DNA from: Halorussus marinus
GTDB taxonomy: Archaea; Halobacteriota; Halobacteria; Halobacteriales; Haladaptataceae
Assembly: GCF_004765795.1 (NCBI RefSeq)
Contig: NZ_SBIV01000002.1
Coordinates: forward strand, 248,001-312,000
Reading direction: 5' to 3'
Length of the DNA: 64,000 nt
The position numbers and the translations under genes are program-made. Below are positions 1 to 64,000 of the stretch, in pieces (the stretch's first letter is position 1; every line of letters begins with the position of its first letter). The notes beneath the pieces were generated by a model. The model was not told where the DNA came from, searched no databases, and saw only the letters and a list, made by a program, of their open reading frames with translations.

Positions 1-413
1 GTCTCGTGCTCGACGCGCGGGCGAACCTCTCGACAGCGGGGTACGACGGCGTGTTCGTCGACCGTCGGAACGGCGCCGACGGACTCCCGGAGTACGCGCC
101 GTTCGACCGCATTCTGGTGGAGGCCGCCGCGGTCGAGCCGCCCCGGGCGCTGATCGACCAGCTCGCGCCCGACGGCCGGCTGGTGATTCCGCTCGGGACC
201 GGCGAGCAGTCGCTGACGATCGTGACCGACGATGAGTCGGCGTCCCGGCCGCTCGGGACCGTGCTGTTCGCGCCGCTGCTCGCCGACGGCGAGCACGCAG
301 ACGCCGTCGAGCGCAACCGGACCGTCCGCGAGGACCGCGAGCGCGCCGATCGGGCCCGCGAACGCCGGACCGGCTGGGAGCACGACTGGATCGACTGGGA
401 CGGCTACTCGTAG
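1..413 (+). CDS. pcm: Protein-L-isoaspartate O-methyltransferase, 3' part (truncated by window edge)
   Basis: DGLPEYAPFDRILVEAA...QLAPDGRLVIP motifs typical of PIMT. Confidence 0.85.
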   Translation, partial: LVLDARANLSTAGYDGVFVDRRNGADGLPEYAPFDRILVEAAAVEPPRALIDQLAPDGRLVIPLGTGEQSLTIVTDDESASRPLGTVLFAPLLADGEHADAVERNRTVREDRERADRARERRTGWEHDWIDWDGYS

Positions 414-895
414 TCGGCCAACACGAGTATCGCGGTGTTTTCCCGATCGTCGGCGTACTCGGTGCCGGCGGGGGGCTTTATCGACACGTCGAGGGTTCCC
501 TCCGGCTGATTCGAACCCAGTTCGGGGTCGATGTCGACGGTCGCCCGACCGTCGTCGCCGGTCGTCCCGGTGGCGACGCCGTCGATCGTCGCCGTGCCGC
601 TCCGGACGACGACCGTCGCGTCCGAGACCGGGGCGCCGTCCGGGTCGACCACTTCGACCTCGACGCTCTGGTCGGTCGGACCGACCACGTCCGGCGACGG
701 TCTGGCGTCGAGTTCGGTCACGGTGAGGCCGTTCAGCCCCGAGAGCATGTTCATCATCACGCCGAGGCTGGCGACCCCGACCACGAGAGCGATGACGAGT
801 CGGATCGGGAGCCCCTCGATGGCGCGGTCGTCGTCGCGAAAGCGGTCGAACGCGGTGCAATCGAAGGGATCCGGACAGCCCAGTGGGTGAGCCAT
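404..895 (-). CDS. Pilin-like secreted protein with putative class III signal peptide and Ig-like domain
   Basis: DDDRA/IEGLPIRLVIALVVGVASLGVMMNML (charged leader then hydrophobic helix), then beta-rich VEVVDPDGAPVSDATVVV; ATG at 895. Confidence 0.65.
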   Translation of the reverse strand: MAHPLGCPDPFDCTAFDRFRDDDRAIEGLPIRLVIALVVGVASLGVMMNMLSGLNGLTVTELDARPSPDVVGPTDQSVEVEVVDPDGAPVSDATVVVRSGTATIDGVATGTTGDDGRATVDIDPELGSNQPEGTLDVSIKPPAGTEYADDRENTAILVLADYE

Positions 896-971
896 AGCCG
901 GGGCTGGTCCCGGCTTCGGACTTAAACCCTCGCGCGAACGTTTATCCACCGAACCGCGCCAACCGGATCGC

Positions 972-2039
972 GTGTCCCGAATCCTCGGTCGCCGCGAGTC
1001 GGAGTCCGGTCCCGAACGCCCGGCGGGCCACCTCGGTTCGTATCGCGCACGCGACGGGAGCCCCGGCGCGCGGGTCCGCCTCGACTTCGAGTCGTCCCAC
1101 GCGGGCGTCGTGGTGGGCAAGCGCGGCTACGGCAAGTCCTACACGCTGGGCGTCCTCGCCGAAGAACTCGCCGACTCGACGGGGGTCGCCCCGATCGTCG
1201 CGGACCCGATGGGAATCTTCGACTCGCTCGGGACGCTCGGCGCCGAGGTGGTCGCCGAGCCCCGGGTGGCCGCCGACGCGCTCGGCCCGCGGACGTGGTG
1301 TGACCTGCTGGGGCTCGCCCCGGACTCGGCGGTCGGGGCGCTGGTCTGGCGGGCCGCCGCGGCCCGGGCGACGCTCGAGGGAATGCAGTCGTTCGTCGCT
1401 GGCACCGACACGAAAGCCGATCGGTCGACCAGACGGGCCGCGGAGAACCACCTCGCGCTCGCCGACTCGTGGGACGCGTTCGCGCCGGACGGGCTGACCG
1501 CCGCCGACCTCCTCGGCGACCCCCCGGAGGCGGCGTCCGAGACGCGTTCGGGCGTCGTGGTCGACCTCTCCGGGCTGGACGCCGAGGCCGCGAACGCGGT
1601 CGTACGCGGGATCGCTCGCGACCTCTACGACCACTGCGTCCGCGAACGCCCGGCCCGGCTCCCGTGGCTACTCGTCGACGAGGCCCACGCGTTCTTCGAC
1701 GGCGTCGCGGGGCCCGCGCTCCGGACCGTCCTGACCCGGGGTCGCCAGCCGGGGGTCAGCCTCGTGGCGGCCACCCAGCGCCCGGCCGCGTTGCCGGCGG
1801 TCGCGGTCTCGCAGGCCGACCTCCTGTTCGCCCACCGGCTCACGTCTCGGGCGGACATAGACGCCCTCGGGGACGCCCGGCCGACGTACGTCGCGTCGGC
1901 GCTCGGCGAGCGACTCCCCGAGAAACCCGGCGAAGCGCTCGTGGTCGACGACGCGACCGAGAGCGTCCACGCGGTCCGGATCCGCGAGCGCGAGACGGCC
2001 CACGGCGGGGGCGGATCGCGGGCGTCCGATCGGGCGTGA
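972..2039 (+). CDS. HerA/FtsK-superfamily P-loop ATPase (DUF87-like)
   Basis: Walker A GKRGYGKS, Walker B LLVDEAH, RGR..GVSLVAATQRP motif. Confidence 0.85.
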   Translation: MSRILGRRESESGPERPAGHLGSYRARDGSPGARVRLDFESSHAGVVVGKRGYGKSYTLGVLAEELADSTGVAPIVADPMGIFDSLGTLGAEVVAEPRVAADALGPRTWCDLLGLAPDSAVGALVWRAAAARATLEGMQSFVAGTDTKADRSTRRAAENHLALADSWDAFAPDGLTAADLLGDPPEAASETRSGVVVDLSGLDAEAANAVVRGIARDLYDHCVRERPARLPWLLVDEAHAFFDGVAGPALRTVLTRGRQPGVSLVAATQRPAALPAVAVSQADLLFAHRLTSRADIDALGDARPTYVASALGERLPEKPGEALVVDDATESVHAVRIRERETAHGGGGSRASDRA

Positions 2040-2083
2040 GGCTTCGAAAACGGTATCCCGCCGCCGCGTCTCCTCACGGCCGG

Positions 2084-2479
2084 ATGTCGGACACGAACCC
2101 CACGGGCGCGAGCTCGGGGGCGCTTCGACCGCTCGCGCTGGTCGCGATCGGCGGGTTCGCCGGGGCGGTGGCTCGCTACGCCGTCGGAGTGGCGCTCCCG
2201 GCGGGCTTCCCGTGGGGGACGCTCGCGGTCAACGTCGCGGGGAGCTTCGCGCTGGGTGCGTTGAGCTACGAGTCTCGGCTGGTCGGTCGAGTCGGCCCCC
2301 GGACCCGGCTGATGGCCGGGACCGGCTTTCTCTCGTCGTTTACCACCTACAGCACGTTCGCGGTCGAGACCGCCGCGCTCTCGCCCGCGCTAGCGGTCGC
2401 GAACGTCGGCGCGAACTACGGACTCGGGTTCGTCGGGGTGGTGGCCGCCCGCGCAGTCGTCTCGGGGGTGGCGAGATGA
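2084..2479 (+). CDS. crcB: Fluoride efflux channel Fluc/CrcB, subunit 1
   Basis: GGFAGAVARY, GTLAVNVAGSF, GFLSSFTTYSTF motifs. Confidence 0.9.
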   Translation: MSDTNPTGASSGALRPLALVAIGGFAGAVARYAVGVALPAGFPWGTLAVNVAGSFALGALSYESRLVGRVGPRTRLMAGTGFLSSFTTYSTFAVETAALSPALAVANVGANYGLGFVGVVAARAVVSGVAR

Positions 2480-2826
2480 ACGCCCCGCTGTTGGTCGGTG
2501 CGGGCGGCGTCCTCGGGGCGGTGGCTCGCTACGCGGTCGGCCGGCGCCTTCCGGGTCGGACCGCGGACACCTTCGCGGTGAACGTCCTCGGGAGCCTCGC
2601 GCTCGGAGCCCTGACCGTGGGCGTTCCGGCGAACGCGCCGGTTTCGGCCGCGTTCGGCGTCGGCTTCTGCGGGGCCTTCACGACGTTTTCGAGTTTCGCC
2701 GTCGAGACGGTAACGCTCTACGAAGAAGGGCGACGGCGGGCGGCGGTCCGGAACGCCGTGCTCAACCTCGTCGGCGCGCTGATCGCGGTCGGGATCGGCG
2801 GCTGGCTGGCGAGCGCCCTCGGATGA
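2476..2826 (+). CDS. crcB: Fluoride efflux channel Fluc/CrcB, subunit 2
   Basis: GGVLGAVARY, VNVLGS, GFCGAFTTFSSF; ATGA overlap with upstream crcB. Confidence 0.9.
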   Translation: MNAPLLVGAGGVLGAVARYAVGRRLPGRTADTFAVNVLGSLALGALTVGVPANAPVSAAFGVGFCGAFTTFSSFAVETVTLYEEGRRRAAVRNAVLNLVGALIAVGIGGWLASALG

Positions 2827-2920
2827 GCCCCGTCGAGTGTCGGTGATCGTCGATCGCGAGCCGCCCAGATCAGACGTAGCGAGCGCACGCTACACGAGGC
2901 TCGTCGGGATGAGTCGCGGA

Positions 2921-3150
2921 AGAAAGCGCCCGAGGCGGGATTTAAACCACGGTCGTTCCACTCGCCGCGCTCGGTCACTTCCTGTTTCAAATCCCTTCGA
3001 TCGCGGGCTCGCCGGAGACGAGTGCCAGAGACGACCCAAGCAGTGCTCGTCGATATGGTTCGCGGAAGAAAGCGCCCGAGGCGGGATTTGAACCCGCGTC
3101 ACAACCGTGACAGGGTTGTATGATGGGCCACTACACCACCCGGGCTTTCG
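2921..3150. repeat. tRNA-Asp-containing ~230-bp direct repeat, copy 1 (tRNA 3'-end copy, hairpin, spacer, full tRNA)
   Basis: Near-identical to 3997-4226 with only scattered substitutions. Confidence 0.95.
3073..3145 (-). tRNA. tRNA-Asp (GTC)
   Basis: Reverse complement GCCCGGGTGGTGTAGTGGCCCATCATACAACCCTGTCACGGTTGTGACGCGGGTTCAAATCCCGCCTCGGGCG; cloverleaf, anticodon GTC; TATA-like tract about 30 nt upstream. Confidence 0.97.
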
Positions 3151-3316
3151 TCTGCACTTGCCTCTTTCGCCGGCTTATATTAAGGCGTGCCGGTTTCGTG
3201 CGCCATCGGTGTGTGCTATCGGATGGCAAGACAACTCGGTTGCCTTCACCACGGGGTCGGTGCGTTTCAGTTCGGTCCCCTCGCCCGTGTGCTTCGTCTC
3301 CAGGACCGTCCGGGGA

Positions 3317-3910
3317 ATGGTTCGACACCTATTCTACAACGGCTTCCACCCCGTGTTCCCGTGGATGGCGTTTCTGCTGTACGGGATGATTCTCGGCCGG
3401 ATGGATCTCCAGAACGTCTCCCTTCGGCGACGCGTGATGGGCGGTGCGATCGCCGTCGCGGTCGCGGCGGAATCCGTCTCGTGGATACTCACCGAGACAG
3501 TGGCCGGCAGTCTCCACTCGGTGCCGCGGTCGGATATCGCGTTCCTGTTCGGGACACAGCCGATGCCGCCGATTCCCCTCTACATTCTCGCGGGGGCTGG
3601 TACCGCAACGATAGTGATAACGGACTGTCTCGAGCTCTGTGAGTACGTCTCTAACGAAGACCTGCTTCAGCCGCTCGTCGCGACCGGACAGATGGCGTTG
3701 AGCCTCTACGTCGCACACGTCTTGCTCGGAATGGGTGCTCTGGAGGCGATCGGCCGTCTCGAAGACCAATCGCCGCCCTTCGCGATGGCCAGCGCGCTGA
3801 CGTCCTCCGTACTAAGTATCGGCTTCTCGTATCTGTGGCTCCGACGGTACTCGCGGAGTCCGCTCGAACAGGTCATGCGCACGCTGACAGATAGAGAACT
3901 CTGGTCGTGA
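3317..3910 (+). pseudogene. 5'-truncated membrane protein fragment (DUF418/YeiB-like C-terminal half)
   Basis: HPVFPWMAFLLYGMILGR ... GQMALSLYVAHV ... PLEQVMR motifs; no convincing N-terminal half; visibly lower GC than flanks. Confidence 0.65.
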
Positions 3911-3996
3911 GAACTACCGGTGGGAGAAACCGCCAGCGGGCGTTCGATTTGATCGAGCGTTCGCTCGGAGCTAGCGGCTCGCGAGTCGACGTCACC

Positions 3997-4226
3997 AGAA
4001 AGCGCCCGAGGCGGGATTTGAACCACGGCCGTTCCACTCGCCGCGCTCGGTCACTTCTTGTTTCAAATCCCTTCGATCACGGGCTCGCCAGAGACGAGTG
4101 CCCGAGACGACCCAAGCAGTGCTCGTCGATATGGTTCGCGGAAGAAAGCGCCCGAGGCGGGATTTGAACCCGCGTCACAACCGTGACAGGGTTGTATGAT
4201 GGGCCACTACACCACCCGGGCTTTCG
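3997..4226. repeat. tRNA-Asp-containing ~230-bp direct repeat, copy 2
   Basis: Near-identical to 2921-3150. Confidence 0.95.
4149..4221 (-). tRNA. tRNA-Asp (GTC), second identical copy
   Basis: Identical to 3073-3145; own upstream TATA-like CTTAAG at about 4256-4261. Confidence 0.97.
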
Positions 4227-4507
4227 AACGCATTCAGTCGTTGACCTCGGTCGGACTTAAGGCTTCTCAAACGAGTCCGGTGTGGTCGACGGTCGCGTGG
4301 GGGACTGCGCCCCAAACAATTTATACTTCGACGCAGTTCGTGACACCAATAGGCGCCCGACCGTGGCCGGGAGACGGGCGCGGCCCGGGCCGGATAGCCC
4401 GTCGTGTGGCCCCTACTTAGCAAGTCTTAAATGAGCGACGCGTGTAATGCCCTGTAGTATCTCGTGACAGCCATTTCTTCACTTTCCCAGAGAGCCCATC
4501 GCCACAC

Positions 4508-4735
4508 ATGGTAGACGTAAGCCAACACAACCTCGTTCCGGACCACAGCATCGTCGACGATGCCGAGTTAGACGACGTGCTGGAGGAGTACGACATCAAA
4601 GAGACCGACTTACCCAAGATCAAGCGGACCGACCCCGCGTTGCCCGACGACGCCGAGGTCGGCGACGTCATCAAGATCGTGCGCGACTCCCGAACGACCG
4701 ACACCGCGACCGTATACCGACTCGTCGTAGAATAA
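4508..4735 (+). CDS. rpoH: RNA polymerase subunit Rpo5 (H)
   Basis: HNLVPDH...[10 protein letters not shown]...[10 protein letters not shown]...YRLV. Confidence 0.97.
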
Positions 4736-6300
4736 TGAACAGGGAAGATCGACGCGCCATATCGCAGGAGTATTTCTCGAAAGAACGGCTCGCAGAGCAC
4801 CACTACCGCTCGTTCAACTCGTTTCTCGAGCGGGGGATGCAGCGGGTAGTCGACGAGAAAGAGACCATCGACACCGACATCGGCGACAAAGAAGACGAGG
4901 AGCCGGTCCACGTCGAACTCGGCGACGTCCGGGTCGTGACGCCGCGAGTCCGGGAGGCCGACGGGAGCGAGGAGCTCCTCTACCCTCAGGAGGCCCGGCT
5001 TCGAAACATCACCTACGCCGCGCCCGTGTTCATGGAGATGTCCATCGTCAAGGGCGAGGGCGAGGACGAACGCGTGGTCGACGCCACCGAGACCAAGGTG
5101 GGCCGGATGCCCATCATGGTCGGCTCCCAGAAGTGTAACATCGCGGGCTTCTCCGACGAGGAACTCATCGACATCGGCGAGGACCCGGCCGACCCCGGCG
5201 GCTACTTCATCGTCAACGGCTCCGAGCGGGTGCTGATGACGAGCGAGGACCTCGCGCCGAACAAGATCCTCGCGGAGTACGACAGCAAGTACGGCGACGA
5301 GATTCAGGTCGCCAAAACCTTCAGCCAGCGTCGGGGCTACCGCGCGCTGGTGCTCGTCGAGCGGACCCGCGACGGCCTGCTCGAAGTGTCGTTCCCGTCG
5401 GTCTCGGGGAGCGTCAACTTCGTCACGCTCGTCCGAGCGCTCGGGCTCGAATCCGACGAGGAGATCGTCCACCGGGTCTCCGACGACCCCGAGATCGTGA
5501 AGTTCATGCTGGAGAACCTGGAGGCCGCCGACGTCCAGACCGAGGAAGAGGCGATCGAGACCCTCGGCAAGCGCGTCGCCTCCGGACAGGGCAAAAACTA
5601 CCAGCTCAAGCGCGCGAACTACGTCATCGACCGCTACCTCCTGCCTCACCTCCACGAGGAGGGGGTCGAGGAAGAGGACGTCCGCATCAACAAGGCCTAC
5701 TACCTCTGTCGGATGGCCGAGGCGTGTTTCGAGCTCGCGCTCGAACGCCGCGAGTCCGACGACAAGGACCACTACGCGAACAAGCGCCTGAAGGTCTCGG
5801 GCGACCTCATGAAGGACCTGTTCCGGACGGCGCTCAACAAGCTGGCACGCGACGTGAAGTACCAGCTCGAACGCGCCAACATGCGCAACCGTCAGCTGTC
5901 GGTCAACACCGTGGTCCGGTCGGACGTGCTGACCGAGCGGCTCGAACACCCCATCGCGACGGGCAACTGGGTCGGCGGCCGGTCGGGCGTCTCCCAGCTG
6001 GTCGATCGCACCGACTTCATGGGCGTGTTGAGCCACCTCCGGCGGCTTCGCTCGCCGCTCTCCCGGAGCCAGCCCCACTTCGAGGCGCGGGACCTCCACG
6101 CGACCCAGTGGGGTCGCATCTGTCCCTCCGAGACCCCGGAGGGGCCAAACTGTGGGCTGGTGAAGAACTTCGCGCAGGCGATGGAGCTGTCACAGAACGT
6201 CGAAGACGAACAGGGCCTGAAACGAGAACTGGCGTCGATGGGTGTCGAGGGGATCCCCGGCATCGAGGGCGTCGAACCAACAGCAAGCGCAGACGACTAA
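4735..6300 (+). CDS. rpoB2: RNA polymerase subunit B'' (Rpo2N)
   Basis: [41 protein letters not shown]. Confidence 0.97.
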
Positions 6301-6301
6301 C

Positions 6302-8128
6302 ATGAGTCAGGGACGAGAAGCCAAAGTGTACGTGAACGGCAGTCTGGTCGGAACCCACCCCGACCCGGAACAGCTCGCAGAACAGGTCCGCCACGCCCGC
6401 CGGCGCGGGGACATCTCCGAGATGGTCAACGTGTCGGTCAAAGAGCGGACCCGCGAGATCATCATCAACGCCGACGCCGGCCGCGCCCGGCGGCCCCTGC
6501 TGGTCGTCGAGGACGGCGAGGCCCTCATCACCGAGGAGGAGGTCGAAGCGCTCAAAAACGAGGACCTCGACTTCGAGGACCTCGTCGAGCGCGGCAAGGT
6601 CGAGTTCATCGACGCCGAGGAAGAAGAGGACATCTACGTCGCGGTCGACGAGGACGACCTCAACGACGACCACACCCACCTCGAAGTCGACCCACAGCTC
6701 ATCTTCGGCATCGGCGCGGGGATGATCCCGTACCCCGAGCACAACGCCTCCCCGCGGATCACGATGGGATCGGGGATGATCAAGCAGTCGCTCGGCCTGC
6801 CGGCGGCGAACTACCGCATCCGGCCCGACACCCGCCAGCACCTGCTCCACTACCCTCAGCTCTCGATGGTCAAGACCCAGACCACCGAGCAGATCGGTTA
6901 CGACGACCGTCCGGCCGCCCAGAACTTCACGGTCGCGGTCATGTCCTACGAGGGGTTCAACATCGAGGACGCGCTGGTCATGAACAAGGGGTCGGTCGAC
7001 CGGGCGCTCGCGCGCTCGCACTTCTTCCGGACCTACGAGGGCGAAGAGCGCCGGTACCCCGGCGGTCAGGAGGACCGCTTCGAGATCCCGTCCGACGACG
7101 TGCGCGGGGCGCGCGGCGAGGACGCCTACACCCACCTCGACGAGGACGGCCTCGTCAACCCCGAGACCCGAGTCGACGAGAGCTCGGTCCTGCTCGGGAA
7201 GACCAGCCCGCCCCGGTTCCTCGAAGAGCCCGACGACATGGGCGGTCTCTCCCCCCAGAAGCGTCGGGAGACCTCCGTCACGATGCGGTCGGGCGAGTCC
7301 GGCGTCGTCGACACGGTCACCCTGATGGAGGGCGAGGACGGCTCGAAGCTCTCGAAGGTGTCGGTGCGCGACGAGCGGATTCCCGAACTCGGCGACAAGT
7401 TCGCCTCGCGTCACGGCCAGAAGGGCGTCGTCGGCCACATCGCCCCGCAGGAGGACATGCCGTTCACCGAGGAGGGCGTCGTGCCCGACCTCATCCTCAA
7501 CCCCCACGCGCTGCCGTCCCGGATGACGGTCGGCCACGTTCTGGAGATGATCGGCGGGAAGGTCGGCGCCCTCGAAGGCCGACGCGTCGACGGCACCGCC
7601 TTCACCGGTGAAGACGAAGACGAACTCCGCGAGGGCCTCGAAGAGCAGGGGTTCAAGTCCTCGGGCAAGGAGATCATGTACTCGGGCGTCACCGGCGAGA
7701 AGATCGAGGCCGAGATCTTCATCGGCACCATCTTCTACCAGAAGCTCTACCACATGGTGTCGAACAAGCTCCACGCCCGCTCGCGCGGTCCGGTGCAAGT
7801 GCTGACCCGCCAGCCCACCGAGGGCCGGGCCCGCGAGGGCGGGCTCCGGGTCGGGGAGATGGAACGCGACGTGCTCATCGGGCACGGCGCGGCGCTCACG
7901 CTCAAAGAGCGTCTCCTCGACGAGTCGGACCGCGAGTGGATCTACGTCTGTGCGAAGTGCGGGATGAGTGCGGTCGAGAACGTCGAGCAGAACCGGGTGT
8001 ACTGCCCGAACTGCGACGAGGAGACCGACATCCACGAGATCGAGATGTCCTACGCGTTCAAGCTCCTGCTCGACGAGATGAAGGCGCTCGGTATCGCGCC
8101 GCGACTCGAACTGGAGGACGCGGTCTAA
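6302..8128 (+). CDS. rpoB1: RNA polymerase subunit B' (Rpo2C)
   Basis: [44 protein letters not shown]-terminal Zn ribbon. Confidence 0.97.
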
Positions 8129-8131
8129 ACC

Positions 8132-11047
8132 ATGTCTACAGGACAAACACCCAAAGAGATCGGCGAGATCAGCTTCGGGCTGATGGACCCCGAGGAGTAC
8201 CGAGAGATGTCGGCCACGAAGATCATCACCGCCGACACCTACGACGACGACGGCTTCCCCATCGACATGGGGCTGATGGACCCCCGGCTGGGCGTCATCG
8301 ACCCGGGACTGGAGTGCAAGACCTGCGGGAAGCACTCGGGGTCGTGTAACGGCCACTTCGGTCACATCGAGCTCGCGGCGCCGGTGATCCACGTCGGGTT
8401 CACGAAGCTCATCCGCCGGCTCCTGCGCGGGACGTGTCGGAACTGCTCGCGGCTGTTGCTCACCGACGACGAGGCCGCAAAGTACGAGTCGAAGCTCACC
8501 CGGACCCGGGAACTGAGCAACGACGTCAACGACGTGACCAAGGCCGCCATCCGGGAGGCACGCAAGCAAGACCGGTGTCCCCACTGCGGGGAGGTCCAGT
8601 ACGACATCAACCACGAGAAGCCGACCACCTACTACGAGGTCCAGCAGGTCCTCACCAGCGAGTACTCCGAGGTCATCGCGGCCGCGATGCAGGGCAAGGC
8701 CGACGACGACGAGGAGCGAGAACCCGTCCCGCCCCAGGAGCTCGCCGACCAGACCGGCATCGACCTCTCGCGCATCAACGAGATCATGTCGGGCGAGTTC
8801 CGGCCCCGAGAGGACGACCGGAAGGCCCTGGAGAAGGCCCTCGACATCGACCTCACCGAGGAGGACATGAACAAGCTGATGCCGAGCGACATCCGGGACT
8901 GGTTCGAGGACATCCCGGACGACGACATCGAGACGCTGGGCATCAACTCCGAGCGCTCGCGGCCCGAGTGGATGATCCTGACGGTCCTGCCGGTGCCGCC
9001 GGTGACCGCCCGGCCGTCGATCACGCTGGACAACGGCCAGCGGTCCGAGGACGACCTCACCCACAAGCTGGTCGACATCATCCGGATCAACCAGCGGTTC
9101 ATGGAGAACCGCGAGGCGGGCGCGCCCCAGCTCATCATCGAGGACCTCTGGGAACTGCTCCAGTACCACGTCACCACCTTCATGGACAACGAGATTTCGG
9201 GCACGCCGCCCGCCCGCCACCGCTCGGGGCGGCCCCTCAAGACCCTCAGCCAGCGGCTGAAGGGCAAGGAGGGCCGGTTCCGGGGCTCGCTGTCCGGCAA
9301 GCGCGTGAACTTCTCGGCCCGGACGGTCATCTCGCCGGACCCGACCCTGAGCCTCAACGAGGTCGGCGTCCCCGAGCGGGTCGCCCGCGAGATGACCCAG
9401 ACGATGAACGTGACCGAGCGCAACGTCAAGGAGGCTCGCCGGTACGTCTCGAACGGCCCCGAAGGCCATCCGGGCGCCAACTACGTCAAGCGCCCCGACG
9501 GCCGCCGGCTGAAGGTCACCGAGAAGAACTGCGAGGAGCTGGCGACCAAAGTCGAGGCGGGCTGGGAGGTCAACCGCCACATGGTCGACGGCGACATCAT
9601 CATCTTCAACCGCCAGCCGTCGCTCCACCGGATGTCGATCATGGCCCACGAGGTGGTCGTGATGCCGTACAAGACCTTCCGGCTCAACACCGTCGTCTGC
9701 CCGCCGTACAACGCGGACTTCGACGGCGACGAGATGAACATGCACGCCCTCCAGAACGAGGAGGCTCGCGCGGAGGCCCGCGTCCTCATGCGCGTTCAAG
9801 AACAGATCCTGAGCCCGCGGTTCGGCGAGAACATCATCGGCGCGATTCAGGACCACATCTCCGGGACCTTCCTGCTGACGAACGAGAACCCCCACTTCAA
9901 CGAGACGCAGGCGCTCGACCTCCTGCGGGCGACCCGGATCGACGAACTGCCCGACCCCTCCGGAAGCGAGGACGGCGAGCCGTTCTGGACCGGCCGGGAC
10001 ATCTTCTCGGAGTTGCTCCCCGACGACTTCGACCTGACGTTCACCGGGACCGTCGGCGAGGACGTGATCATCGAGGACGGCCAGCTCGTCGAGGGCACCA
10101 TCGCCGAGGACGAGGTGGGCGGCTTCGGCGGTCAGATCGTCGACACGATCACCAAGCAGTACGGCAACACTCGCGCGCGCATCTTCATCAACGAGGTCGC
10201 GGCGCTGGCGATGCGCTCGATCATGCACTTCGGGTTCTCGATCGGCATCGACGACGAGACGGTGCCCGCCGAGGCCCAAGAGCGCATCGACGAGGCAATC
10301 GACAACGCCTACGACCGCGTCGAGGAGCTCATCGACACCTACCAGAGCGGCGACCTCGAGTCGTTGCCCGGTCGGACGGTCGACGAGACCCTCGAGATGA
10401 AGATCATGCAGACGCTCGGGAAGGCCCGGGACTCCGCCGGCGACATCGCCGAGGACCACTTCGCCGACGACAACCCGGCCGTGGTCATGGCCGAGTCGGG
10501 CGCGCGTGGGTCGATCCTGAACCTCACCCAGATGGCCGGCTGTGTCGGCCAGCAGGCGGTTCGGGGCGAGCGGATCAACCGCGGCTACGAGGACCGCACG
10601 CTGAGCCACTACCAGCCCGACGACCTCTCGGCGGAGGCCCACGGCTTCGTGGAGCACTCGTACACCGGCGGCCTGAACCCGCGGGAGTTCTTCTTCCACG
10701 CGATGGGCGGCCGTGAGGGGCTGGTCGACACGGCGGTTCGGACCTCCAAGTCCGGCTACCTCCAGCGCCGGCTCATCAACGCTCTCTCGGAACTCGAAAC
10801 CCAGTACGACGGCACGGTGCGAGACACCTCCGACACCATCGTCCAGTTCGAGTTCGGCGAGGACGGCACGAGCCCGGTGCAGGTGTCCTCGAACGAGGAC
10901 ACTCCGGTCGACGTCGGCGAGATCGCCGACCGCGTGCTCGACGCGGAGTTCAAGGGGGCCGAGCGCGAGGAGTTCCTCGGCGAGAGCCTGCCGCCGACGA
11001 ACCTCTCGGAGCACGCCGACGCCCGACAGGTCGAGAGCGACGACTGA
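8132..11047 (+). CDS. rpoA1: RNA polymerase subunit A' (Rpo1N)
   Basis: Catalytic [11 protein letters not shown] motif; N-terminal CKTC..C.GH Zn site. Confidence 0.98.
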
Positions 11048-11060
11048 ACCCAATCCAACC

Positions 11061-12251
11061 ATGACCGACTACGACGTATCCGAGGACATCGAGGCCGTCG
11101 TCGAGGACACCGAGCTCCCCCGACGGCTGAAAGACGAAGTGTACAGTACCATCGAGGATCGGGGCGCCGAGCTGTCGCAGGCCGACGACCTCGCGAAGGC
11201 GGTCGAAAAGCAGTACCTCGACACCCGGGTCGACCCGCTCGACCCCGTGGGGACGGTCTCGGCCCAGTCCATCGGGGAGCCGGGGACCCAGATGACGATG
11301 AACACGTTCCACTACGCGGGGGTCGCGGAGATCGACGTGACCCAGGGCCTGCCCCGGCTCATCGAGCTGGTCGACGCCCGCAAGACGCCCGACACACCGA
11401 TGATGACGGTCCACCTCGAAGACGAGTACGCCGTCGACCGCGAGAAGGCCCACGAGGTCGTCTGGCAGATCGAGGCGACCAAGATCCTCGCGCTCGGGGA
11501 CATCTCCACGAACGTCGCGGACATGATCGTCTCGATCGACCTGAACGAAGACACTCTCGACGAGCGGATGATCGCGCCCGATCAGGTCGCCGACATCATC
11601 GAAGACGAGCTCGGCGTCGGTACCACCCAGCAGGGGACCGTCATCGAGTTCGGCCCCCAAGAGCCCAGCTACCGCGACCTGCTCCAGCTCGTCGAACAGC
11701 TCCGGGACATCGTGTTCAAGGGGATCGAGGACATCTCGCGGGTCGTCATCCGGAAAGAGCAACTCGAGGAGCGCGAGGAGTTCGTCCTCTACACCGAGGG
11801 GTCGGCGTTCGGCGACGTCATCGACATCGAGGGCGTCGACGCGAGCCGGACCACCTCGAACAACATCCACGAGATCCACAAGAACCTCGGGATCGAGGCG
11901 GCCCGCGAGTCGATCATCAACGAGACGATGGACACCCTCGAAGAGCAGGGGCTCGACGACGTGAACGTCCGCCATCTGATGCTGGTCGCCGACATCATGA
12001 CCAACGAGGGCACCATCGAGTCCATCGGCCGCCACGGCATCTCCGGGAACAAGAACTCGGTGCTCGCGCGGGCGGCGTTCGAGGTGACGGTCAACCACCT
12101 GCTCGACGCCGCGATCCACGGCGAGGTCGACGACCTGAACGGCGTGACCGAGAACGTCATCGTCGGCAAGCCGATCAAGCTCGGCACCGGCGACGTGAAC
12201 CTCCGGATGGGATCGCTGTCCGGCGAGGCCGAGCCCGAGCCCTCGGACTGA
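11061..12251 (+). CDS. rpoA2: RNA polymerase subunit A'' (Rpo1C)
   Basis: [36 protein letters not shown]. Confidence 0.97.
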
Positions 12252-12252
12252 G

Positions 12253-12681
12253 ATGGTCGTCACGCTCTCGGATACGGCCCGCCGGTACATCGCGCTGTTC
12301 GAGGACGCGACCGGCGCGACCGCCCGCGACTGCGTGATCTTCGAGGACGACGGCGAACGGATCGTCTTCCTCGTCAAGCCCGGCGATATGGCCCGGGCCA
12401 TCGGCTCGGGCGGCGAGAACGTCCGGAGCGTCGAGGAGCAACTCGGCACGGACGTGACGCTCGTCGAGGACGCCGACACCGCCGAGGCGTTCGTCGCCAA
12501 CGCGCTGGCGCCGGCGGCGGTGTACAACGTCACCGTCAGCGAGGACGACGAGACGGTGGCGTACGCCGAGGTGGACGCCGCCGACACCGGCGTCGCGATC
12601 GGCGAGGACGGACGCAACATCGCGGCGGCCGAGCGGCTGGCGAAGCGCCACTACGACATCGACGACATCCAGTTGACGTAG
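12253..12681 (+). CDS. nusA: Archaeal NusA (KH domains)
   Basis: AIGSGGENV and AIGEDGRNI KH motifs; position after rpoA''. Confidence 0.93.
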   Translation: MVVTLSDTARRYIALFEDATGATARDCVIFEDDGERIVFLVKPGDMARAIGSGGENVRSVEEQLGTDVTLVEDADTAEAFVANALAPAAVYNVTVSEDDETVAYAEVDAADTGVAIGEDGRNIAAAERLAKRHYDIDDIQLT

Positions 12682-12801
12682 GCCGGTCGTCGCTCCCGGC
12701 GGGGAGCGCGTCGACGACTCGGCTCGTTTTTCGGAAAACGAACGGCGCGATAGCCACCGGTCCGGCGGGGCGGTCGGCTCGAACACCGGCGGGGCAGTCG
12801 G

Positions 12802-14757
12802 CTACTCCGGGCGGCCGCCGTCCTCGATGGCGACGTTCGCCGGCGCGGCCGGATCGGCACCCTCGCCGCTCACGTCGAACTTCTCCACGAGCATCTGGAG
12901 GCGCTCGGCACGATCGCCGAGCGACTCGACGGCGGCGCTCACCTCCGACATGGAGGCGGCCTGCTGTTGGGCGGCCGCCGAGACGCCCTCGGTCTCGTCG
13001 GCGGTCGACCGACTGATGTCCGCGACCTCCTCGATCATCGAGACGACCTCCTCGGTGCCGGCGGCCTGGTCGTCGGTGGTGTCGCTGATCTCCTGAATGC
13101 CGCCGTCGGTCCGCTCGGCGTTCTCGGCCACCGCCGAGAACGCGTCGAGGACGTCCTGGACCGCCTCGACGCTCTCCTCGACGTACTGGTCGGCCGAACG
13201 GACCTCCTCGACCGTCGTCGCGGTCTGGGACTGGGTCTCCTCGATGCGCTGTTCGATCTCGGTGGCGGACGCTCTGGTCTCCTCGGCCAGTTCTTTGACC
13301 TCGTTCGCGACGACCGCGAACCCGTCGCCGCGCTTGGCCCCGTCGCCGCCGGCCCGGGCGGCCTCGATGTTGGCGTTGAGCGCGAGCATGTTCGTCTGGT
13401 CGGCGATGTCGCTTATGAGATCGACGATCTCGCTGATTTCGGTCATCTGGCGGTCGAGGACCTCGACCTTCTCGACCGTGGCGTCGATCGCCTCCCGAAC
13501 CGCCCGGGAGTCGTCGATCGCCTGGCGCGCGGTCGCCTCGCCGTCCTCTGCGATCTCGGCGGTCTCGCGGGACGTCTCGGCGACGGTTTCGGCCGAGGCG
13601 GCCACCTCCTCGACGGTCGCCGAGAGGTCGGTCATCTCGTCGGCAACCGTCTCGAGCATCTCACGTTGCTCGTCGGCGCCCGCGGCGATCTCCTGGACGG
13701 ACTCGCTGACGCCTTCGCTGGCTTCTCGGGCCTCGTCGGTGCCGGCGGTCGCGTCCCCGCTCGCGTCGGCCACGTCGTCCGCGAACTGCTGGATCTCGCG
13801 CATCGCCGACTCCGTCTCGTCCATCATCTCGTTGAACGCCTCGCCGATCTGCGCCATCGCCTCGCTCTCGCTCTCGGCGTCGAGTCGGACGTGGAGTTCG
13901 CCCTCGGCCGCCCGCGCCATGGTCGCGCTGTAGGCGTCGGCCTTGGCTTCGAGGTGGTCGTTGAGACGCTCGACCTCCCGCTGGCGGGCCTCGGCCTCGG
14001 CCTTTGCCTCCTCGGCTTCCGCCTTGGCGGCCTCGATCTCGGCCTTCTTGGCTTCGAGGTCCTCGACCTCGGCGGTCTTCGCTTCGGCCTGTTCGAGCTG
14101 TCGCTGGGCCTCCTCGCGGGAGCGCTCGGTCGAGTACCAGTGGGCCATCAGCGCCGCGGCGAGCGCGAGCACGAACGTCGCGTGGATGAACGACCACGCC
14201 CACGGGTTGTTGATACCGGCGGTGTGGTTGTACACCCGGCTCGGTTCGATCATGCCGAAGTAGCCGTGCTGGAGCGCGACGTAGGCGATGCCGAGCAGGA
14301 ACGGGAGCCAGTCCTCGTAGACGGCGACGACCGCCATCACGACGAAAAAGTGGAAGTGCGCCTCGATGTACCCCCCGGAGAAGTGAACCAGGAACCCCGA
14401 GGTGGTCACCAGCCCCAGCGTGGCGAGTGCGGTCCGGGTGCGGCGGCCGAATCGCGACCACCTCGCGAGGAGCGCGAGTCCGACGACGATCCCGACTTCG
14501 AGGAGGACCCGCCACAGCGGGATGACGGGGATCGTCGCGCCGGTGACCGCGGACTCGGTCCCCTCGTACAGTCCGAGCGCGAGGAGGAGCGGGACGTGGG
14601 CCGCGAGAACCAACAGGATGTTGCGGTGGCGACCCCGCCAGGTCTCCTCGGGGATCGTGTCGCCGCTCGGAATGTACTCGACGAACTCGCGAATCTTGCT
14701 CTCCCACCCGTCGATCGGAGAGCTCGGTTGTCCCGCCCCGTCGGTGGTTCCTGCCAT
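12802..14757 (-). CDS. Methyl-accepting chemotaxis protein, HtrVIII-like (membrane sensor, HAMP and MA domains)
   Basis: About 6 TM helices with IEAHFHFFV motif; [20 protein letters not shown]...[14 protein letters not shown] signalling hairpin. Confidence 0.9.
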
Positions 14758-15037
14758 ATAGAGCCAGCGCCGACTACAGCGCCAAAAATATTGGGGCGGC
14801 GCTATCAACCATAATAATCGTCGCGCCTGCGCGAGACCGGTCGTCGGCGGCGCTCCGGACTGATCCCCGTTCGGCCCAGCGACGGACTCTCCGTTCCGAA
14901 CCGAACCTAAGCGCCGCGGAGAACCATTCGATGAGACTGGCTCAGATCCCGTAATCGACCCCTCTCGGCCGCCCTGCGGCCGTAACTCCGGGTGAAAGAG
15001 GGAGGCTTAAGTAGCTCCGACGGGTAGCCCACGCCAT

Positions 15038-15466
15038 ATGGCGAACGGCAAGTACGCAGCCCGGAAGCTGAAGAAGGACCGCCAGAATCACCGGTGGTCC
15101 GACTCCGATTACGCCCGACGCGAGCGCGGTCTCGGGGAGAAGTCCGACCCCCTCGAAGGCGCGCCCCAGGGCCGAGGTATCGTTCTGGAGAAGGTGGGCA
15201 TCGAGGCGAAACAGCCCAACTCCGCGATCCGGAAGTGCGTCCGGGTCCAGCTCATCAAGAACGGCAAGCAGGTCACCGCCTTCTGTCCCGGCGACGGCGC
15301 GATCTCGTTCATCGACGAACACGACGAGGTCACCATCGCGGGCATCGGCGGCGCGAAGGGTCGTGCGATGGGCGACCTCTCTGGGGTCAACTACAAGGTA
15401 GAGAAGGTCAACGGCGTGAGCCTCGAAGAACTGGTTCGCGGGAACGCGGAGAAGCCGGTGCGATAA
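15038..15466 (+). CDS. rps12: 30S ribosomal protein S12 (uS12)
   Basis: [30 protein letters not shown]. Confidence 0.98.
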
Positions 15467-15468
15467 TC

Positions 15469-16083
15469 ATGGCCGCAGAAGACCAACCCGAACCCGACAA
15501 GCCTGCGGGCACCGACGAGGAAGGCGCGGCGACGAAGCTGTTCGACGAGTGGGACGTGACCAACATCGACTACACGGACCCCTCGACCGAACGCTACATC
15601 ACGGTCACCCCGGTCGCCCACACGATGGGCCGCCACGCCGGCAAGCAGTTCCAGAAGAGCGAGATCTCCATCGTCGAGCGGCTCACCAACCGCCTGATGC
15701 AGACCGAGGAGAACACCGGCAAGAAACAGCAGGCGCTCCGGATCGTCCGGGAGGCCTTCGAGACCATCCACGCAGAGACCGACGAGAACCCCGTGCAGGT
15801 CCTCGTGGAAGCCGTCGAGAACGCCGCCCCGCGCGAGGAGACCGTCCGCCTGAAGTACGGCGGTATCTCAGTGCCGAAGGCGGTCGACGTGGCGCCCCAG
15901 CGCCGGGTCGACCAGTCGCTGAAGTTCATCGCCGAGGGCGTCTACAGCTCGTCGTTCAAGACGTCGACCGACGCGGCCGAGGCGCTGGCGAACCAGCTCG
16001 TCGGCGCGGCCAACTACGACGTCCAGACGTACGCGATCAACCAGAAAGAAGAGAAAGAGCGCGTCGCGGCCGCGGCCCGCTAA
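15469..16083 (+). CDS. rps7: 30S ribosomal protein S7 (uS7)
   Basis: ENAAPREETVRLKYGG...AVDVAPQRRVD; ends KERVAAAAR. Confidence 0.98.
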   Translation: MAAEDQPEPDKPAGTDEEGAATKLFDEWDVTNIDYTDPSTERYITVTPVAHTMGRHAGKQFQKSEISIVERLTNRLMQTEENTGKKQQALRIVREAFETIHAETDENPVQVLVEAVENAAPREETVRLKYGGISVPKAVDVAPQRRVDQSLKFIAEGVYSSSFKTSTDAAEALANQLVGAANYDVQTYAINQKEEKERVAAAAR

Positions 16084-16158
16084 GTCTCTCTCCGTTCTCT
16101 CGGTTTCAGCTCTCGACCAGCCGCGGCGCTCGCCGGGCCGGGCGACCGCCGTGACGTC

Positions 16159-16485
16159 TCACTCGCCAGCCGCGCCGACGAGCACGAACGTGCTCTCGGT
16201 GTCGCCGTTGTGGATCTGGCGGCTCGCCTCGGCGGGGACGCGCAGGGCCTCGCCGCCGCTCAGTTCGACGTCCTCGCCGTCGACGGTGACCGTCGCCGAG
16301 CCGTCGACGAGCACGTACACTTCCTCCTGGCCGTCCTCGGCGTGGTCGTGTTCCTTCCCGGTCCAGCCGGGGTCGGCCTCCAGCAGGGTGACCCCGACCG
16401 TCTCGCAGTCGAGGGGGTCGCGGAGAAATCGCATCCCGTCGCCGATCGGTTCGACCGCGTCGGAGTCGACTTTCGTGTAGGACAT
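16159..16485 (-). CDS. Cupin domain protein
   Basis: EHDHAEDGQEEVYVLVDG ... RVPAEASRQIHN. Confidence 0.85.
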   Translation of the reverse strand: MSYTKVDSDAVEPIGDGMRFLRDPLDCETVGVTLLEADPGWTGKEHDHAEDGQEEVYVLVDGSATVTVDGEDVELSGGEALRVPAEASRQIHNGDTESTFVLVGAAGE

Positions 16486-16658
16486 GCGGGTCGGTGTACG
16501 GCCGCGAGGCTGATATAACGTGGGCCGGGTCGCCGCGCGGTCGGGGCGGGCCACTCGGGGTCGAGCCGCCTCCTCCGCGGTCGCGCCACCGTCCACCCCG
16601 ATCGGGGCGCCTCGCCGAAAAGGGATAGATTTTAGGCCCGCCTAAACAACCCGCGGGT

Positions 16659-18017
16659 ATGAGCGAACTCCCTGACGCGACTCGGAGGCGCTTGCTCTCG
16701 GCGGCCGCCGGGGCGGGCGCGGCCGCCCTCGCCGGCTGTGCGAACGTCGAAGTTGGCGACGGCGGGACCGAGACCACGGCGACGCCGAAGTACGACGTTG
16801 CGGTGTCCCACGACGAGACCGCGTGGGCGAAGTACGACCCCGACTGGGCGGGCCCGACCGATCCGCCGGTGCCCGCAGACGTGACCGTCGAGGTGCTCGT
16901 CGAGAACCTCGAAATCCCGTGGGACCTCGCGTTCGCGCCGGACGGCGACCTGTTCATCACCGAACGGACCGGCAACGTCCTGCGGTTCGACGCCGGCGAG
17001 GTGACCGAGGTCACCGCCCCGGACGGCGTGCTCGACGCCGAGGCCATGGAGCCGGGCACCGACGAGCGGTCGTGGTTCATCGCGGGCGGGGAGGGCGGGA
17101 TGCTCGGCATCGCGGTCCACCCGGCGTACCCCGACGCGCCCTACATCTACACCTACTACACCACCCAGCCCGACGGCGAGCCGAAGACGAACCGGATCGC
17201 CCGGTTCGACGTGAGCGCCGACGACCCCGCCGCGACCGAGGAGGTGCTGGTCGACGGTATCCCGGGCGACGCAATCCACAACGGCGGCCGGATCGCGTTC
17301 GGCCCCGCGAACTACCTCTGGGCGACGATCGGCGACGCCGGCGAGAAAGAACTCGCCCAGGACCCGAGCGCGCTCCCGGGGAGCGTCCTCCGACTCACGC
17401 CCGACGGGCAACCCCACCCCGACAACCCCGAAACGGGCGACCCGCGGGTGTTCACCTACGGCCACCGGAACCCGCAGGGGATCACCTGGCTCCCGGACGC
17501 CCGGCCGATCATCACCGAGCACGGCCCGGACGGCCGCGGGGAGACGAACCTGCTCCGGGCGGGCGCGAACTACGGCTGGCCCGAGGTCCGAACCGCCGAG
17601 GCGTACGCCGGCGACGACGAGTACGCCCACCCGCTGACCAACAGCGGCGAGGAGTCGTGGGGCATCTGTGGCTGCGTGTTCTACACCGGCGAGGCGGTCC
17701 CCCCGTGGTCGAACCGGCTCGTGATCGGGACGCTCATCGGCCAGCACGTCAACCTCGTGACGCTCAACCGCGAGGGCGAGGCGCCGCCCCGCGACGAGGA
17801 CGCACAGGTCTTCGACGAGCCGTGGTACGACGACGCGCTCGCGGCGACCTCCCACCGGACCCTGCAGGACGTGCTCGGGCGCGTGCGCCACGTCGAGCAG
17901 GGCCCCGACGGCGACCTCTACGCCATCACTTCGAACCGCGACGGCCGACCCAAGTCCGAGTCGCCATTTCCCCGCGAGCGCGACGACGTGCTCGTGCGGC
18001 TCACGCTCGCGGAGTGA
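16659..18017 (+). CDS. PQQ-dependent aldose sugar dehydrogenase (YliI-like), Tat lipoprotein
   Basis: TRRRLL...LAGC signal; PWDLAF, EGGMLGIAVHP, HNGGRIAFGP, YGHRNPQG. Confidence 0.9.
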   Translation: MSELPDATRRRLLSAAAGAGAAALAGCANVEVGDGGTETTATPKYDVAVSHDETAWAKYDPDWAGPTDPPVPADVTVEVLVENLEIPWDLAFAPDGDLFITERTGNVLRFDAGEVTEVTAPDGVLDAEAMEPGTDERSWFIAGGEGGMLGIAVHPAYPDAPYIYTYYTTQPDGEPKTNRIARFDVSADDPAATEEVLVDGIPGDAIHNGGRIAFGPANYLWATIGDAGEKELAQDPSALPGSVLRLTPDGQPHPDNPETGDPRVFTYGHRNPQGITWLPDARPIITEHGPDGRGETNLLRAGANYGWPEVRTAEAYAGDDEYAHPLTNSGEESWGICGCVFYTGEAVPPWSNRLVIGTLIGQHVNLVTLNREGEAPPRDEDAQVFDEPWYDDALAATSHRTLQDVLGRVRHVEQGPDGDLYAITSNRDGRPKSESPFPRERDDVLVRLTLAE

Positions 18018-18369
18018 GTCAGCCGGGAGCGCGTCGGTGGCTCGGGACGACGGCCACGTTCGGGGACGAATCGACCGCGAGACGGTCTATCGGCACCCGA
18101 ACCGCCGGGGGCAGGAGCCGTACAGTCGCCGGCCGAACCCGGCCACCGGCTTTTGAGGCAAAACACCGACAGAATCGTCTGGTAGCTTCCCTGAGAGACC
18201 GCCACGATTCGGTCTGTCTCCTCGTCGGTATCCCGATCACAGTAATGGTGACAGACCACTCAAACTGTCGATCGGGACGCCCCGCCACCGTACTCGCTAA
18301 TCCGTGTCGGCGTCGAAGCCGTCACCAGAGCCGAGACTGCGAGTACGATACGACACTCGCGGCGCGATT

Positions 18370-19545
18370 CTATCCGTATCCGCCGGGTTCGACCTCGATG
18401 AGTAGGGGGAGGTTTTCCCCGTAAAACGACGCGGGCCGAGTGAAGGCGCTAACGCCGACGGAGTCGTCGCCGACGGGGACGAACGAGTCGTTCACCGCGG
18501 GCGCCTCGTTCACACGCACCCGAACTCGATCGGGCGCGGTCCGTAGCCGATAGAGATACAGCGTCTCGCCGGGTTCGAAGTCCTCGACGCTCACGTCGAT
18601 ATCCCGTCCGTCCGGGAAGAACGTCCGAATGGTCGCGTTCGAGACCCGAAGTCCGCCGGTGTGTTCCAGCGCGAGGACCGTCCCGTTCCCGACCACCGAA
18701 CCGGTCAATTGCGGGAGTTCGGCCCTCACCCAGTCGGGGCGTGTCGGCGCGACCACGCCGGTTCGAAGCGCGTAGTTCAGTCGAACGATTCTCCGATCGG
18801 AGCCGGAGCCGTAGCGCTGTACGACGGTGGCGTCGTGGATGCGTCCCGATCGATCGACCAGGACTCGGCCGTGGGTGCTCGCGATCGGCGTGGTGTTCGC
18901 GCGGAGTCCAGTCGCCCAGAACTCGTGGAGAGTTCGATTCGCAGTCGTGACGGTTCCCGTATAGGCGTACGTCGACGAGTTCAACCGATCGCCCAGCAGT
19001 GCCGTCACGCTCCGTCGGAACCCCGGGTCGGTGCTCTCCCCGCTTGCATATCTGTAAGAGATCGCCTGAGACGGGGACCCGACACTCGTTTTGGCCGCGA
19101 AGGCGTTCTCCGCGGACCAGAACTCGTTGAGGACGTCGTCGGTGCTGAGTCTGGTGAGCGAACGCGACGGCCCGTTGGTGCTGTTGATCGTTATCGTCGT
19201 GGTCTCGGCGCCGGCCGCCCGCGGGTCCGACGCGCCCGAGACCTGATCCCACTCGGCCTCCACCGTGTAGGTGATATCGTTCAGCGCCGATTTGTGTACC
19301 TCGACGAGCCGCGTCACGTTCTCGATGCCGGTCGCGGACGTTCCGGGAGGAAGCTCGGTCGTGTCGTTCGTCGACGCCACCGGCGTCGGTACCGGAAGCG
19401 ATCGAGTAGCGGTCTCACTCGTCGCATCGTGGGCGGGTCTGGGCTGGACCGTGGGAGTAGCCACAGACAGCGCGACTAAGCCGATGCACGCGACGGCGAT
19501 CAACACGCGGCCGCCGGACTCGGGCGTGGATTTGGACGTACTCAT
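18370..19545 (-). CDS. Secreted/surface protein of unknown function, probable glycoprotein
   Basis: N-terminal hydrophobic segment, Thr/Pro linker, LPPGTSATGIEN..LVEVH motif, nine N-x-S/T sequons. Confidence 0.7.
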   Translation of the reverse strand: MSTSKSTPESGGRVLIAVACIGLVALSVATPTVQPRPAHDATSETATRSLPVPTPVASTNDTTELPPGTSATGIENVTRLVEVHKSALNDITYTVEAEWDQVSGASDPRAAGAETTTITINSTNGPSRSLTRLSTDDVLNEFWSAENAFAAKTSVGSPSQAISYRYASGESTDPGFRRSVTALLGDRLNSSTYAYTGTVTTANRTLHEFWATGLRANTTPIASTHGRVLVDRSGRIHDATVVQRYGSGSDRRIVRLNYALRTGVVAPTRPDWVRAELPQLTGSVVGNGTVLALEHTGGLRVSNATIRTFFPDGRDIDVSVEDFEPGETLYLYRLRTAPDRVRVRVNEAPAVNDSFVPVGDDSVGVSAFTRPASFYGENLPLLIEVEPGGYG

Positions 19546-19851
19546 GAGCGGACCCCTGAGTCGGTCGACGGTCTCGGACAGTAGCGGTTTCCGTGGCGTC
19601 TCGCGGGGAGCGGACTCGGCGTCGAGGAACTGGTCGGTCGATTCACTGTGATCACGGAGTGGTGGTCAGCGACCGCGAACCGGTGGCGGTGTAACGGACA
19701 CGTCGTCGTTCGACTTTGTTATTAGCTCTCGAACCGGGGTAAGTCCGGGTTTAGATACGGTAAGCAAGGTAACACCTCGACCGATTCGACGCCCGATGCC
19801 GGCTTCCAAAGGCCGGAGATGGACGTACTCGACGGCGCCCCTGCTACTGTG

Positions 19852-19971
19852 GCGCGAGCGACCGAAGGGAGCGCGGACCGAGGCACCCCCGAAGGGGGTG
19901 ACGACGGTTTTTGATCGAGCTTTTGCAAGGGCGGCGCGTTTATGCGCCGCCCCCAGCAAAAGGTCGTCGTC
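19852..19971. repeat. Intergenic multi-hairpin palindromic element (REP/PATE-like)
   Basis: CACCCCC-GAA-GGGGGTG (19884-19900); CTTTTGC..GGGCGGCGC-N6-GCGCCGCCC..GCAAAAG (19920-19962). Confidence 0.65.
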
Positions 19972-20722
19972 AGTCCGCCGCCTGCTGTCCGCTGTCGACC
20001 GCGTACTCCCGGACCGCGTCGGCGAGACGCCGGCGGTACTCGCTCTCGTCGGGGTCCGGACCGAGCGACTCGAACTGGCGTTTGAACGCGGCGAGGTCGA
20101 CGCCGGGCGCGTCGTTGGCGGCCGCGTGGGCGAGGTCGTAGAGCCGGTGGTCCTCGGCCACCAGATCGTGGCGCTCGACCAGCGCCAGCGCGAACGCGGC
20201 GTTGACCGCGGTCATCTCGGGGTCGGCCGTGCTGGTGATCCGGAGGCCGTCCTGCTCGCGGGCGGGGTTGTCGGCGACCGCCGCGGCGAGTTCGGATTCG
20301 AGGAACGCGACCAGCTTGTCGGTCGGGCCGACCCGGAGGGTGATGTCGTCGGCGTAGATGTCTTTCATGTGGTTGGCGATCTGGTAGCAGTGGGTCACCC
20401 GGCGGCGCTCGACCGACTTGCCAGACAGCGCGAGAAAGAGCACCTCCTCGGTCGACTGGGTGTGAGACGGATGGGCGTGCTCGTGGCGGGCCATGTGGGC
20501 GAACTCGTGGAGCGCGAGCTCGCGGGCCATCGCGCTGGTGGCGGCCTGCCGGGAGATGTTCAGGACGTGTTTTCCGTCGGGGTGGGCGGTCCAGGTCCGC
20601 TCGTCCGGGCTGTCCCGGACGTGGACGTGGACCGGCCGATCGAGGTCGTGGCCGGTCTCGAAGAGGTCGCGGGCGCGGAGAAACGGCACGGTGGGTCCGG
20701 GGCCGTGAACGTGGAGATCCAT
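19970..20722 (-). CDS. Conserved haloarchaeal protein (DUF5781-like) with HExxH motif
   Basis: Acidic ORF with ELALHEFAHM; divergent from EF-2. Confidence 0.75.
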   Translation of the reverse strand: MDLHVHGPGPTVPFLRARDLFETGHDLDRPVHVHVRDSPDERTWTAHPDGKHVLNISRQAATSAMARELALHEFAHMARHEHAHPSHTQSTEEVLFLALSGKSVERRRVTHCYQIANHMKDIYADDITLRVGPTDKLVAFLESELAAAVADNPAREQDGLRITSTADPEMTAVNAAFALALVERHDLVAEDHRLYDLAHAAANDAPGVDLAAFKRQFESLGPDPDESEYRRRLADAVREYAVDSGQQAAD

Positions 20723-20854
20723 GTCTACTAGTGGCACGGACTCGGCGAGTATGACTCTTCCGCTGCGTGCGAGCCGGTGTCAGGGACTGAGGCGCCGACG
20801 CCGCCGATGAGGAAACACTATGCTTTTCAACCTCCTGCCGGTAGAAGGTCCATA

Positions 20855-23041
20855 ATGGGTAGACGAAAGAAGATCGTCGAACAGTGCGAGCGACTGATGG
20901 ACGAACCGGAGAACATCCGGAACATCGCTATCGCCGCACACGTCGACCACGGCAAGACCACACTGACGGACAACCTCCTCGCCGGCGCGGGTATGATCGC
21001 CGACCAGGGGGAGGCGACGCAGCTGATGATGGACACCGAGGAGGACGAACAGGAACGGGGCATCACCATCGACGCCGCGAACGTCTCGATGACCCACGAG
21101 TACGAGGACACCGCCCACCTCATCAACCTCATCGACACGCCGGGCCACGTCGACTTCGGCGGTGACGTGACCCGCGCGATGCGCGCCGTCGACGGCGCGC
21201 TCGTGGTCGTCGACGCGGTCGAGGGCGCGATGCCCCAGACCGAGACCGTGCTCCGGCAGGCGCTCCGAGAGGGCGTCAAGCCGACCCTGTTCATCAACAA
21301 GGTCGACCGCCTCATCTCGGAGCTCCAGGAGGGCCCCGAGGAGATGCAGCGCCGACTGCTCAACGTCATCGACGACGTCAACGAGCTCATCCGGGGCATG
21401 ACCGAGGAGATGGACGACATCGAGGACTGGACCGTCTCCGTCGAGGAGGGGACGGTCGGCTTCGGGTCGGCCCTCTACAAGTGGGGCGTCTCGATGCCGT
21501 CGATGCAGCGCACCGGCATGGACTTTGGCGACATCATGGAGCTCGAACGCGCCGACAAGCGCCAGGAGCTTCACGAGCGCACGCCGCTGTCGGACGTGGT
21601 GCTCGACATGGTGTGTGAGCACTTCCCGAACCCCATCGACGCCCAGCCCCGTCGTATCCCGCGCATCTGGCGCGGCGACGACGACACCGACCTCGCCGAG
21701 GGCATGCGCCTCGTCGACGAGGAAGGCGAGGTCGTCCTGATGGTCACCGACATCGGCGTCGACCCCCACGCGGGCGAGATCGCCGCGGGTCGCGTCTTCT
21801 CCGGGACGCTGGAGAAGGGCCAGGAGCTGTACGTCTCCGGGACCGCCGGGAAGAACCGGATCCAGAGCGTCGGCATCTACATGGGCGGCGAGCGCGAGGA
21901 AGTCGACCGCGTTCCCGCCGGGAACATCGCCGCCGTCACGGGTCTGAAAGACGCCATCGCGGGCTCGACGGTGTCCAGCGTCGAGATGACGCCGTTCGAG
22001 TCGATCGAGCACATCTCGGAGCCGGTCATCACCAAGTCCGTCGAGGCCAAGAACATGGACGACCTCCCGAAGCTCATCGAGACGCTCCGGCAGGTCTCCA
22101 AGGAGGACCCGACGATCCAGGTCACGATCAACGAGGACACCGGCGAGCACCTCATCTCCGGGCAGGGCGAACTCCACCTCGAGGTCATCACCCAGCGCAT
22201 CGAGCGCAATCAGGGCATCCCGGTCAACACGGGCGAACCGATCGTCGTGTTCCGCGAGGCCATCCAGGAGATGACCGACGTCATCGAGGGCATCTCGCCG
22301 AACCGCCACAACCGGTTCTACATCCAGGCCCAGCCGCTCACCGAGGAGATCATCGAGACGATCAAGCTCGGCGACGTGTCGATGGACATGCCCGAACAGG
22401 AGCGCCGTGAGGCGCTTCAGGAGGCGGGCATGGAGAAGGACATGTCCCAGAACGTCGAGCACATCCACGGGACGAACATCCTCATCGACGACACGAAGGG
22501 GATCCAGCACCTCAACGAGACGATGGAGCTCGTCATCGAGGGCCTCGAAGAGGCGCTCAACGACGGTCCGCTCGCGGGCGAGCCCGTTCAGGGCACCCTG
22601 TTGCGGCTCGAAGACGCGAAGCTCCACGAGGACACCATCCACCGCGGTCCCGCACAGGTCATCCCCGCGGTCCGCAACGCGGTCCACAACGCGCTCGTCG
22701 AGGGCGAGGTCCGACTCCTCGAACCGATGCAGGACGTCCGGATCGACGTGCCAAACGAGTACATGGGCTCGGCCTCCGGCGAGATTCAGGGCCGGCGGGG
22801 CCGCGTCGACGACATGTACCAGGAGGGCGACCTGATGGTCGTCGAGGGCGTCGCGCCCGTCGACGAGATGATCGGGTTCTCCTCGGACATCCGGAGCGCG
22901 ACCGAGGGTCGCGCGTCGTGGAACACCGAGAACGCCGGCTTCGAAGTCATGGCCGACAACCTCCAGCGCGAGACGATCATGGAGATCCGCGAGCGCAAGG
23001 GCATGAAGCTCGAACTCCCCGCGGCGGTCGACTACTTCTAA
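20855..23041 (+). CDS. fusA: Translation elongation factor 2
   Basis: [34 protein letters not shown] diphthamide loop. Confidence 0.98.
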
Positions 23042-23146
23042 CGCTCCGGAACCGTTTTCGTCGGTTCGGAGCGCCGGGCGGACGCCCGCACTATTTGGGA
23101 ACGACTGAAGCCTTATCACCTCCCGGACGCGAGACAACGAACAACG

Positions 23147-23689
23147 ATGAGCGACGACGCTAGCGGCGGCGAACTCCGAGCGCACACGGTCCGGCTCGAA
23201 CTGGTCGACGAACCCGGCGAGCTGTTGAACGCGCTCGAACCGATCGCGGACAACGGCGGCAATCTCCTCTCGATATTCCACGAGCGCGGCTCGCTCACGC
23301 CGCGGGGACACATCCCGGTGGAGGTCGACCTCGAGTGTCTGCCCCACCAGCTCGATGCGATCGTCGCGGACCTCCGGGAGTCGGGGGTCAACGTGATCCG
23401 TGCGGGCACCGAGCGCTACGGCGAGGAGGTGACCGTCCTGCTCGTCGGTCACGTCGTGGAGACCGACTTCTCGGAGACGCTGTCGACCATCGAGTCGGAC
23501 GCGGCCGCCTCGGTCGTCGACGTGTCGCTGTCGGCGCCCAACGGCACCAGCGACGTCTCGAGCGCTCGGCTCCGGCTCGCGACCGAGCCCGGCAAGACCG
23601 GAGAGGTGACCGAGGCGGTCCGCGAGGTCGCCGAGCGCAAGGACTTGCAGGTCGTCGAACCGCTGACGGAACTGGAGGGGTCGGCGTGA
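23147..23689 (+). CDS. ACT-domain allosteric regulator associated with homoserine dehydrogenase
   Basis: LVDEPGELLNALEPIADNGGNLLSIFH ACT motif; overlaps hom. Confidence 0.85.
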   Translation: MSDDASGGELRAHTVRLELVDEPGELLNALEPIADNGGNLLSIFHERGSLTPRGHIPVEVDLECLPHQLDAIVADLRESGVNVIRAGTERYGEEVTVLLVGHVVETDFSETLSTIESDAAASVVDVSLSAPNGTSDVSSARLRLATEPGKTGEVTEAVREVAERKDLQVVEPLTELEGSA

Positions 23690-24627
23690 AACTCGCGATC
23701 CTCGGCGCGGGCGCGGTCGGCCGGTCGGTCGCCGAACTGGCGGGCGAGTACGGCCACGAGGTCGCGGCGCTCGCGGACTCGACCAGCGCCGCGGTCGATC
23801 CCGGCGGGATCGACGTCGAGCGAGCGCTCGCCGAGAAAGCCCAGACGGGGAGAGTCGGCGCGGCCGCGCCCGAGGACGCCCTCGGGACCGAGTACGACGC
23901 GCTCGTCGAGGCGACCCCAACCACGCTCGGGGACGCCCAGCCCGGGTTCGGCCACGTCCGGACCGCGCTCGAACGCGACCGCAACGTCGTGCTGGCGAAC
24001 AAGGGCCCCGTCGCCGAGCGGTACGACGAACTCCGGGAACTCGAACGCGAGAGCGCGGGCTCGGTCCGGTTCGAGGCGACCGTCGGCGGAGCGATCCCGG
24101 TGCTCTCGACCATCGAGAGCTACGACCCCGCGACGATCACCGCGGCGCGGGGCGTTCTCAACGGCACCGCGAACTTCGTGCTCTCGCGGATGGCCGCCGA
24201 GGGACTCGGCTACGAGCACGTCCTCGCAGAAGCACAGGACCTCGGGGTCGCGGAGGCCGACCCCTCGTTCGACGTGGACGGCACCGACGCCGCGCTCAAG
24301 TGCGTGATCCTCGCGAACGTGCTCGGAACGGGGAACTACTCGCTCGCCGACGCCGAGGTCGAGGGCATCGACGAACTCCCGGGGAGCGCGCTCGAACTGG
24401 CGGCCGAGGACGGCCGCACTATCCGGCTCATCGGCGAGGCGACCCCCGAGGGAGTCCGGGTCGGCCCGCGGCTCGTCCCCGAGAACGGGACGCTCGCGGT
24501 GACCGGCACGCGGAACATCGTCCAGTTGGAGACCGAACACGCCGGGCGGCTGAACCTCAGCGGCCGGGGCGCCGGCGGGCCCGAGACCGCGACGGCGGTG
24601 CTCGCGGACGTGAACCGACTCGAATAG
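23686..24627 (+). CDS. hom: Homoserine dehydrogenase
   Basis: GAGAVG, ANKGP, FEATVGGAIP, GVLNGTANF, GRGAGGPETA; GTG start. Confidence 0.95.
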   Translation: MKLAILGAGAVGRSVAELAGEYGHEVAALADSTSAAVDPGGIDVERALAEKAQTGRVGAAAPEDALGTEYDALVEATPTTLGDAQPGFGHVRTALERDRNVVLANKGPVAERYDELRELERESAGSVRFEATVGGAIPVLSTIESYDPATITAARGVLNGTANFVLSRMAAEGLGYEHVLAEAQDLGVAEADPSFDVDGTDAALKCVILANVLGTGNYSLADAEVEGIDELPGSALELAAEDGRTIRLIGEATPEGVRVGPRLVPENGTLAVTGTRNIVQLETEHAGRLNLSGRGAGGPETATAVLADVNRLE

Positions 24628-24807
24628 GCGCCCGCTCGACCCGCGGGGCGGGCCGGTCGCTCGTTTCAGCCCTCGCCGACCTAAATCGTGCGACGGTCTA
24701 CCAACAACCGACAGACGGCGCCGGGGTGGGTAGCATAGCGTATCGAAATGGTTTTAACCGCTTCTGCCAAATGATTCCGATAGAGCGCGTCTGCGCGTGA
24801 GATACAA

Positions 24808-26070
24808 ATGAGCGACGAACAACACCAGAACCTGGCCATTATCGGCCACGTCGACCACGGCAAGAGTACGCTCGTGGGACGACTCCTCTACGAGACGGGG
24901 AGCGTACCCGAGCACGTCATCGAACAGCACAAAGAAGAGGCCGAGGAGAAGGGCAAGGGCGGCTTCGAGTTCGCCTACGTCATGGACAACCTCGCCGAAG
25001 AGCGCGAGCGCGGTGTCACCATCGACATCGCCCACCAGGAGTTCAGCACGGACGCCTACGACTTCACCATCGTGGACTGTCCCGGCCACCGTGACTTCGT
25101 CAAGAACATGATCACGGGGGCCTCGCAGGCCGACAACGCGGTGCTCGTCGTCGCGGCCGACGACGGCGTCGCGCCCCAGACCCAGGAGCACGTCTTCCTG
25201 GCTCGGACGCTCGGCATCGACGAGCTCATCGTCGGCATCAACAAGATGGACCTCGTCGACTACGAGGAGGCCAAGTACAAGGAGGTCGTCTCCGAGGTCG
25301 AGGACCTGCTCAAGCAGGTGCAGTTCAACACCGACGACGCCGGCTTCATCCCGATCTCGGCGTTCGAGGGCGACAACATCGCCGAGGAGTCGGACAACAC
25401 GCCGTGGTACGACGGCGAGATCCTGCTCGAGGCGCTCAACAACCTCGAACCGCCGGAGCCGCCGACGGACGCGCCGCTCCGGCTCCCGATCCAGGACGTT
25501 TACACGATCTCCGGTATCGGGACCGTCCCGGTCGGCCGCGTCGAGACCGGCATCCTCAGCACCGGCGACAACGTCTCGTTCCAGCCCAGCGACGTGGGCG
25601 GCGAGGTCAAGACCGTCGAGATGCACCACGAGGAGGTCCCGAAGGCCGAACCCGGCGACAACGTCGGGTTCAACGTTCGGGGCATCGGCAAGGACGACAT
25701 CCGCCGCGGTGACGTCTGTGGCCCCGCCGACGATCCGCCGTCGGTCGCCGAGACGTTCCAGGCACAGATCGTCGTGATGCAGCACCCGTCGGTCATCACC
25801 GACGGCTACACGCCGGTCTTCCACGCCCACACCGCGCAGGTCGCGTGTACCATCGAATCCATCGACAAGAAGATGGACCCCTCGTCGGGCGAGGTCGCCG
25901 AGGAGAACCCCGACTTCATCCAGTCGGGCGACGCCGCGGTCGTCACCGTCCGACCCCAGAAGCCTCTCTCGATCGAGCCGTCGAGCGAGATCCCCGAGCT
26001 CGGTAGCTTCGCGATCCGCGACATGGGCCAGACCATCGCGGCCGGCAAGGTCCTCAGCGTCAACGAGTAA
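24808..26070 (+). CDS. tuf: Translation elongation factor 1-alpha
   Basis: [35 protein letters not shown]. Confidence 0.98.
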
Positions 26071-26073
26071 CGC

Positions 26074-26382
26074 ATGCAGCAAGCACGCGTTCGACTGGCC
26101 GGAACCAGTCCCGAGGACCTCGACGACATCTGCGACGACGTCCGCGAGATCGCGAACAAGACGGGCGTCTCGCTGTCGGGTCCCATCCCGCTGCCGACGA
26201 AGACGCTGGAAGTCCCCACCCGAAAGTCCCCCGACGGCGAGGGGACCGCGACGTGGGAGCACTGGGAGATGCGCGTCCACAAGCGTCTCATCGACATCGA
26301 CGCCGACGAACGCGCGCTCCGCCAGCTCATGCGGATTCAGGTCCCGAACGACGTGAGCATCGAGATCGTCCTCGAGGACTGA
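26074..26382 (+). CDS. rpsJ: 30S ribosomal protein S10 (uS10)
   Basis: [28 protein letters not shown]. Confidence 0.98.
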
Positions 26383-26437
26383 ACCGCGGGCGCGAGCCCA
26401 CCCGACCCTTCGGAGCCGAGCGGGGTTTCGACTCCGC

Positions 26438-26457
26438 GACGGATTCTCCGTTTTTCT
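26438..26457 (+). terminator. Putative terminator of the tuf-rps10 transcript
   Basis: ACGGA-TTC-TCCGT hairpin running into a T tract. Confidence 0.45.
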
Positions 26458-26604
26458 CACCGAACAGCCACATCGCTCCCCTGTCTTTTTGTCGTCCGGA
26501 GCCGTATCCCGGTTCGTGACACAGCACCCCAACGAACCCCCACGTCGGGCGTGGCACGCCCCGAGCGCCCGGGCCCGGTCGGGACTCGACGGAGGACCGG
26601 CCCC

Positions 26605-27222
26605 GTGAGCGGTCGGGACCTCTCGGCGGGATCGGGACGGAGTCCGACCGTCGAGACCCTCGGGGCGTTCGCGGTCGTCTTCGCCGCCCAGTCGCTCGTG
26701 GCGCTCCTCTCGGAGGGGCTGTCCTACGGGCTGTTCGCGCTCGCGCCGCCGGTTTCGGCTCGGCCGTGGACCCTGCTGGTGAGCGTTTACGCCCACGACG
26801 GCGTCGGCCACCTGCTGTCGAACGCGGTGGTGCTGGCGCTGGTCGGGTTCGCGGTCGAGCGCGTGACGACCAAGTGGCGATTCCACGCCTTCTTCGCGTC
26901 GGCGGGGATGATCGCGGGACTCGCCCAGATCGCGGTCTCCAGTGCGGTGACGACCGGACGGGCGCCGGCGGTGCTCGGGGCGAGCGGCGCGGTGTTCGGG
27001 CTGGCGGGCTACCTACTGGCCGGCAACGCGGTGACCGACACGGTGCTCCGGCGGCTCCCGATCGGCGCTCGCGGGCGGGTCGGACTCTTGCTCGTGCTCG
27101 CGGGCGGGGTGACGCTCCTCACGGCGGCGCCGGGGGTCGCGCTGGTCGCGCACTTCACCGGCTTCGTGGTGGGCGTCCTCGCCGGGCGTGCACACCTGTT
27201 GCGCACCGGGGGCGAAACATAA
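26605..27222 (+). CDS. Rhomboid family intramembrane serine protease
   Basis: HLLSN, GASGAVFG, AHFTG; start codon uncertain. Confidence 0.88.
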   Translation: MSGRDLSAGSGRSPTVETLGAFAVVFAAQSLVALLSEGLSYGLFALAPPVSARPWTLLVSVYAHDGVGHLLSNAVVLALVGFAVERVTTKWRFHAFFASAGMIAGLAQIAVSSAVTTGRAPAVLGASGAVFGLAGYLLAGNAVTDTVLRRLPIGARGRVGLLLVLAGGVTLLTAAPGVALVAHFTGFVVGVLAGRAHLLRTGGET

Positions 27223-27262
27223 GCTTCTAATAAGTGCGGGCGCTACCCGTTATTGCGTTCGC

Positions 27263-27334
27263 GGGCTCGTAGATCAGCGGTAGATCGCTTCCTTCGCAAG
27301 GAAGAGGCCCGGGGTTCAAATCCCCGCGAGTCCA
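27263..27334 (+). tRNA. tRNA-Ala (CGC)
   Basis: GGGCTCGTAGATCAGCGGTAGATCGCTTCCTTCGCAAGGAAGAGGCCCGGGGTTCAAATCCCCGCGAGTCCA; anticodon CGC. Confidence 0.96.
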
Positions 27335-27511
27335 TCCCGTTTCTAAGTTTCTCGAGATTCGCTCTCGAAGCGTCTCGGTCGGTCGTAGTAGCCCCGAGTC
27401 CGCTCGCTCGCGGGCATCACCCCGGTTCGAGCGCGCCGTCGGCCACACGCGTTCGACCGACCGGTGGGTGTATCACAATACTGAAAAGGCCCTCACGACT
27501 CTACACTCGCT

Positions 27512-29068
27512 GTGAGAGATTATTCGACGGAGTTCGGCGACGGCGGACTCAACTCGGAACTCGACGTCGCGTCACTTCTGCGGGAATGCGGCCTCGACGC
27601 CGAGGAGATCGAATGGCGAAAGGAGTTCATCGGGTTCGACGAGACCGACCAAGCGCATCTGTCGCGGCTGGAGCCGCTGTTTCGGGAGCACGCCGACCGG
27701 ATCGCCGAGGACTTCTACGAGAATCTGACTCGATACGACGACACGGTGGGGGTAATGGACCGCTCGTCGAAGGGCATCGAACAGCTCAAACGAACCCAGT
27801 CGGCCTACTTCGTGACGCTCGCGAGCGGGGACTACGGGACCGAGTACTTCGCGGATCGGGCCCGGATCGGGAAGATCCACGATCTGCTCGAGATGCCGAT
27901 GAAACACTACATCGGCCAGTACGGCGTGTACTACGACCTCATCTTCCCGCTTCTGTTCGAGCGGTTCGGAGAGCGCCTCGCGGATCGGCTCGTCGACGAG
28001 GACGGCGCGGCGACCGACGGTGGACTCGCCGCGGGCGCGACCGCCGACAGCCAAGCCGTAGAACGGGCGATCACCGAGGAGCTCGACCGAGGGTTAGAGG
28101 AGATCCTCGCGGTCCTGCGGATCATCAATCTGGACATGCAGGTCGTGGCGGACACGTACATCCACTCGTACAGCCAACAGCTAGAGGACGCCCTCGACGA
28201 CCAAGAGCAGTTGATGCGTGAGGTCGAGACCGACGTGCACGCGCCGCTCACCGACTTGCAGGAGATGTCCGAGGAGGTCGCCGAGAGCACGGCCCGCATG
28301 AACGACGTCGCCGACGGGCAGGTCGAGTCGATGGAGAACGTCTCGGCGGAAGTGTCGACCATGGCGGCGACGGTCGAGGAGATCGCGGCCACGGCGGACG
28401 ACGTCGCCGAGGCGAGCGAGCGGGCCGAGGCGTTGGCGGCGGAAGGCCAGACGGCCGCAGACGAGGCCATCGACGTCATGGAGCAGGTGAACACGGCCTC
28501 CGAGACCACCGCCGACGACGTCGAGCGGTTGCAAGATCGGATAGACGAGATCGACGAGATGGTGAACGTCATAAACGACATCGCCGAGCAGACGAACCTC
28601 CTCGCGCTCAACGCCTCGATCGAGGCCGCCCGGGCGGGCGAGGACGGCGACGGGTTCGCGGTCGTCGCCGACGAGGTCAAAACCCTCGCGGAGAAGTCCC
28701 AAGACCACGCCGGCGAGATCGAAGAACAGGTCGCCGAGATCAAGGCCGACGCGTCCCGGACGGTCGAGAGCCTCGAGACGACGACCCGACAGGTCGACGA
28801 GGGGTTACAGCAGGTCGAAGCCACCGTAGACACGCTACTCGAGATCGTCGACGCGGTGAAAGACACGTCGACGGGGATACAGGAGGTCGCGGACGCGACC
28901 GACGATCAGGCCGCGAGCACCGAGGAAGTCGCGGGGATGATCGACGAGATGGTAGCACAGACCGAGCAGGTCGCGACCGAGATCGAGGAAGTCGCCGCCG
29001 CGAACGACCAGCAGTCCGCGAGGGTCGAGGACATCCACCAGACCGTCAAGAAACTCGGAGACGACTGA
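27512..29068 (+). CDS. Globin-coupled chemotaxis sensor (HemAT-like)
   Basis: Sensor globin motifs ([28 protein letters not shown]); soluble MA domain with [23 protein letters not shown] start uncertain. Confidence 0.9.
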
Positions 29069-29268
29069 TCGAGGCGGTGGGGTGAGACTCGTATAAATTT
29101 TCTCCTATCAGATCCGAACGAAAGCCATTATTTTCGGAAGTGGCTAATATAGTATTTCAGACAGAGTCGATAAACAATTCCCACGCGGCCGTGACCGAGC
29201 TCCGCGTCAGCCGCGCGTCATGCGCCGAAACACAGCCTTTACCACGGATGAACCTAAGGAACAGCACG

Positions 29269-30120
29269 ATGAGTCTCAGGTGTTCGCTCCTCGGTCACGC
29301 CTACGGGGATACCGAAATCGAGCGTGAGCGCGAGGAGCAGGGAAGCGAAGTCGTCGTCACCGTCCGGGAGTTCGAGGAGTGTCAGCGGTGTGGCGAGCGC
29401 AGCGTCGTCACCGAGAACAAGGAAGTCACCGCCATCGACCCGGCCGCCCGCGACCGCGAACGGGCCGAGTCGGAGTCCGAGGAGCCGTCGGCGTCGGCGC
29501 CGACCGGGACGGCCGGAAGCGACGACGCCGGTGCCGAGGGCGTCAGCGAGAGCGTCGGCGCCTCGGCCGCGGTCGAAAACGAGTTCGAGGCCCCTCAGTC
29601 GGCCGAAGACGACGACGCCGTGATCCTCGACGACGAGGCCGACGAGGAGTCCGGGGACGCGGACCGCGAGTCCGGCGAGTGGCCCGACGCCGACTCGACA
29701 CACCCCGCCGAGGCCGGCGAGAACCGGGGCCGGGGCGAGTGGCCCGAGGTCGGCCAGGAGGACGAGGGGTACGACGCCCGACCCGACGACGAGGACGCCG
29801 AGGTCGAGTTCGGCGGCGGGCTCGCGCCCGAGTCCGCACCGGAGGTCGACGAGAGCGAGGCCGAGGAGGTCGAGTTCGTCAACGCCGAGGGCGACACCCT
29901 CGAAACCGCCGAGACCGAGCGCCGCGGCAGGAGCGAGCTCTCGGCGGGGTTCACCGCCGGCTCGGAGGCGCCGTCGGTCTCGGGGCCCGCCGACGACCCG
30001 GACGTCGACGCGGAGTTCGTCTGCCCCGAGTGTGGCTACCGGGCGGGCGTCGCGGGGTCGTCGTTGCGGGCCGGCGACATCTGCCCGGAGTGTCGCAAGG
30101 GGTACATCGCGCGGGAGTGA
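29269..30120 (+). CDS. Acidic protein with N- and C-terminal Zn-binding motifs (DUF7093-like)
   Basis: CSLLGH...CQRC at N-terminus, CPECG...CPEC at C-terminus, D/E-rich middle. Confidence 0.75.
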   Translation: MSLRCSLLGHAYGDTEIEREREEQGSEVVVTVREFEECQRCGERSVVTENKEVTAIDPAARDRERAESESEEPSASAPTGTAGSDDAGAEGVSESVGASAAVENEFEAPQSAEDDDAVILDDEADEESGDADRESGEWPDADSTHPAEAGENRGRGEWPEVGQEDEGYDARPDDEDAEVEFGGGLAPESAPEVDESEAEEVEFVNAEGDTLETAETERRGRSELSAGFTAGSEAPSVSGPADDPDVDAEFVCPECGYRAGVAGSSLRAGDICPECRKGYIARE

Positions 30121-30188
30121 ACCGGGCGATTCAAGGGTGAGAACGACGCGAAAAGGGTTTACACCCCCCAATCCAAACGGAGCACACC

Positions 30189-30581
30189 ATGAAAGAGTAC
30201 AAGATGCGTCGCGGCGAGCATCTGGAGGACCGCATTCCCGACATGAAAGCGAAGATCGAGGAGTACTTCGGCGAAATCTCGGACACCGAGGACTGGCAGG
30301 GCCACGAACTCTACGTCGTCGACGACCCCGACAACCCCGTGTTCGACCGTATCCTCGCGGGCGCCGCCGAGTACAGCGGCAAGAAGGACAAGCTCGCGGT
30401 CCACTTCGAGGAGCGGCCCGCCGAGGACGTCATCGCCGAGGGGAACGCCGACGCCGCCGCCGACGCGGTCGACGCCAAGAACGACTTCCTGCTCGAAGCC
30501 ACCGGCCGCGACGCCAAGTCCCGGCGCGAGTCGATGAAACGCGCCGTCGAGGACGACGCCGACGCCCCCGACAACGTGTAG
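30189..30581 (+). CDS. Conserved archaeal protein (DUF5611-like)
   Basis: MKEYKMRRG start, FLLEATGRDAKSRR end. Confidence 0.75.
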   Translation: MKEYKMRRGEHLEDRIPDMKAKIEEYFGEISDTEDWQGHELYVVDDPDNPVFDRILAGAAEYSGKKDKLAVHFEERPAEDVIAEGNADAAADAVDAKNDFLLEATGRDAKSRRESMKRAVEDDADAPDNV

Positions 30582-30659
30582 GCCTCGCAGCGGCAGTCGA
30601 CGCCGTCCCGTCAGACCGAGATTCCGGTGGGGATCCGAAGACCGAACAGAAAGTCGAGG

Positions 30660-31019
30660 CTACTTGCGACCGAGTTTCTCGCGGCTGATCTTGACGCCCG
30701 TCGGCGTGACCAGTATCTGGTCGTCGCCCTTCTGGACGATGTCGCCGTCGACTTCGCGGGCGACCTGCTTGAGTTCGTTTGTGATGCGCTCGACGGTCGT
30801 GTCCTCGGTCCGGAGTCGGGTGATGTCCGCGACCACGAGGTCGCCGTCGTAGATGGCGTCTTTGATCTCGATGACGTCCTGCTGGCCCTGTATCTCCGCG
30901 ATGTGGACCTGCATCGCCGCGTCGCTCGACGCCGTATCGAAGTCGTCGAGGTTGAGTTCGACGTAGTCCTCGGCGGTCGTCGAATCGCGGTCCCCGAGGA
31001 TTTTGCTCATGAAGCCCAT
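30660..31019 (-). CDS. sepF: Cell division protein SepF
   Basis: IKDAIYDGDLVVADIT...VDGDIVQKGDDQILVTPTGVKISR. Confidence 0.9.
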   Translation of the reverse strand: MGFMSKILGDRDSTTAEDYVELNLDDFDTASSDAAMQVHIAEIQGQQDVIEIKDAIYDGDLVVADITRLRTEDTTVERITNELKQVAREVDGDIVQKGDDQILVTPTGVKISREKLGRK

Positions 31020-31166
31020 AGGGACATGGGCCGAGCGGAGGGGTATAGTTCTTACGTCAGACGGAGCCCCAGCCCCGTCACGTCCCGCGCATCGGGGTCG
31101 CCCGACCGGCGCGACGAACTCGCCGGGAGGCCGACCTTTTTGCCGAGGCCGTCCCTCGTCTCGCGT

Positions 31167-31880
31167 GTGACGTTCAGCATCTGCGTCCGAGAGGAGTACG
31201 AAGACGAGTCCGGCGACGACCAGACCCGGTTCGGTGTCGCGGTGACGACCCGACTCCCGGCGGTCGGCACCCTCTGTCCGTTCGCCAGCGAGAACGGGGC
31301 GGTCGCCACCCAGAGCCTTGTCAACATCGAACTCGGACGGAAGGGCGTCGAGTACCTCGACGACGGGCTCGGGGTCGAAGACGCGCTCCAGTCGCTTTTG
31401 AACGCCGACGACGGCGCGGCCCAGCGCCAGCTCCACGGGGTCGACGCCGAGGGCACCTTCGCGTTCTCCGGCGACGAGTCCAAAGACTGGTACGGCCACC
31501 TCGAGGGTGAGGGGTTCACGGTCGCGGGAAACCTCCTGACCGGCGAGTCGGTGGTCGAGGAAACCGCCGACGCCTACCGCGACTCCCGGGGCGGCGACGC
31601 CCCGCTCGCCGAGCGACTCGTCGACGCGCTCGCCGCGGGCCACGCCGAAGGCGGCGACAAGCGCGAGGAGCTTCGGGTCCAGAGCGCGGCGCTGATCGTC
31701 GAGACGACCGAAGACCGCGAGATGGAGCCGTACTACCACGATCTGCGGGTCGACGCGACCGAGACGCCGGTCGCGGACCTCCGTGAGACCTACGAACTCG
31801 CAAAGGAGGGCTTCGAGGCGGCGGTCGAACGCTACGAGGAGGCCTTCGAGGACGACGAACTCGACGACGTCGACGAGTAA
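31167..31880 (+). CDS. DUF1028 family Ntn-hydrolase-like protein
   Basis: (M)TFSI start, GAVATQS, AGNLL, GGDKR..QSAAL, DLRVD. Confidence 0.85.
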   Translation: MTFSICVREEYEDESGDDQTRFGVAVTTRLPAVGTLCPFASENGAVATQSLVNIELGRKGVEYLDDGLGVEDALQSLLNADDGAAQRQLHGVDAEGTFAFSGDESKDWYGHLEGEGFTVAGNLLTGESVVEETADAYRDSRGGDAPLAERLVDALAAGHAEGGDKREELRVQSAALIVETTEDREMEPYYHDLRVDATETPVADLRETYELAKEGFEAAVERYEEAFEDDELDDVDE

Positions 31881-31905
31881 CGGGGCGCGGATCGAGCGAT
31901 CGCAC

Positions 31906-32436
31906 TCAGACGGTGAACTCGTAGAGGTCGTCGCCGACGTGGTGGATCGACTCGACGACCTTCCCGGAGTCGCCGACCATCTCCTCGCCGTCGGTCTTCG
32001 CCCGACCCACCGCCAGCACCTTGCCGTGAGACTCCTCGGCGATCGCGACGAGGTCGCCGGGTTCGATGTCCGGGTCGGCCTCCACGATGCCGGGCCGCAT
32101 CACGTCGGCGCCGTCGCTGACGAACGACACCGCGCCCGCGTCGACCGTGACGACGTGGGTCTCGGGCGGGTAGTCGTTCGCGCCGCGGACGGTCAGGAAG
32201 GGTTCGTCGTCTCGCGGACTCTGTCCGCTCGACTCTTCGGCGGAGCCTTGCTCCGCGCTCTCGACGTACAGGACGGCGGGCTCGCCGTCGACAAGCACGA
32301 GGTCGAACGCCGAATCCTCTAGCTCCACGAGTTCGTAGCTGTCGGCGTCGAGGTCGACGCCGAGGTTCGCCGCCAGTTCGTCTTCGACTTCCCGCACCTC
32401 GTCGCTCCGGAGGTGGTGACGAGACTTGACCTGCAT
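31906..32436 (-). CDS. PUA-domain RNA-binding protein (Tma20/MCT-1-like)
   Basis: VTVDAGAVSFVSDGADVMRPGI, HHVGDDLY; carries an apparent internal insertion. Confidence 0.9.
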   Translation of the reverse strand: MQVKSRHHLRSDEVREVEDELAANLGVDLDADSYELVELEDSAFDLVLVDGEPAVLYVESAEQGSAEESSGQSPRDDEPFLTVRGANDYPPETHVVTVDAGAVSFVSDGADVMRPGIVEADPDIEPGDLVAIAEESHGKVLAVGRAKTDGEEMVGDSGKVVESIHHVGDDLYEFTV

Positions 32437-32522
32437 ACCCGGACGTGCGTCGCTTCGGGGCTTAATACCCCCGCCTTCGCGGCGGGGATAAGCGTAAGAA
32501 CCCGCCGCGCATACTCCACCGT

Positions 32523-32819
32523 ATGAAGGCAAAGCGTGAGTACCGGGACCGCGCGGACGTCGAGGTTGCGGTGCTCGACGCGCTCGTCGACCGGAACGAC
32601 GACGGGATGACGGTGTTCGAGCTCCGGTCGCACGTCGACGTCGGGATCGACGAACTCGAAACCGCGCTCGCCAACCTCAAAGAGGACGGACTCATCGACG
32701 CCAACGCGGCCGACCAGCGCACGCTCATCACCCCCGACGACCGCGTGATCCCGGATCCCGAAGAGGAGGCCGACGAGCCGTCGTTCGTCGACCGCGTCAT
32801 CGAGCGCCTGCCGCTGTGA
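32523..32819 (+). CDS. Small winged-helix-like haloarchaeal protein (DUF6432-like)
   Basis: GMTVFELRSHVDVGIDELETALANLKEDGLI wHTH-like pattern. Confidence 0.7.
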   Translation: MKAKREYRDRADVEVAVLDALVDRNDDGMTVFELRSHVDVGIDELETALANLKEDGLIDANAADQRTLITPDDRVIPDPEEEADEPSFVDRVIERLPL

Positions 32820-32831
32820 GAACGGAGAGAC

Positions 32832-33224
32832 CTACTGGACGTCGATGTCCGCGGACTCGTCGGACTTCTCGAAGCTGACTTCGAGCACGCCGTTGTTGTA
32901 GGTCGCGCTCGCGGAGTGCTCGTCGACCTGTGCCGGGAGCCGGACCCGCTCGTCGTACTCGCGGTGGTCGCTCGCGGCGCCGATCGTCAGGGTCTCGCCG
33001 TCGCACTGGAGGTCGATGTCCGACTTCTCGACGCCGGGCAGGTCGGCGATGACTCGGACGGCGTCGTCGGTCTCGTGGATGTCGACGTGGGTCTCGGTGC
33101 CGAACCCGGTGGGCCCGTTGCGCTCGACTTCCATGTCGAACTCCCCGCCCATCATCTCGTTCATCACGCGCTCTATTTCACGAAAGAGATCGTCGAAGGG
33201 ATCGTCGCGGTCGTCTCGTCGCAT
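32832..33224 (-). CDS. Hsp20/alpha-crystallin small heat shock protein
   Basis: ADLPGVEKSDI, ATYNNGVLEV. Confidence 0.92.
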   Translation of the reverse strand: MRRDDRDDPFDDLFREIERVMNEMMGGEFDMEVERNGPTGFGTETHVDIHETDDAVRVIADLPGVEKSDIDLQCDGETLTIGAASDHREYDERVRLPAQVDEHSASATYNNGVLEVSFEKSDESADIDVQ

Positions 33225-33287
33225 GCCAAGAGGTAGGGAGTAATCGGGCAAAAGCCTTTGGCACCCGGGGGAAATCGCGCCGGGCGC

Positions 33288-34301
33288 TCAGATCCCCATA
33301 CCGAGCGCGTCGTCGGTCGTCGCGACGCTCTCGGCGGCGTCGGCGGCGTTCGCGACCGCCCGGATCGCGTCGACGTTCTCGGGCACCACGTCGCTCTCCT
33401 GGTGGATCGCCTGAAACAGATAGAGGTCCGATCCCTCGGTCGTCACCGACTCGCCCCAGACGCAGTTCTCCCAGATGTCCCCGCGCGGCCGGCCGGCGTC
33501 CTGCGCGTACTCTTTGAGCGCGCCGGCTCCGTCGATGTCGAAGCGCTCGGGGATGACGAACAGTCGCGACTCGTCGGCGAGCAGGTCGCGGACCGCCGCG
33601 GCGTCGGGTTCGGCTTCGAGCGTGACGTTGACGCTGTGCATGTGCATCAGCGTCGCGGGCACCTTCAGCCCGAGCGTGTCGATGGCGAGGTCGGGGAAGA
33701 TGGTCTGGACGTCCGGCCCGTGGTGGGAGGGGAGCGTGACGGGGTCGGGCAGGATGTCGTTGATGGGACCCCGCGAGGACTGGGCGGGATCGCCGCCCCG
33801 CCGGACCAGCGTCGCCCGGACTTTCTCGACGCCGTACTCCTCGCCGAGCGGCGCGATCAGCCGCGAGAGGCCGGTTGTGTTACACGAGACCACCCGGACG
33901 TGGTCGGCGTCGACGGCGTCCGCGAAGTTCGACCGGGCGTTGAAGCTGGTGTCGACGAATTCGGCGGACTCGCCGCCCTGATACAGCGCGGGGGTGTCGT
34001 GCTCGGCGTAGAGTTCGCTGTTCTGCTCGCCGACGCCCGAGGGGCAGGCGTCGACGATCACGTCGCTTTCCTCGACCAACTCTTCGACCATCCCCGCGAG
34101 CTCGATCCCCGCGTCGTCGAACAGCTCGACGCGGTCCTCGATCGCGGCGTAGAGGGGGTAGTCCTTCGCGACCGCGCGCTCGGCCTCGAAGTTGGGTCGC
34201 GTCTTGGCGACCCCGACGACCTCCATGTCGGGCTGTGCGCGCACCGCGTCCGCCACGCGCTTGCCGATGGTGCCGTAACCGTTGATTCCGACCCGTAACA
34301 T
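33288..34301 (-). CDS. gap: Type II (archaeal) glyceraldehyde-3-phosphate dehydrogenase
   Basis: [40 protein letters not shown]. Confidence 0.95.
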
Positions 34302-34421
34302 GTACCCGAACGTCCGACGGTCTCGCGCATAATGGTTTCGGGGTTCGTCGAGGGAAAGTAACTCTCCTCCGAGTAAGTGTGGAGGGGAAAGCCTAACCGC
34401 GGCCCCGCCCACAGGGCGACC

Positions 34422-35360
34422 ATGAGCCTCCGCGACGCGGCCGAAACCGCGCTCACGCAGTGTCTCGCGCTCGAGGAGACCGAATCCTGTTGTATCGTGA
34501 CCGACGACGAGCGCCGCCCGATCGGCGAGGCGCTCTACGAGGTCGCCAGCCAGATCAGTTCGGACGCGACCGTCGTCCGGTACCCACCGGGCGACTCTCA
34601 CGGCGCCGAACCGCCCGAACCCGTCGCGGCCGCGATGGCGGGGGCCGACGTGTTCCTCGCGCCGACCACCAAGAGCCTGAGCCACACCCGCGCCCGCGGC
34701 GACGCGAACGACGCCGGCGCGCGCGGGGCGACCCTGCCGGGCATCACCGAGGACGTGTTCACGACGGGGCTGGACGCCGACTACGAGGCCATCGCCGCCC
34801 ACTGCGAGGCCGTGCTCGAACAGGTCGCGGACGCCGACGAGATCCGGGTCACCTCGCCGCAGGGAACCGACATCACCTTCGAGCCCGGCGACCGCGAGTG
34901 GCACGACGACACCGGCATCGTCCACGCCGACGGCGAGTTCTCGAATCTCCCGGCGGGCGAGGTGTTCGTGAGCCCCGAGGACGCTGAGGGCACCTACGTC
35001 GTCGACGGGACGATGATGCCCCACGGCCTGCTCGACGAGGGCCAACACCTCGAATTCGAGGTCGAGGACGGCTACGTCACCGACATCTCGGACGACGAGA
35101 TCCGCGGGCAGGTCGAGGACGCCGCCGAGGACGTCGGCGACGCGGCGTACAACCTCGCCGAACTCGGTATCGGCACCAACGTCGCGGTCACCGAACTGGT
35201 CGGGTCGGTCCTGCTCGACGAGAAGGCCGGCGGCACCGTCCACGTCGCGATCGGCGACGACGCCGGCATCGGCGGCGACACCGACGCCCCGATCCACTTC
35301 GACGGCATCCTCAGGGAGCCGACCGTGTACGCCGACGGGGAGGTCGTAGATCTCCCATGA
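34422..35360 (+). CDS. Aminopeptidase (M29/thermophilic metalloprotease-like)
   Basis: [33 protein letters not shown]. Confidence 0.9.
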
Positions 35361-35415
35361 ATCGAGCGGTGGAACCGCGAGACGGGGAGGTCGTAGACCC
35401 GCCCCAGCCCGAGTG

Positions 35416-35754
35416 ATGGAACGGGAAGTCGACGGCCACACCGTCCGGGGAGTCGACGTCGACCCCGAGACCCGGTGTGCCCACTACGACACCGACCGCG
35501 ACGTGGTGGCGCTTCGGTTCGCCTGCTGTGACGCCTACTACCCGTGTTTCCGGTGTCACGAGGCGCTCGTGGACCACGACCCCGAACGGCTGTCGGTCGC
35601 CGAGTCGGCGCCCGCGGTGCTGTGTGGGTCCTGCGGCGCGACCCTCCCGCCCCGCGAGTTCGTCGACGGCGACCACTCGTGTCCCGACTGCGGGGCCGCG
35701 TTCAACCCCGGGTGCGCGGCTCACTACGACCGCTACTTCGCGTTCGAGGCGTAG
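35416..35754 (+). CDS. CHY zinc finger protein
   Basis: [36 protein letters not shown]. Confidence 0.9.
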
Positions 35755-35826
35755 CGGGGCCGCGCCGTCGAACCGCCCGGCGGCGGAGACGGGGAGCTTT
35801 TCCCGGCCTCGGCCCCTACGAGACGT

Positions 35827-36414
35827 ATGACCGACGACGGGCGTTACCGCGTGCTCGCCGTCCCCGAGGCCGGGACGGTGCGATTGCTGGATCTGGAGAC
35901 GTACGAACCGATCGTGACCGCCGGCGAGGGCCACGACGCGCCCGTCGAGGACCTCCGACCCGGCTACCTCGTCGACGCGAGCCTCGACTGGTCGGACCCG
36001 GAGCCGACGGTGGCGACGCTGTCGGTCCGCCGGCCGACCCGCTACGCGTTCGCCGACGGGATCGAGCCGGTGTTCGACGTCGCGGCCGACGCGTGGGACG
36101 AGGCGCGGGCGGCCGGCGACTCGATGAACAGCCGCGTGACCCGCAACACCGACAGCGAGGTCAACGGCGTCCTCTACGTGTTCGCCGAGGACGGCACCAC
36201 CTTCGAGTCGTTCCGCGACGGCACCCGGCCGCTCGAACCGCTGATCGAGAAGGTCAACGAAAGCGAGGGGTCGGCGCCCCGCGAGGTGTTCGTGCTCAGA
36301 CCCGCCGGCGGGGAGTTCGTGATCGTCACGATCGCGCTCCGGAAGGACGGGCAGTTCGCCGAGACGCTCCGAGACACCTACGATCGGCCGGCGCCGTCCG
36401 AACCGCTGGCGTAG
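35827..36414 (+). CDS. Conserved haloarchaeal hypothetical protein
   Basis: Acidic ORF with host-like codon usage; LRPGYLVDASL motif. Confidence 0.7.
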   Translation: MTDDGRYRVLAVPEAGTVRLLDLETYEPIVTAGEGHDAPVEDLRPGYLVDASLDWSDPEPTVATLSVRRPTRYAFADGIEPVFDVAADAWDEARAAGDSMNSRVTRNTDSEVNGVLYVFAEDGTTFESFRDGTRPLEPLIEKVNESEGSAPREVFVLRPAGGEFVIVTIALRKDGQFAETLRDTYDRPAPSEPLA

Positions 36415-36467
36415 GCGGCGAGATCGGCGGGTCGGCGAACCTCAAGCCGCCGCTGACGGCGAGGGGG

Positions 36468-37472
36468 CTACGCCGTTCGCTCGACCGCCGGGCGGTGTTC
36501 GTCGAACGCCGCCTCGACGCCGGCCCAGTCGAGCGGGGGTTCGAGGCCCTCGGTCGCGTCCTCGAAGGCGTCGAGTCGGTCGCCAAAGCGGTCGCTCCAC
36601 GACTCGCGGGCGAGGCCGTCGAGCCGACCGCGGAGATCGGTCAGGCGGCCGTCGGTGCGGTCGAGTCGGTCGCCGAGGTCGTCGAGGTCGGTCTCGGGCG
36701 CCGGGCCGGGCGCGTCGTCGCCGGCCTCGAGGTCGGCCCACGCCCGGAGATCAGCGAGTTCGGCCCGCACGTCCGCGAGCAGAAGCTCCGCCACCCGCGT
36801 CCGGAGCGTCGCGTCGGCCCAGACGGCCCCGTCCGGGGTGGAATCGGCGCCCGCCTCCGCGGACGCCGACCCCACGTCGTCGACCGCGGCCGACAGGTCG
36901 TCCAGCGTGGCCTCGATCGTCTCGACGTCCGTTTCGAGCTCGCGGACCCGAACCGACGGGGTCGAGAGCCACCGCTGGAACGATTCGAGGTCGAGCTTGA
37001 GCTGGTCGGCGGCCCGCTGGGCGCGGGTGGCGTCGCCGGTGAGTCGTCGGATCTCGGCCGCCGTCTCGTAGAGACCGGCGTCCGCGCCGTCGGGGCCGAC
37101 CAGCGTGTCGAGCCGATCGCCGAGTTCGGCCGTCCGGTCCTCGACGGACGCGAGTCGCGCCTCGAACGCGTCGAGCCGGGTCCCGACGCTGTCGAGGTCG
37201 GTGACCGGCTCGGCCGCGTCCCGGGCGTCTCCGAGCGCGATCGCCGCCATCTCGACCCGCGTTTCGGGCGTCGAGACGACTTTCGACGCGTGAGCGAGCG
37301 CCGCCTCGACCCCCTCGCGGGTCACGACGCCGTCGGTGGCCACGCGTTCGAGCGCCGCCCGCACCGCCTCGGGGTCGCGGCCGTCCTCACGCCGGACGAT
37401 CGCCGTGACCGCGTCGTCGACCGATCGGCCTTCGATCGACTCGCCCGTCCCTCGACCGTCGTCGGTGTGCAT
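36468..37472 (-). CDS. Acidic coiled-coil hypothetical protein
   Basis: Heptad-rich helical ORF; SKVVSTPETRVE motif; no MA signature. Confidence 0.65.
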   Translation of the reverse strand: MHTDDGRGTGESIEGRSVDDAVTAIVRREDGRDPEAVRAALERVATDGVVTREGVEAALAHASKVVSTPETRVEMAAIALGDARDAAEPVTDLDSVGTRLDAFEARLASVEDRTAELGDRLDTLVGPDGADAGLYETAAEIRRLTGDATRAQRAADQLKLDLESFQRWLSTPSVRVRELETDVETIEATLDDLSAAVDDVGSASAEAGADSTPDGAVWADATLRTRVAELLLADVRAELADLRAWADLEAGDDAPGPAPETDLDDLGDRLDRTDGRLTDLRGRLDGLARESWSDRFGDRLDAFEDATEGLEPPLDWAGVEAAFDEHRPAVERTA

Positions 37473-37494
37473 GGGCGGCAGTTTCACCGACGCC

Positions 37495-37640
37495 CCGTTA
37501 TATCTTACGTCAGTTACCTATTTACTGCTCTATAGGACAATATATCGGGACAGAGCGGGTACGTACGGCTCCGTTACCGTATGAGGAGGTCGTAGTGGTG
37601 CGTACCACGGTATTCCGCTATTATAAACGAGTTTAGTGTA
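37495..37640. promoter_or_regulatory. AT-rich divergent promoter region upstream of the pst operon
   Basis: Several TATA-like tracts (TTATAT, TATTTA, ATATAT, TTATAAA). Confidence 0.5.
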
Positions 37641-37660
37641 CTCCGGCGACGGTCCACTCG

Positions 37661-38854
37661 ATGACGGAGGACCAGCAACGATTCGGCGGCGTATCACGGC
37701 GGAAATTCCTCGCGACGTCCGGAGCCATCGGCGCCGCGGGGCTGGCCGGCTGTTCCGGGAGCCAGAGCGACGACACTTCGACGACCGCGGAGAGCGGGTC
37801 GACCGAGACCGAAGCGACCGACGACGAGGAGACCGAGCCAGAGACCGAGACCGAATCGGGCGGGATGGACACGTCGATGCTCACCGCCGAGGGGTCCTCG
37901 ACGGTGTACCCGATCTCGAACAAGGGCAGTTCCTACTGGAACTCCAACGCGCCCGCGAGCGACGGCGAGTACTGGGGGTCGAACGACGAGACCTCGGTCC
38001 CCGGATGGGACCAGATCGAGACCGACATGCGGCTCGCCGACTACTTCGCGAGCCGGTACGGCTTCGAGCCGACCGGCCAGCAGGCGACCCCGCCGTTCGC
38101 GACCAGCGTCGCGCTGAGCCACTCGGGGACCGGCTGTAAGTCGGTCCGGGACGGGCTCGTCGACATCGGCAACTCCTCGGGTCCGATCACCGCGGAACTC
38201 GGCATCAGCGACGCCAAGGCCAAAGAAGAGTACGTCGACCACGTCGTCGGTCGCGACGGCCAGCCCGTGTTCGTGAGCCAGAACATCTACGACAGCGGCG
38301 TCACCCAACTCACCGGCGAAGAGGTCCGGGGCATCTACCAGGGCGAGATCTCGAACTGGAACGAGGTCGGCGGCCCGGACCAAGAGATCTACGTGGTCGG
38401 TCGGGCCGAGGGATCGGGCACCGACACGTCGTTCCGGCTCAACATGCTCGGCGACGCCGACGCGCCGATGGACGTCGACACCCGAAAGGGCCAGAACCAG
38501 CAGGTCAAGACCGTCCTCCAGCAAAACGACAACGCCATCGGCTACATGGCGCTTGCGTTCCAGTCGGAGGGCATCAAGCCCGTCGCGATCAATTTCGAGG
38601 GAACGGTGTACAAGCCTGACAAGAGCGCGGAGAACACGATCTTCGACAGCTCGTACCCGCTCAACCGCGACCTTCACATGTACACCAAGAAGACCGACGA
38701 GACGCCGGACGGGACCGACATGCGCGAGGCGGCGTTCATCAACATGTTCCTGACCGACTTCGGCCAGCAGGTGTTCGTCGAGGGCGTCGAGTACATCCCG
38801 CTGCCCGAGAAGGACATCGAGGCCGAGAAGGCGAAGTTGCCCGACCAGCCCTGA
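37661..38854 (+). CDS. pstS: Phosphate ABC transporter substrate-binding lipoprotein
   Basis: SRRKFL...LAGC Tat lipobox; EGSSTVYP, GRAEGSGT, YPLNRDL. Confidence 0.93.
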   Translation: MTEDQQRFGGVSRRKFLATSGAIGAAGLAGCSGSQSDDTSTTAESGSTETEATDDEETEPETETESGGMDTSMLTAEGSSTVYPISNKGSSYWNSNAPASDGEYWGSNDETSVPGWDQIETDMRLADYFASRYGFEPTGQQATPPFATSVALSHSGTGCKSVRDGLVDIGNSSGPITAELGISDAKAKEEYVDHVVGRDGQPVFVSQNIYDSGVTQLTGEEVRGIYQGEISNWNEVGGPDQEIYVVGRAEGSGTDTSFRLNMLGDADAPMDVDTRKGQNQQVKTVLQQNDNAIGYMALAFQSEGIKPVAINFEGTVYKPDKSAENTIFDSSYPLNRDLHMYTKKTDETPDGTDMREAAFINMFLTDFGQQVFVEGVEYIPLPEKDIEAEKAKLPDQP

Positions 38855-38922
38855 TCGCGACCGGGGTCGGCAGTCGCCGGCTCGACCCGTCTCGAAACCA
38901 CTCCTGACACCTCTCATTCGAA

Positions 38923-40056
38923 ATGTCATCTGTAACTGACGCCGACCCTGCTGACTGGCGCGCGACGGCGCGGCGGCGGCTGACCCGAGCCCGAGATTTC
39001 GTCGACGAGACCGACCGGTCTGCGCTCGCCGCGGTCAGCATCGGCTCGCTGGCGCTGCTGGCGACGCTCGTGGGCTTTCTCACGATGTCGCCGCTGACGG
39101 TCGTCCCGTTCGCCGCGTTCGTAGTAGCGGTCGGCTACGGCTGGCTTCGGCACCAAGCACTGACCGCACACGCGGTGACCCTCGCGATGACCGCGTCGAC
39201 GATCCTCATCCTCGGGCTCATCACGGTGTACATCTTCCTCGAAGCGTGGCCCGTCTTCGAGTACGCCTCGGTCGAGGTCTTGGGCGTGAGCGTTCCGGGC
39301 CTGCGACTGTTCACCGAGACGCTGTGGAGCCCGGTGAGCGAACCGATCGGCTACTCGCTGGTTCCGATGATCCACGGTACGGTCATGGTGACCGTGATCG
39401 CGACGGCCGTGGCGGGACCGCTGGGCGTCGCGGCCGCCCTGTTCGTGAGCGAGATCGCGCCGCCGACGGTGCGCGAACTCGTCAAGCCCGGCATCGAGAT
39501 CCTCGCGGGCATCCCCTCGATCGTGTACGGCTTCATCGGGTTCACGATAATCAGCCCGTGGGCGAGCGACCAGTTCGCGCTCAACGGGCAGGGGACCTAC
39601 CTCTTCGTCGGGATGGTCGTCGGACTGATGGCGCTCCCGACGGTGGTCTCGGTCGCCGAGGACGCGCTCAACAGCGTGCCCGAGTCGATGAAGAGCGGGT
39701 CGCTCGCGCTCGGGACGACCGACTGGCAGACCATGACGACGATCACGTTCCCGGCGGCGTTCTCTGGGGTCTCGGCCGCGGTGTTGCTCGGCGTGGGTCG
39801 GGCCATCGGCGAGACGATGGCCGCCACCGTCATGCTTCGCAACAGCCCCGCGCTCCCCGAACCGCTGTACAACGCCTTCTACGGTTACGAGACGCTCACG
39901 TCGCTGATCGCGGCGCGGTACGGCACCGCTCACGGGCTCCAGTTCAACGCGCTGTTTGCGGCCGGGGTCGTGCTGTTCGTGACGGTGCTTTTCCTCAGCG
40001 TCGGTTCCCAGCTCGTCGAGAAGCGCATGCGCCGCGAGCTCGGGGGTGAGGAGTGA
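38923..40056 (+). CDS. pstC: Phosphate ABC transporter permease PstC
   Basis: [23 protein letters not shown]. Confidence 0.93.
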
Positions 40057-41681
40057 TGAGCCGCGTCACCGAGAGCGCCCTGATCCGCGAGGAGACCTCG
40101 ACGCTCGAAGCGATCGCCGGGGTCGCGATCGGCCTGTGTGCACTGCTGTTCGCGCTCGCGATGGCCGCGCTGTTCGAGGTTGTCACGGTGACCGACTCCG
40201 TGGCGGGGCTCCCGATGAGCAACGTGCTGGGCGGACTGCTCGCGGTCGTCGGCGTCGTCGTCGTCGGGTTCGGCGCGGCGTCGTACCGCGGCCTCGTTCC
40301 GACGGAGCCGCGAGCGAGCGCCGGCGCGGTCGCGGCGACTGCCTTCTCGGCAATCTGGTTCGTCGTCGGCGGACTCGTCGCCTCCCAGACGCTGGGGGTC
40401 GGGCTCGCGGGCGGACTGCTCGGCGGCGGCCTGCTCGGCGGGATCGCGTTCGCGGTGACCGCGATTCCGCGCGAAGACGTCGGCTCGACCCTGCCGGCGG
40501 GCGCGCTGGCGCTCCTCGCGGGCGGAGCGTTGCTCACCGGCGTCATCGGTCCGGGCTGGTCGTGGACGCCGTTCGACCTCAACGCGACGTTCTTCCCGCC
40601 GATCGTCGTGCCGGCGGTGGTCATGTTCTGTTCGCTCCTCGGCGGGTGGGCCGCCGCGAAGGCCTACGGCGGCTTCGGCGCCCGCGGCCGCCACCTCGGC
40701 GCCTACCTCCTCGTCTATCTGAATGCCCTCGCGATCGTCGCGGTCCTCGTCGGACTGGTCGCGTTCGTCGTGTTCAAGGGCGCGCCCGGCGTGTTCGAGG
40801 GCGTCACGGTCGCGGCAGGCGCCGGCCCGTCGACGACCGTCTCGGCGTTCGGGTTCAGTCACACCGTCGTCTGGCCGGTGTCGTGGCCGTTCCTCACGAA
40901 CGGCGCGGCGCTGATGAACGACGTCGACGGCGTTCTGCCGGCCATCGTCGGCACGGTGTGGCTGGTCGTCGGCTCGGTGCTGTTCGCGGTCCCGCTGGGC
41001 GTCGGGGCGGCGGTGTTCCTGAGCGAGTACGCAGAACAGGGCCGGTTCACGCAGGTCGTCGAGATTGCGACCAACGGCCTCTGGAGTACGCCCAGCATCG
41101 TGTTCGGGCTGTTCGGCTACGCGTTCCTCCTGCCGCGGTTCGGCGGGGAGAAATCCCTGCTGTCGGGCATGCTCACGCTGGGGTTCATGTTGCTCCCGCT
41201 GGTCGTCATCACGAGCCGCGAGGCGATGCTCTCGGTGCCCGACGAGTACCGCGACGCGAGCGCCGCGCTCGGGGTCTCGAAGTGGCAGACCATCCGGAGC
41301 GTCGTGCTCCCGGCCGCGCTTCCGGGCGTCGTCACGGGCGTCATCCTCGGGGTCGGACGCATCGCGGGCGAGACCGCGCCCATCCTGCTCACGATGGCGG
41401 GCGGGACGTTCGTCCCCGGCAGTCAGACGGTCGACGTCATCGGCGGCTTCCAGTTCACGGCCTCGCCGCCGTTCGTCGCCAACCCGGCGCTACTGGAGGC
41501 CACCAGCGCGCTCCCCTACCAGGTGTACGCGCTCGTCACCGCGGGCGTCGGCGGAAGCCAACTCAACGACCCCGAGGCGTTCGCGTGGGGGACCACGCTG
41601 GTGTTGCTCGCGGTCGTGCTGTCGTTCTACGCGGTCGGCATCGTTACCAGATACTACTTCCGGAGGAAGCTACACCAATGA
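40053..41681 (+). CDS. pstA: Phosphate ABC transporter permease PstA with long N-terminal membrane extension
   Basis: [32 protein letters not shown]. Confidence 0.93.
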
Positions 41682-42589
41682 GCGAGACAAAATCGACGAT
41701 CCAGACGGAGAGCAACCCCGACCGACCGGTCTCGACGACGACCGGCGAGACCGAAGAGGAGGTCCGCAGCGAGTGGCGCGAGTACGCGTTCGACGGCGAG
41801 CCGAAGCTGTCGGTCGAGAACCTCGACGTGTACTACGGCGACGACCACGCGCTTCGAGACGTGTCGATAGACATCCCCGAGGAGAGCGTGACCGCGCTCA
41901 TCGGCCCGTCGGGCTGTGGGAAGTCGACGTTCCTCCGGTGTCTCAACCGGATGAACGACCGGATCAAGAGCGCGCGCGTCGACGGGTCGGTCGAGGTCGA
42001 CGGCGAGGAGATCTATCAGGACGGGACGAACCTCGTCGAACTCCGCAAGCGGGTCGGGATGGTGTTCCAGAATCCGAACCCGTTCCCGAAGTCGATCCGG
42101 GACAACGTCTCCTACGGGCCGCGCAAGCACGGCGACATCGACACCGGCGTGCTGGCCGGACTGCTCGGACGATCGAACGAGGAGCGGGAGGCCGAACTGG
42201 TCGAGCGCTCGCTAAAACAGGCCGCCCTCTGGGACGAGGTCGACGACCGGCTCGACGACAACGCGATGGGGCTCTCGGGCGGCCAGCAACAGCGCCTCTG
42301 TATCGCGCGGTGTCTCGCGGTCGATCCGGAGGTCATCCTGATGGACGAGCCCGCGAGCGCGCTCGACCCCATCGCCACCGCGAAGATCGAGGACCTGATC
42401 GACGAGCTCGCCCAGGAGTACACGGTCGTGATCGTCACCCACAACATGCAGCAGGCCGCCCGCATCTCCGACCAGACCGCCGTCTTCCTCACCGGCGGGA
42501 ACCTCGTCGAGTACGGCGAGACCGATCAGGTGTTCGAGAACCCCGAGAGCCAGCGGGTCGAAGACTACATCACCGGGAAGTTCGGGTGA
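41678..42589 (+). CDS. pstB: Phosphate ABC transporter ATPase
   Basis: [32 protein letters not shown], ends YITGKFG. Confidence 0.96.
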
Positions 42590-42594
42590 TCCGC

Positions 42595-43611
42595 GTGGAC
42601 ACCGACGCGGGGGTCCGGACCCGAAAGCTCCAGAAGGTCGGCGGCTCGACCTACACCGTCTCGGTCCCCAAAGAGTGGGCGCGCGAGCAGGGGCTGGAGG
42701 CCGGCGCACAGATCCACCTCTACGCCCACGGCGACGGCTCGCTGGTCGTCCGGAGCTCCGAGAGGGACGGCGGGGAGCTGGCCGCGACGCGCCTCGAGGT
42801 CGACGGCGAGAGCGACGAGTCGATCGAACGGGCGGTCGAGGCCGCCTACGCCGCCGGATTCGAGGAGATCGAGCTCGTCCCGACCGACTCGTTCACGCCG
42901 GCACAGCGCCGGACGGCCGACTCGCTCGCGCGGACGCTGGTCGGCGCCGAGGTCATCGAGGCCGGCGCCGACCGAATCGCGATCCGAAATCTGCTCGACT
43001 CCGCGGACGTGTCGGTCAGGCAGTCGCTGGTCCAGCTCCAGTTCGCGGCGCTCGCGGTCCACCGGACCGCGACCGAGGCGGTAATCGCCGACGCCTCCGT
43101 CGACGGGCTCGACGCGAGGGCGGCGGAGGTCGACCGGCTGTTCGAGATGATCACGCGCCACTTCAATCGGTCGCTGACCGATTTCGCCGAGCTCGACCGG
43201 CTCGGCGTCGGCCGAACGACGCTGTTCGAGTACTACCGGACCGCCCGCCAGCTCCGGCGGGTCGCCGACGCCGCCGTCGAAATCGGAGCGGTCGCCGACC
43301 GGCTCGACGAGCCCGTCCCCGACGCGACCGTGCCCGAGGTCGAGTCGCTCGCCGCGGACGCCAGACGCGTCGTCGAGGACGCAAGCGACGCCGTGCTCGA
43401 CGACTGTGGGACCGACGTCGCCCACCGGGTGCTCGATCGCCGCGAGGAGACGGTCGCGGCCGTCGAGGCGGTCGACCGCGCGCTGTTCGAGCGGTCGCCC
43501 GCCGAGGCCCACCGCCTGAACGGGGTGCTCGACGGACTCGCCGCGACCGCCGAGAGCGGCGGCGAGATCGCCGAGATCGCCGTCCGGTCGGCGATCCGAA
43601 ACGGCGAGTGA
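42595..43611 (+). CDS. phoU: PhoU-family phosphate regulator with N-terminal AbrB/SpoVT domain
   Basis: RKLQKVGGSTYTVSVPKEWA; helical PhoU repeats; last gene of pst operon; start may be 42586. Confidence 0.85.
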   Translation: MDTDAGVRTRKLQKVGGSTYTVSVPKEWAREQGLEAGAQIHLYAHGDGSLVVRSSERDGGELAATRLEVDGESDESIERAVEAAYAAGFEEIELVPTDSFTPAQRRTADSLARTLVGAEVIEAGADRIAIRNLLDSADVSVRQSLVQLQFAALAVHRTATEAVIADASVDGLDARAAEVDRLFEMITRHFNRSLTDFAELDRLGVGRTTLFEYYRTARQLRRVADAAVEIGAVADRLDEPVPDATVPEVESLAADARRVVEDASDAVLDDCGTDVAHRVLDRREETVAAVEAVDRALFERSPAEAHRLNGVLDGLAATAESGGEIAEIAVRSAIRNGE

Positions 43612-43626
43612 TCGCGACGACCGCCG

Positions 43627-43980
43627 TCAGTCGACGCGGCCCCGGCGCTCGACGAAGTCGACGACCGCCTCGGTCTCCTGGAAGCCGTCGACGAGTCGGT
43701 CGACCGGCTCGCCGTCGGCGAACAGCAGGAGCGTCGGGACGCTTCGCACGTCGTAGGTCTCGATCAGATCGAGGTCCTCGCGGGGGTTGAGCAGTCCGAC
43801 CGCGGCGTCGGTCGCGCGGGCGACGTTGCCCACGACCGGTTCGATGGCCTGACAGAGGGGACACCCCTTCGTGTAGAAGTCCACCAGCGCGAGGTCGTGG
43901 TCGGTCACGAACGCCGCGAGGTCGTCGCCGTCGTCGAGCCGGACGGGCGTGTCGGGCTCGGGGTCGGTTGTCTCTTGCAC
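43627..43980 (-). CDS. Thioredoxin-like protein
   Basis: VDFYTKGCPLC, VRSVPTLLLF. Confidence 0.85.
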   Translation of the reverse strand: MQETTDPEPDTPVRLDDGDDLAAFVTDHDLALVDFYTKGCPLCQAIEPVVGNVARATDAAVGLLNPREDLDLIETYDVRSVPTLLLFADGEPVDRLVDGFQETEAVVDFVERRGRVD

Positions 43981-44126
43981 GCCCGTCCGTAGGGGCCGGG
44001 GACCGTTAGGGCTTCCGTCGGGGCGGATCGACGAACCTCGACGGCGACACGTCCACCCGGGGACGGCGCGCTCGTCGCCGATCGGTTCCGAGGGGTATTT
44101 CGGCCTCCGCCCCCTGAAACTCGCCC

Positions 44127-46718
44127 ATGGACGCGGCGCTGGGGGTACCCGAGAAGATGGCCGACCGCGGCGAGGAGCTGACGCCGATGCTGAGCCAGTA
44201 CCGGGCGCTCTGCGAGCGGTACGACGACTCGCTCGTGCTGTTTCAGGTGGGGGACTTCTACGAGACGTTCTGCGAGGCGGCGGAGGCGACCGCCCGACTG
44301 CTCGAGATCACCCTGACCCAGCGCGAGGACTCGACCGGCACCTACCCGATGGCGGGCATCCCCATCGACAACGCCGAGTCGTACATCGAGACGCTGCTGG
44401 ACGCCGGCTACCGGGTCGCGGTCGCCGATCAGGTTCAGGACCCCGACGAGACCACCGGCGTGGTCGACCGGGCGGTGACCCGGATCGTCACGCCCGGCAC
44501 GCTGACCGAAGACGAACTGCTTGCGACCGACGACAACAACTTCGTCGCCTGCCTGACCGAGGACCCCGATCGGTTCGGGCTCGCGCTGCTCGACGTCTCG
44601 ACCGGCGACTTCTACGCGACCAGCGCGCGCCGGGAGACGACGATCGCCGACGAGGTGAGCCGGTTCGCGCCGGCCGAGGCGGTCGTCGAGCCCGGGGTCG
44701 AGGCCGACCCCTTCGACGCCGACTGCATGGTGTCGCCGTACGACGCCGGGGCGTTCGAGCCCGGGGCGGCCGCCGAGACGGTCGTGACGTACTTCGGCTC
44801 GCCCGACGCCCGGCTGGCCGCCGACGCCGAGGTCCGGGCCTGCGGCGCGCTGTTGGCGTACGCCGAGTACGCCAGGAGCGGGCAGGACGACCGGCTCGAT
44901 TACATCAACCACCTCACCCGCTACGAGCCCCGCGAGTACATGCTGCTCGATCGGGTCGCTCTCTCCAGTCTGGAGCTGTTCGAGCGCCGGACGGTCCACG
45001 GCGACGCGGAGGTGACCCTGCTCGGCGTCCTCGACGAGACCTCGTGTGCGATGGGAAGCCGGGAGCTCAAAGACTGGCTCCGGCGGCCGCTGGTCGACCC
45101 CGACCGGATCGAGGCGCGCCTCGACGCGGTCGAGGAGTGGACCCGCAACGTCCGCGAGCGCGAGGCGGCCCGCGAGACGCTCCGGGACGTCTACGACATC
45201 GAGCGGCTCATCGCCCGGATCTCGCGGGGGCGAGCCGACGCCCGGGACCTGCGGTCGCTGAAAGACACCCTCGACACGGTGCCCGAACTCAGGGAGACGC
45301 TGTCGGGGTTCGACTCGGAGACGCTCGCCGCGCTCCGAGCCGACCTCGACGAACTCGAAGACGTCCGGGCGCTGATCGACGACGCCATCAGGCCCGATCC
45401 CGCCCGCGAGATAACCGAAGGCGAGGTCATAAACCCCGAGTACGACGCGGAGCTGGCCCGACTGCGCGAGACCGAGCGCGAGGGGAAAGCGTGGATCGAC
45501 GACCTCGAGGCCCAGGAGCGCGAGCGGACCGGCATCGACTCGCTGAAGGTGGGCCACAACTCGGTCCACGGCTACTACATCGAGGTGACCAACGCCAACC
45601 TCGATTCGGTGCCCGACGACTACACCCGACGCCAGACGCTCAAAAACTCCGAGCGGTTCTACACGCCCGAGCTCAAGGAGCGCGAGGACGAGATCCTCCG
45701 GGCCGAGAGCCGGGCCGACGACCTCGAACACGAGCTGTTCCGGGAGGTCCGGTCGGCGGTCGCCGCCGAGTCCGAGCGCGTGCAGGCGGTCGCGGCGGCG
45801 CTGGCCGAACTCGACGTGCTCGCCGCCCTCGGCGAGGTGGCGGCCACCCGCGACTACGTCCGACCCGAGATCGGCGGCGACGGGATCGAGATCGAGGGCG
45901 GGCGCCACCCAGTGGTCGAGCGCACCCAGCAGTCGTTCGTCCCCAACGACACGCGCCTCGACTCCGAGCGGTCGTTCGCGGTCGTGACCGGCCCGAACAT
46001 GTCGGGGAAGTCGACGTACATGCGACAGGTCGCGCTCGTCACGGTGTTAGCCCAGACCGGGAGCTTCGTGCCGGCGGCGAGCGCCCGGATCGAGCCGGTC
46101 GATCGGGTGTTCACCCGGGTGGGCGCGAGCGACGACATCGCGGGCGGCCGGTCGACGTTCATGGTCGAGATGACCGAACTGGCCTCGATCCTCCGGAGCG
46201 CGACCGCGGACTCGCTGGTCTTGCTCGACGAGGTCGGACGGGGCACTAGCACCACCGACGGGCTCGCGATCGCCCGCGCGGTCACCGAACACGTCCACGA
46301 CGAGATCGGCGCGCTGACGCTGTTTGCGACCCACCACCACGAGCTGACCGAGACCGCCGCCGAACTCCCGAACGCCTTCAACCTCCACTTCGCCGCCAAC
46401 CAGACCGCCGGCGAGGTCGCGTTCGACCACGAGGTCCGGCGGGGCGCGGCCACCGCCTCCTACGGCGTGCAGGTCGCCCGGGAGGCCGGTGTCCCCGACG
46501 AAGTGGTGGCGCGCTCGACGGAACTGCTCGACGCCGACCGCGGGGGGACCGACCGCGCCGGCGACCCCGACGCCTCCAGCCCGGAACCGGCCCCCGAGGT
46601 CGTCGCCGACGGCCCGAAGGACGCGCTCGCGGCCCGCCTCCGGGAGCTCGACGTGGCGACGATGACGCCGCTGGAGGCGATGAACGCGCTCGCCGAACTC
46701 AAAGACGAGGTCGAGTGA
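44127..46718 (+). CDS. mutS: DNA mismatch repair protein MutS (MutS1)
   Basis: [47 protein letters not shown]. Confidence 0.97.
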
Positions 46719-46732
46719 CCCGGCCGGCAGGG

Positions 46733-47491
46733 TCACTCGGGCGGGCCGAGCGAGACGAACTCCAGTCCCTCCTCGGCCAGCAGGCCGCGCGCCCGGTCGG
46801 TCACCGAGGGCGCGACGAGGATGCCGCGGACCTCGGCGTCGGCGTGGAGTTCGCGACCCAGCGCCTCGACGTACCGCGAGAGCTGGCCCGCGGCGTCCGG
46901 GCCGACCCGCTTGCGCTTGAGTTCGACTACGACGGTCGCGCCGGCCCGGTCCTCGCCGTAGATGTCGACCGCCCCGGCGGGGGTCTCGCGCTCGGTGGCC
47001 AGCGGCGTGAACCCGTCCTCGACCAGCTCCGGGTCGTCGAGGATCCGCTGGCGGAGGTCCTCCTCGGTCCCGGTGAGCGACCGGTCGGCGGGGTCGGCGA
47101 CGTCGAAGGTCGCGACCTGCTCGACCGACTCGAACGCGACGACCAGTTCCTCGTCGGGCGACGACCGGCGGCTCGCGATCCGGAGGTCGCCGTCCGCGAC
47201 GGCGGCTTCGTGGGTACATCCCGGCGGCTGCCAGTTGATCGGCTTCTGGCCTTCGTCGGTGTGGACCAGCGCGGTGCCGTCCGGCTTGAGCACCACCAGC
47301 CGGTCGCCGGGGCCGAGGCTACTCGCGGCCCGGCCCTCGTAGTCGACCGTACACCGGCCGAAGACGGTGATCATCGCGCCGTCGTCGATCCCGGCCGCGA
47401 TCCGCCGGCGGGCGGTCTCGGGGTCGGGGCGGACGAGCGCGTCGGCGTCGGCGGGGTCTGCGTCCGGGGCGTCGCCGTCTGCGAGAGTCAC
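46733..47491 (-). CDS. nucS: Mismatch-specific endonuclease NucS/EndoMS
   Basis: YEGRA, KPDGTALVH, PINWQP, VVVELKR, QLSRY. Confidence 0.95.
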   Translation of the reverse strand: MTLADGDAPDADPADADALVRPDPETARRRIAAGIDDGAMITVFGRCTVDYEGRAASSLGPGDRLVVLKPDGTALVHTDEGQKPINWQPPGCTHEAAVADGDLRIASRRSSPDEELVVAFESVEQVATFDVADPADRSLTGTEEDLRQRILDDPELVEDGFTPLATERETPAGAVDIYGEDRAGATVVVELKRKRVGPDAAGQLSRYVEALGRELHADAEVRGILVAPSVTDRARGLLAEEGLEFVSLGPPE

Positions 47492-47566
47492 GCTCCCGGA
47501 TAGGCGACCGAGCCACTAAAGCGCCCCGCGTCCGCCGGCGAAGCGACGGCGGTCTCGGGCGCGGGC

Positions 47567-48091
47567 TCACTCGGGCAGGATCACCTCCCGGTCGCCGGCC
47601 CGCGAGCGGACCCGGGCCGAGAGGTACGCGAGCGCGTCCTCGCGCGCGACGGCGCCGCAGTCGAAGGCGTCCCCGACCGCGGCCTTCGTCCCCCGGAACC
47701 AGCCGGGTAGGAAGTCGTCGTGGGGCGGCCGGGCCGCGACCAGCGCGCCGTGGCCGACCGTCTCGCTTCGCTCGACGCCGTCGGCGTCGGATTCGAGGCC
47801 GAACCAGAGGACGTGGAACGGCGCGACCTCGAAGCCGGCGTCGACGCGGTAGAACGCCTCGTAGCCGAGGAAATCGAGGCGGTCGGCGACGACCGTCTCG
47901 AACCCGAGGCCGGTCCCAATCGGGTCGGGGTCGACCGCGAACGCGGTGTCGGCGGCGAACGGCGTCTCGGCCGAGACGTGGCGGGCGAGCGCGAAGTCGG
48001 CGCCGCCCCACTGCGAGCGGTGGAGGTCGTAGGTCGGATCGCCGGCCGAGTCGTCGTCGCGGCGATACGCGAGGAGCGCGCGGTGTCCCAT
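47567..48091 (-). CDS. Haloarchaeal hypothetical protein (DUF6735-like)
   Basis: MGHRALLAY...YDLHRSQWGG start. Confidence 0.7.
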   Translation of the reverse strand: MGHRALLAYRRDDDSAGDPTYDLHRSQWGGADFALARHVSAETPFAADTAFAVDPDPIGTGLGFETVVADRLDFLGYEAFYRVDAGFEVAPFHVLWFGLESDADGVERSETVGHGALVAARPPHDDFLPGWFRGTKAAVGDAFDCGAVAREDALAYLSARVRSRAGDREVILPE

Positions 48092-48180
48092 TCGAGGGGA
48101 GGTGGCCGCGGCTTCGGACAAAAGGGTACGGACCGGGCGCGCGGCGTCGGCGAGCGCGGCGCCGCGGTCCGGGCGCCGAT

Positions 48181-48555
48181 CTACGAGACGGCGCCGTCTT
48201 TGGTCTCTGCGGCCGCGAGGTGCTCGGCGCCCCACTCGGCCATCGCGGAGATGACCGGCCGAAGCGACTCCCCGCGGTCGGTCAGCGAGTACGACACCCG
48301 GACGGGCTTTTCGCTCACGATCTCCCGGTCGACCAGCCCCTTCGATTCGAGGTCGTCGAGGCTGTCCGAGAGCACCTTGCTGGAGACGCCGTCGACGTCG
48401 TCTTTGAGTTCGTTGAACCCCATCGGGCCGCCGTCGAGCAGGCGGTGGATCACCACGGGGTGCCACTTCTTGCCGAGGATGGTCGCTGTCGCGGTGACCG
48501 CACACCAGTCCTCCCCCGCACACCACACCGAGAGCGGTTGGTCGGCGTCGCTCAT
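48181..48555 (-). CDS. HxlR-family winged-helix transcriptional regulator
   Basis: ILGKKW, FNELK, VSSKVLSDSL, PVRVSYSLTDRG. Confidence 0.92.
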   Translation of the reverse strand: MSDADQPLSVWCAGEDWCAVTATATILGKKWHPVVIHRLLDGGPMGFNELKDDVDGVSSKVLSDSLDDLESKGLVDREIVSEKPVRVSYSLTDRGESLRPVISAMAEWGAEHLAAAETKDGAVS

Positions 48556-48602
48556 GGCGGGGCCAACGCGGTCGCGCCACAAATACTTACCTCGTTCAAT
48601 CT

Positions 48603-48619
48603 AGTTACCGATAGTAACT
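48603..48619. promoter_or_regulatory. Palindromic operator candidate AGTTAC-N5-GTAACT
   Basis: Perfect 6-bp inverted repeat between the divergent HxlR and AIR-synthase-family genes. Confidence 0.5.
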
Positions 48620-48667
48620 GGTCGGGGAACCGCCACGGATTTGGTCGCGAGCCCCCAACGATCGGTA

Positions 48668-49687
48668 ATGACCGACCTCGGCAAGGTCGACCGAGCGTTC
48701 TTCGACGAACAGATCTACCCGCGGCTCGGAGCCGACCGGCCGGACGTGCGCCTCGGGCCGCGACACGGCGTCGACTTCGGCGTGCTCGACGTCGGCGGGC
48801 GGGCGGTCGTGGTGGCCAGCGATCCGCTCTCGCTGACCCCCGCGCTCGGCTTCGAGAAGGCGGCGTGGTTCGCGGTCCACGTCGCGCTCTCGGACGCGGC
48901 GGTGTCGGGAATCGCGCCCTCGCATCTGGCGGTCACGTTCACCCTGCCGCCCGAGATGACCGACGCGGAGTTCGAGACGGTGTGGGAGACGTTCGACCGC
49001 GAGGCCACCGAACTGGGCGTCAGCATCGTGACGGGCCACACCGCCCGCTACGGCGGGTGTCAGTACCCGTGGGTCGGGGGCGCGACCGCGCTCGCGGTCG
49101 GCGACCACGACGACCTCGTGCGCCCCGACGGCGCGACCCCGGGCGACCGCCTGCTGGTCACCAAGGGCCCGGGCGTCGAGGTCGCGGGCTTTCTGGTGAC
49201 GCTGTTCGAGGACGCCGTCGACCTCCCGGCGTCGACGATCGCGGACGCCAAAGAGCGCTTCTACGACATGAGCCCGGTGCGGGACGCGCTGACCGCCGCG
49301 GCGGCCGGGCCAGTCACCGCGATGCACGACGCCACCGAGGGCGGCCTCCGAGGCGCGCTGGTCGAGGTGGCCCGAGCGGGCGGGGTCCGACTCGACGTCG
49401 AGTCGTCGGCGGTCCCGTCGCTCCCCGGAGTCGAGGCCGCCTGCGAGTTCTTCGAGATCGACCCGTGGGCCGCGACCAGCGAGGGCACGCTGGTGGTATC
49501 GGTCGACCCGTCGGGCGTCGACGCGGTGCTGGCGGCGCTCGACGAGGAGGGGATCCCGGCCGCCGAGATCGGGGCGGTGCGCGACGGCGAGGGCGCGTAC
49601 GTCGACGGCGAGCGCGTCGAACCCCCGGAGTCGGACCCCTCGTGGGCGGTGTTCGAGGAGTACGCCGAGACGGTCGGACTGGAGTGA
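48668..49687 (+). CDS. AIR synthase-related (HypE/ThiL-like) protein
   Basis: SDP, GHT, AMHDATEGG, SEGTLV motifs. Confidence 0.88.
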   Translation: MTDLGKVDRAFFDEQIYPRLGADRPDVRLGPRHGVDFGVLDVGGRAVVVASDPLSLTPALGFEKAAWFAVHVALSDAAVSGIAPSHLAVTFTLPPEMTDAEFETVWETFDREATELGVSIVTGHTARYGGCQYPWVGGATALAVGDHDDLVRPDGATPGDRLLVTKGPGVEVAGFLVTLFEDAVDLPASTIADAKERFYDMSPVRDALTAAAAGPVTAMHDATEGGLRGALVEVARAGGVRLDVESSAVPSLPGVEAACEFFEIDPWAATSEGTLVVSVDPSGVDAVLAALDEEGIPAAEIGAVRDGEGAYVDGERVEPPESDPSWAVFEEYAETVGLE

Positions 49688-49753
49688 GCCCGAGAGGCGG
49701 CGCTACCGAGCACTCGCGTCCGGAAAACCGAGTCGGAAACCGGATCGGCCCGA

Positions 49754-50020
49754 TCAGGCGCCGGCTTCCTGAAGCGCCTCTTCGAGTTCGTCGCGCTGGG
49801 TGACGCCGACGAACCGCTCGACGACCCCGTCGTCGTTTTCGACCACGATGGTCGGGATCGACCGGACCTGATACTCGTTGGCGACGTCCTGGTGTTCGTC
49901 GACGTCGATCTTCTCGAACTCGACGTCGCCCCAGTCGGCCTCCATCTCTTCGAGGATCGGGTCTTGGGTCTTGCACGGGCCACACCAGTCCGCGTAAAAG
50001 TCCTTCAGGGTGACAGTCAT
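49754..50020 (-). CDS. trxA: Thioredoxin
   Basis: [17 protein letters not shown]. Confidence 0.92.
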
Positions 50021-50130
50021 CTGTAGTCGACCCGACCTACCTGCGCCGCGCGCATAAGGGTTTCCCACCACCCCCGACTTGCCGGAAGCGCAACGAAAGG
50101 TTTAGGCGACCGGCGGCCGGACGACCGCAC

Positions 50131-50295
50131 ATGAGCAGTGGCCAGAACTCGGGCGGGCTGATGTCGAGCGCGGGACTCGTCCGGTACTTCGACGCCGAGG
50201 ACCGAAACGCCATCCGCATCGACCCCAAGACCATCGTCGCGTTCGGCGTCCTCTTCGGCGTCTTCATCAAGGTCATCAACGTCATGGGCCTGTAA
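50131..50295 (+). CDS. Preprotein translocase subunit Sec61beta (54 aa, below ORF-track cutoff)
   Basis: Manual translation [54 protein letters not shown]. Confidence 0.93.
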
Positions 50296-50364
50296 GGCGC
50301 CGACGCCGCTCGGAGGTCGATCCGAGACGGACGCTTTTTGCTTCCCGACTTCGTAGCTCCCGCT

Positions 50365-50979
50365 ATGACTCTCCACGCCGGCGTCATCGCCGTGCAGGGC
50401 GACGTGACCGAACACGCAGACGCGATCCGCCGGGCGGGCCGGGCCCACGGCCGCGAGGTAGCGGTGACCGAGATCAGGACCGCCGGAACGGTGCCCGACT
50501 GCGATCTACTGTTGCTCCCCGGCGGCGAATCGACCGCCATCTCCCGACTGTTGCACTCGGAGGGGATCGCGACCGAGATCGTCGACCACGCCGAGGCGGG
50601 CAAGCCCGTGCTGGCGACCTGCGCGGGGCTCATCGTGGCCGCGACCGACGCGGGCGACGACCGGGTCGACAACCTCGGGATCGCGGACGTGACCGTCGAG
50701 CGCAACGCGTTCGGCCGCCAGAAAGACAGCTTCGAGGCGCCCCTCGACGTGAAGGGGCTCGACGACCCCTTCCCGGCGGTGTTCATCCGCGCGCCCCGCA
50801 TCGGCGAGGTCGGCGAGGGTGCCGAGGTGCTGGCCGAGTGGGACGGACACCCGGTCGCGGTCCGGGACGGCCCGGTGGTCGCCACCTCCTTCCACCCCGA
50901 ACTCACCCCCGATTCGCGGCTCCACGGACTGGCGTTCTTCGAGGGGACCGACCGAGCGTCGGCGCCCGCCGGCGAGTAG
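50365..50979 (+). CDS. pdxT: Pyridoxal 5'-phosphate synthase glutaminase subunit
   Basis: AVQGDV.EH, PGGEST, ATCAGLI, RNAFGRQ.DSFE, FIRAP, FHPEL. Confidence 0.96.
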   Translation: MTLHAGVIAVQGDVTEHADAIRRAGRAHGREVAVTEIRTAGTVPDCDLLLLPGGESTAISRLLHSEGIATEIVDHAEAGKPVLATCAGLIVAATDAGDDRVDNLGIADVTVERNAFGRQKDSFEAPLDVKGLDDPFPAVFIRAPRIGEVGEGAEVLAEWDGHPVAVRDGPVVATSFHPELTPDSRLHGLAFFEGTDRASAPAGE

Positions 50980-51015
50980 GGCAGACTTTTCTTGCTGGCC
51001 CCCGTCGGCGGACAC

Positions 51016-51468
51016 ATGGACGCCGACATCGACGCGGTCCGGGTCGCCATGACCGGCGACGGCCCGGTTCCGGTCGTCGTGCTCGCCCCCGACGGCGAGG
51101 ACGACGTGCTCCCCATCTTCATCGGCTTCGACGAGGCCGTCAGCATCGCCCGCGGGATGGAGGCCGAGGACATCGGCCGTCCGCTGACCCACGACCTGTT
51201 GCTCGACGTGGTCGAGGAACTCGGCGGGCGGGTCACCCGCATCGCGGTCACGTCGCTGGAGGAGGGCACCTACATCGCGGACCTCCACGTCGACACCCCG
51301 CGGGGCGAGACGGTCATCGACGCCCGGCCGAGCGACTCGCTCGCGCTGGCGGCCCGCACCAACGCCCCCGTCGAGGTCGCCCCCGAGGTGTTCGAGTCGG
51401 GCCGGCGCGACCCCGAGGAGTTCGACGAACTTCGCGAACTCCACGAGGTCTCGGAGGTGGGGCTGTGA
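51016..51468 (+). CDS. Bifunctional nuclease family protein (DUF151)
   Basis: LPIFIG..EA, RPLTHDL, IDARPSDSLALA. Confidence 0.9.
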   Translation: MDADIDAVRVAMTGDGPVPVVVLAPDGEDDVLPIFIGFDEAVSIARGMEAEDIGRPLTHDLLLDVVEELGGRVTRIAVTSLEEGTYIADLHVDTPRGETVIDARPSDSLALAARTNAPVEVAPEVFESGRRDPEEFDELRELHEVSEVGL

Positions 51469-51770
51469 GCCGGGACGCCGACACCACCGGCGAGATCATA
51501 GACGAACTGTTCGCGGTCATCGAAGACCGCAAGGAGACGCTCCCGGAGGACTCCTACACGGCCTCGCTGTTCCGCCACGAGAAAGGCGAGAACGCGGTGC
51601 TGGAGAAGCTCGGCGAGGAGTCGAGCGAGCTCCTGCTGGCCGCGAAAGACGACGACCGCGAGGAGATCGCCCACGAGAGCGCCGACATCGTCTACCACCT
51701 GCTGGTGTTGCTGTCGATGAAGGACATGGACGTCGCCGACCTGCGGGCGGAACTGCGCGAGCGGCGGTGA
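51465..51770 (+). CDS. hisE: Phosphoribosyl-ATP pyrophosphatase
   Basis: SYTASLF, KLGEESSE, ESADIVYHLLV; GTG start. Confidence 0.93.
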   Translation: MSRDADTTGEIIDELFAVIEDRKETLPEDSYTASLFRHEKGENAVLEKLGEESSELLLAAKDDDREEIAHESADIVYHLLVLLSMKDMDVADLRAELRERR

Positions 51771-51791
51771 GACGGCCGCTCAGTTGGCCGG

Positions 51792-52532
51792 CTACTTCTT
51801 CGCGACGTAGTGGGGGTCTCGCTCGAAGAACCGCCGCACGTCGTCGTGACGGCCCACCACGTCGAGGGGCGTGAACCCGCACTTGCGGAGCTGGAGCCAC
51901 TGGTGGATCGGGTTCGACAGGTAGATCTCGACCTCGCCGAGCGGGACGCTCTCGACCTTGTACCGCGAGAGAAGCCGGTCGCGGTTCTTCGGACGGAGAT
52001 AGAGGTCCCACACGTCTTTCAGCGCCTGCAACAGATCGCGCCCGGAGAGCGGGACGAACGGATGCCAGCTGTTGTGCGAGGAAAACACCAGTACGCCGGC
52101 GGGCTTCAGCACCCGGTAGAGCTCGCGAAGCGCCGCGAGGCGCTCGGCCCGAGGGAGGACGTAGTCGAGCCCGTAGAACGAGAACACGGCGTAGTCGAAC
52201 GTCGCCGACTCGAAGGGAAGGGTCCGGACGTCCGCGAGCTGGAAGTCGAGGTCCGGCCGGCGGTCGCTCGCGTCGGCCACCAGCGGCCTGCTGACGTCGA
52301 CGCCGGTCGCGTCGAACCCCCGATCGGCGAGAAGCGAGGCGACTCGGCCGGCGCCACACCCGACGTCGAGCACCGACCCGCCCGGCTCGGTGAAGTACCG
52401 CTCGACCGCCGTCCGCTCCTGGGAAAACAGCGCCGCGTCGGCCATCCGATCGGCGTAGAGGTCGACGGCGCGCTCGGTGTGAAACGGCCCGTGGTCGCTC
52501 GACTCCGCCGCGGCGTCTCGTTCGTCCGTCAC
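51792..52532 (-). CDS. Class I SAM-dependent methyltransferase
   Basis: VLDVGCGAG, GVDVS, LPF...FD, RVLKPAG. Confidence 0.9.
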   Translation of the reverse strand: MTDERDAAAESSDHGPFHTERAVDLYADRMADAALFSQERTAVERYFTEPGGSVLDVGCGAGRVASLLADRGFDATGVDVSRPLVADASDRRPDLDFQLADVRTLPFESATFDYAVFSFYGLDYVLPRAERLAALRELYRVLKPAGVLVFSSHNSWHPFVPLSGRDLLQALKDVWDLYLRPKNRDRLLSRYKVESVPLGEVEIYLSNPIHQWLQLRKCGFTPLDVVGRHDDVRRFFERDPHYVAKK

Positions 52533-52638
52533 GCGATCTCACTCGTGTCGAGCACGACGCCCCGAGTGATACCAGTTTTGACGCCGGCCGAGTGACGAAC
52601 CCAAAACCCTACCATCCCTGCGACCCCTACGAGTAGCC

Positions 52639-53001
52639 ATGACCGAAGACGACGACTCGCTGCAGACCCGAGTCGAGCGGTGGCTCACCGGCCAGATGCC
52701 CATCATCAGCATGCACGGGGGCGAGAGCGCGGTCCAGAAAGCCGATCCCGAGTCGGGCGAGGTCGTCGTCGAACTCGGCGGCGCGTGCTCGGGGTGTGCG
52801 ATCAGCCCGCGGACCGCCCAGAACATCAAACTCGATCTCGCGGCCGACTTCGAGGAGGTCGAGGACGTGACCGTCCGGGTCGCCGACGACGGCACCGGCG
52901 ACTGGGACATCGACCAGCCCGAGAGCGTGATGGGGATCGACCGCAACGAGGGCGGGCGCGGCGGTCGGGGCGAGGGCTCGCCGAGTAGCGACTTCATCTG
53001 A
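52639..53001 (+). CDS. NifU/Nfu-like Fe-S cluster carrier
   Basis: HGG...[10 protein letters not shown]. Confidence 0.88.
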
Positions 53002-53096
53002 GACGAGCGGTTGGGCTCGTTCGGGAACCTCGATCGAAAACACTGCACCCGGCTCTGCTCTCGTGGTGGCTCTGTCGAATCCGAGTGGCTCGCGTA

Positions 53097-53273
53097 TCAG
53101 GAGAAGTACTCTCCGGCGCGGCGAGCCGACTCTCTGAGGACCACGACGAGCGTGAGCAACACGCCGACGAAGAACAGCGGCACCAGCGAATCGTCCGCAG
53201 GCGCCGTGCCGATAACCGAGAGCTGGATGGCGATCGTCATCAGCAGAACGTCTTTCAGTCTGTCGTCTTTCAT
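53097..53273 (-). CDS. Small two-TM membrane protein (58 aa)
   Basis: Manual translation MKDDRLKDVLLMTIAIQLSVIGTAPADDSLVPLFFVGVLLTLVVVLRESARRAGEYFS. Confidence 0.55.
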   Translation of the reverse strand: MKDDRLKDVLLMTIAIQLSVIGTAPADDSLVPLFFVGVLLTLVVVLRESARRAGEYFS

Positions 53274-53446
53274 TACCGTCGAGAGACGCGATCGGCGTTT
53301 ACAGGCTTCGGTCGGCGTCGTCCAGCGACCGGCCAGTTCGAACCGGCACGTCGCTCCGGTCGTCGCGTGATCCGCTCGCTCGGGGTGGTTCGGTCACGTT
53401 GGGGAGCTAGGGGACCCAACCGAGCACGATCGGAAGACGCCGTTCG

Positions 53447-54856
53447 CTATTTCAGCGCCGACTCGACGCTCGCGGCCACGCTCCGGGCCTTCTCCGCGAG
53501 CGTCTCGGAGACGTCGCCGTCGGCGACCGCGTCGTCGAGTTCGTCGTCGTCGACCCGCCGGACCTCGCCGTCGGTCTGGCGCACCACGTCGACGTGGAGG
53601 TCGACGTACCGGGCGGCCCCGGGGAACAGCTCGACGGGCGTACAGACGTTGACGTAGGTGCCCTTCGAGTCGCCGTCCGCGCTCCGGTAGGCGGTCGGGT
53701 ACCACCACCGACCCTCGCGGAACTTCGTGATCGCCACGTCGCCGGGGTCGCGGGGCGTGCCGAGCGCGTCGTAGACCCCGCTGGCGCCAGATAGCTCCCG
53801 GCGGACCGTCACCTTCCCCTCGTCGGGGGTGCAGTCGGTGACCTCGCCGGTCCCGAGCGAGAAGCACCGGCCGTCGGGCTTGCCGTGGCGGATCTTCACC
53901 CGATCGCCCTCGGCCGGCCCGAACTGCCGGAGGGTCGCGCCGGTCGGGAACTCCCCGCCCACGCCGCCGATGTCCTCGACGAAGTCGACCGCCGCGCTGG
54001 CCGACTCCCGGGCGGCCTTGACGCGGTGGTGGCCGGGCATGGTGGTCGCGACCGCCCGCCGGTCGGCGTCGAAGTCGAACCGCGACTCGCGGCCGAACCA
54101 CGTCCACTCGGTCGCCGCGGGCGCCCCGAGCCTGCCCACGGCGCCCGACTCGGGGTCGGACGCCCCCGCGAGCGCGTCGTCGAGCGCCTCGGCGCGTTCG
54201 AGCGCCGCCGCGAGCGCCGCGTCCATCGCGTCGAGGTCGGCGTCGGCCGCGGCGTGCTCCCACCGGACGCCCCACTCGTCGGGCGGGTCGGTCGGGAGCA
54301 TCTCGGTAGTCCGGGCGAGTTCGGTCCGGGTCGCCTCGTCGCCGGCCGCGACCACGCTGTCGACGCCCCGCGAGAGCGAAGCGACGCCCCCGAACGTCCG
54401 GATCGTCGTCCCGAGCCCCGGTCGGTGGTCGGCCCACGGCGGAACGGGCTCGTGGACCTGCACGCGCACCCGGTCGCCCTCGTCGACCCGCCGGTCGACG
54501 TTGCCGTACGGGAGATAGCCCTCCCGCTCCCCGAGGTCGACGACCGCGCCGCCGCCGAGCGCGTCGGTCACCTCGCCGTCGAACACCGCGCCCCGCGGGG
54601 CGGGGTCGTCCCACCGAAAGGCGTCGCGGCCGTCCGAGATCGAGTCGGCGATCGCCGCGACCGTCTCCGGGTCGCCGACGACGCCGACACCTTGGCGGTC
54701 GTCGGTCGTCTCCACGTCGGCGTCGGCCGGCTCGGCCGGGAACGCGGCGTCGAATCGGTCGCGGATCGGCGGTGACGCCTGGACCACGTCGAACCCGTCC
54801 CGGAGGCGCTCGGTGAGCGCGGTGGCGTAGATGCCCCGAATGCGGACCCTGCTCAT
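53447..54856 (-). CDS. aubA: FAU-1 RNA-binding ribonuclease (DUF402 domain)
   Basis: RVRIRGIYATALT start, GHHRVK, YVNVCTPVE, YVDLHVDVV. Confidence 0.9.
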   Translation of the reverse strand: MSRVRIRGIYATALTERLRDGFDVVQASPPIRDRFDAAFPAEPADADVETTDDRQGVGVVGDPETVAAIADSISDGRDAFRWDDPAPRGAVFDGEVTDALGGGAVVDLGEREGYLPYGNVDRRVDEGDRVRVQVHEPVPPWADHRPGLGTTIRTFGGVASLSRGVDSVVAAGDEATRTELARTTEMLPTDPPDEWGVRWEHAAADADLDAMDAALAAALERAEALDDALAGASDPESGAVGRLGAPAATEWTWFGRESRFDFDADRRAVATTMPGHHRVKAARESASAAVDFVEDIGGVGGEFPTGATLRQFGPAEGDRVKIRHGKPDGRCFSLGTGEVTDCTPDEGKVTVRRELSGASGVYDALGTPRDPGDVAITKFREGRWWYPTAYRSADGDSKGTYVNVCTPVELFPGAARYVDLHVDVVRQTDGEVRRVDDDELDDAVADGDVSETLAEKARSVAASVESALK

Positions 54857-54968
54857 GGCCGAACGCTCGGGCGGGGCCACTATCGGTCTGACGATTCGGC
54901 GAGGGAGGTCACGCTGGCGGTCGCGGGCGTACAAAGAGTCGCGTCGGCGGCGAGTCGGTCCGACCCCG

Positions 54969-55118
54969 TCAGTCGTCGGCGGCGACGTTCCCGGTCCAGT
55001 TCGCCTCGGTGGCGGTCGCCTCGTGGTCGATTTCGGGGGTCGGTTCGTCGGGGGTCTCTGGCTCGTCGGTCGCGGTCTCTCGGTCGTTCGTCTCCTCGCC
55101 CGGCGGGGCTGTGTACAT
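54969..55118 (-). CDS. Small acidic protein (49 aa)
   Basis: MYTAPPGEETNDRETATDEPETPDEPTPEIDHEATATEANWTGNVAADD; GAGGT SD just upstream of ATG. Confidence 0.5.
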   Translation of the reverse strand: MYTAPPGEETNDRETATDEPETPDEPTPEIDHEATATEANWTGNVAADD

Positions 55119-55190
55119 GATACCTCGACTGTGACTTCGGTACGACATCGTTACCGATCGATGGCCGGTCCCGAGTGATAAGGCTCGCCC

Positions 55191-55207
55191 TACCATAATA
55201 TATGGTA
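55191..55207. promoter_or_regulatory. Palindrome TACCATA-ATA-TATGGTA
   Basis: Perfect 7-bp inverted repeat in an AT-rich divergent promoter region. Confidence 0.5.
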
Positions 55208-55281
55208 TATAGTCACGATCAAGGAATACTAGGCGTCCGCGGGGGCCAGATAATTACTGTTGGGTTACGAAACACCGCCCA

Positions 55282-56301
55282 ATGGGCTCAGAACGCGATC
55301 CGGTAGAAGAGGGCGCGACCGACTCCGCGGACCTCTACGACGTCGCTACGTGGGAGAATCGCAGTCGACTCGACTGGCTCTCGACGGGCGTCTACCGGGG
55401 GCTCCACGCGTCGACGCGGGTCGGTCTCGTCGTCGTCGCGCTCGTGATCCTCGGGGTCCAGTTCTACCTGACCGGGCTCGCGGCGGTCAGGGACCCGATC
55501 ATCGGGACGCTGGTCTTGCTGTCGGTGGTGCCGGCGTTCGCGCTGGCGGCCTACATCTGGTACGCGGACGTGACGACATCCGAACCGCTCGCGCTGCTAG
55601 TCGGGACGTTCCTGCTCGGCGTGCTGTTCGCGGGGTTCGCGGCCATCGTCAACACCATCGCGAGCGTCGTGACGGTCGTGCCGGTCGTCGGGATGGCGCT
55701 TTTTTTCTACCTCGTCGTCGGGCCGGTCGAGGAGACGGTGAAGTGGCTCGCGATCCGGCTCTACGCGTTCCGGGACGACCGCTTCGACGCGGTCATCGAC
55801 GGTGCTGTGTACGGCGCGATGGCGGGGCTGGGCTTCGCGACCATCGAGAACGCCATCTACATCACACAGGGCATCGGACAGACCTCGACCATCGGCTCGC
55901 AGGCCATCGCGGGCGCGACCCAGACCGCCGCGAGCCGACTGCTAGCCGGGCCGGGCCACGTCATCTACTCGGCGTTCGCGGGCTACTACCTCGGGCTGGC
56001 GAAGTTCAACCGCGAGAACGCCGGCCCCATCGTGGTGAAGGGGCTGCTCATCGCGACGTTCATCCACGCGACGTACAACACCGCGGTGACCTACCTCCCC
56101 GCGATCGTCGATCTCGCGGGCCTCGAAATCTCGACCGGGCTCGCGTTTCTCGGGTTCATCGCGGTCTACGACGGCGTGTTCGGCTACCTCCTCTACCGGA
56201 AGATCGCGCGCTACCGGAGCGCGTACAAGCAGACGGACATGGGCCGGCGGGTCAGCTTCGAGGACGCCGACGCCGAGTCGGTCGAGCGCGAGTCGGAGTG
56301 A
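55282..56301 (+). CDS. PrsW-family intramembrane metalloprotease
   Basis: GPVEETVK, GLGFATIEN, GH..YS, HATYN. Confidence 0.92.
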   Translation: MGSERDPVEEGATDSADLYDVATWENRSRLDWLSTGVYRGLHASTRVGLVVVALVILGVQFYLTGLAAVRDPIIGTLVLLSVVPAFALAAYIWYADVTTSEPLALLVGTFLLGVLFAGFAAIVNTIASVVTVVPVVGMALFFYLVVGPVEETVKWLAIRLYAFRDDRFDAVIDGAVYGAMAGLGFATIENAIYITQGIGQTSTIGSQAIAGATQTAASRLLAGPGHVIYSAFAGYYLGLAKFNRENAGPIVVKGLLIATFIHATYNTAVTYLPAIVDLAGLEISTGLAFLGFIAVYDGVFGYLLYRKIARYRSAYKQTDMGRRVSFEDADAESVERESE

Positions 56302-56308
56302 GGCCCGA

Positions 56309-56911
56309 TCAGTCGCCGAGCCCCGAGTCCGCGAGGAGTCGCTCGGCGTACTTCGCGATCACGTCGACTTCGAGGTGGACCGGGTCGCCCGGCTCTTTCT
56401 CCGAGAGGTTCGTCACCGCGCGGGTCTCGGGGATGATCGCGACCGAGAACGACTCCTCGTCGCGGTCGGCCACCGTGAGGCTGATCCCGTCGACCGCGAC
56501 CGACCCCTTGTCGACGACGTACTTGCCCAGATCGGCGGGGAGGTCGAACTCGTACTCCCAGTCTTCGCCGACCTGTCTGACCGCCCCGACGGTCGCGGTC
56601 CCGTCGACGTGTCCCTGTACGACGTGGCCGTCGAACCGCCCGTCGGCGGGCATCGCGCGTTCGAGGTTCACCGGGTCGCCGGCCTCGACCGCGCCCAGAT
56701 ACGTCTTCTCGACCGTCTCGCTCGCCAGAAACACCTCGAACCACCCGGGCTCGTGGTCCTCGACGGTGAGACAGACCCCGCTGACGCTCACGCTTTGCCC
56801 TCGCTGTAGGTCGGCCGCGACGGTCTCGCCCGCGATCCGGAGCCGACGGCCCTCCTCTGTCACGGTGACCTCACGCACCTCGCCCGACCCCTCAACGATT
56901 CCGGTAAACAT
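56309..56911 (-). CDS. ribE: Riboflavin synthase (bacterial alpha-chain type)
   Basis: MFTGIV start, GVCLTV, VNLERA, GHVVQGHVD, KGSVAVDGISLT. Confidence 0.95.
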   Translation of the reverse strand: MFTGIVEGSGEVREVTVTEEGRRLRIAGETVAADLQRGQSVSVSGVCLTVEDHEPGWFEVFLASETVEKTYLGAVEAGDPVNLERAMPADGRFDGHVVQGHVDGTATVGAVRQVGEDWEYEFDLPADLGKYVVDKGSVAVDGISLTVADRDEESFSVAIIPETRAVTNLSEKEPGDPVHLEVDVIAKYAERLLADSGLGD

Positions 56912-57072
56912 ACCAGATTCGTGGCGGCGAGCGGATGAAAAGGGTTCCGGAGTCCGGCGGCGTGACGGCCCGGTCGCAGGCGCGAAGCCGAGGGTGGCGC
57001 TGGCGGCCGACGTCCCGCCAGGGGCGCCCGCGAGCCGCGGGTTTTTATCGGCCCGCGAGCAAGGAGGTGGTG

Positions 57073-57318
57073 ATGAGCAAACCGGGTATCATCGCCACGA
57101 TACAGCTCGCGGGGACGCTCGTGTTGGCCCTCCCGGTGGGGCTGCTCGGCGTCGAGAAGCTGTTGGCGGGCCAGACGGCCGTCGGCGCGGCGTTCGTCGG
57201 CGTCGCGGCCCTGATGGTCGCGCTGGAGGAGTATCTGACGACCCCCGGCGACGTGCCGGGGTCGGTCGCTCAGAAGACGCTCGGAAAAGTCGCGAAGACG
57301 CCCGACGACGAGGAGTGA
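57073..57318 (+). CDS. Small membrane protein, haloarchaeal conserved
   Basis: GGAGGTG SD; two hydrophobic helices; EYLTTPGD motif. Confidence 0.7.
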   Translation: MSKPGIIATIQLAGTLVLALPVGLLGVEKLLAGQTAVGAAFVGVAALMVALEEYLTTPGDVPGSVAQKTLGKVAKTPDDEE

Positions 57319-57347
57319 CCCCCTGTCGGTGCGAAGCGCTCCGAAAC

Positions 57348-58001
57348 CTACCCCCGCATGAGGTTCAACACCTCGTCGACGACCTCGGGTTCGACCGCGA
57401 CGACGTAGCTCTTGCCCGGCGTGAGCGTCGTGTCCGAGCGAGCGACTCGCTCGCCGTCCTCGTCGGAGATGACCAGCGTCCCGGCCGGGAACCGAACTTC
57501 GCTGAGGTCCTTTCGGGCGGCCGGGGCGTCTTCCTCGACGCGAATCTGCATGATGTCGAGCGACGCGGTCACGTCGACGAGCGTCCGAATGTCGCTCCCG
57601 GTGATCTCGTCGGCGGCCACTTTCGCGCCGGCCCGTTCGGGAAAGACCACGGCGTCGACGAACCGCGTGTAGGCGTCACCCGCCTCGCGTTCGACCCGCG
57701 CGACGGTTCGGACGTCCGGGTTCATCTCCGTCGCCGCCATACAGACCGCGAGGTTGAGCCCGGTCAGGCCGGTGAGTCCGGCGACGACGTCGGCGCCCGC
57801 GACGTCTGCCTGTTCGAGGATAGTGGGATCGGTCGCGTCCCCCGCGATGACCGTCGCGACCCACGCATCCGCGAGGTCCTCGACGGTGTCTCCGTCGCGT
57901 TCGATTATCGTCACGTTATCGCCGCGGTTAGCCAGAAGGGCCGCTGTCTGGAAGCCAACGCGTCCGCCGCCCGCGATGATGACGTCGAGATTTCCTGTCA
58001 T
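57348..58001 (-). CDS. TrkA-family RCK (NAD-binding) regulatory protein
   Basis: IAGGGRVG, GDATDP, TrkA-C-like C-terminus. Confidence 0.9.
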   Translation of the reverse strand: MTGNLDVIIAGGGRVGFQTAALLANRGDNVTIIERDGDTVEDLADAWVATVIAGDATDPTILEQADVAGADVVAGLTGLTGLNLAVCMAATEMNPDVRTVARVEREAGDAYTRFVDAVVFPERAGAKVAADEITGSDIRTLVDVTASLDIMQIRVEEDAPAARKDLSEVRFPAGTLVISDEDGERVARSDTTLTPGKSYVVAVEPEVVDEVLNLMRG

Positions 58002-58003
58002 TA

Positions 58004-59458
58004 TCAATCACGTTCTTGGGAGGTCATCGTGGTCGAAGTCGGTTCGGTATCGGCGCCCTGCATCGCACGAACCCGGTCGAGCGCCACGTACGCGACGCCG
58101 CCGAGCAGCATCCACCCGACGCTGAGAACGAGCGCCATCGGGTCCGTCCGCACGAGGAACACCACGAGCACGACGGTCAACAGCAGATTGAGTCCGATGC
58201 CCATGAGTGGCGGGATCGGGTAGTACGGAACCTCGTAGGGGCGGTTCATCGACGGTCGTTCTCGGCGGAGTTTGATCACGGCGCCGTTGACGACGATAAA
58301 CGAGAGCAGGAAAAAGAGGCTCGACATGTTTCCCGCGCTCTGAGTCGGCAGAGCCACCGATCCGAGCATCACGACCCCGCTCGCGAGAATCGCCACGAAG
58401 GGCGTCCCGTAGCGGTGGTGGAGCTGGCCGAACCTCGGGAGGAGCTGTCCCTCCCGGCCCATCGAGAACGCCACCCGCGAGGAGGCGATCACCACGGCGT
58501 TCAGCGCGGTCAGCGTCGAGAAGACCGCGCCGAAGACGATCAGTGCACCGCCGTTCTGGATGATCGGCAGACCGGTCGGCATGAACTCCGTGGCGGCCTC
58601 GGCGATGCCGGCCTCGCCGGCTTCGGCGAGCCCCTGAGCGCCCAGCGTCCCGATGGCGACCGTGACCACCGTCACGTAGACGAGGATCGTCACGGCCAAG
58701 CTGGCGAAGATGGCCTTCGGGATGTTCTGGCGGGGGTTCTCGACCTCCTCGGTCACCGTCGTGATGAGGTCGTACCCCTCGAAGGCGATGAACGTGAGCC
58801 CCATCGCGGGCAGGACGGCGCTCGGTCCCGACCCGGCGGAGAAAAGCGGCTGGAACTCCGCGCCCGAGAACATCGGCGAGGTCGCACCGAAGGCCACGAA
58901 GACGACGAGGATGCTGACCTTCGTGGCGGTGAAGATGGTCTCGACACTGCCGCTGGCGGCGGTCGACGCGGCGTTCAGCGCCACGAGTAACAGGACCGCC
59001 CCGAACGCGAGACCGAAGCCCGCCGAAACGCCGGCGTCGACGACGGGAACTGCGATCGACCCGATCTGTTCTGGCGGGGGCACGAGCTCGTAGACGTGGA
59101 GCAGTTCGAGGAAGTTCGGCGCGAACCCCAGCGCGTACAGCGCGCCGGCGATCATGTAGGCGAACCAGAGCATCCACCCCATCAGAAACGAGGGGAGGTC
59201 GTCGAAGATCTCGCGGACGAACGCGTACCCGCCGCCGCTCTTCGGGATCGCCGACGCGAGCTCCGCGTACGAGAGTCCGGTGAACGCGGTCACGACCCCG
59301 TTGAGCACGAACACGAGCAGCGCCGCCGGCCCGGCTATCTCGGCGGCCAGGCCGGTCAACACGAAGATACCGGCGCCGATCATGGCGCCCATCCCGATCA
59401 TCGTCGCGTCGAGGAGCCCGAGTTCCGCCTCGGGCGAGCGGTTATCGTGACCGCTCAT
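58004..59458 (-). CDS. APC-family amino acid permease
   Basis: GAMIGAGIF, YAELASAIPKSGGGY, FIAFEGYD, EEVENPRQNIPKA. Confidence 0.93.
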   Translation of the reverse strand: MSGHDNRSPEAELGLLDATMIGMGAMIGAGIFVLTGLAAEIAGPAALLVFVLNGVVTAFTGLSYAELASAIPKSGGGYAFVREIFDDLPSFLMGWMLWFAYMIAGALYALGFAPNFLELLHVYELVPPPEQIGSIAVPVVDAGVSAGFGLAFGAVLLLVALNAASTAASGSVETIFTATKVSILVVFVAFGATSPMFSGAEFQPLFSAGSGPSAVLPAMGLTFIAFEGYDLITTVTEEVENPRQNIPKAIFASLAVTILVYVTVVTVAIGTLGAQGLAEAGEAGIAEAATEFMPTGLPIIQNGGALIVFGAVFSTLTALNAVVIASSRVAFSMGREGQLLPRFGQLHHRYGTPFVAILASGVVMLGSVALPTQSAGNMSSLFFLLSFIVVNGAVIKLRRERPSMNRPYEVPYYPIPPLMGIGLNLLLTVVLVVFLVRTDPMALVLSVGWMLLGGVAYVALDRVRAMQGADTEPTSTTMTSQERD

Positions 59459-59769
59459 CGGTCACCCCTCGATCGGCGACGTGTCGGGGCGTTCTCGTCG
59501 CGGGTGGTCCTCTCGCCGAGCCCCGTATCCGAGACGTGTGTGTTCTCCGTACCCGATCGAGGGGCTGAATCCGCGGGCGATCGTCCCGAACTGGAAACGC
59601 CACCGGCGGTACGAACCCATCGCCGTAAACACGATACAGTCACGCTTCGTACCGAAGCCTGAGGCGAACTCTAATAAAAGCACTCGACTGCCGCTCTCGG
59701 CGCGTCGGACGCGGGAGGCGAGCGCTCGCGCGCGAGCGCCCCGTCTCACCGACCGTCTCGGTCGAAGAC

Positions 59770-61605
59770 TCAGTCTTGGGCGGGCGGGTCTTCCATCTCG
59801 TTCAGCACCTCCTCGACGGTCTTCTCGTTGCGCTCGTTGTACAGCAGTACGTCGATCGGAAGGGTCGGCGCGCCGCTGACGAGGTTCTCCATCACGACGA
59901 GGCGCTCGCGGGCCCGAGACATCCCGACGTAGAACACCCGCCGCTCGTTGTCGGTCAGCGTCGGCACGGGGTCGGTCGTCGAGGTGAACTCGATGTCGTC
60001 GGGCACCTCCGCCTCGTCGACGGTGGCGGCCATCTGCTCGACGACCTTCTCGGTCAGATCGGTGGCGACGAAGACGTGGTCGGCCTCCCGACCCTTCGCG
60101 GAGTGGATGGTGCCCACGCGGACCCGGTCTTCGGGCACGTCCTCGTAGTCGCCGCCGAAGTAGCCCCGCATCGAGTTCTTCTGGAAGCTGGTGACTTTCC
60201 GTACCATGTCGGCGGCCGCGGCCGGGGCGGGCATGAACGGCGCGTACTCGGTCACGAAGTCGGGATCGAGTTCGATCTCCTCGAGGTCGTCGGTGTCGGC
60301 GGCCTCCTTGCGCTCGTCGATCGCGTCGAACAGTTCGTCGCGCTCGTTGCTCCCGAACGCCGAGTCCTGAAGCATGTCGGCGAGCCGGCGGGCCTGCAGA
60401 CCCGTGATCGGCTCGTCGGCCTCGACGTTCTCGACCGCCCGGACGTACTGGGTGAGCCGGTCGGTCCACATCCGCTGGTCGGTCAGACACCGGAACGGGA
60501 TGCCCTCGTCGATGAACTCGTCGATGAACCGGAACATCTGGTAGCGCGCCCGGAACAGCAACATCAGGGTCCCGTCGTGTTCCTCGACGGTGTACCGGAC
60601 GTTGCGCACCAGATCGAGCATCGAGGGGCTGTCGATCTGCTCGACGGTGCCGCCCTGCTTGCGGGGCGAGAGGTTCTTCTCCTGGCGGTGGTCGATGTGG
60701 CTGACCTCCTGCTGGACGACCTCCAGAATCTCGGAGGGCAGTCGGTAGGAGGTGTCGAGGATGACGTCGTTGCCCCCCTCGTCGAGCAGCAGGCCGGGGT
60801 CGGCGCCCTGCCAGGCGTAGACGACCTGGTCGTCGTCGCCCGCGATCAACACCTGCTCCATGTGGGGCTTCCACTCCTCGTAGACGTCGTACTGGAGGCT
60901 GGTGATGTCCTGGAACTCGTCGATCACCAGATAGTCGACGTTCGGGAGCAGCGAGCGCTGTTGGACCCGTTCGAGCATGTCCGCGAACCCGACGAGGTCG
61001 TGTTCGCCCTTGTAGTTGCGCCACCCGCGGATGGCCTCGGGCACGTCGAGGCGGTCGTCGTCGCTCGGCCACGTCGGCGTGTACTTGTTGCCCTCCTGGG
61101 CGTTGGGGTCGATGTCCGGCGGGAGCCGGACCTCCTCGTCGTTCCACTGGAAGGGGACGTCGTACCAGTCCGAGACGTCCCGACTGGTGCGCTGGAGCCA
61201 CTGGCTGGTGGCGATGATCTTGTTACCGAGTGTGGTCGAGCGGGCGGTCCGCCGGCCCGCGCCGCTGTACTCGTCTTCGAACTCGATGCCGTAGTCCTCG
61301 CAGTACTCTTTCTTGTCGGACTCGTCGACGACGTCGTTGCGCGAGAGGTCGAGCAGTTCGTAGGCCTTCGCGTGCATCGTACAGACGGTCCCCTGGAGCG
61401 ACCGGGGGTTGATGTCCCGGCGCTCGGCGAGTCGCTCGCGGACCTCGTTGGCGGCCGCGCGAGTGTACGAGACCAGCAGAATATCGTTGACGCCGACGTC
61501 CTCGCGGTCGAGGATGTCCTCGACCCGGTCGAGGAGTTCGGTCGTCTTCCCGCTCCCCGGGCCGCCGAAGAGACGGGTGACGTGGTCCTCCGTGTCGTGG
61601 CTCAT
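59770..61605 (-). CDS. UvrD/Rep-family SF1 DNA helicase
   Basis: GGPGSGKTT, IDEFQD, GDDDQVVY, TIHSAKGRE, ERRVFYVGMSRA. Confidence 0.92.
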   Translation of the reverse strand: MSHDTEDHVTRLFGGPGSGKTTELLDRVEDILDREDVGVNDILLVSYTRAAANEVRERLAERRDINPRSLQGTVCTMHAKAYELLDLSRNDVVDESDKKEYCEDYGIEFEDEYSGAGRRTARSTTLGNKIIATSQWLQRTSRDVSDWYDVPFQWNDEEVRLPPDIDPNAQEGNKYTPTWPSDDDRLDVPEAIRGWRNYKGEHDLVGFADMLERVQQRSLLPNVDYLVIDEFQDITSLQYDVYEEWKPHMEQVLIAGDDDQVVYAWQGADPGLLLDEGGNDVILDTSYRLPSEILEVVQQEVSHIDHRQEKNLSPRKQGGTVEQIDSPSMLDLVRNVRYTVEEHDGTLMLLFRARYQMFRFIDEFIDEGIPFRCLTDQRMWTDRLTQYVRAVENVEADEPITGLQARRLADMLQDSAFGSNERDELFDAIDERKEAADTDDLEEIELDPDFVTEYAPFMPAPAAAADMVRKVTSFQKNSMRGYFGGDYEDVPEDRVRVGTIHSAKGREADHVFVATDLTEKVVEQMAATVDEAEVPDDIEFTSTTDPVPTLTDNERRVFYVGMSRARERLVVMENLVSGAPTLPIDVLLYNERNEKTVEEVLNEMEDPPAQD

Positions 61606-61727
61606 TACAGGAATCCCATGGGCCCCGCACTCATAAAGGGAGGTGAATCGGCGCCGCGGACGTCGGCCCGCGAGCGCCCGGCTCGCCGGACGGGCCAGTC
61701 TACAGGGAGAGCGGCCGAAACCGGCGT

Positions 61728-61889
61728 TCAAGAGGGGTTGCGCGGCGACCTCGCCTCGCGGACCTCGCTGCCGTCTCGGATCTTGTCCTCGCACTCCGGA
61801 CACACTCGTGGCTCGTCGACGCCGCGTGGCGTGAACACCCGCGCGTAGGCGTCAGTGACGAACGAGCCGCAGTTCTGACACTCGGGCAT
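61728..61889 (-). CDS. CxxC zinc-finger micro-protein (53 aa, below ORF-track cutoff)
   Basis: Manual translation MPECQNCGSFVTDAYARVFTPRGVDEPRVCPECEDKIRDGSEVREARSPRNPS; GGAG SD upstream. Confidence 0.85.
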   Translation of the reverse strand: MPECQNCGSFVTDAYARVFTPRGVDEPRVCPECEDKIRDGSEVREARSPRNPS

Positions 61890-62016
61890 TTCTCCTGTGG
61901 AGGTACGGAAATCTTACAATATATTTCTGTCGACACTCGTTCGATTCGGATACGTTCGCTGTTCAGTTTTGTCGCGACCCGCCATTATAAGCCGGCGGAG
62001 ACCCCAGAGGCCGACG

Positions 62017-62907
62017 ATGACTCCCGCTCCGGACGTGATCGCGCTCGCGCTGGTACCGGCGGTGTTGTGGGGGTTCAGTCCGATCGTCTCCAAGCGCGGC
62101 ATGGCGGCCGGAGGCTCCTCGCTCCAGGCGTCGCTGGTGGTCGTCGCGGTCGATACCGCCATCTACTGGGTCGCGTTGCTCGCGCTTACCGGCGGCCGGC
62201 CCGCGGCCGGCCTCTCGGCGGCGACGGTGGGCGTGTTCGCCGCGGCCGGGCTGGTCGGGACCGCGCTCGGACGGCTCGCGACGTTCACGGGCGTCGACAA
62301 GGTCGGAGCGAGCGTCAACAGCGCGGGCATCAGCGCCCGGCCGCTGTTCGCGACCGTGCTCGCGTTCGCGTGGCTCGGCGAGCCCGTGACGCTCCCGACC
62401 GCGCTCGGCATCCTCGTGCTGGTCGCGGGGCTGGTCTCGCTCGCGCTCGCGGAGGGCGGGGACATCGGCGGCTGGGAGCGCCGCGAACTCCTCTACCCGG
62501 TGGCGGCCGCCGGGCTGTTCGCGTTCGGGAACGTCGTCCGGCGGTTCGGGCTGACGACGACGCCGGCGACCACCCTGCAGGCGGTCACGATCAACGAGAC
62601 CGCGGCGCTGATCGGACTCGCGGCCTACGGTCTCGCGAAGGGCCGCCGGGACGTCTTCGGCGCGCCGCGCCGGACCTACGGCTACTTCGCGATCAGCGGG
62701 ACCGTCACCGCGGTCGCGTTGCTCTCGCTGTTCGAGGCGTTCGACCGCGGGCCGGTCGCGATCGTCGACCCGCTGGCCGGGACCGCGCCCCTGTTCACCA
62801 CCGTGTTCGCGGCGTTCCTGCTACGAGACCTAGAGCGGGTCACCCGCGGCGTGGTGGCGGGCGCGGTGCTGATCGTCGTGGGCGCTGGACTGATAACCGC
62901 GCTGTAG
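62017..62907 (+). CDS. EamA/DMT family transporter
   Basis: About 10 TM helices in two repeats; PLFATVLA..WLGE, PLFTTVFA..LLRDLE. Confidence 0.88.
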   Translation: MTPAPDVIALALVPAVLWGFSPIVSKRGMAAGGSSLQASLVVVAVDTAIYWVALLALTGGRPAAGLSAATVGVFAAAGLVGTALGRLATFTGVDKVGASVNSAGISARPLFATVLAFAWLGEPVTLPTALGILVLVAGLVSLALAEGGDIGGWERRELLYPVAAAGLFAFGNVVRRFGLTTTPATTLQAVTINETAALIGLAAYGLAKGRRDVFGAPRRTYGYFAISGTVTAVALLSLFEAFDRGPVAIVDPLAGTAPLFTTVFAAFLLRDLERVTRGVVAGAVLIVVGAGLITAL

Positions 62908-62914
62908 CGACCGC

Positions 62915-63094
62915 CTACTGCGGTCGCCACCCGCAGACCGAACACTCGCTGGCCGCCGACTCGTGGAGTCCGCCACACTCCGGACACTGCTTTTTGTTAT
63001 AGTCCTGGTCCCAGCCGACGCTCTCGGTTTCGTGTCCGCGCTCGGAGAGGAACTGATCGAAGAGGTCGTCGTCGCCGGTCGGTGCGGTCGCCAT
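62915..63094 (-). CDS. CPxCG zinc-finger micro-protein (59 aa)
   Basis: MATAPTGDDDLFDQFL...KKQCPECGGLH...CSVCGW. Confidence 0.85.
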   Translation of the reverse strand: MATAPTGDDDLFDQFLSERGHETESVGWDQDYNKKQCPECGGLHESAASECSVCGWRPQ

Positions 63095-63381
63095 ACAGGG
63101 TGTGCTAACGCACACCACGCATATAACCGTATCGGTGTGACAACGTTCCAACTATATATACGCAACAGCTGATTTCTCCACAGATCGCACCTGTCACCGA
63201 TCGTAGGGCCGGCTTAATCGGCGTTTTCCGGCGAGATCAGGGCGTCGCAGTACAGGCGGCGAGCGAGACGCCGGCGGACGCCGCCGCGAGAAACGTCCGT
63301 CTGGCATACCCGCGGGGCTTCGCGCCGAGCCAATAGTATTTTTGACAAAATATTAAGCGGGGCCGCGGGAAAACGCCTTGT

Positions 63382-63957
63382 ATGCCCTCGCGAACGAACA
63401 CACCCGACTCGCCCGCTCGGAGACGAGTGCTCGCGACGGGGTCGCTCGCGCTGGTCGGCGGTGCTGGCTGTCTAGACTACGCGTCCGTCCGCGAGGCGGT
63501 CGACGCCGGGACCGAGCCGACCGACTCCGAAACCGAGACCGCCGACGGTGGAACCGAAACCGACTCCGCGAGCGAATCGACGGTCGACGGCCCGGGTGAT
63601 CGGTTTCGGATCGCTGTCTCGGAGAGCGACGGGGAACGCGAACTCCTCACGGGCGCGGACGTCGCGAGCGTCGGCGACGTCGAGCAATCGCGACAGGGCG
63701 GCTATCAGGTCCGGATGACGCTGACCGACGACGGGGCCGCGGCGTTCACCGACGGACTCGAACGTGCCGGCGCGTTCGACGACCCCGGCGCCCACGAGAT
63801 CCGCACCTACCTCGACGGCGAGCGCGTCCAGACCGCGACGTTGGGCCGCGACCTCGCCGCCGCCATGGCGGACGGCGAGTGGGACGGACGCCTGCTCGTT
63901 CGGGTGTCGGACCGCGAGGCCGCCGAGCGACTGAGAGACGCGGTCGAAAACGGGTGA
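63382..63957 (+). CDS. Tat lipoprotein with SecD/F P1-head-like domain
   Basis: ARRRVL...GAGC lipobox; LLTGADVASV...YQVRMTLTDDGAAAF...YLDGE resembles SecD periplasmic head. Confidence 0.65.
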   Translation: MPSRTNTPDSPARRRVLATGSLALVGGAGCLDYASVREAVDAGTEPTDSETETADGGTETDSASESTVDGPGDRFRIAVSESDGERELLTGADVASVGDVEQSRQGGYQVRMTLTDDGAAAFTDGLERAGAFDDPGAHEIRTYLDGERVQTATLGRDLAAAMADGEWDGRLLVRVSDREAAERLRDAVENG

Positions 63958-64000
63958 ACCCGCGAGGGCGCTTGCCGGCGGCTACTGGTAGTCGTCGAGT

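Follow-up and report, generated by a model that had tools for sequence, protein, structure and literature searches.

A gene encoding a PUA-domain RNA-binding protein in Halorussus marinus carries, in frame, 51 nucleotides that fold as two tandem hairpins. To judge from comparison with other sequences, the insert is very probably one diverged member of a mobile, order-wide family of double-hairpin repeats lying in unrelated genes. A dispersed family of in-frame repeats, with a spread perhaps guided by base pairing, is, we believe with considerable confidence, the best explanation overall of the observations described below. In-frame palindromic repeats (RPE) are textbook matter for Rickettsia, and REPs are known to lie inside genes in some bacteria. 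In the open-access full texts searched, no account was found of in-frame hairpin repeats in haloarchaea, nor, in the same literature, of such in-frame or intragenic palindromic elements in archaea generally.

The insert and its host gene

The window, i.e. the whole 64-kb stretch of DNA that was analyzed, contains at 31906..32436 on the minus strand a gene for a 176-aa PUA-domain RNA-binding protein, MCT-1/Tma20-like and of the PRK14560 type. The PUA domain (PF01472) occupies residues 95-167 of the protein (69.4 bits against a cut-off of 24.8). The full-length protein matches NF011154, a 159-position NCBIfam profile, with 269.1 bits (cut-off 224), and it matches TIGR03684 with 149.2 bits (cut-off 120.6). 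The protein thus combines a full-length match above the cut-off with a PUA domain and belongs among the archaeal PUA-domain RNA-binding proteins.

Most close homologues have 159 aa. The 17 extra residues of the H. marinus protein sit between ...LYVE and DEPFLTV (the peptide around the insert reads ...VLYVES-AEQGSAEESSGQSPRD-DEPFLTV), and the difference between 176 and 159 aa therefore puts the insert at 17 codons, or 51 nt. It lies at 32209..32259 on the minus strand, is read in frame as the 17-aa SAEQGSAEESSGQSPRD, and scores 45.4 bits with covariance model R2 (described below). A first-pass annotation of the window, which put the insert at 48 nt and 16 codons, was one codon short when set against the 159-aa orthologues. 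It also described two tandem triloop hairpins, and these lie exactly as it described them, on the coding (minus) strand: hairpin H1, GCGGAGC-AAG-GCTCCGC, at 32240..32256, with a 7-bp stem and a 3-nt loop, and hairpin H2, GTC-GA-GCGGAC-AGA-GTCCGC-GA-GAC, at 32209..32233, with a tandem G.A/A.G internal loop. Its expectation of a clean gap of about 16-18 aa relative to orthologues was realized as a clean gap of 17 aa.

Relatives of the host protein in the PDB (PH0734, Ta1423, human MCT-1, and APE0525) can be aligned on either side of the insert but not through it. An AlphaFold2 model of the protein, made from a 42-row alignment, is mediocre (mean pLDDT 65), and residues 54-79 are predicted with pLDDT below 50 and without secondary structure. 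So modeled, the insert region fits a floppy loop, and the 51 bases are likely read as a short, floppy loop of protein. We take the insert to be translated, not an intron, because copies of it elsewhere show reading-frame bias. A bulge-helix-bulge intron was considered and rejected by eye, as the 76-nt fold has no such motif.

Taken alone, the pair of hairpins is only marginally beyond chance. The RNA fold of the 76 nt has a predicted energy of -31.4 kcal/mol (z -2.46), and 3 of 200 shuffled sequences were equally stable. The 565-kb contig contains 490 perfect triloop hairpins whose stems are 6 bp or longer, compared with about 425 in dinucleotide shuffles. At this frequency, a window should therefore contain a few cases of two such hairpins lying within 50 nt. 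When the peptides of 24 inserts were recoded synonymously, the folds were equally stable (mean z -0.09), because stem pairs use codon positions 1 and 2; the fold did not survive shuffling of the order of codons, with a mean z of -1.5 (-3.9 for the copy in the window). Since the palindrome is written in codon positions 1 and 2, it is inseparable from the peptide within one sequence, and synonymous recoding, which revealed no excess stability, is the wrong null here. Counts of generic patterns of foot, stem, and loop were dominated by chance in this genome of 67% GC. The hairpins gain their significance because of comparison with other sequences.

Variation of the loop in PUA orthologues

The loop between the conserved Y and PF of the PUA proteins is a hot spot for length variation, ranging from 4 to 22 residues in 184 distinct genes. 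Of 20 genomes in the genus, 4 have the long form, as do many in a second family, apparently Haloarculaceae to judge from named records and proteins (the named long-form matches include Halosimplex, Halomicrobium, Halapricum, and Haloarcula). Each long form folds as two triloop hairpins, with stem sequences that differ. Variants of H1 at this locus include GAGGCGC/GCGCCTC, GAGGCGG/CCGCCTC, GAGGGAC/GTCCCTC, GAGGGCC/GGCCCTC, and GAGGCCC/GGGCCTC, those of H2 include GCGGC/GCCGC and GTGGC/GCCAC, and the peptide varies along with the stems (EAQSAS, EAGAAS, EGPRPS, EGQRPS, EAQGAS).

When 26 orthologous copies were aligned with MAFFT, 84.7% of the cells proved to be paired; shifting the 3' partner by 1-3 columns lowered this to 31-48%. 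In 12 cells both sides of a pair have changed, compared with 2.1 in shuffles (0/500). The identity of the element at this locus is 63.3%, against 63.8% at third positions, so that it diverges at a rate like that of synonymous sites. Thus, at the PUA locus, pairing has been kept while the sequence drifts. Decay is also evident: one genome has VGDDETE where a congener with 94% identity has the 21-residue form, and losses can be nearly precise. The shorter PUA loops look like internally deleted copies.

A dispersed family of double hairpins

A covariance model built from 21 PUA-gene inserts only (R1) and run on five whole genomes produced dozens of matches, several of them outscoring the PUA copies. 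Six copies in other genes of H. marinus scored 38.0-42.8 bits, above the copy in the window (36.8). Another model (R2), for which 55 copies were used, found 11 copies in the same genome at E<1e-3, plus a solo H2 in the S9 peptidase gene; E-values come from a short calibration, and related sequences are not independent. One of the 11 copies is in frame +1 of a BtpA gene. The other ten are in frame 0 of genes supported by Pfam. By Pfam, the unrelated proteins with copies in this genome are Peptidase_S9, LysX/RimK, chorismate synthase, Dna2-like nuclease-helicase, DUF5783, SAICAR synthetase (PurC), GlcD-like FAD-linked oxidase, TrpB (PALP), and MoeA. In the common frame, the copies in this genome read SAAWNAAEQSSGDEPRD, SEAASAPEEPSGDAAEPRD, SEAQGPSEDSSGDEPRE, GEARRASGQSSGQRPRD, SAERSSADDSSGRSPRE, and SEARRASDDRAGSDDPRD, among others. 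The proposal made from the window alone, of a haloarchaeal family of miniature palindromic elements that colonize coding sequence and add loops to proteins, is supported. As with RPE, the same repeat is found in frame in several unrelated genes (the ten copies), and the site is polymorphic among close relatives.

Because stem sequences vary from copy to copy, the family escapes searches based on sequence only. Looking in the H. marinus genome for exact or near-exact instances of H2 (up to 3 mismatches) returned only the copy in the window, and blastn-short with the 80-nt region returned nothing beyond 14-nt chance words. In the genome search that the first-pass annotation recommended, neither the exact 25-mer nor blastn turned up another copy, but the structure-aware model found 11 at E<1e-3. 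The annotation's suggestion to look for peptides like SSG[QR]SPR[DE] was of no help, as S[SA]G..PR[DE] had 13 matches in the six-frame translation and the reversed motif 10, which does not discriminate. Six copies submitted to Rfam had no match.

The consensus of the family is (A/G)GCGAG-GCGC-GAA-GCGC-CTCG-GAnnn-GCGAG-CGG(C/T)-GAA-(G/A)CCG-CGAG-C. Near-consensus copies have the form (A/G)GCGAGGCGC-GAA-GCGCCTCGGA(n0-3)GCGAGCGG(T/C)-GAA-(A/G)CCGCGAGC, translated as SEARSAS..ASGE(T/A)AS, and the mean identity among twelve such copies, each taken from a different gene and genome, is 87%. The 66 copies examined range from 43 to 63 nt, with one tandem pair of 109 nt. Set against the family consensus GAGGCGC-GAA-GCGCCTC, the H1 of the window copy stays in register, and two of its pairs show compensatory changes; the frame of the same copy's H2, TCGAGCGG...CCGCGAGA with the GA/GA mismatch, is seen again in other copies of the same genome. 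H. marinus has only diverged copies of the SSGxxPR[DE] type and no matches to the ASGE[AT]AS type, though its congeners have such copies, and expansions of the family are therefore lineage-specific.

Over the 55 dispersed copies, H1 is 97.1% paired and has double-sided changes at 5 of its 7 pairs. Compensated cells number 47 (8.1 in shuffles), in an alignment that was fitted to the model and so favors pairing. Stem covariation, one of the checks proposed at the outset, is thus seen in compensatory changes among both the 26 orthologous and the 55 dispersed copies. The pairs of H1 are nearly all Watson-Crick (362, with 2 G.T and 3 A.C), and the lack of a wobble excess argues against an RNA fold. 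Loops are inverted in some copies relative to others (e.g., GAA/TTC and GTA/TAC).

The window contains a second, weaker copy at 35337..35383 on the plus strand (24.1 bits with R2, E 0.008, filters off). Its H1 encodes the final residues of a Peptidase_M29-like gene (34377..35360; Pfam PF02073), a TGA stop lies between its hairpins, and its H2 (TCGAGCGGT-GGA-ACCGCGAGAC) is within the 52-nt spacer ahead of the next ORF. Apart from the matches of 45.4 and 24.1 bits, R2 run over the 64-kb window with all filters off gave nothing above 20 bits, so an R2 score of more than 35 bits stands well clear of the noise.

Reading frame and distribution

The placement of copies was considered in 66 instances, namely the top matches of six genomes and the near-consensus matches of twelve more. 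Forty have open flanks and lie in sense frame 0, and 6 others have a left flank in frame 0 with a stop nearby. At least 46 of the 66 are thus in coding frame 0, a count drawn from top-scoring matches only, in which weaker intergenic members may be under-represented. At least 4 of the remaining copies have open frames and right flanks in frame 0. None of the 66 is clearly antisense. The few copies in frame +1 include those of the BtpA gene and of a gene in two families that, by its motif, we take to be TrpC. Some copies are intergenic, including a composite of about 150 nt with five hairpins that is repeated five times in one congener (G006); the H. marinus genome has no counterpart to this composite by nhmmer (E<1e-3).

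Read by eye, the consensus is open in all six frames. Frame 0 is rich in Ser, Glu, Ala, and Gly, four other frames are rich in Arg, and one antisense frame is rich in Leu, Ala, and Ser and is non-acidic. Being Arg-rich or non-acidic, the other five frames would likely be selected against in the acidic proteins of halophiles. The frame bias would be explicable by selection in acidic proteomes together with an in-frame GGC-GAG target. It could also reflect selection alone.

With R2 at E<=1e-4, 127 of 151 Halobacteriales genomes (at least 90% complete) were matched, with 1-29 matches per carrier and at least about 915 in total, no more than 40 candidates being scored in each genome. A sample taken across the phylum gave matches in 12 of 13 genomes of the same order, compared with 0 of 88 from other orders. 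The consensus was found in 7 of 72,556 records of PLSDB, all of them haloarchaeal replicons; six of the matches are inside annotated CDSs, and the seventh record carries no annotation. A phage collection contained no match to the element.

Empty sites, targets, and junctions

At sites where congeners carry copies, the H. marinus genome has clean gaps of 42-51 nt. Clean empty sites were found for 8 host genes, with nine sites examined, drawn from top-scoring copies only. By peptide motif, we take the hosts to be PurF, TrpA, AhpC-like, CarB, LarC-like, E2 acyltransferase, and one more. A tree of the PUA locus, computed from an alignment of 2,489 columns around the gene after excision of the insert, does not place the genus's four alleles that bear the insert in a single clade; one of the four is sister to an empty allele (support 1.0).

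GGCGAG ends exactly at the insertion point in 4 of the 9 empty sites (carB, E2, LarC-like, and the PUA gene of Haloarcula), and others have GAG at that point. The frequency of GGCGAG in the genome is 0.0015 per position per strand, so that, even with 7 nt of slack, P is about 1e-6. The hexamer is also the element's own first six nucleotides, and GCGAG is found again where H2 begins and at the element's 3' end. Junctions vary: GAG is on both sides of a 45-nt core in carB, the target hexamer doubles as the start of the element in E2, and a 3' AGC is common to site and element in the LarC-like gene. With junctions variable and flanks diverged, no target-site duplication or microhomology can be fixed. 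Such variable, homology-bearing junctions, few as the sites are and diverged as they are, incline us towards copy-in guided by pairing over a precise transposase.

At three orthologous sites, compared between different genera, the element is better conserved than what surrounds it. In carB, 46 of 46 nucleotides of the element are identical, against 118 of 150 and 129 of 150 in the flanks (28 of 50 at third positions). The AhpC-like site has 44/46 to 47/49 in the element against 86-89% in the flanks, and the TrpA site has 39-43 of 46 against 68-79%. The difference could be due to constraint at the level of nucleotides, to repeated insertion of a conserved master into one permissive site, or to transfer by recombination. 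The PUA locus is the opposite of these three in conservation of sequence, yet its stems have been retained.

Discussion

By what means might such an element move? The first-pass annotation suggested an HUH (Y1/RAYT) nuclease. By this account, a Y1 transposase (RAYT, or the TnpA of IS200/IS605) would move the copies in trans, as non-autonomous derivatives; it would recognize their two hairpins when the DNA is single-stranded and insert them on the 3' side of a short, fixed target. In elements of the IS200/IS605 type, hairpins near the ends take the place of inverted terminal repeats, and insertion occurs beside a specific short sequence. In favor of this account, the haloarchaeal element has a pair of subterminal hairpins but lacks terminal inverted repeats, it shows a bias towards the target GGCGAG (4 of 9 sites) with GCGAG at its own end, and its stems are strictly Watson-Crick, as expected of a DNA fold; also, two genomes with near-consensus copies (G480 and G371) have Y1 genes. 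However, the element is far shorter than IS200/IS605, and its dependence on TnpA is not supported. The Y1 transposase domain (PF01797) was not found in the H. marinus genome (99.97% complete), nor in G005 or G133, nor in 7 of 14 sampled congeners, so that 8 of 15 genomes of the genus lack it, all of them carriers of the element, G009 (29 copies) and G011 (21) among them. In the sample of 151 genomes, it was also not found in G004 (20 copies), G008 (16), G001, G003, and G007. The domain is present in 89 of the 151 genomes and the element in 127, and 15 of the 20 element-free genomes listed have the domain, so the recommended look at co-occurrence with TnpA(Y1)/RAYT discloses no association. Four Y1 (IS200/IS605) loci have ends unlike the element, with no R2 match above noise (best 18.7 bits). 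All told, mobilization by an HUH enzyme appears improbable to us. A master copy tied to a DUF559 nuclease (PF04480) was sought and rejected: it was not found in G000, G013, G006, or G371, and G480 had one weak match of 24.1 bits. Two pairs of inverted copies flanking genes were rejected as well, as they enclose ordinary genes (DUF2064, DUF5785, FAD-binding, and ferredoxin-like ORFs). Amongst the candidates considered (Y1, DUF559, and the genes between inverted copies), no mobilizing gene was found.

The element may instead be a functional signal in nucleic acid (protein-binding, a hairpin of DNA in replication or repair, or a structure in mRNA) that is under selection, the peptide being a by-product. 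To judge from the sequences, this is possible, though we are inclined to doubt it. Compensatory changes keep the pairing at the PUA locus while the sequence drifts at the synonymous rate; the element is 100% (carB), 87-93% (TrpA), and 96% (AhpC-like) conserved, against 68-89% for the flanking coding DNA; and intergenic members and arrays of hairpins exist, with one copy in the window straddling a stop codon. Nonetheless, the host genes are heterogeneous, and the element is patchy even within the genus (4 of 20 at the PUA site), with near-precise losses. Furthermore, Rfam has no match, and the lack of a G.U excess speaks against an RNA fold. Template switching, which can create and maintain hairpins (PMC8794818, PMC8604942, as described in the portions available), offers an upkeep of perfect stems that is not adaptive and that yields double changes of a compensatory appearance, so that palindrome-correcting events could keep the stems without selection (PMC8794818, available portion). 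Such a process accounts for maintenance at one locus. It does not account for one 46-nt sequence in dozens of unrelated genes. A further notion, which does without any mobile family, is that slippage during replication or template switching produced the insert on the spot, in an acidic surface loop prone to indels. The continuous range of loop lengths in orthologues (4-22 residues), the internal near-repeats, the abundance of short hairpins in the H. marinus genome, and the finding that the folding of the native DNA is no greater than its peptide would lead one to predict would all suit a local origin. Near-identical sequences of 46-49 nt in unrelated genes and genomes would not, nor would the copies in other genes found by a model trained on the PUA locus alone, and we give a local origin hardly any credence.

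We return, then, to a dispersed family that spreads by pairing. The element may be copied and pasted, its GCGAG ends pairing with GAG or GGCGAG at the target, a mechanism that we put forward tentatively, judging its chances to be somewhat short of even. Copying would probably take place on single-stranded DNA, by some enzyme or repair route, and the copy-in itself may be template switching or end joining at GCGAG. The copies that last would be chiefly those inserted in frame into surface loops that tolerate them. In the PUA protein, the copy would make a disordered loop of the N-terminal domain, probably near-neutral in its effect. Its hairpins, like those of other copies, may be kept by selection on the fold of the DNA or by replication errors that correct palindromes. 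One can go further and imagine an order-wide, selfish mini-element without a transposase of its own, whose GCGAG ends pair with GGCGAG (Gly-Glu) codons, writing acidic loops of 15-17 residues into housekeeping proteins, and whose hairpins are selected as a signal at the level of DNA. So specific a proposal is doubtful.

The nearest parallels are bacterial. The RPE are treated as the paradigm of in-frame insertion in the available part of a 2024 review of MITEs (PMC10969869). In the portions available of that review and of Di Nocera et al. 2013 (PMC3733652), the RPE are dispersed palindromic repeats, in frame within many unrelated functional genes, adding peptide segments that appear compatible with folding and encoding no transposase, all as in the haloarchaeal family. 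They differ, in a comparison by description only, in their length of about 100-150 bp and in belonging to an intracellular bacterium. The haloarchaeal element, in contrast, has a length of 45-57 nt, consists of two tandem triloop hairpins, resides in archaea, where 127 of 151 sampled genomes of one order have it, and in most copies examined uses one reading frame. The REPs (superfamilies GTAG and CGTC) described in the accessible text of PMC3733652 are also short, GC-rich hairpin units, single, in doublets, or in arrays, some of them translated inside genes, with intergenic members near gene ends. The same text places REPs inside bacterial genes and equates RPE-4/6 with CGTC REPs; the string "halo" occurs in it 0 times and "archaea" twice. 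Unlike REPs, the haloarchaeal element has a consensus, (A/G)GCGAGGCGCGAAGCGCCTCGGA...GCGAGCGGTGAAACCGCGAGC, without a GTAG or CGTC tag, it is not associated with Y1/RAYT, and most of its high-scoring copies are intragenic.

Within archaea, the MITEs covered in the available part of PMC10969869 are only those of Sulfolobus, Halobacterium, Haloquadratum, and a few others, and an inventory from Halobacterium (PMC7002104) comprises, in its available part, only canonical elements with terminal inverted repeats. These haloarchaeal MITEs (the MITEHsal families and ISH2) are like the present element in being non-autonomous mobile DNA of the same organisms. They differ in being hundreds of bp long, with terminal inverted repeats homologous to those of an IS and target duplications of 5-7 bp (PMC7002104, available part). 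The present element has no evident terminal inverted repeats and has instead a direct repeat of GCGAG at both ends, and no parent IS was found for it. The family is an archaeal analogue of RPE and of intragenic REPs, with an architecture of its own and no link to Y1 transposases.

A very small element, present in most sampled Halobacteriales genomes and residing in core genes, shapes variation in protein length that is now annotated as ordinary coding sequence, and it marks natural sites in haloarchaeal enzymes that tolerate insertion. Its copies also serve as presence/absence markers for the population genetics of haloarchaea. The family raises the question of how a 46-nt pair of hairpins is copied without a Y1 transposase and why its stems stay paired. 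If it is truly a selfish mini-element, then it would be the archaeal counterpart of REP and RPE, with a mechanism of its own.

A second copy in the window

A second, weaker copy of the double-hairpin family lies at positions 35337-35383 of the window, on the forward strand, where it straddles the 3' end of a Peptidase_M29-like gene. Its first hairpin (H1) supplies the codons for the final residues of the protein, GEVVDLP, the TGA stop falls between the two hairpins, and the second hairpin (H2), which is well formed, occupies part of the 52-nt spacer ahead of the next open reading frame.

Variant forms and shared sites

In some copies, the loop of H1 is reverse-complemented, with TTC in place of GAA or TAC in place of GTA (extracted loci L253, L262, L267, L268, and L272, as compared with L144 and L238), so that the encoded peptide becomes EALRAS rather than EARSAS. 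Template switching inside a palindrome is expected to produce this kind of "spacer inversion". In another variant, a gene of the sampled haloarchaeal genome G480 (L250, C23:78846-79134) contains two tandem copies of a 54-nt unit and encodes GEVERSETSDGGSGEAAD twice.

A gene assigned by motif to TrpC carries a copy at the identical site in two families (L247 in G480 and L269 in genome G005). In both, H1 is read in another frame, giving KARRLVRR or EARRLARR, and H2 retains the usual Ser-Ser-Gly reading. A near-consensus copy also lies in a gene assigned by motif to UvrC in genome G079 (L288). At the same UvrC-like site, the genome of H. marinus (C3:203932-204294) has a different insert of 25 residues, PEATARRRADGGATAADPGVAGPRV, possibly an old copy that has decayed or shifted frame.

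Genome G006 contains five near-identical occurrences (L282-L286) of an intergenic composite of about 150 nt, consisting of five GC-rich hairpins and located at about positions 930-1130 of each locus. One hairpin is of the H2 type, GCGAGCGGC-GAA-GCCGCGAGC; a run of T precedes the composite and GAGAAAAAAGGT follows it. An arrangement resembling it is found in G480 (L255), and a search of the H. marinus genome by nhmmer (E<1e-3) gave no counterpart.

Age and distribution of copies

In G005, four hits to the covariance model on contig C4 (20-55 kb) reappear on contig C7 (82-116 kb), and their scores and spacing are identical. Given that identity, either about 35 kb of this genome is duplicated or the assembly is redundant here.

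The highest-scoring copy in the H. marinus genome reaches 56 bits, and the whole genome has no near-consensus copy of the type marked by the peptide ASGE[AT]AS, whereas copies scoring 66-69 bits are present in nine congeners. The difference suggests recent lineage-specific bursts that either bypassed H. marinus or have since been lost from it.
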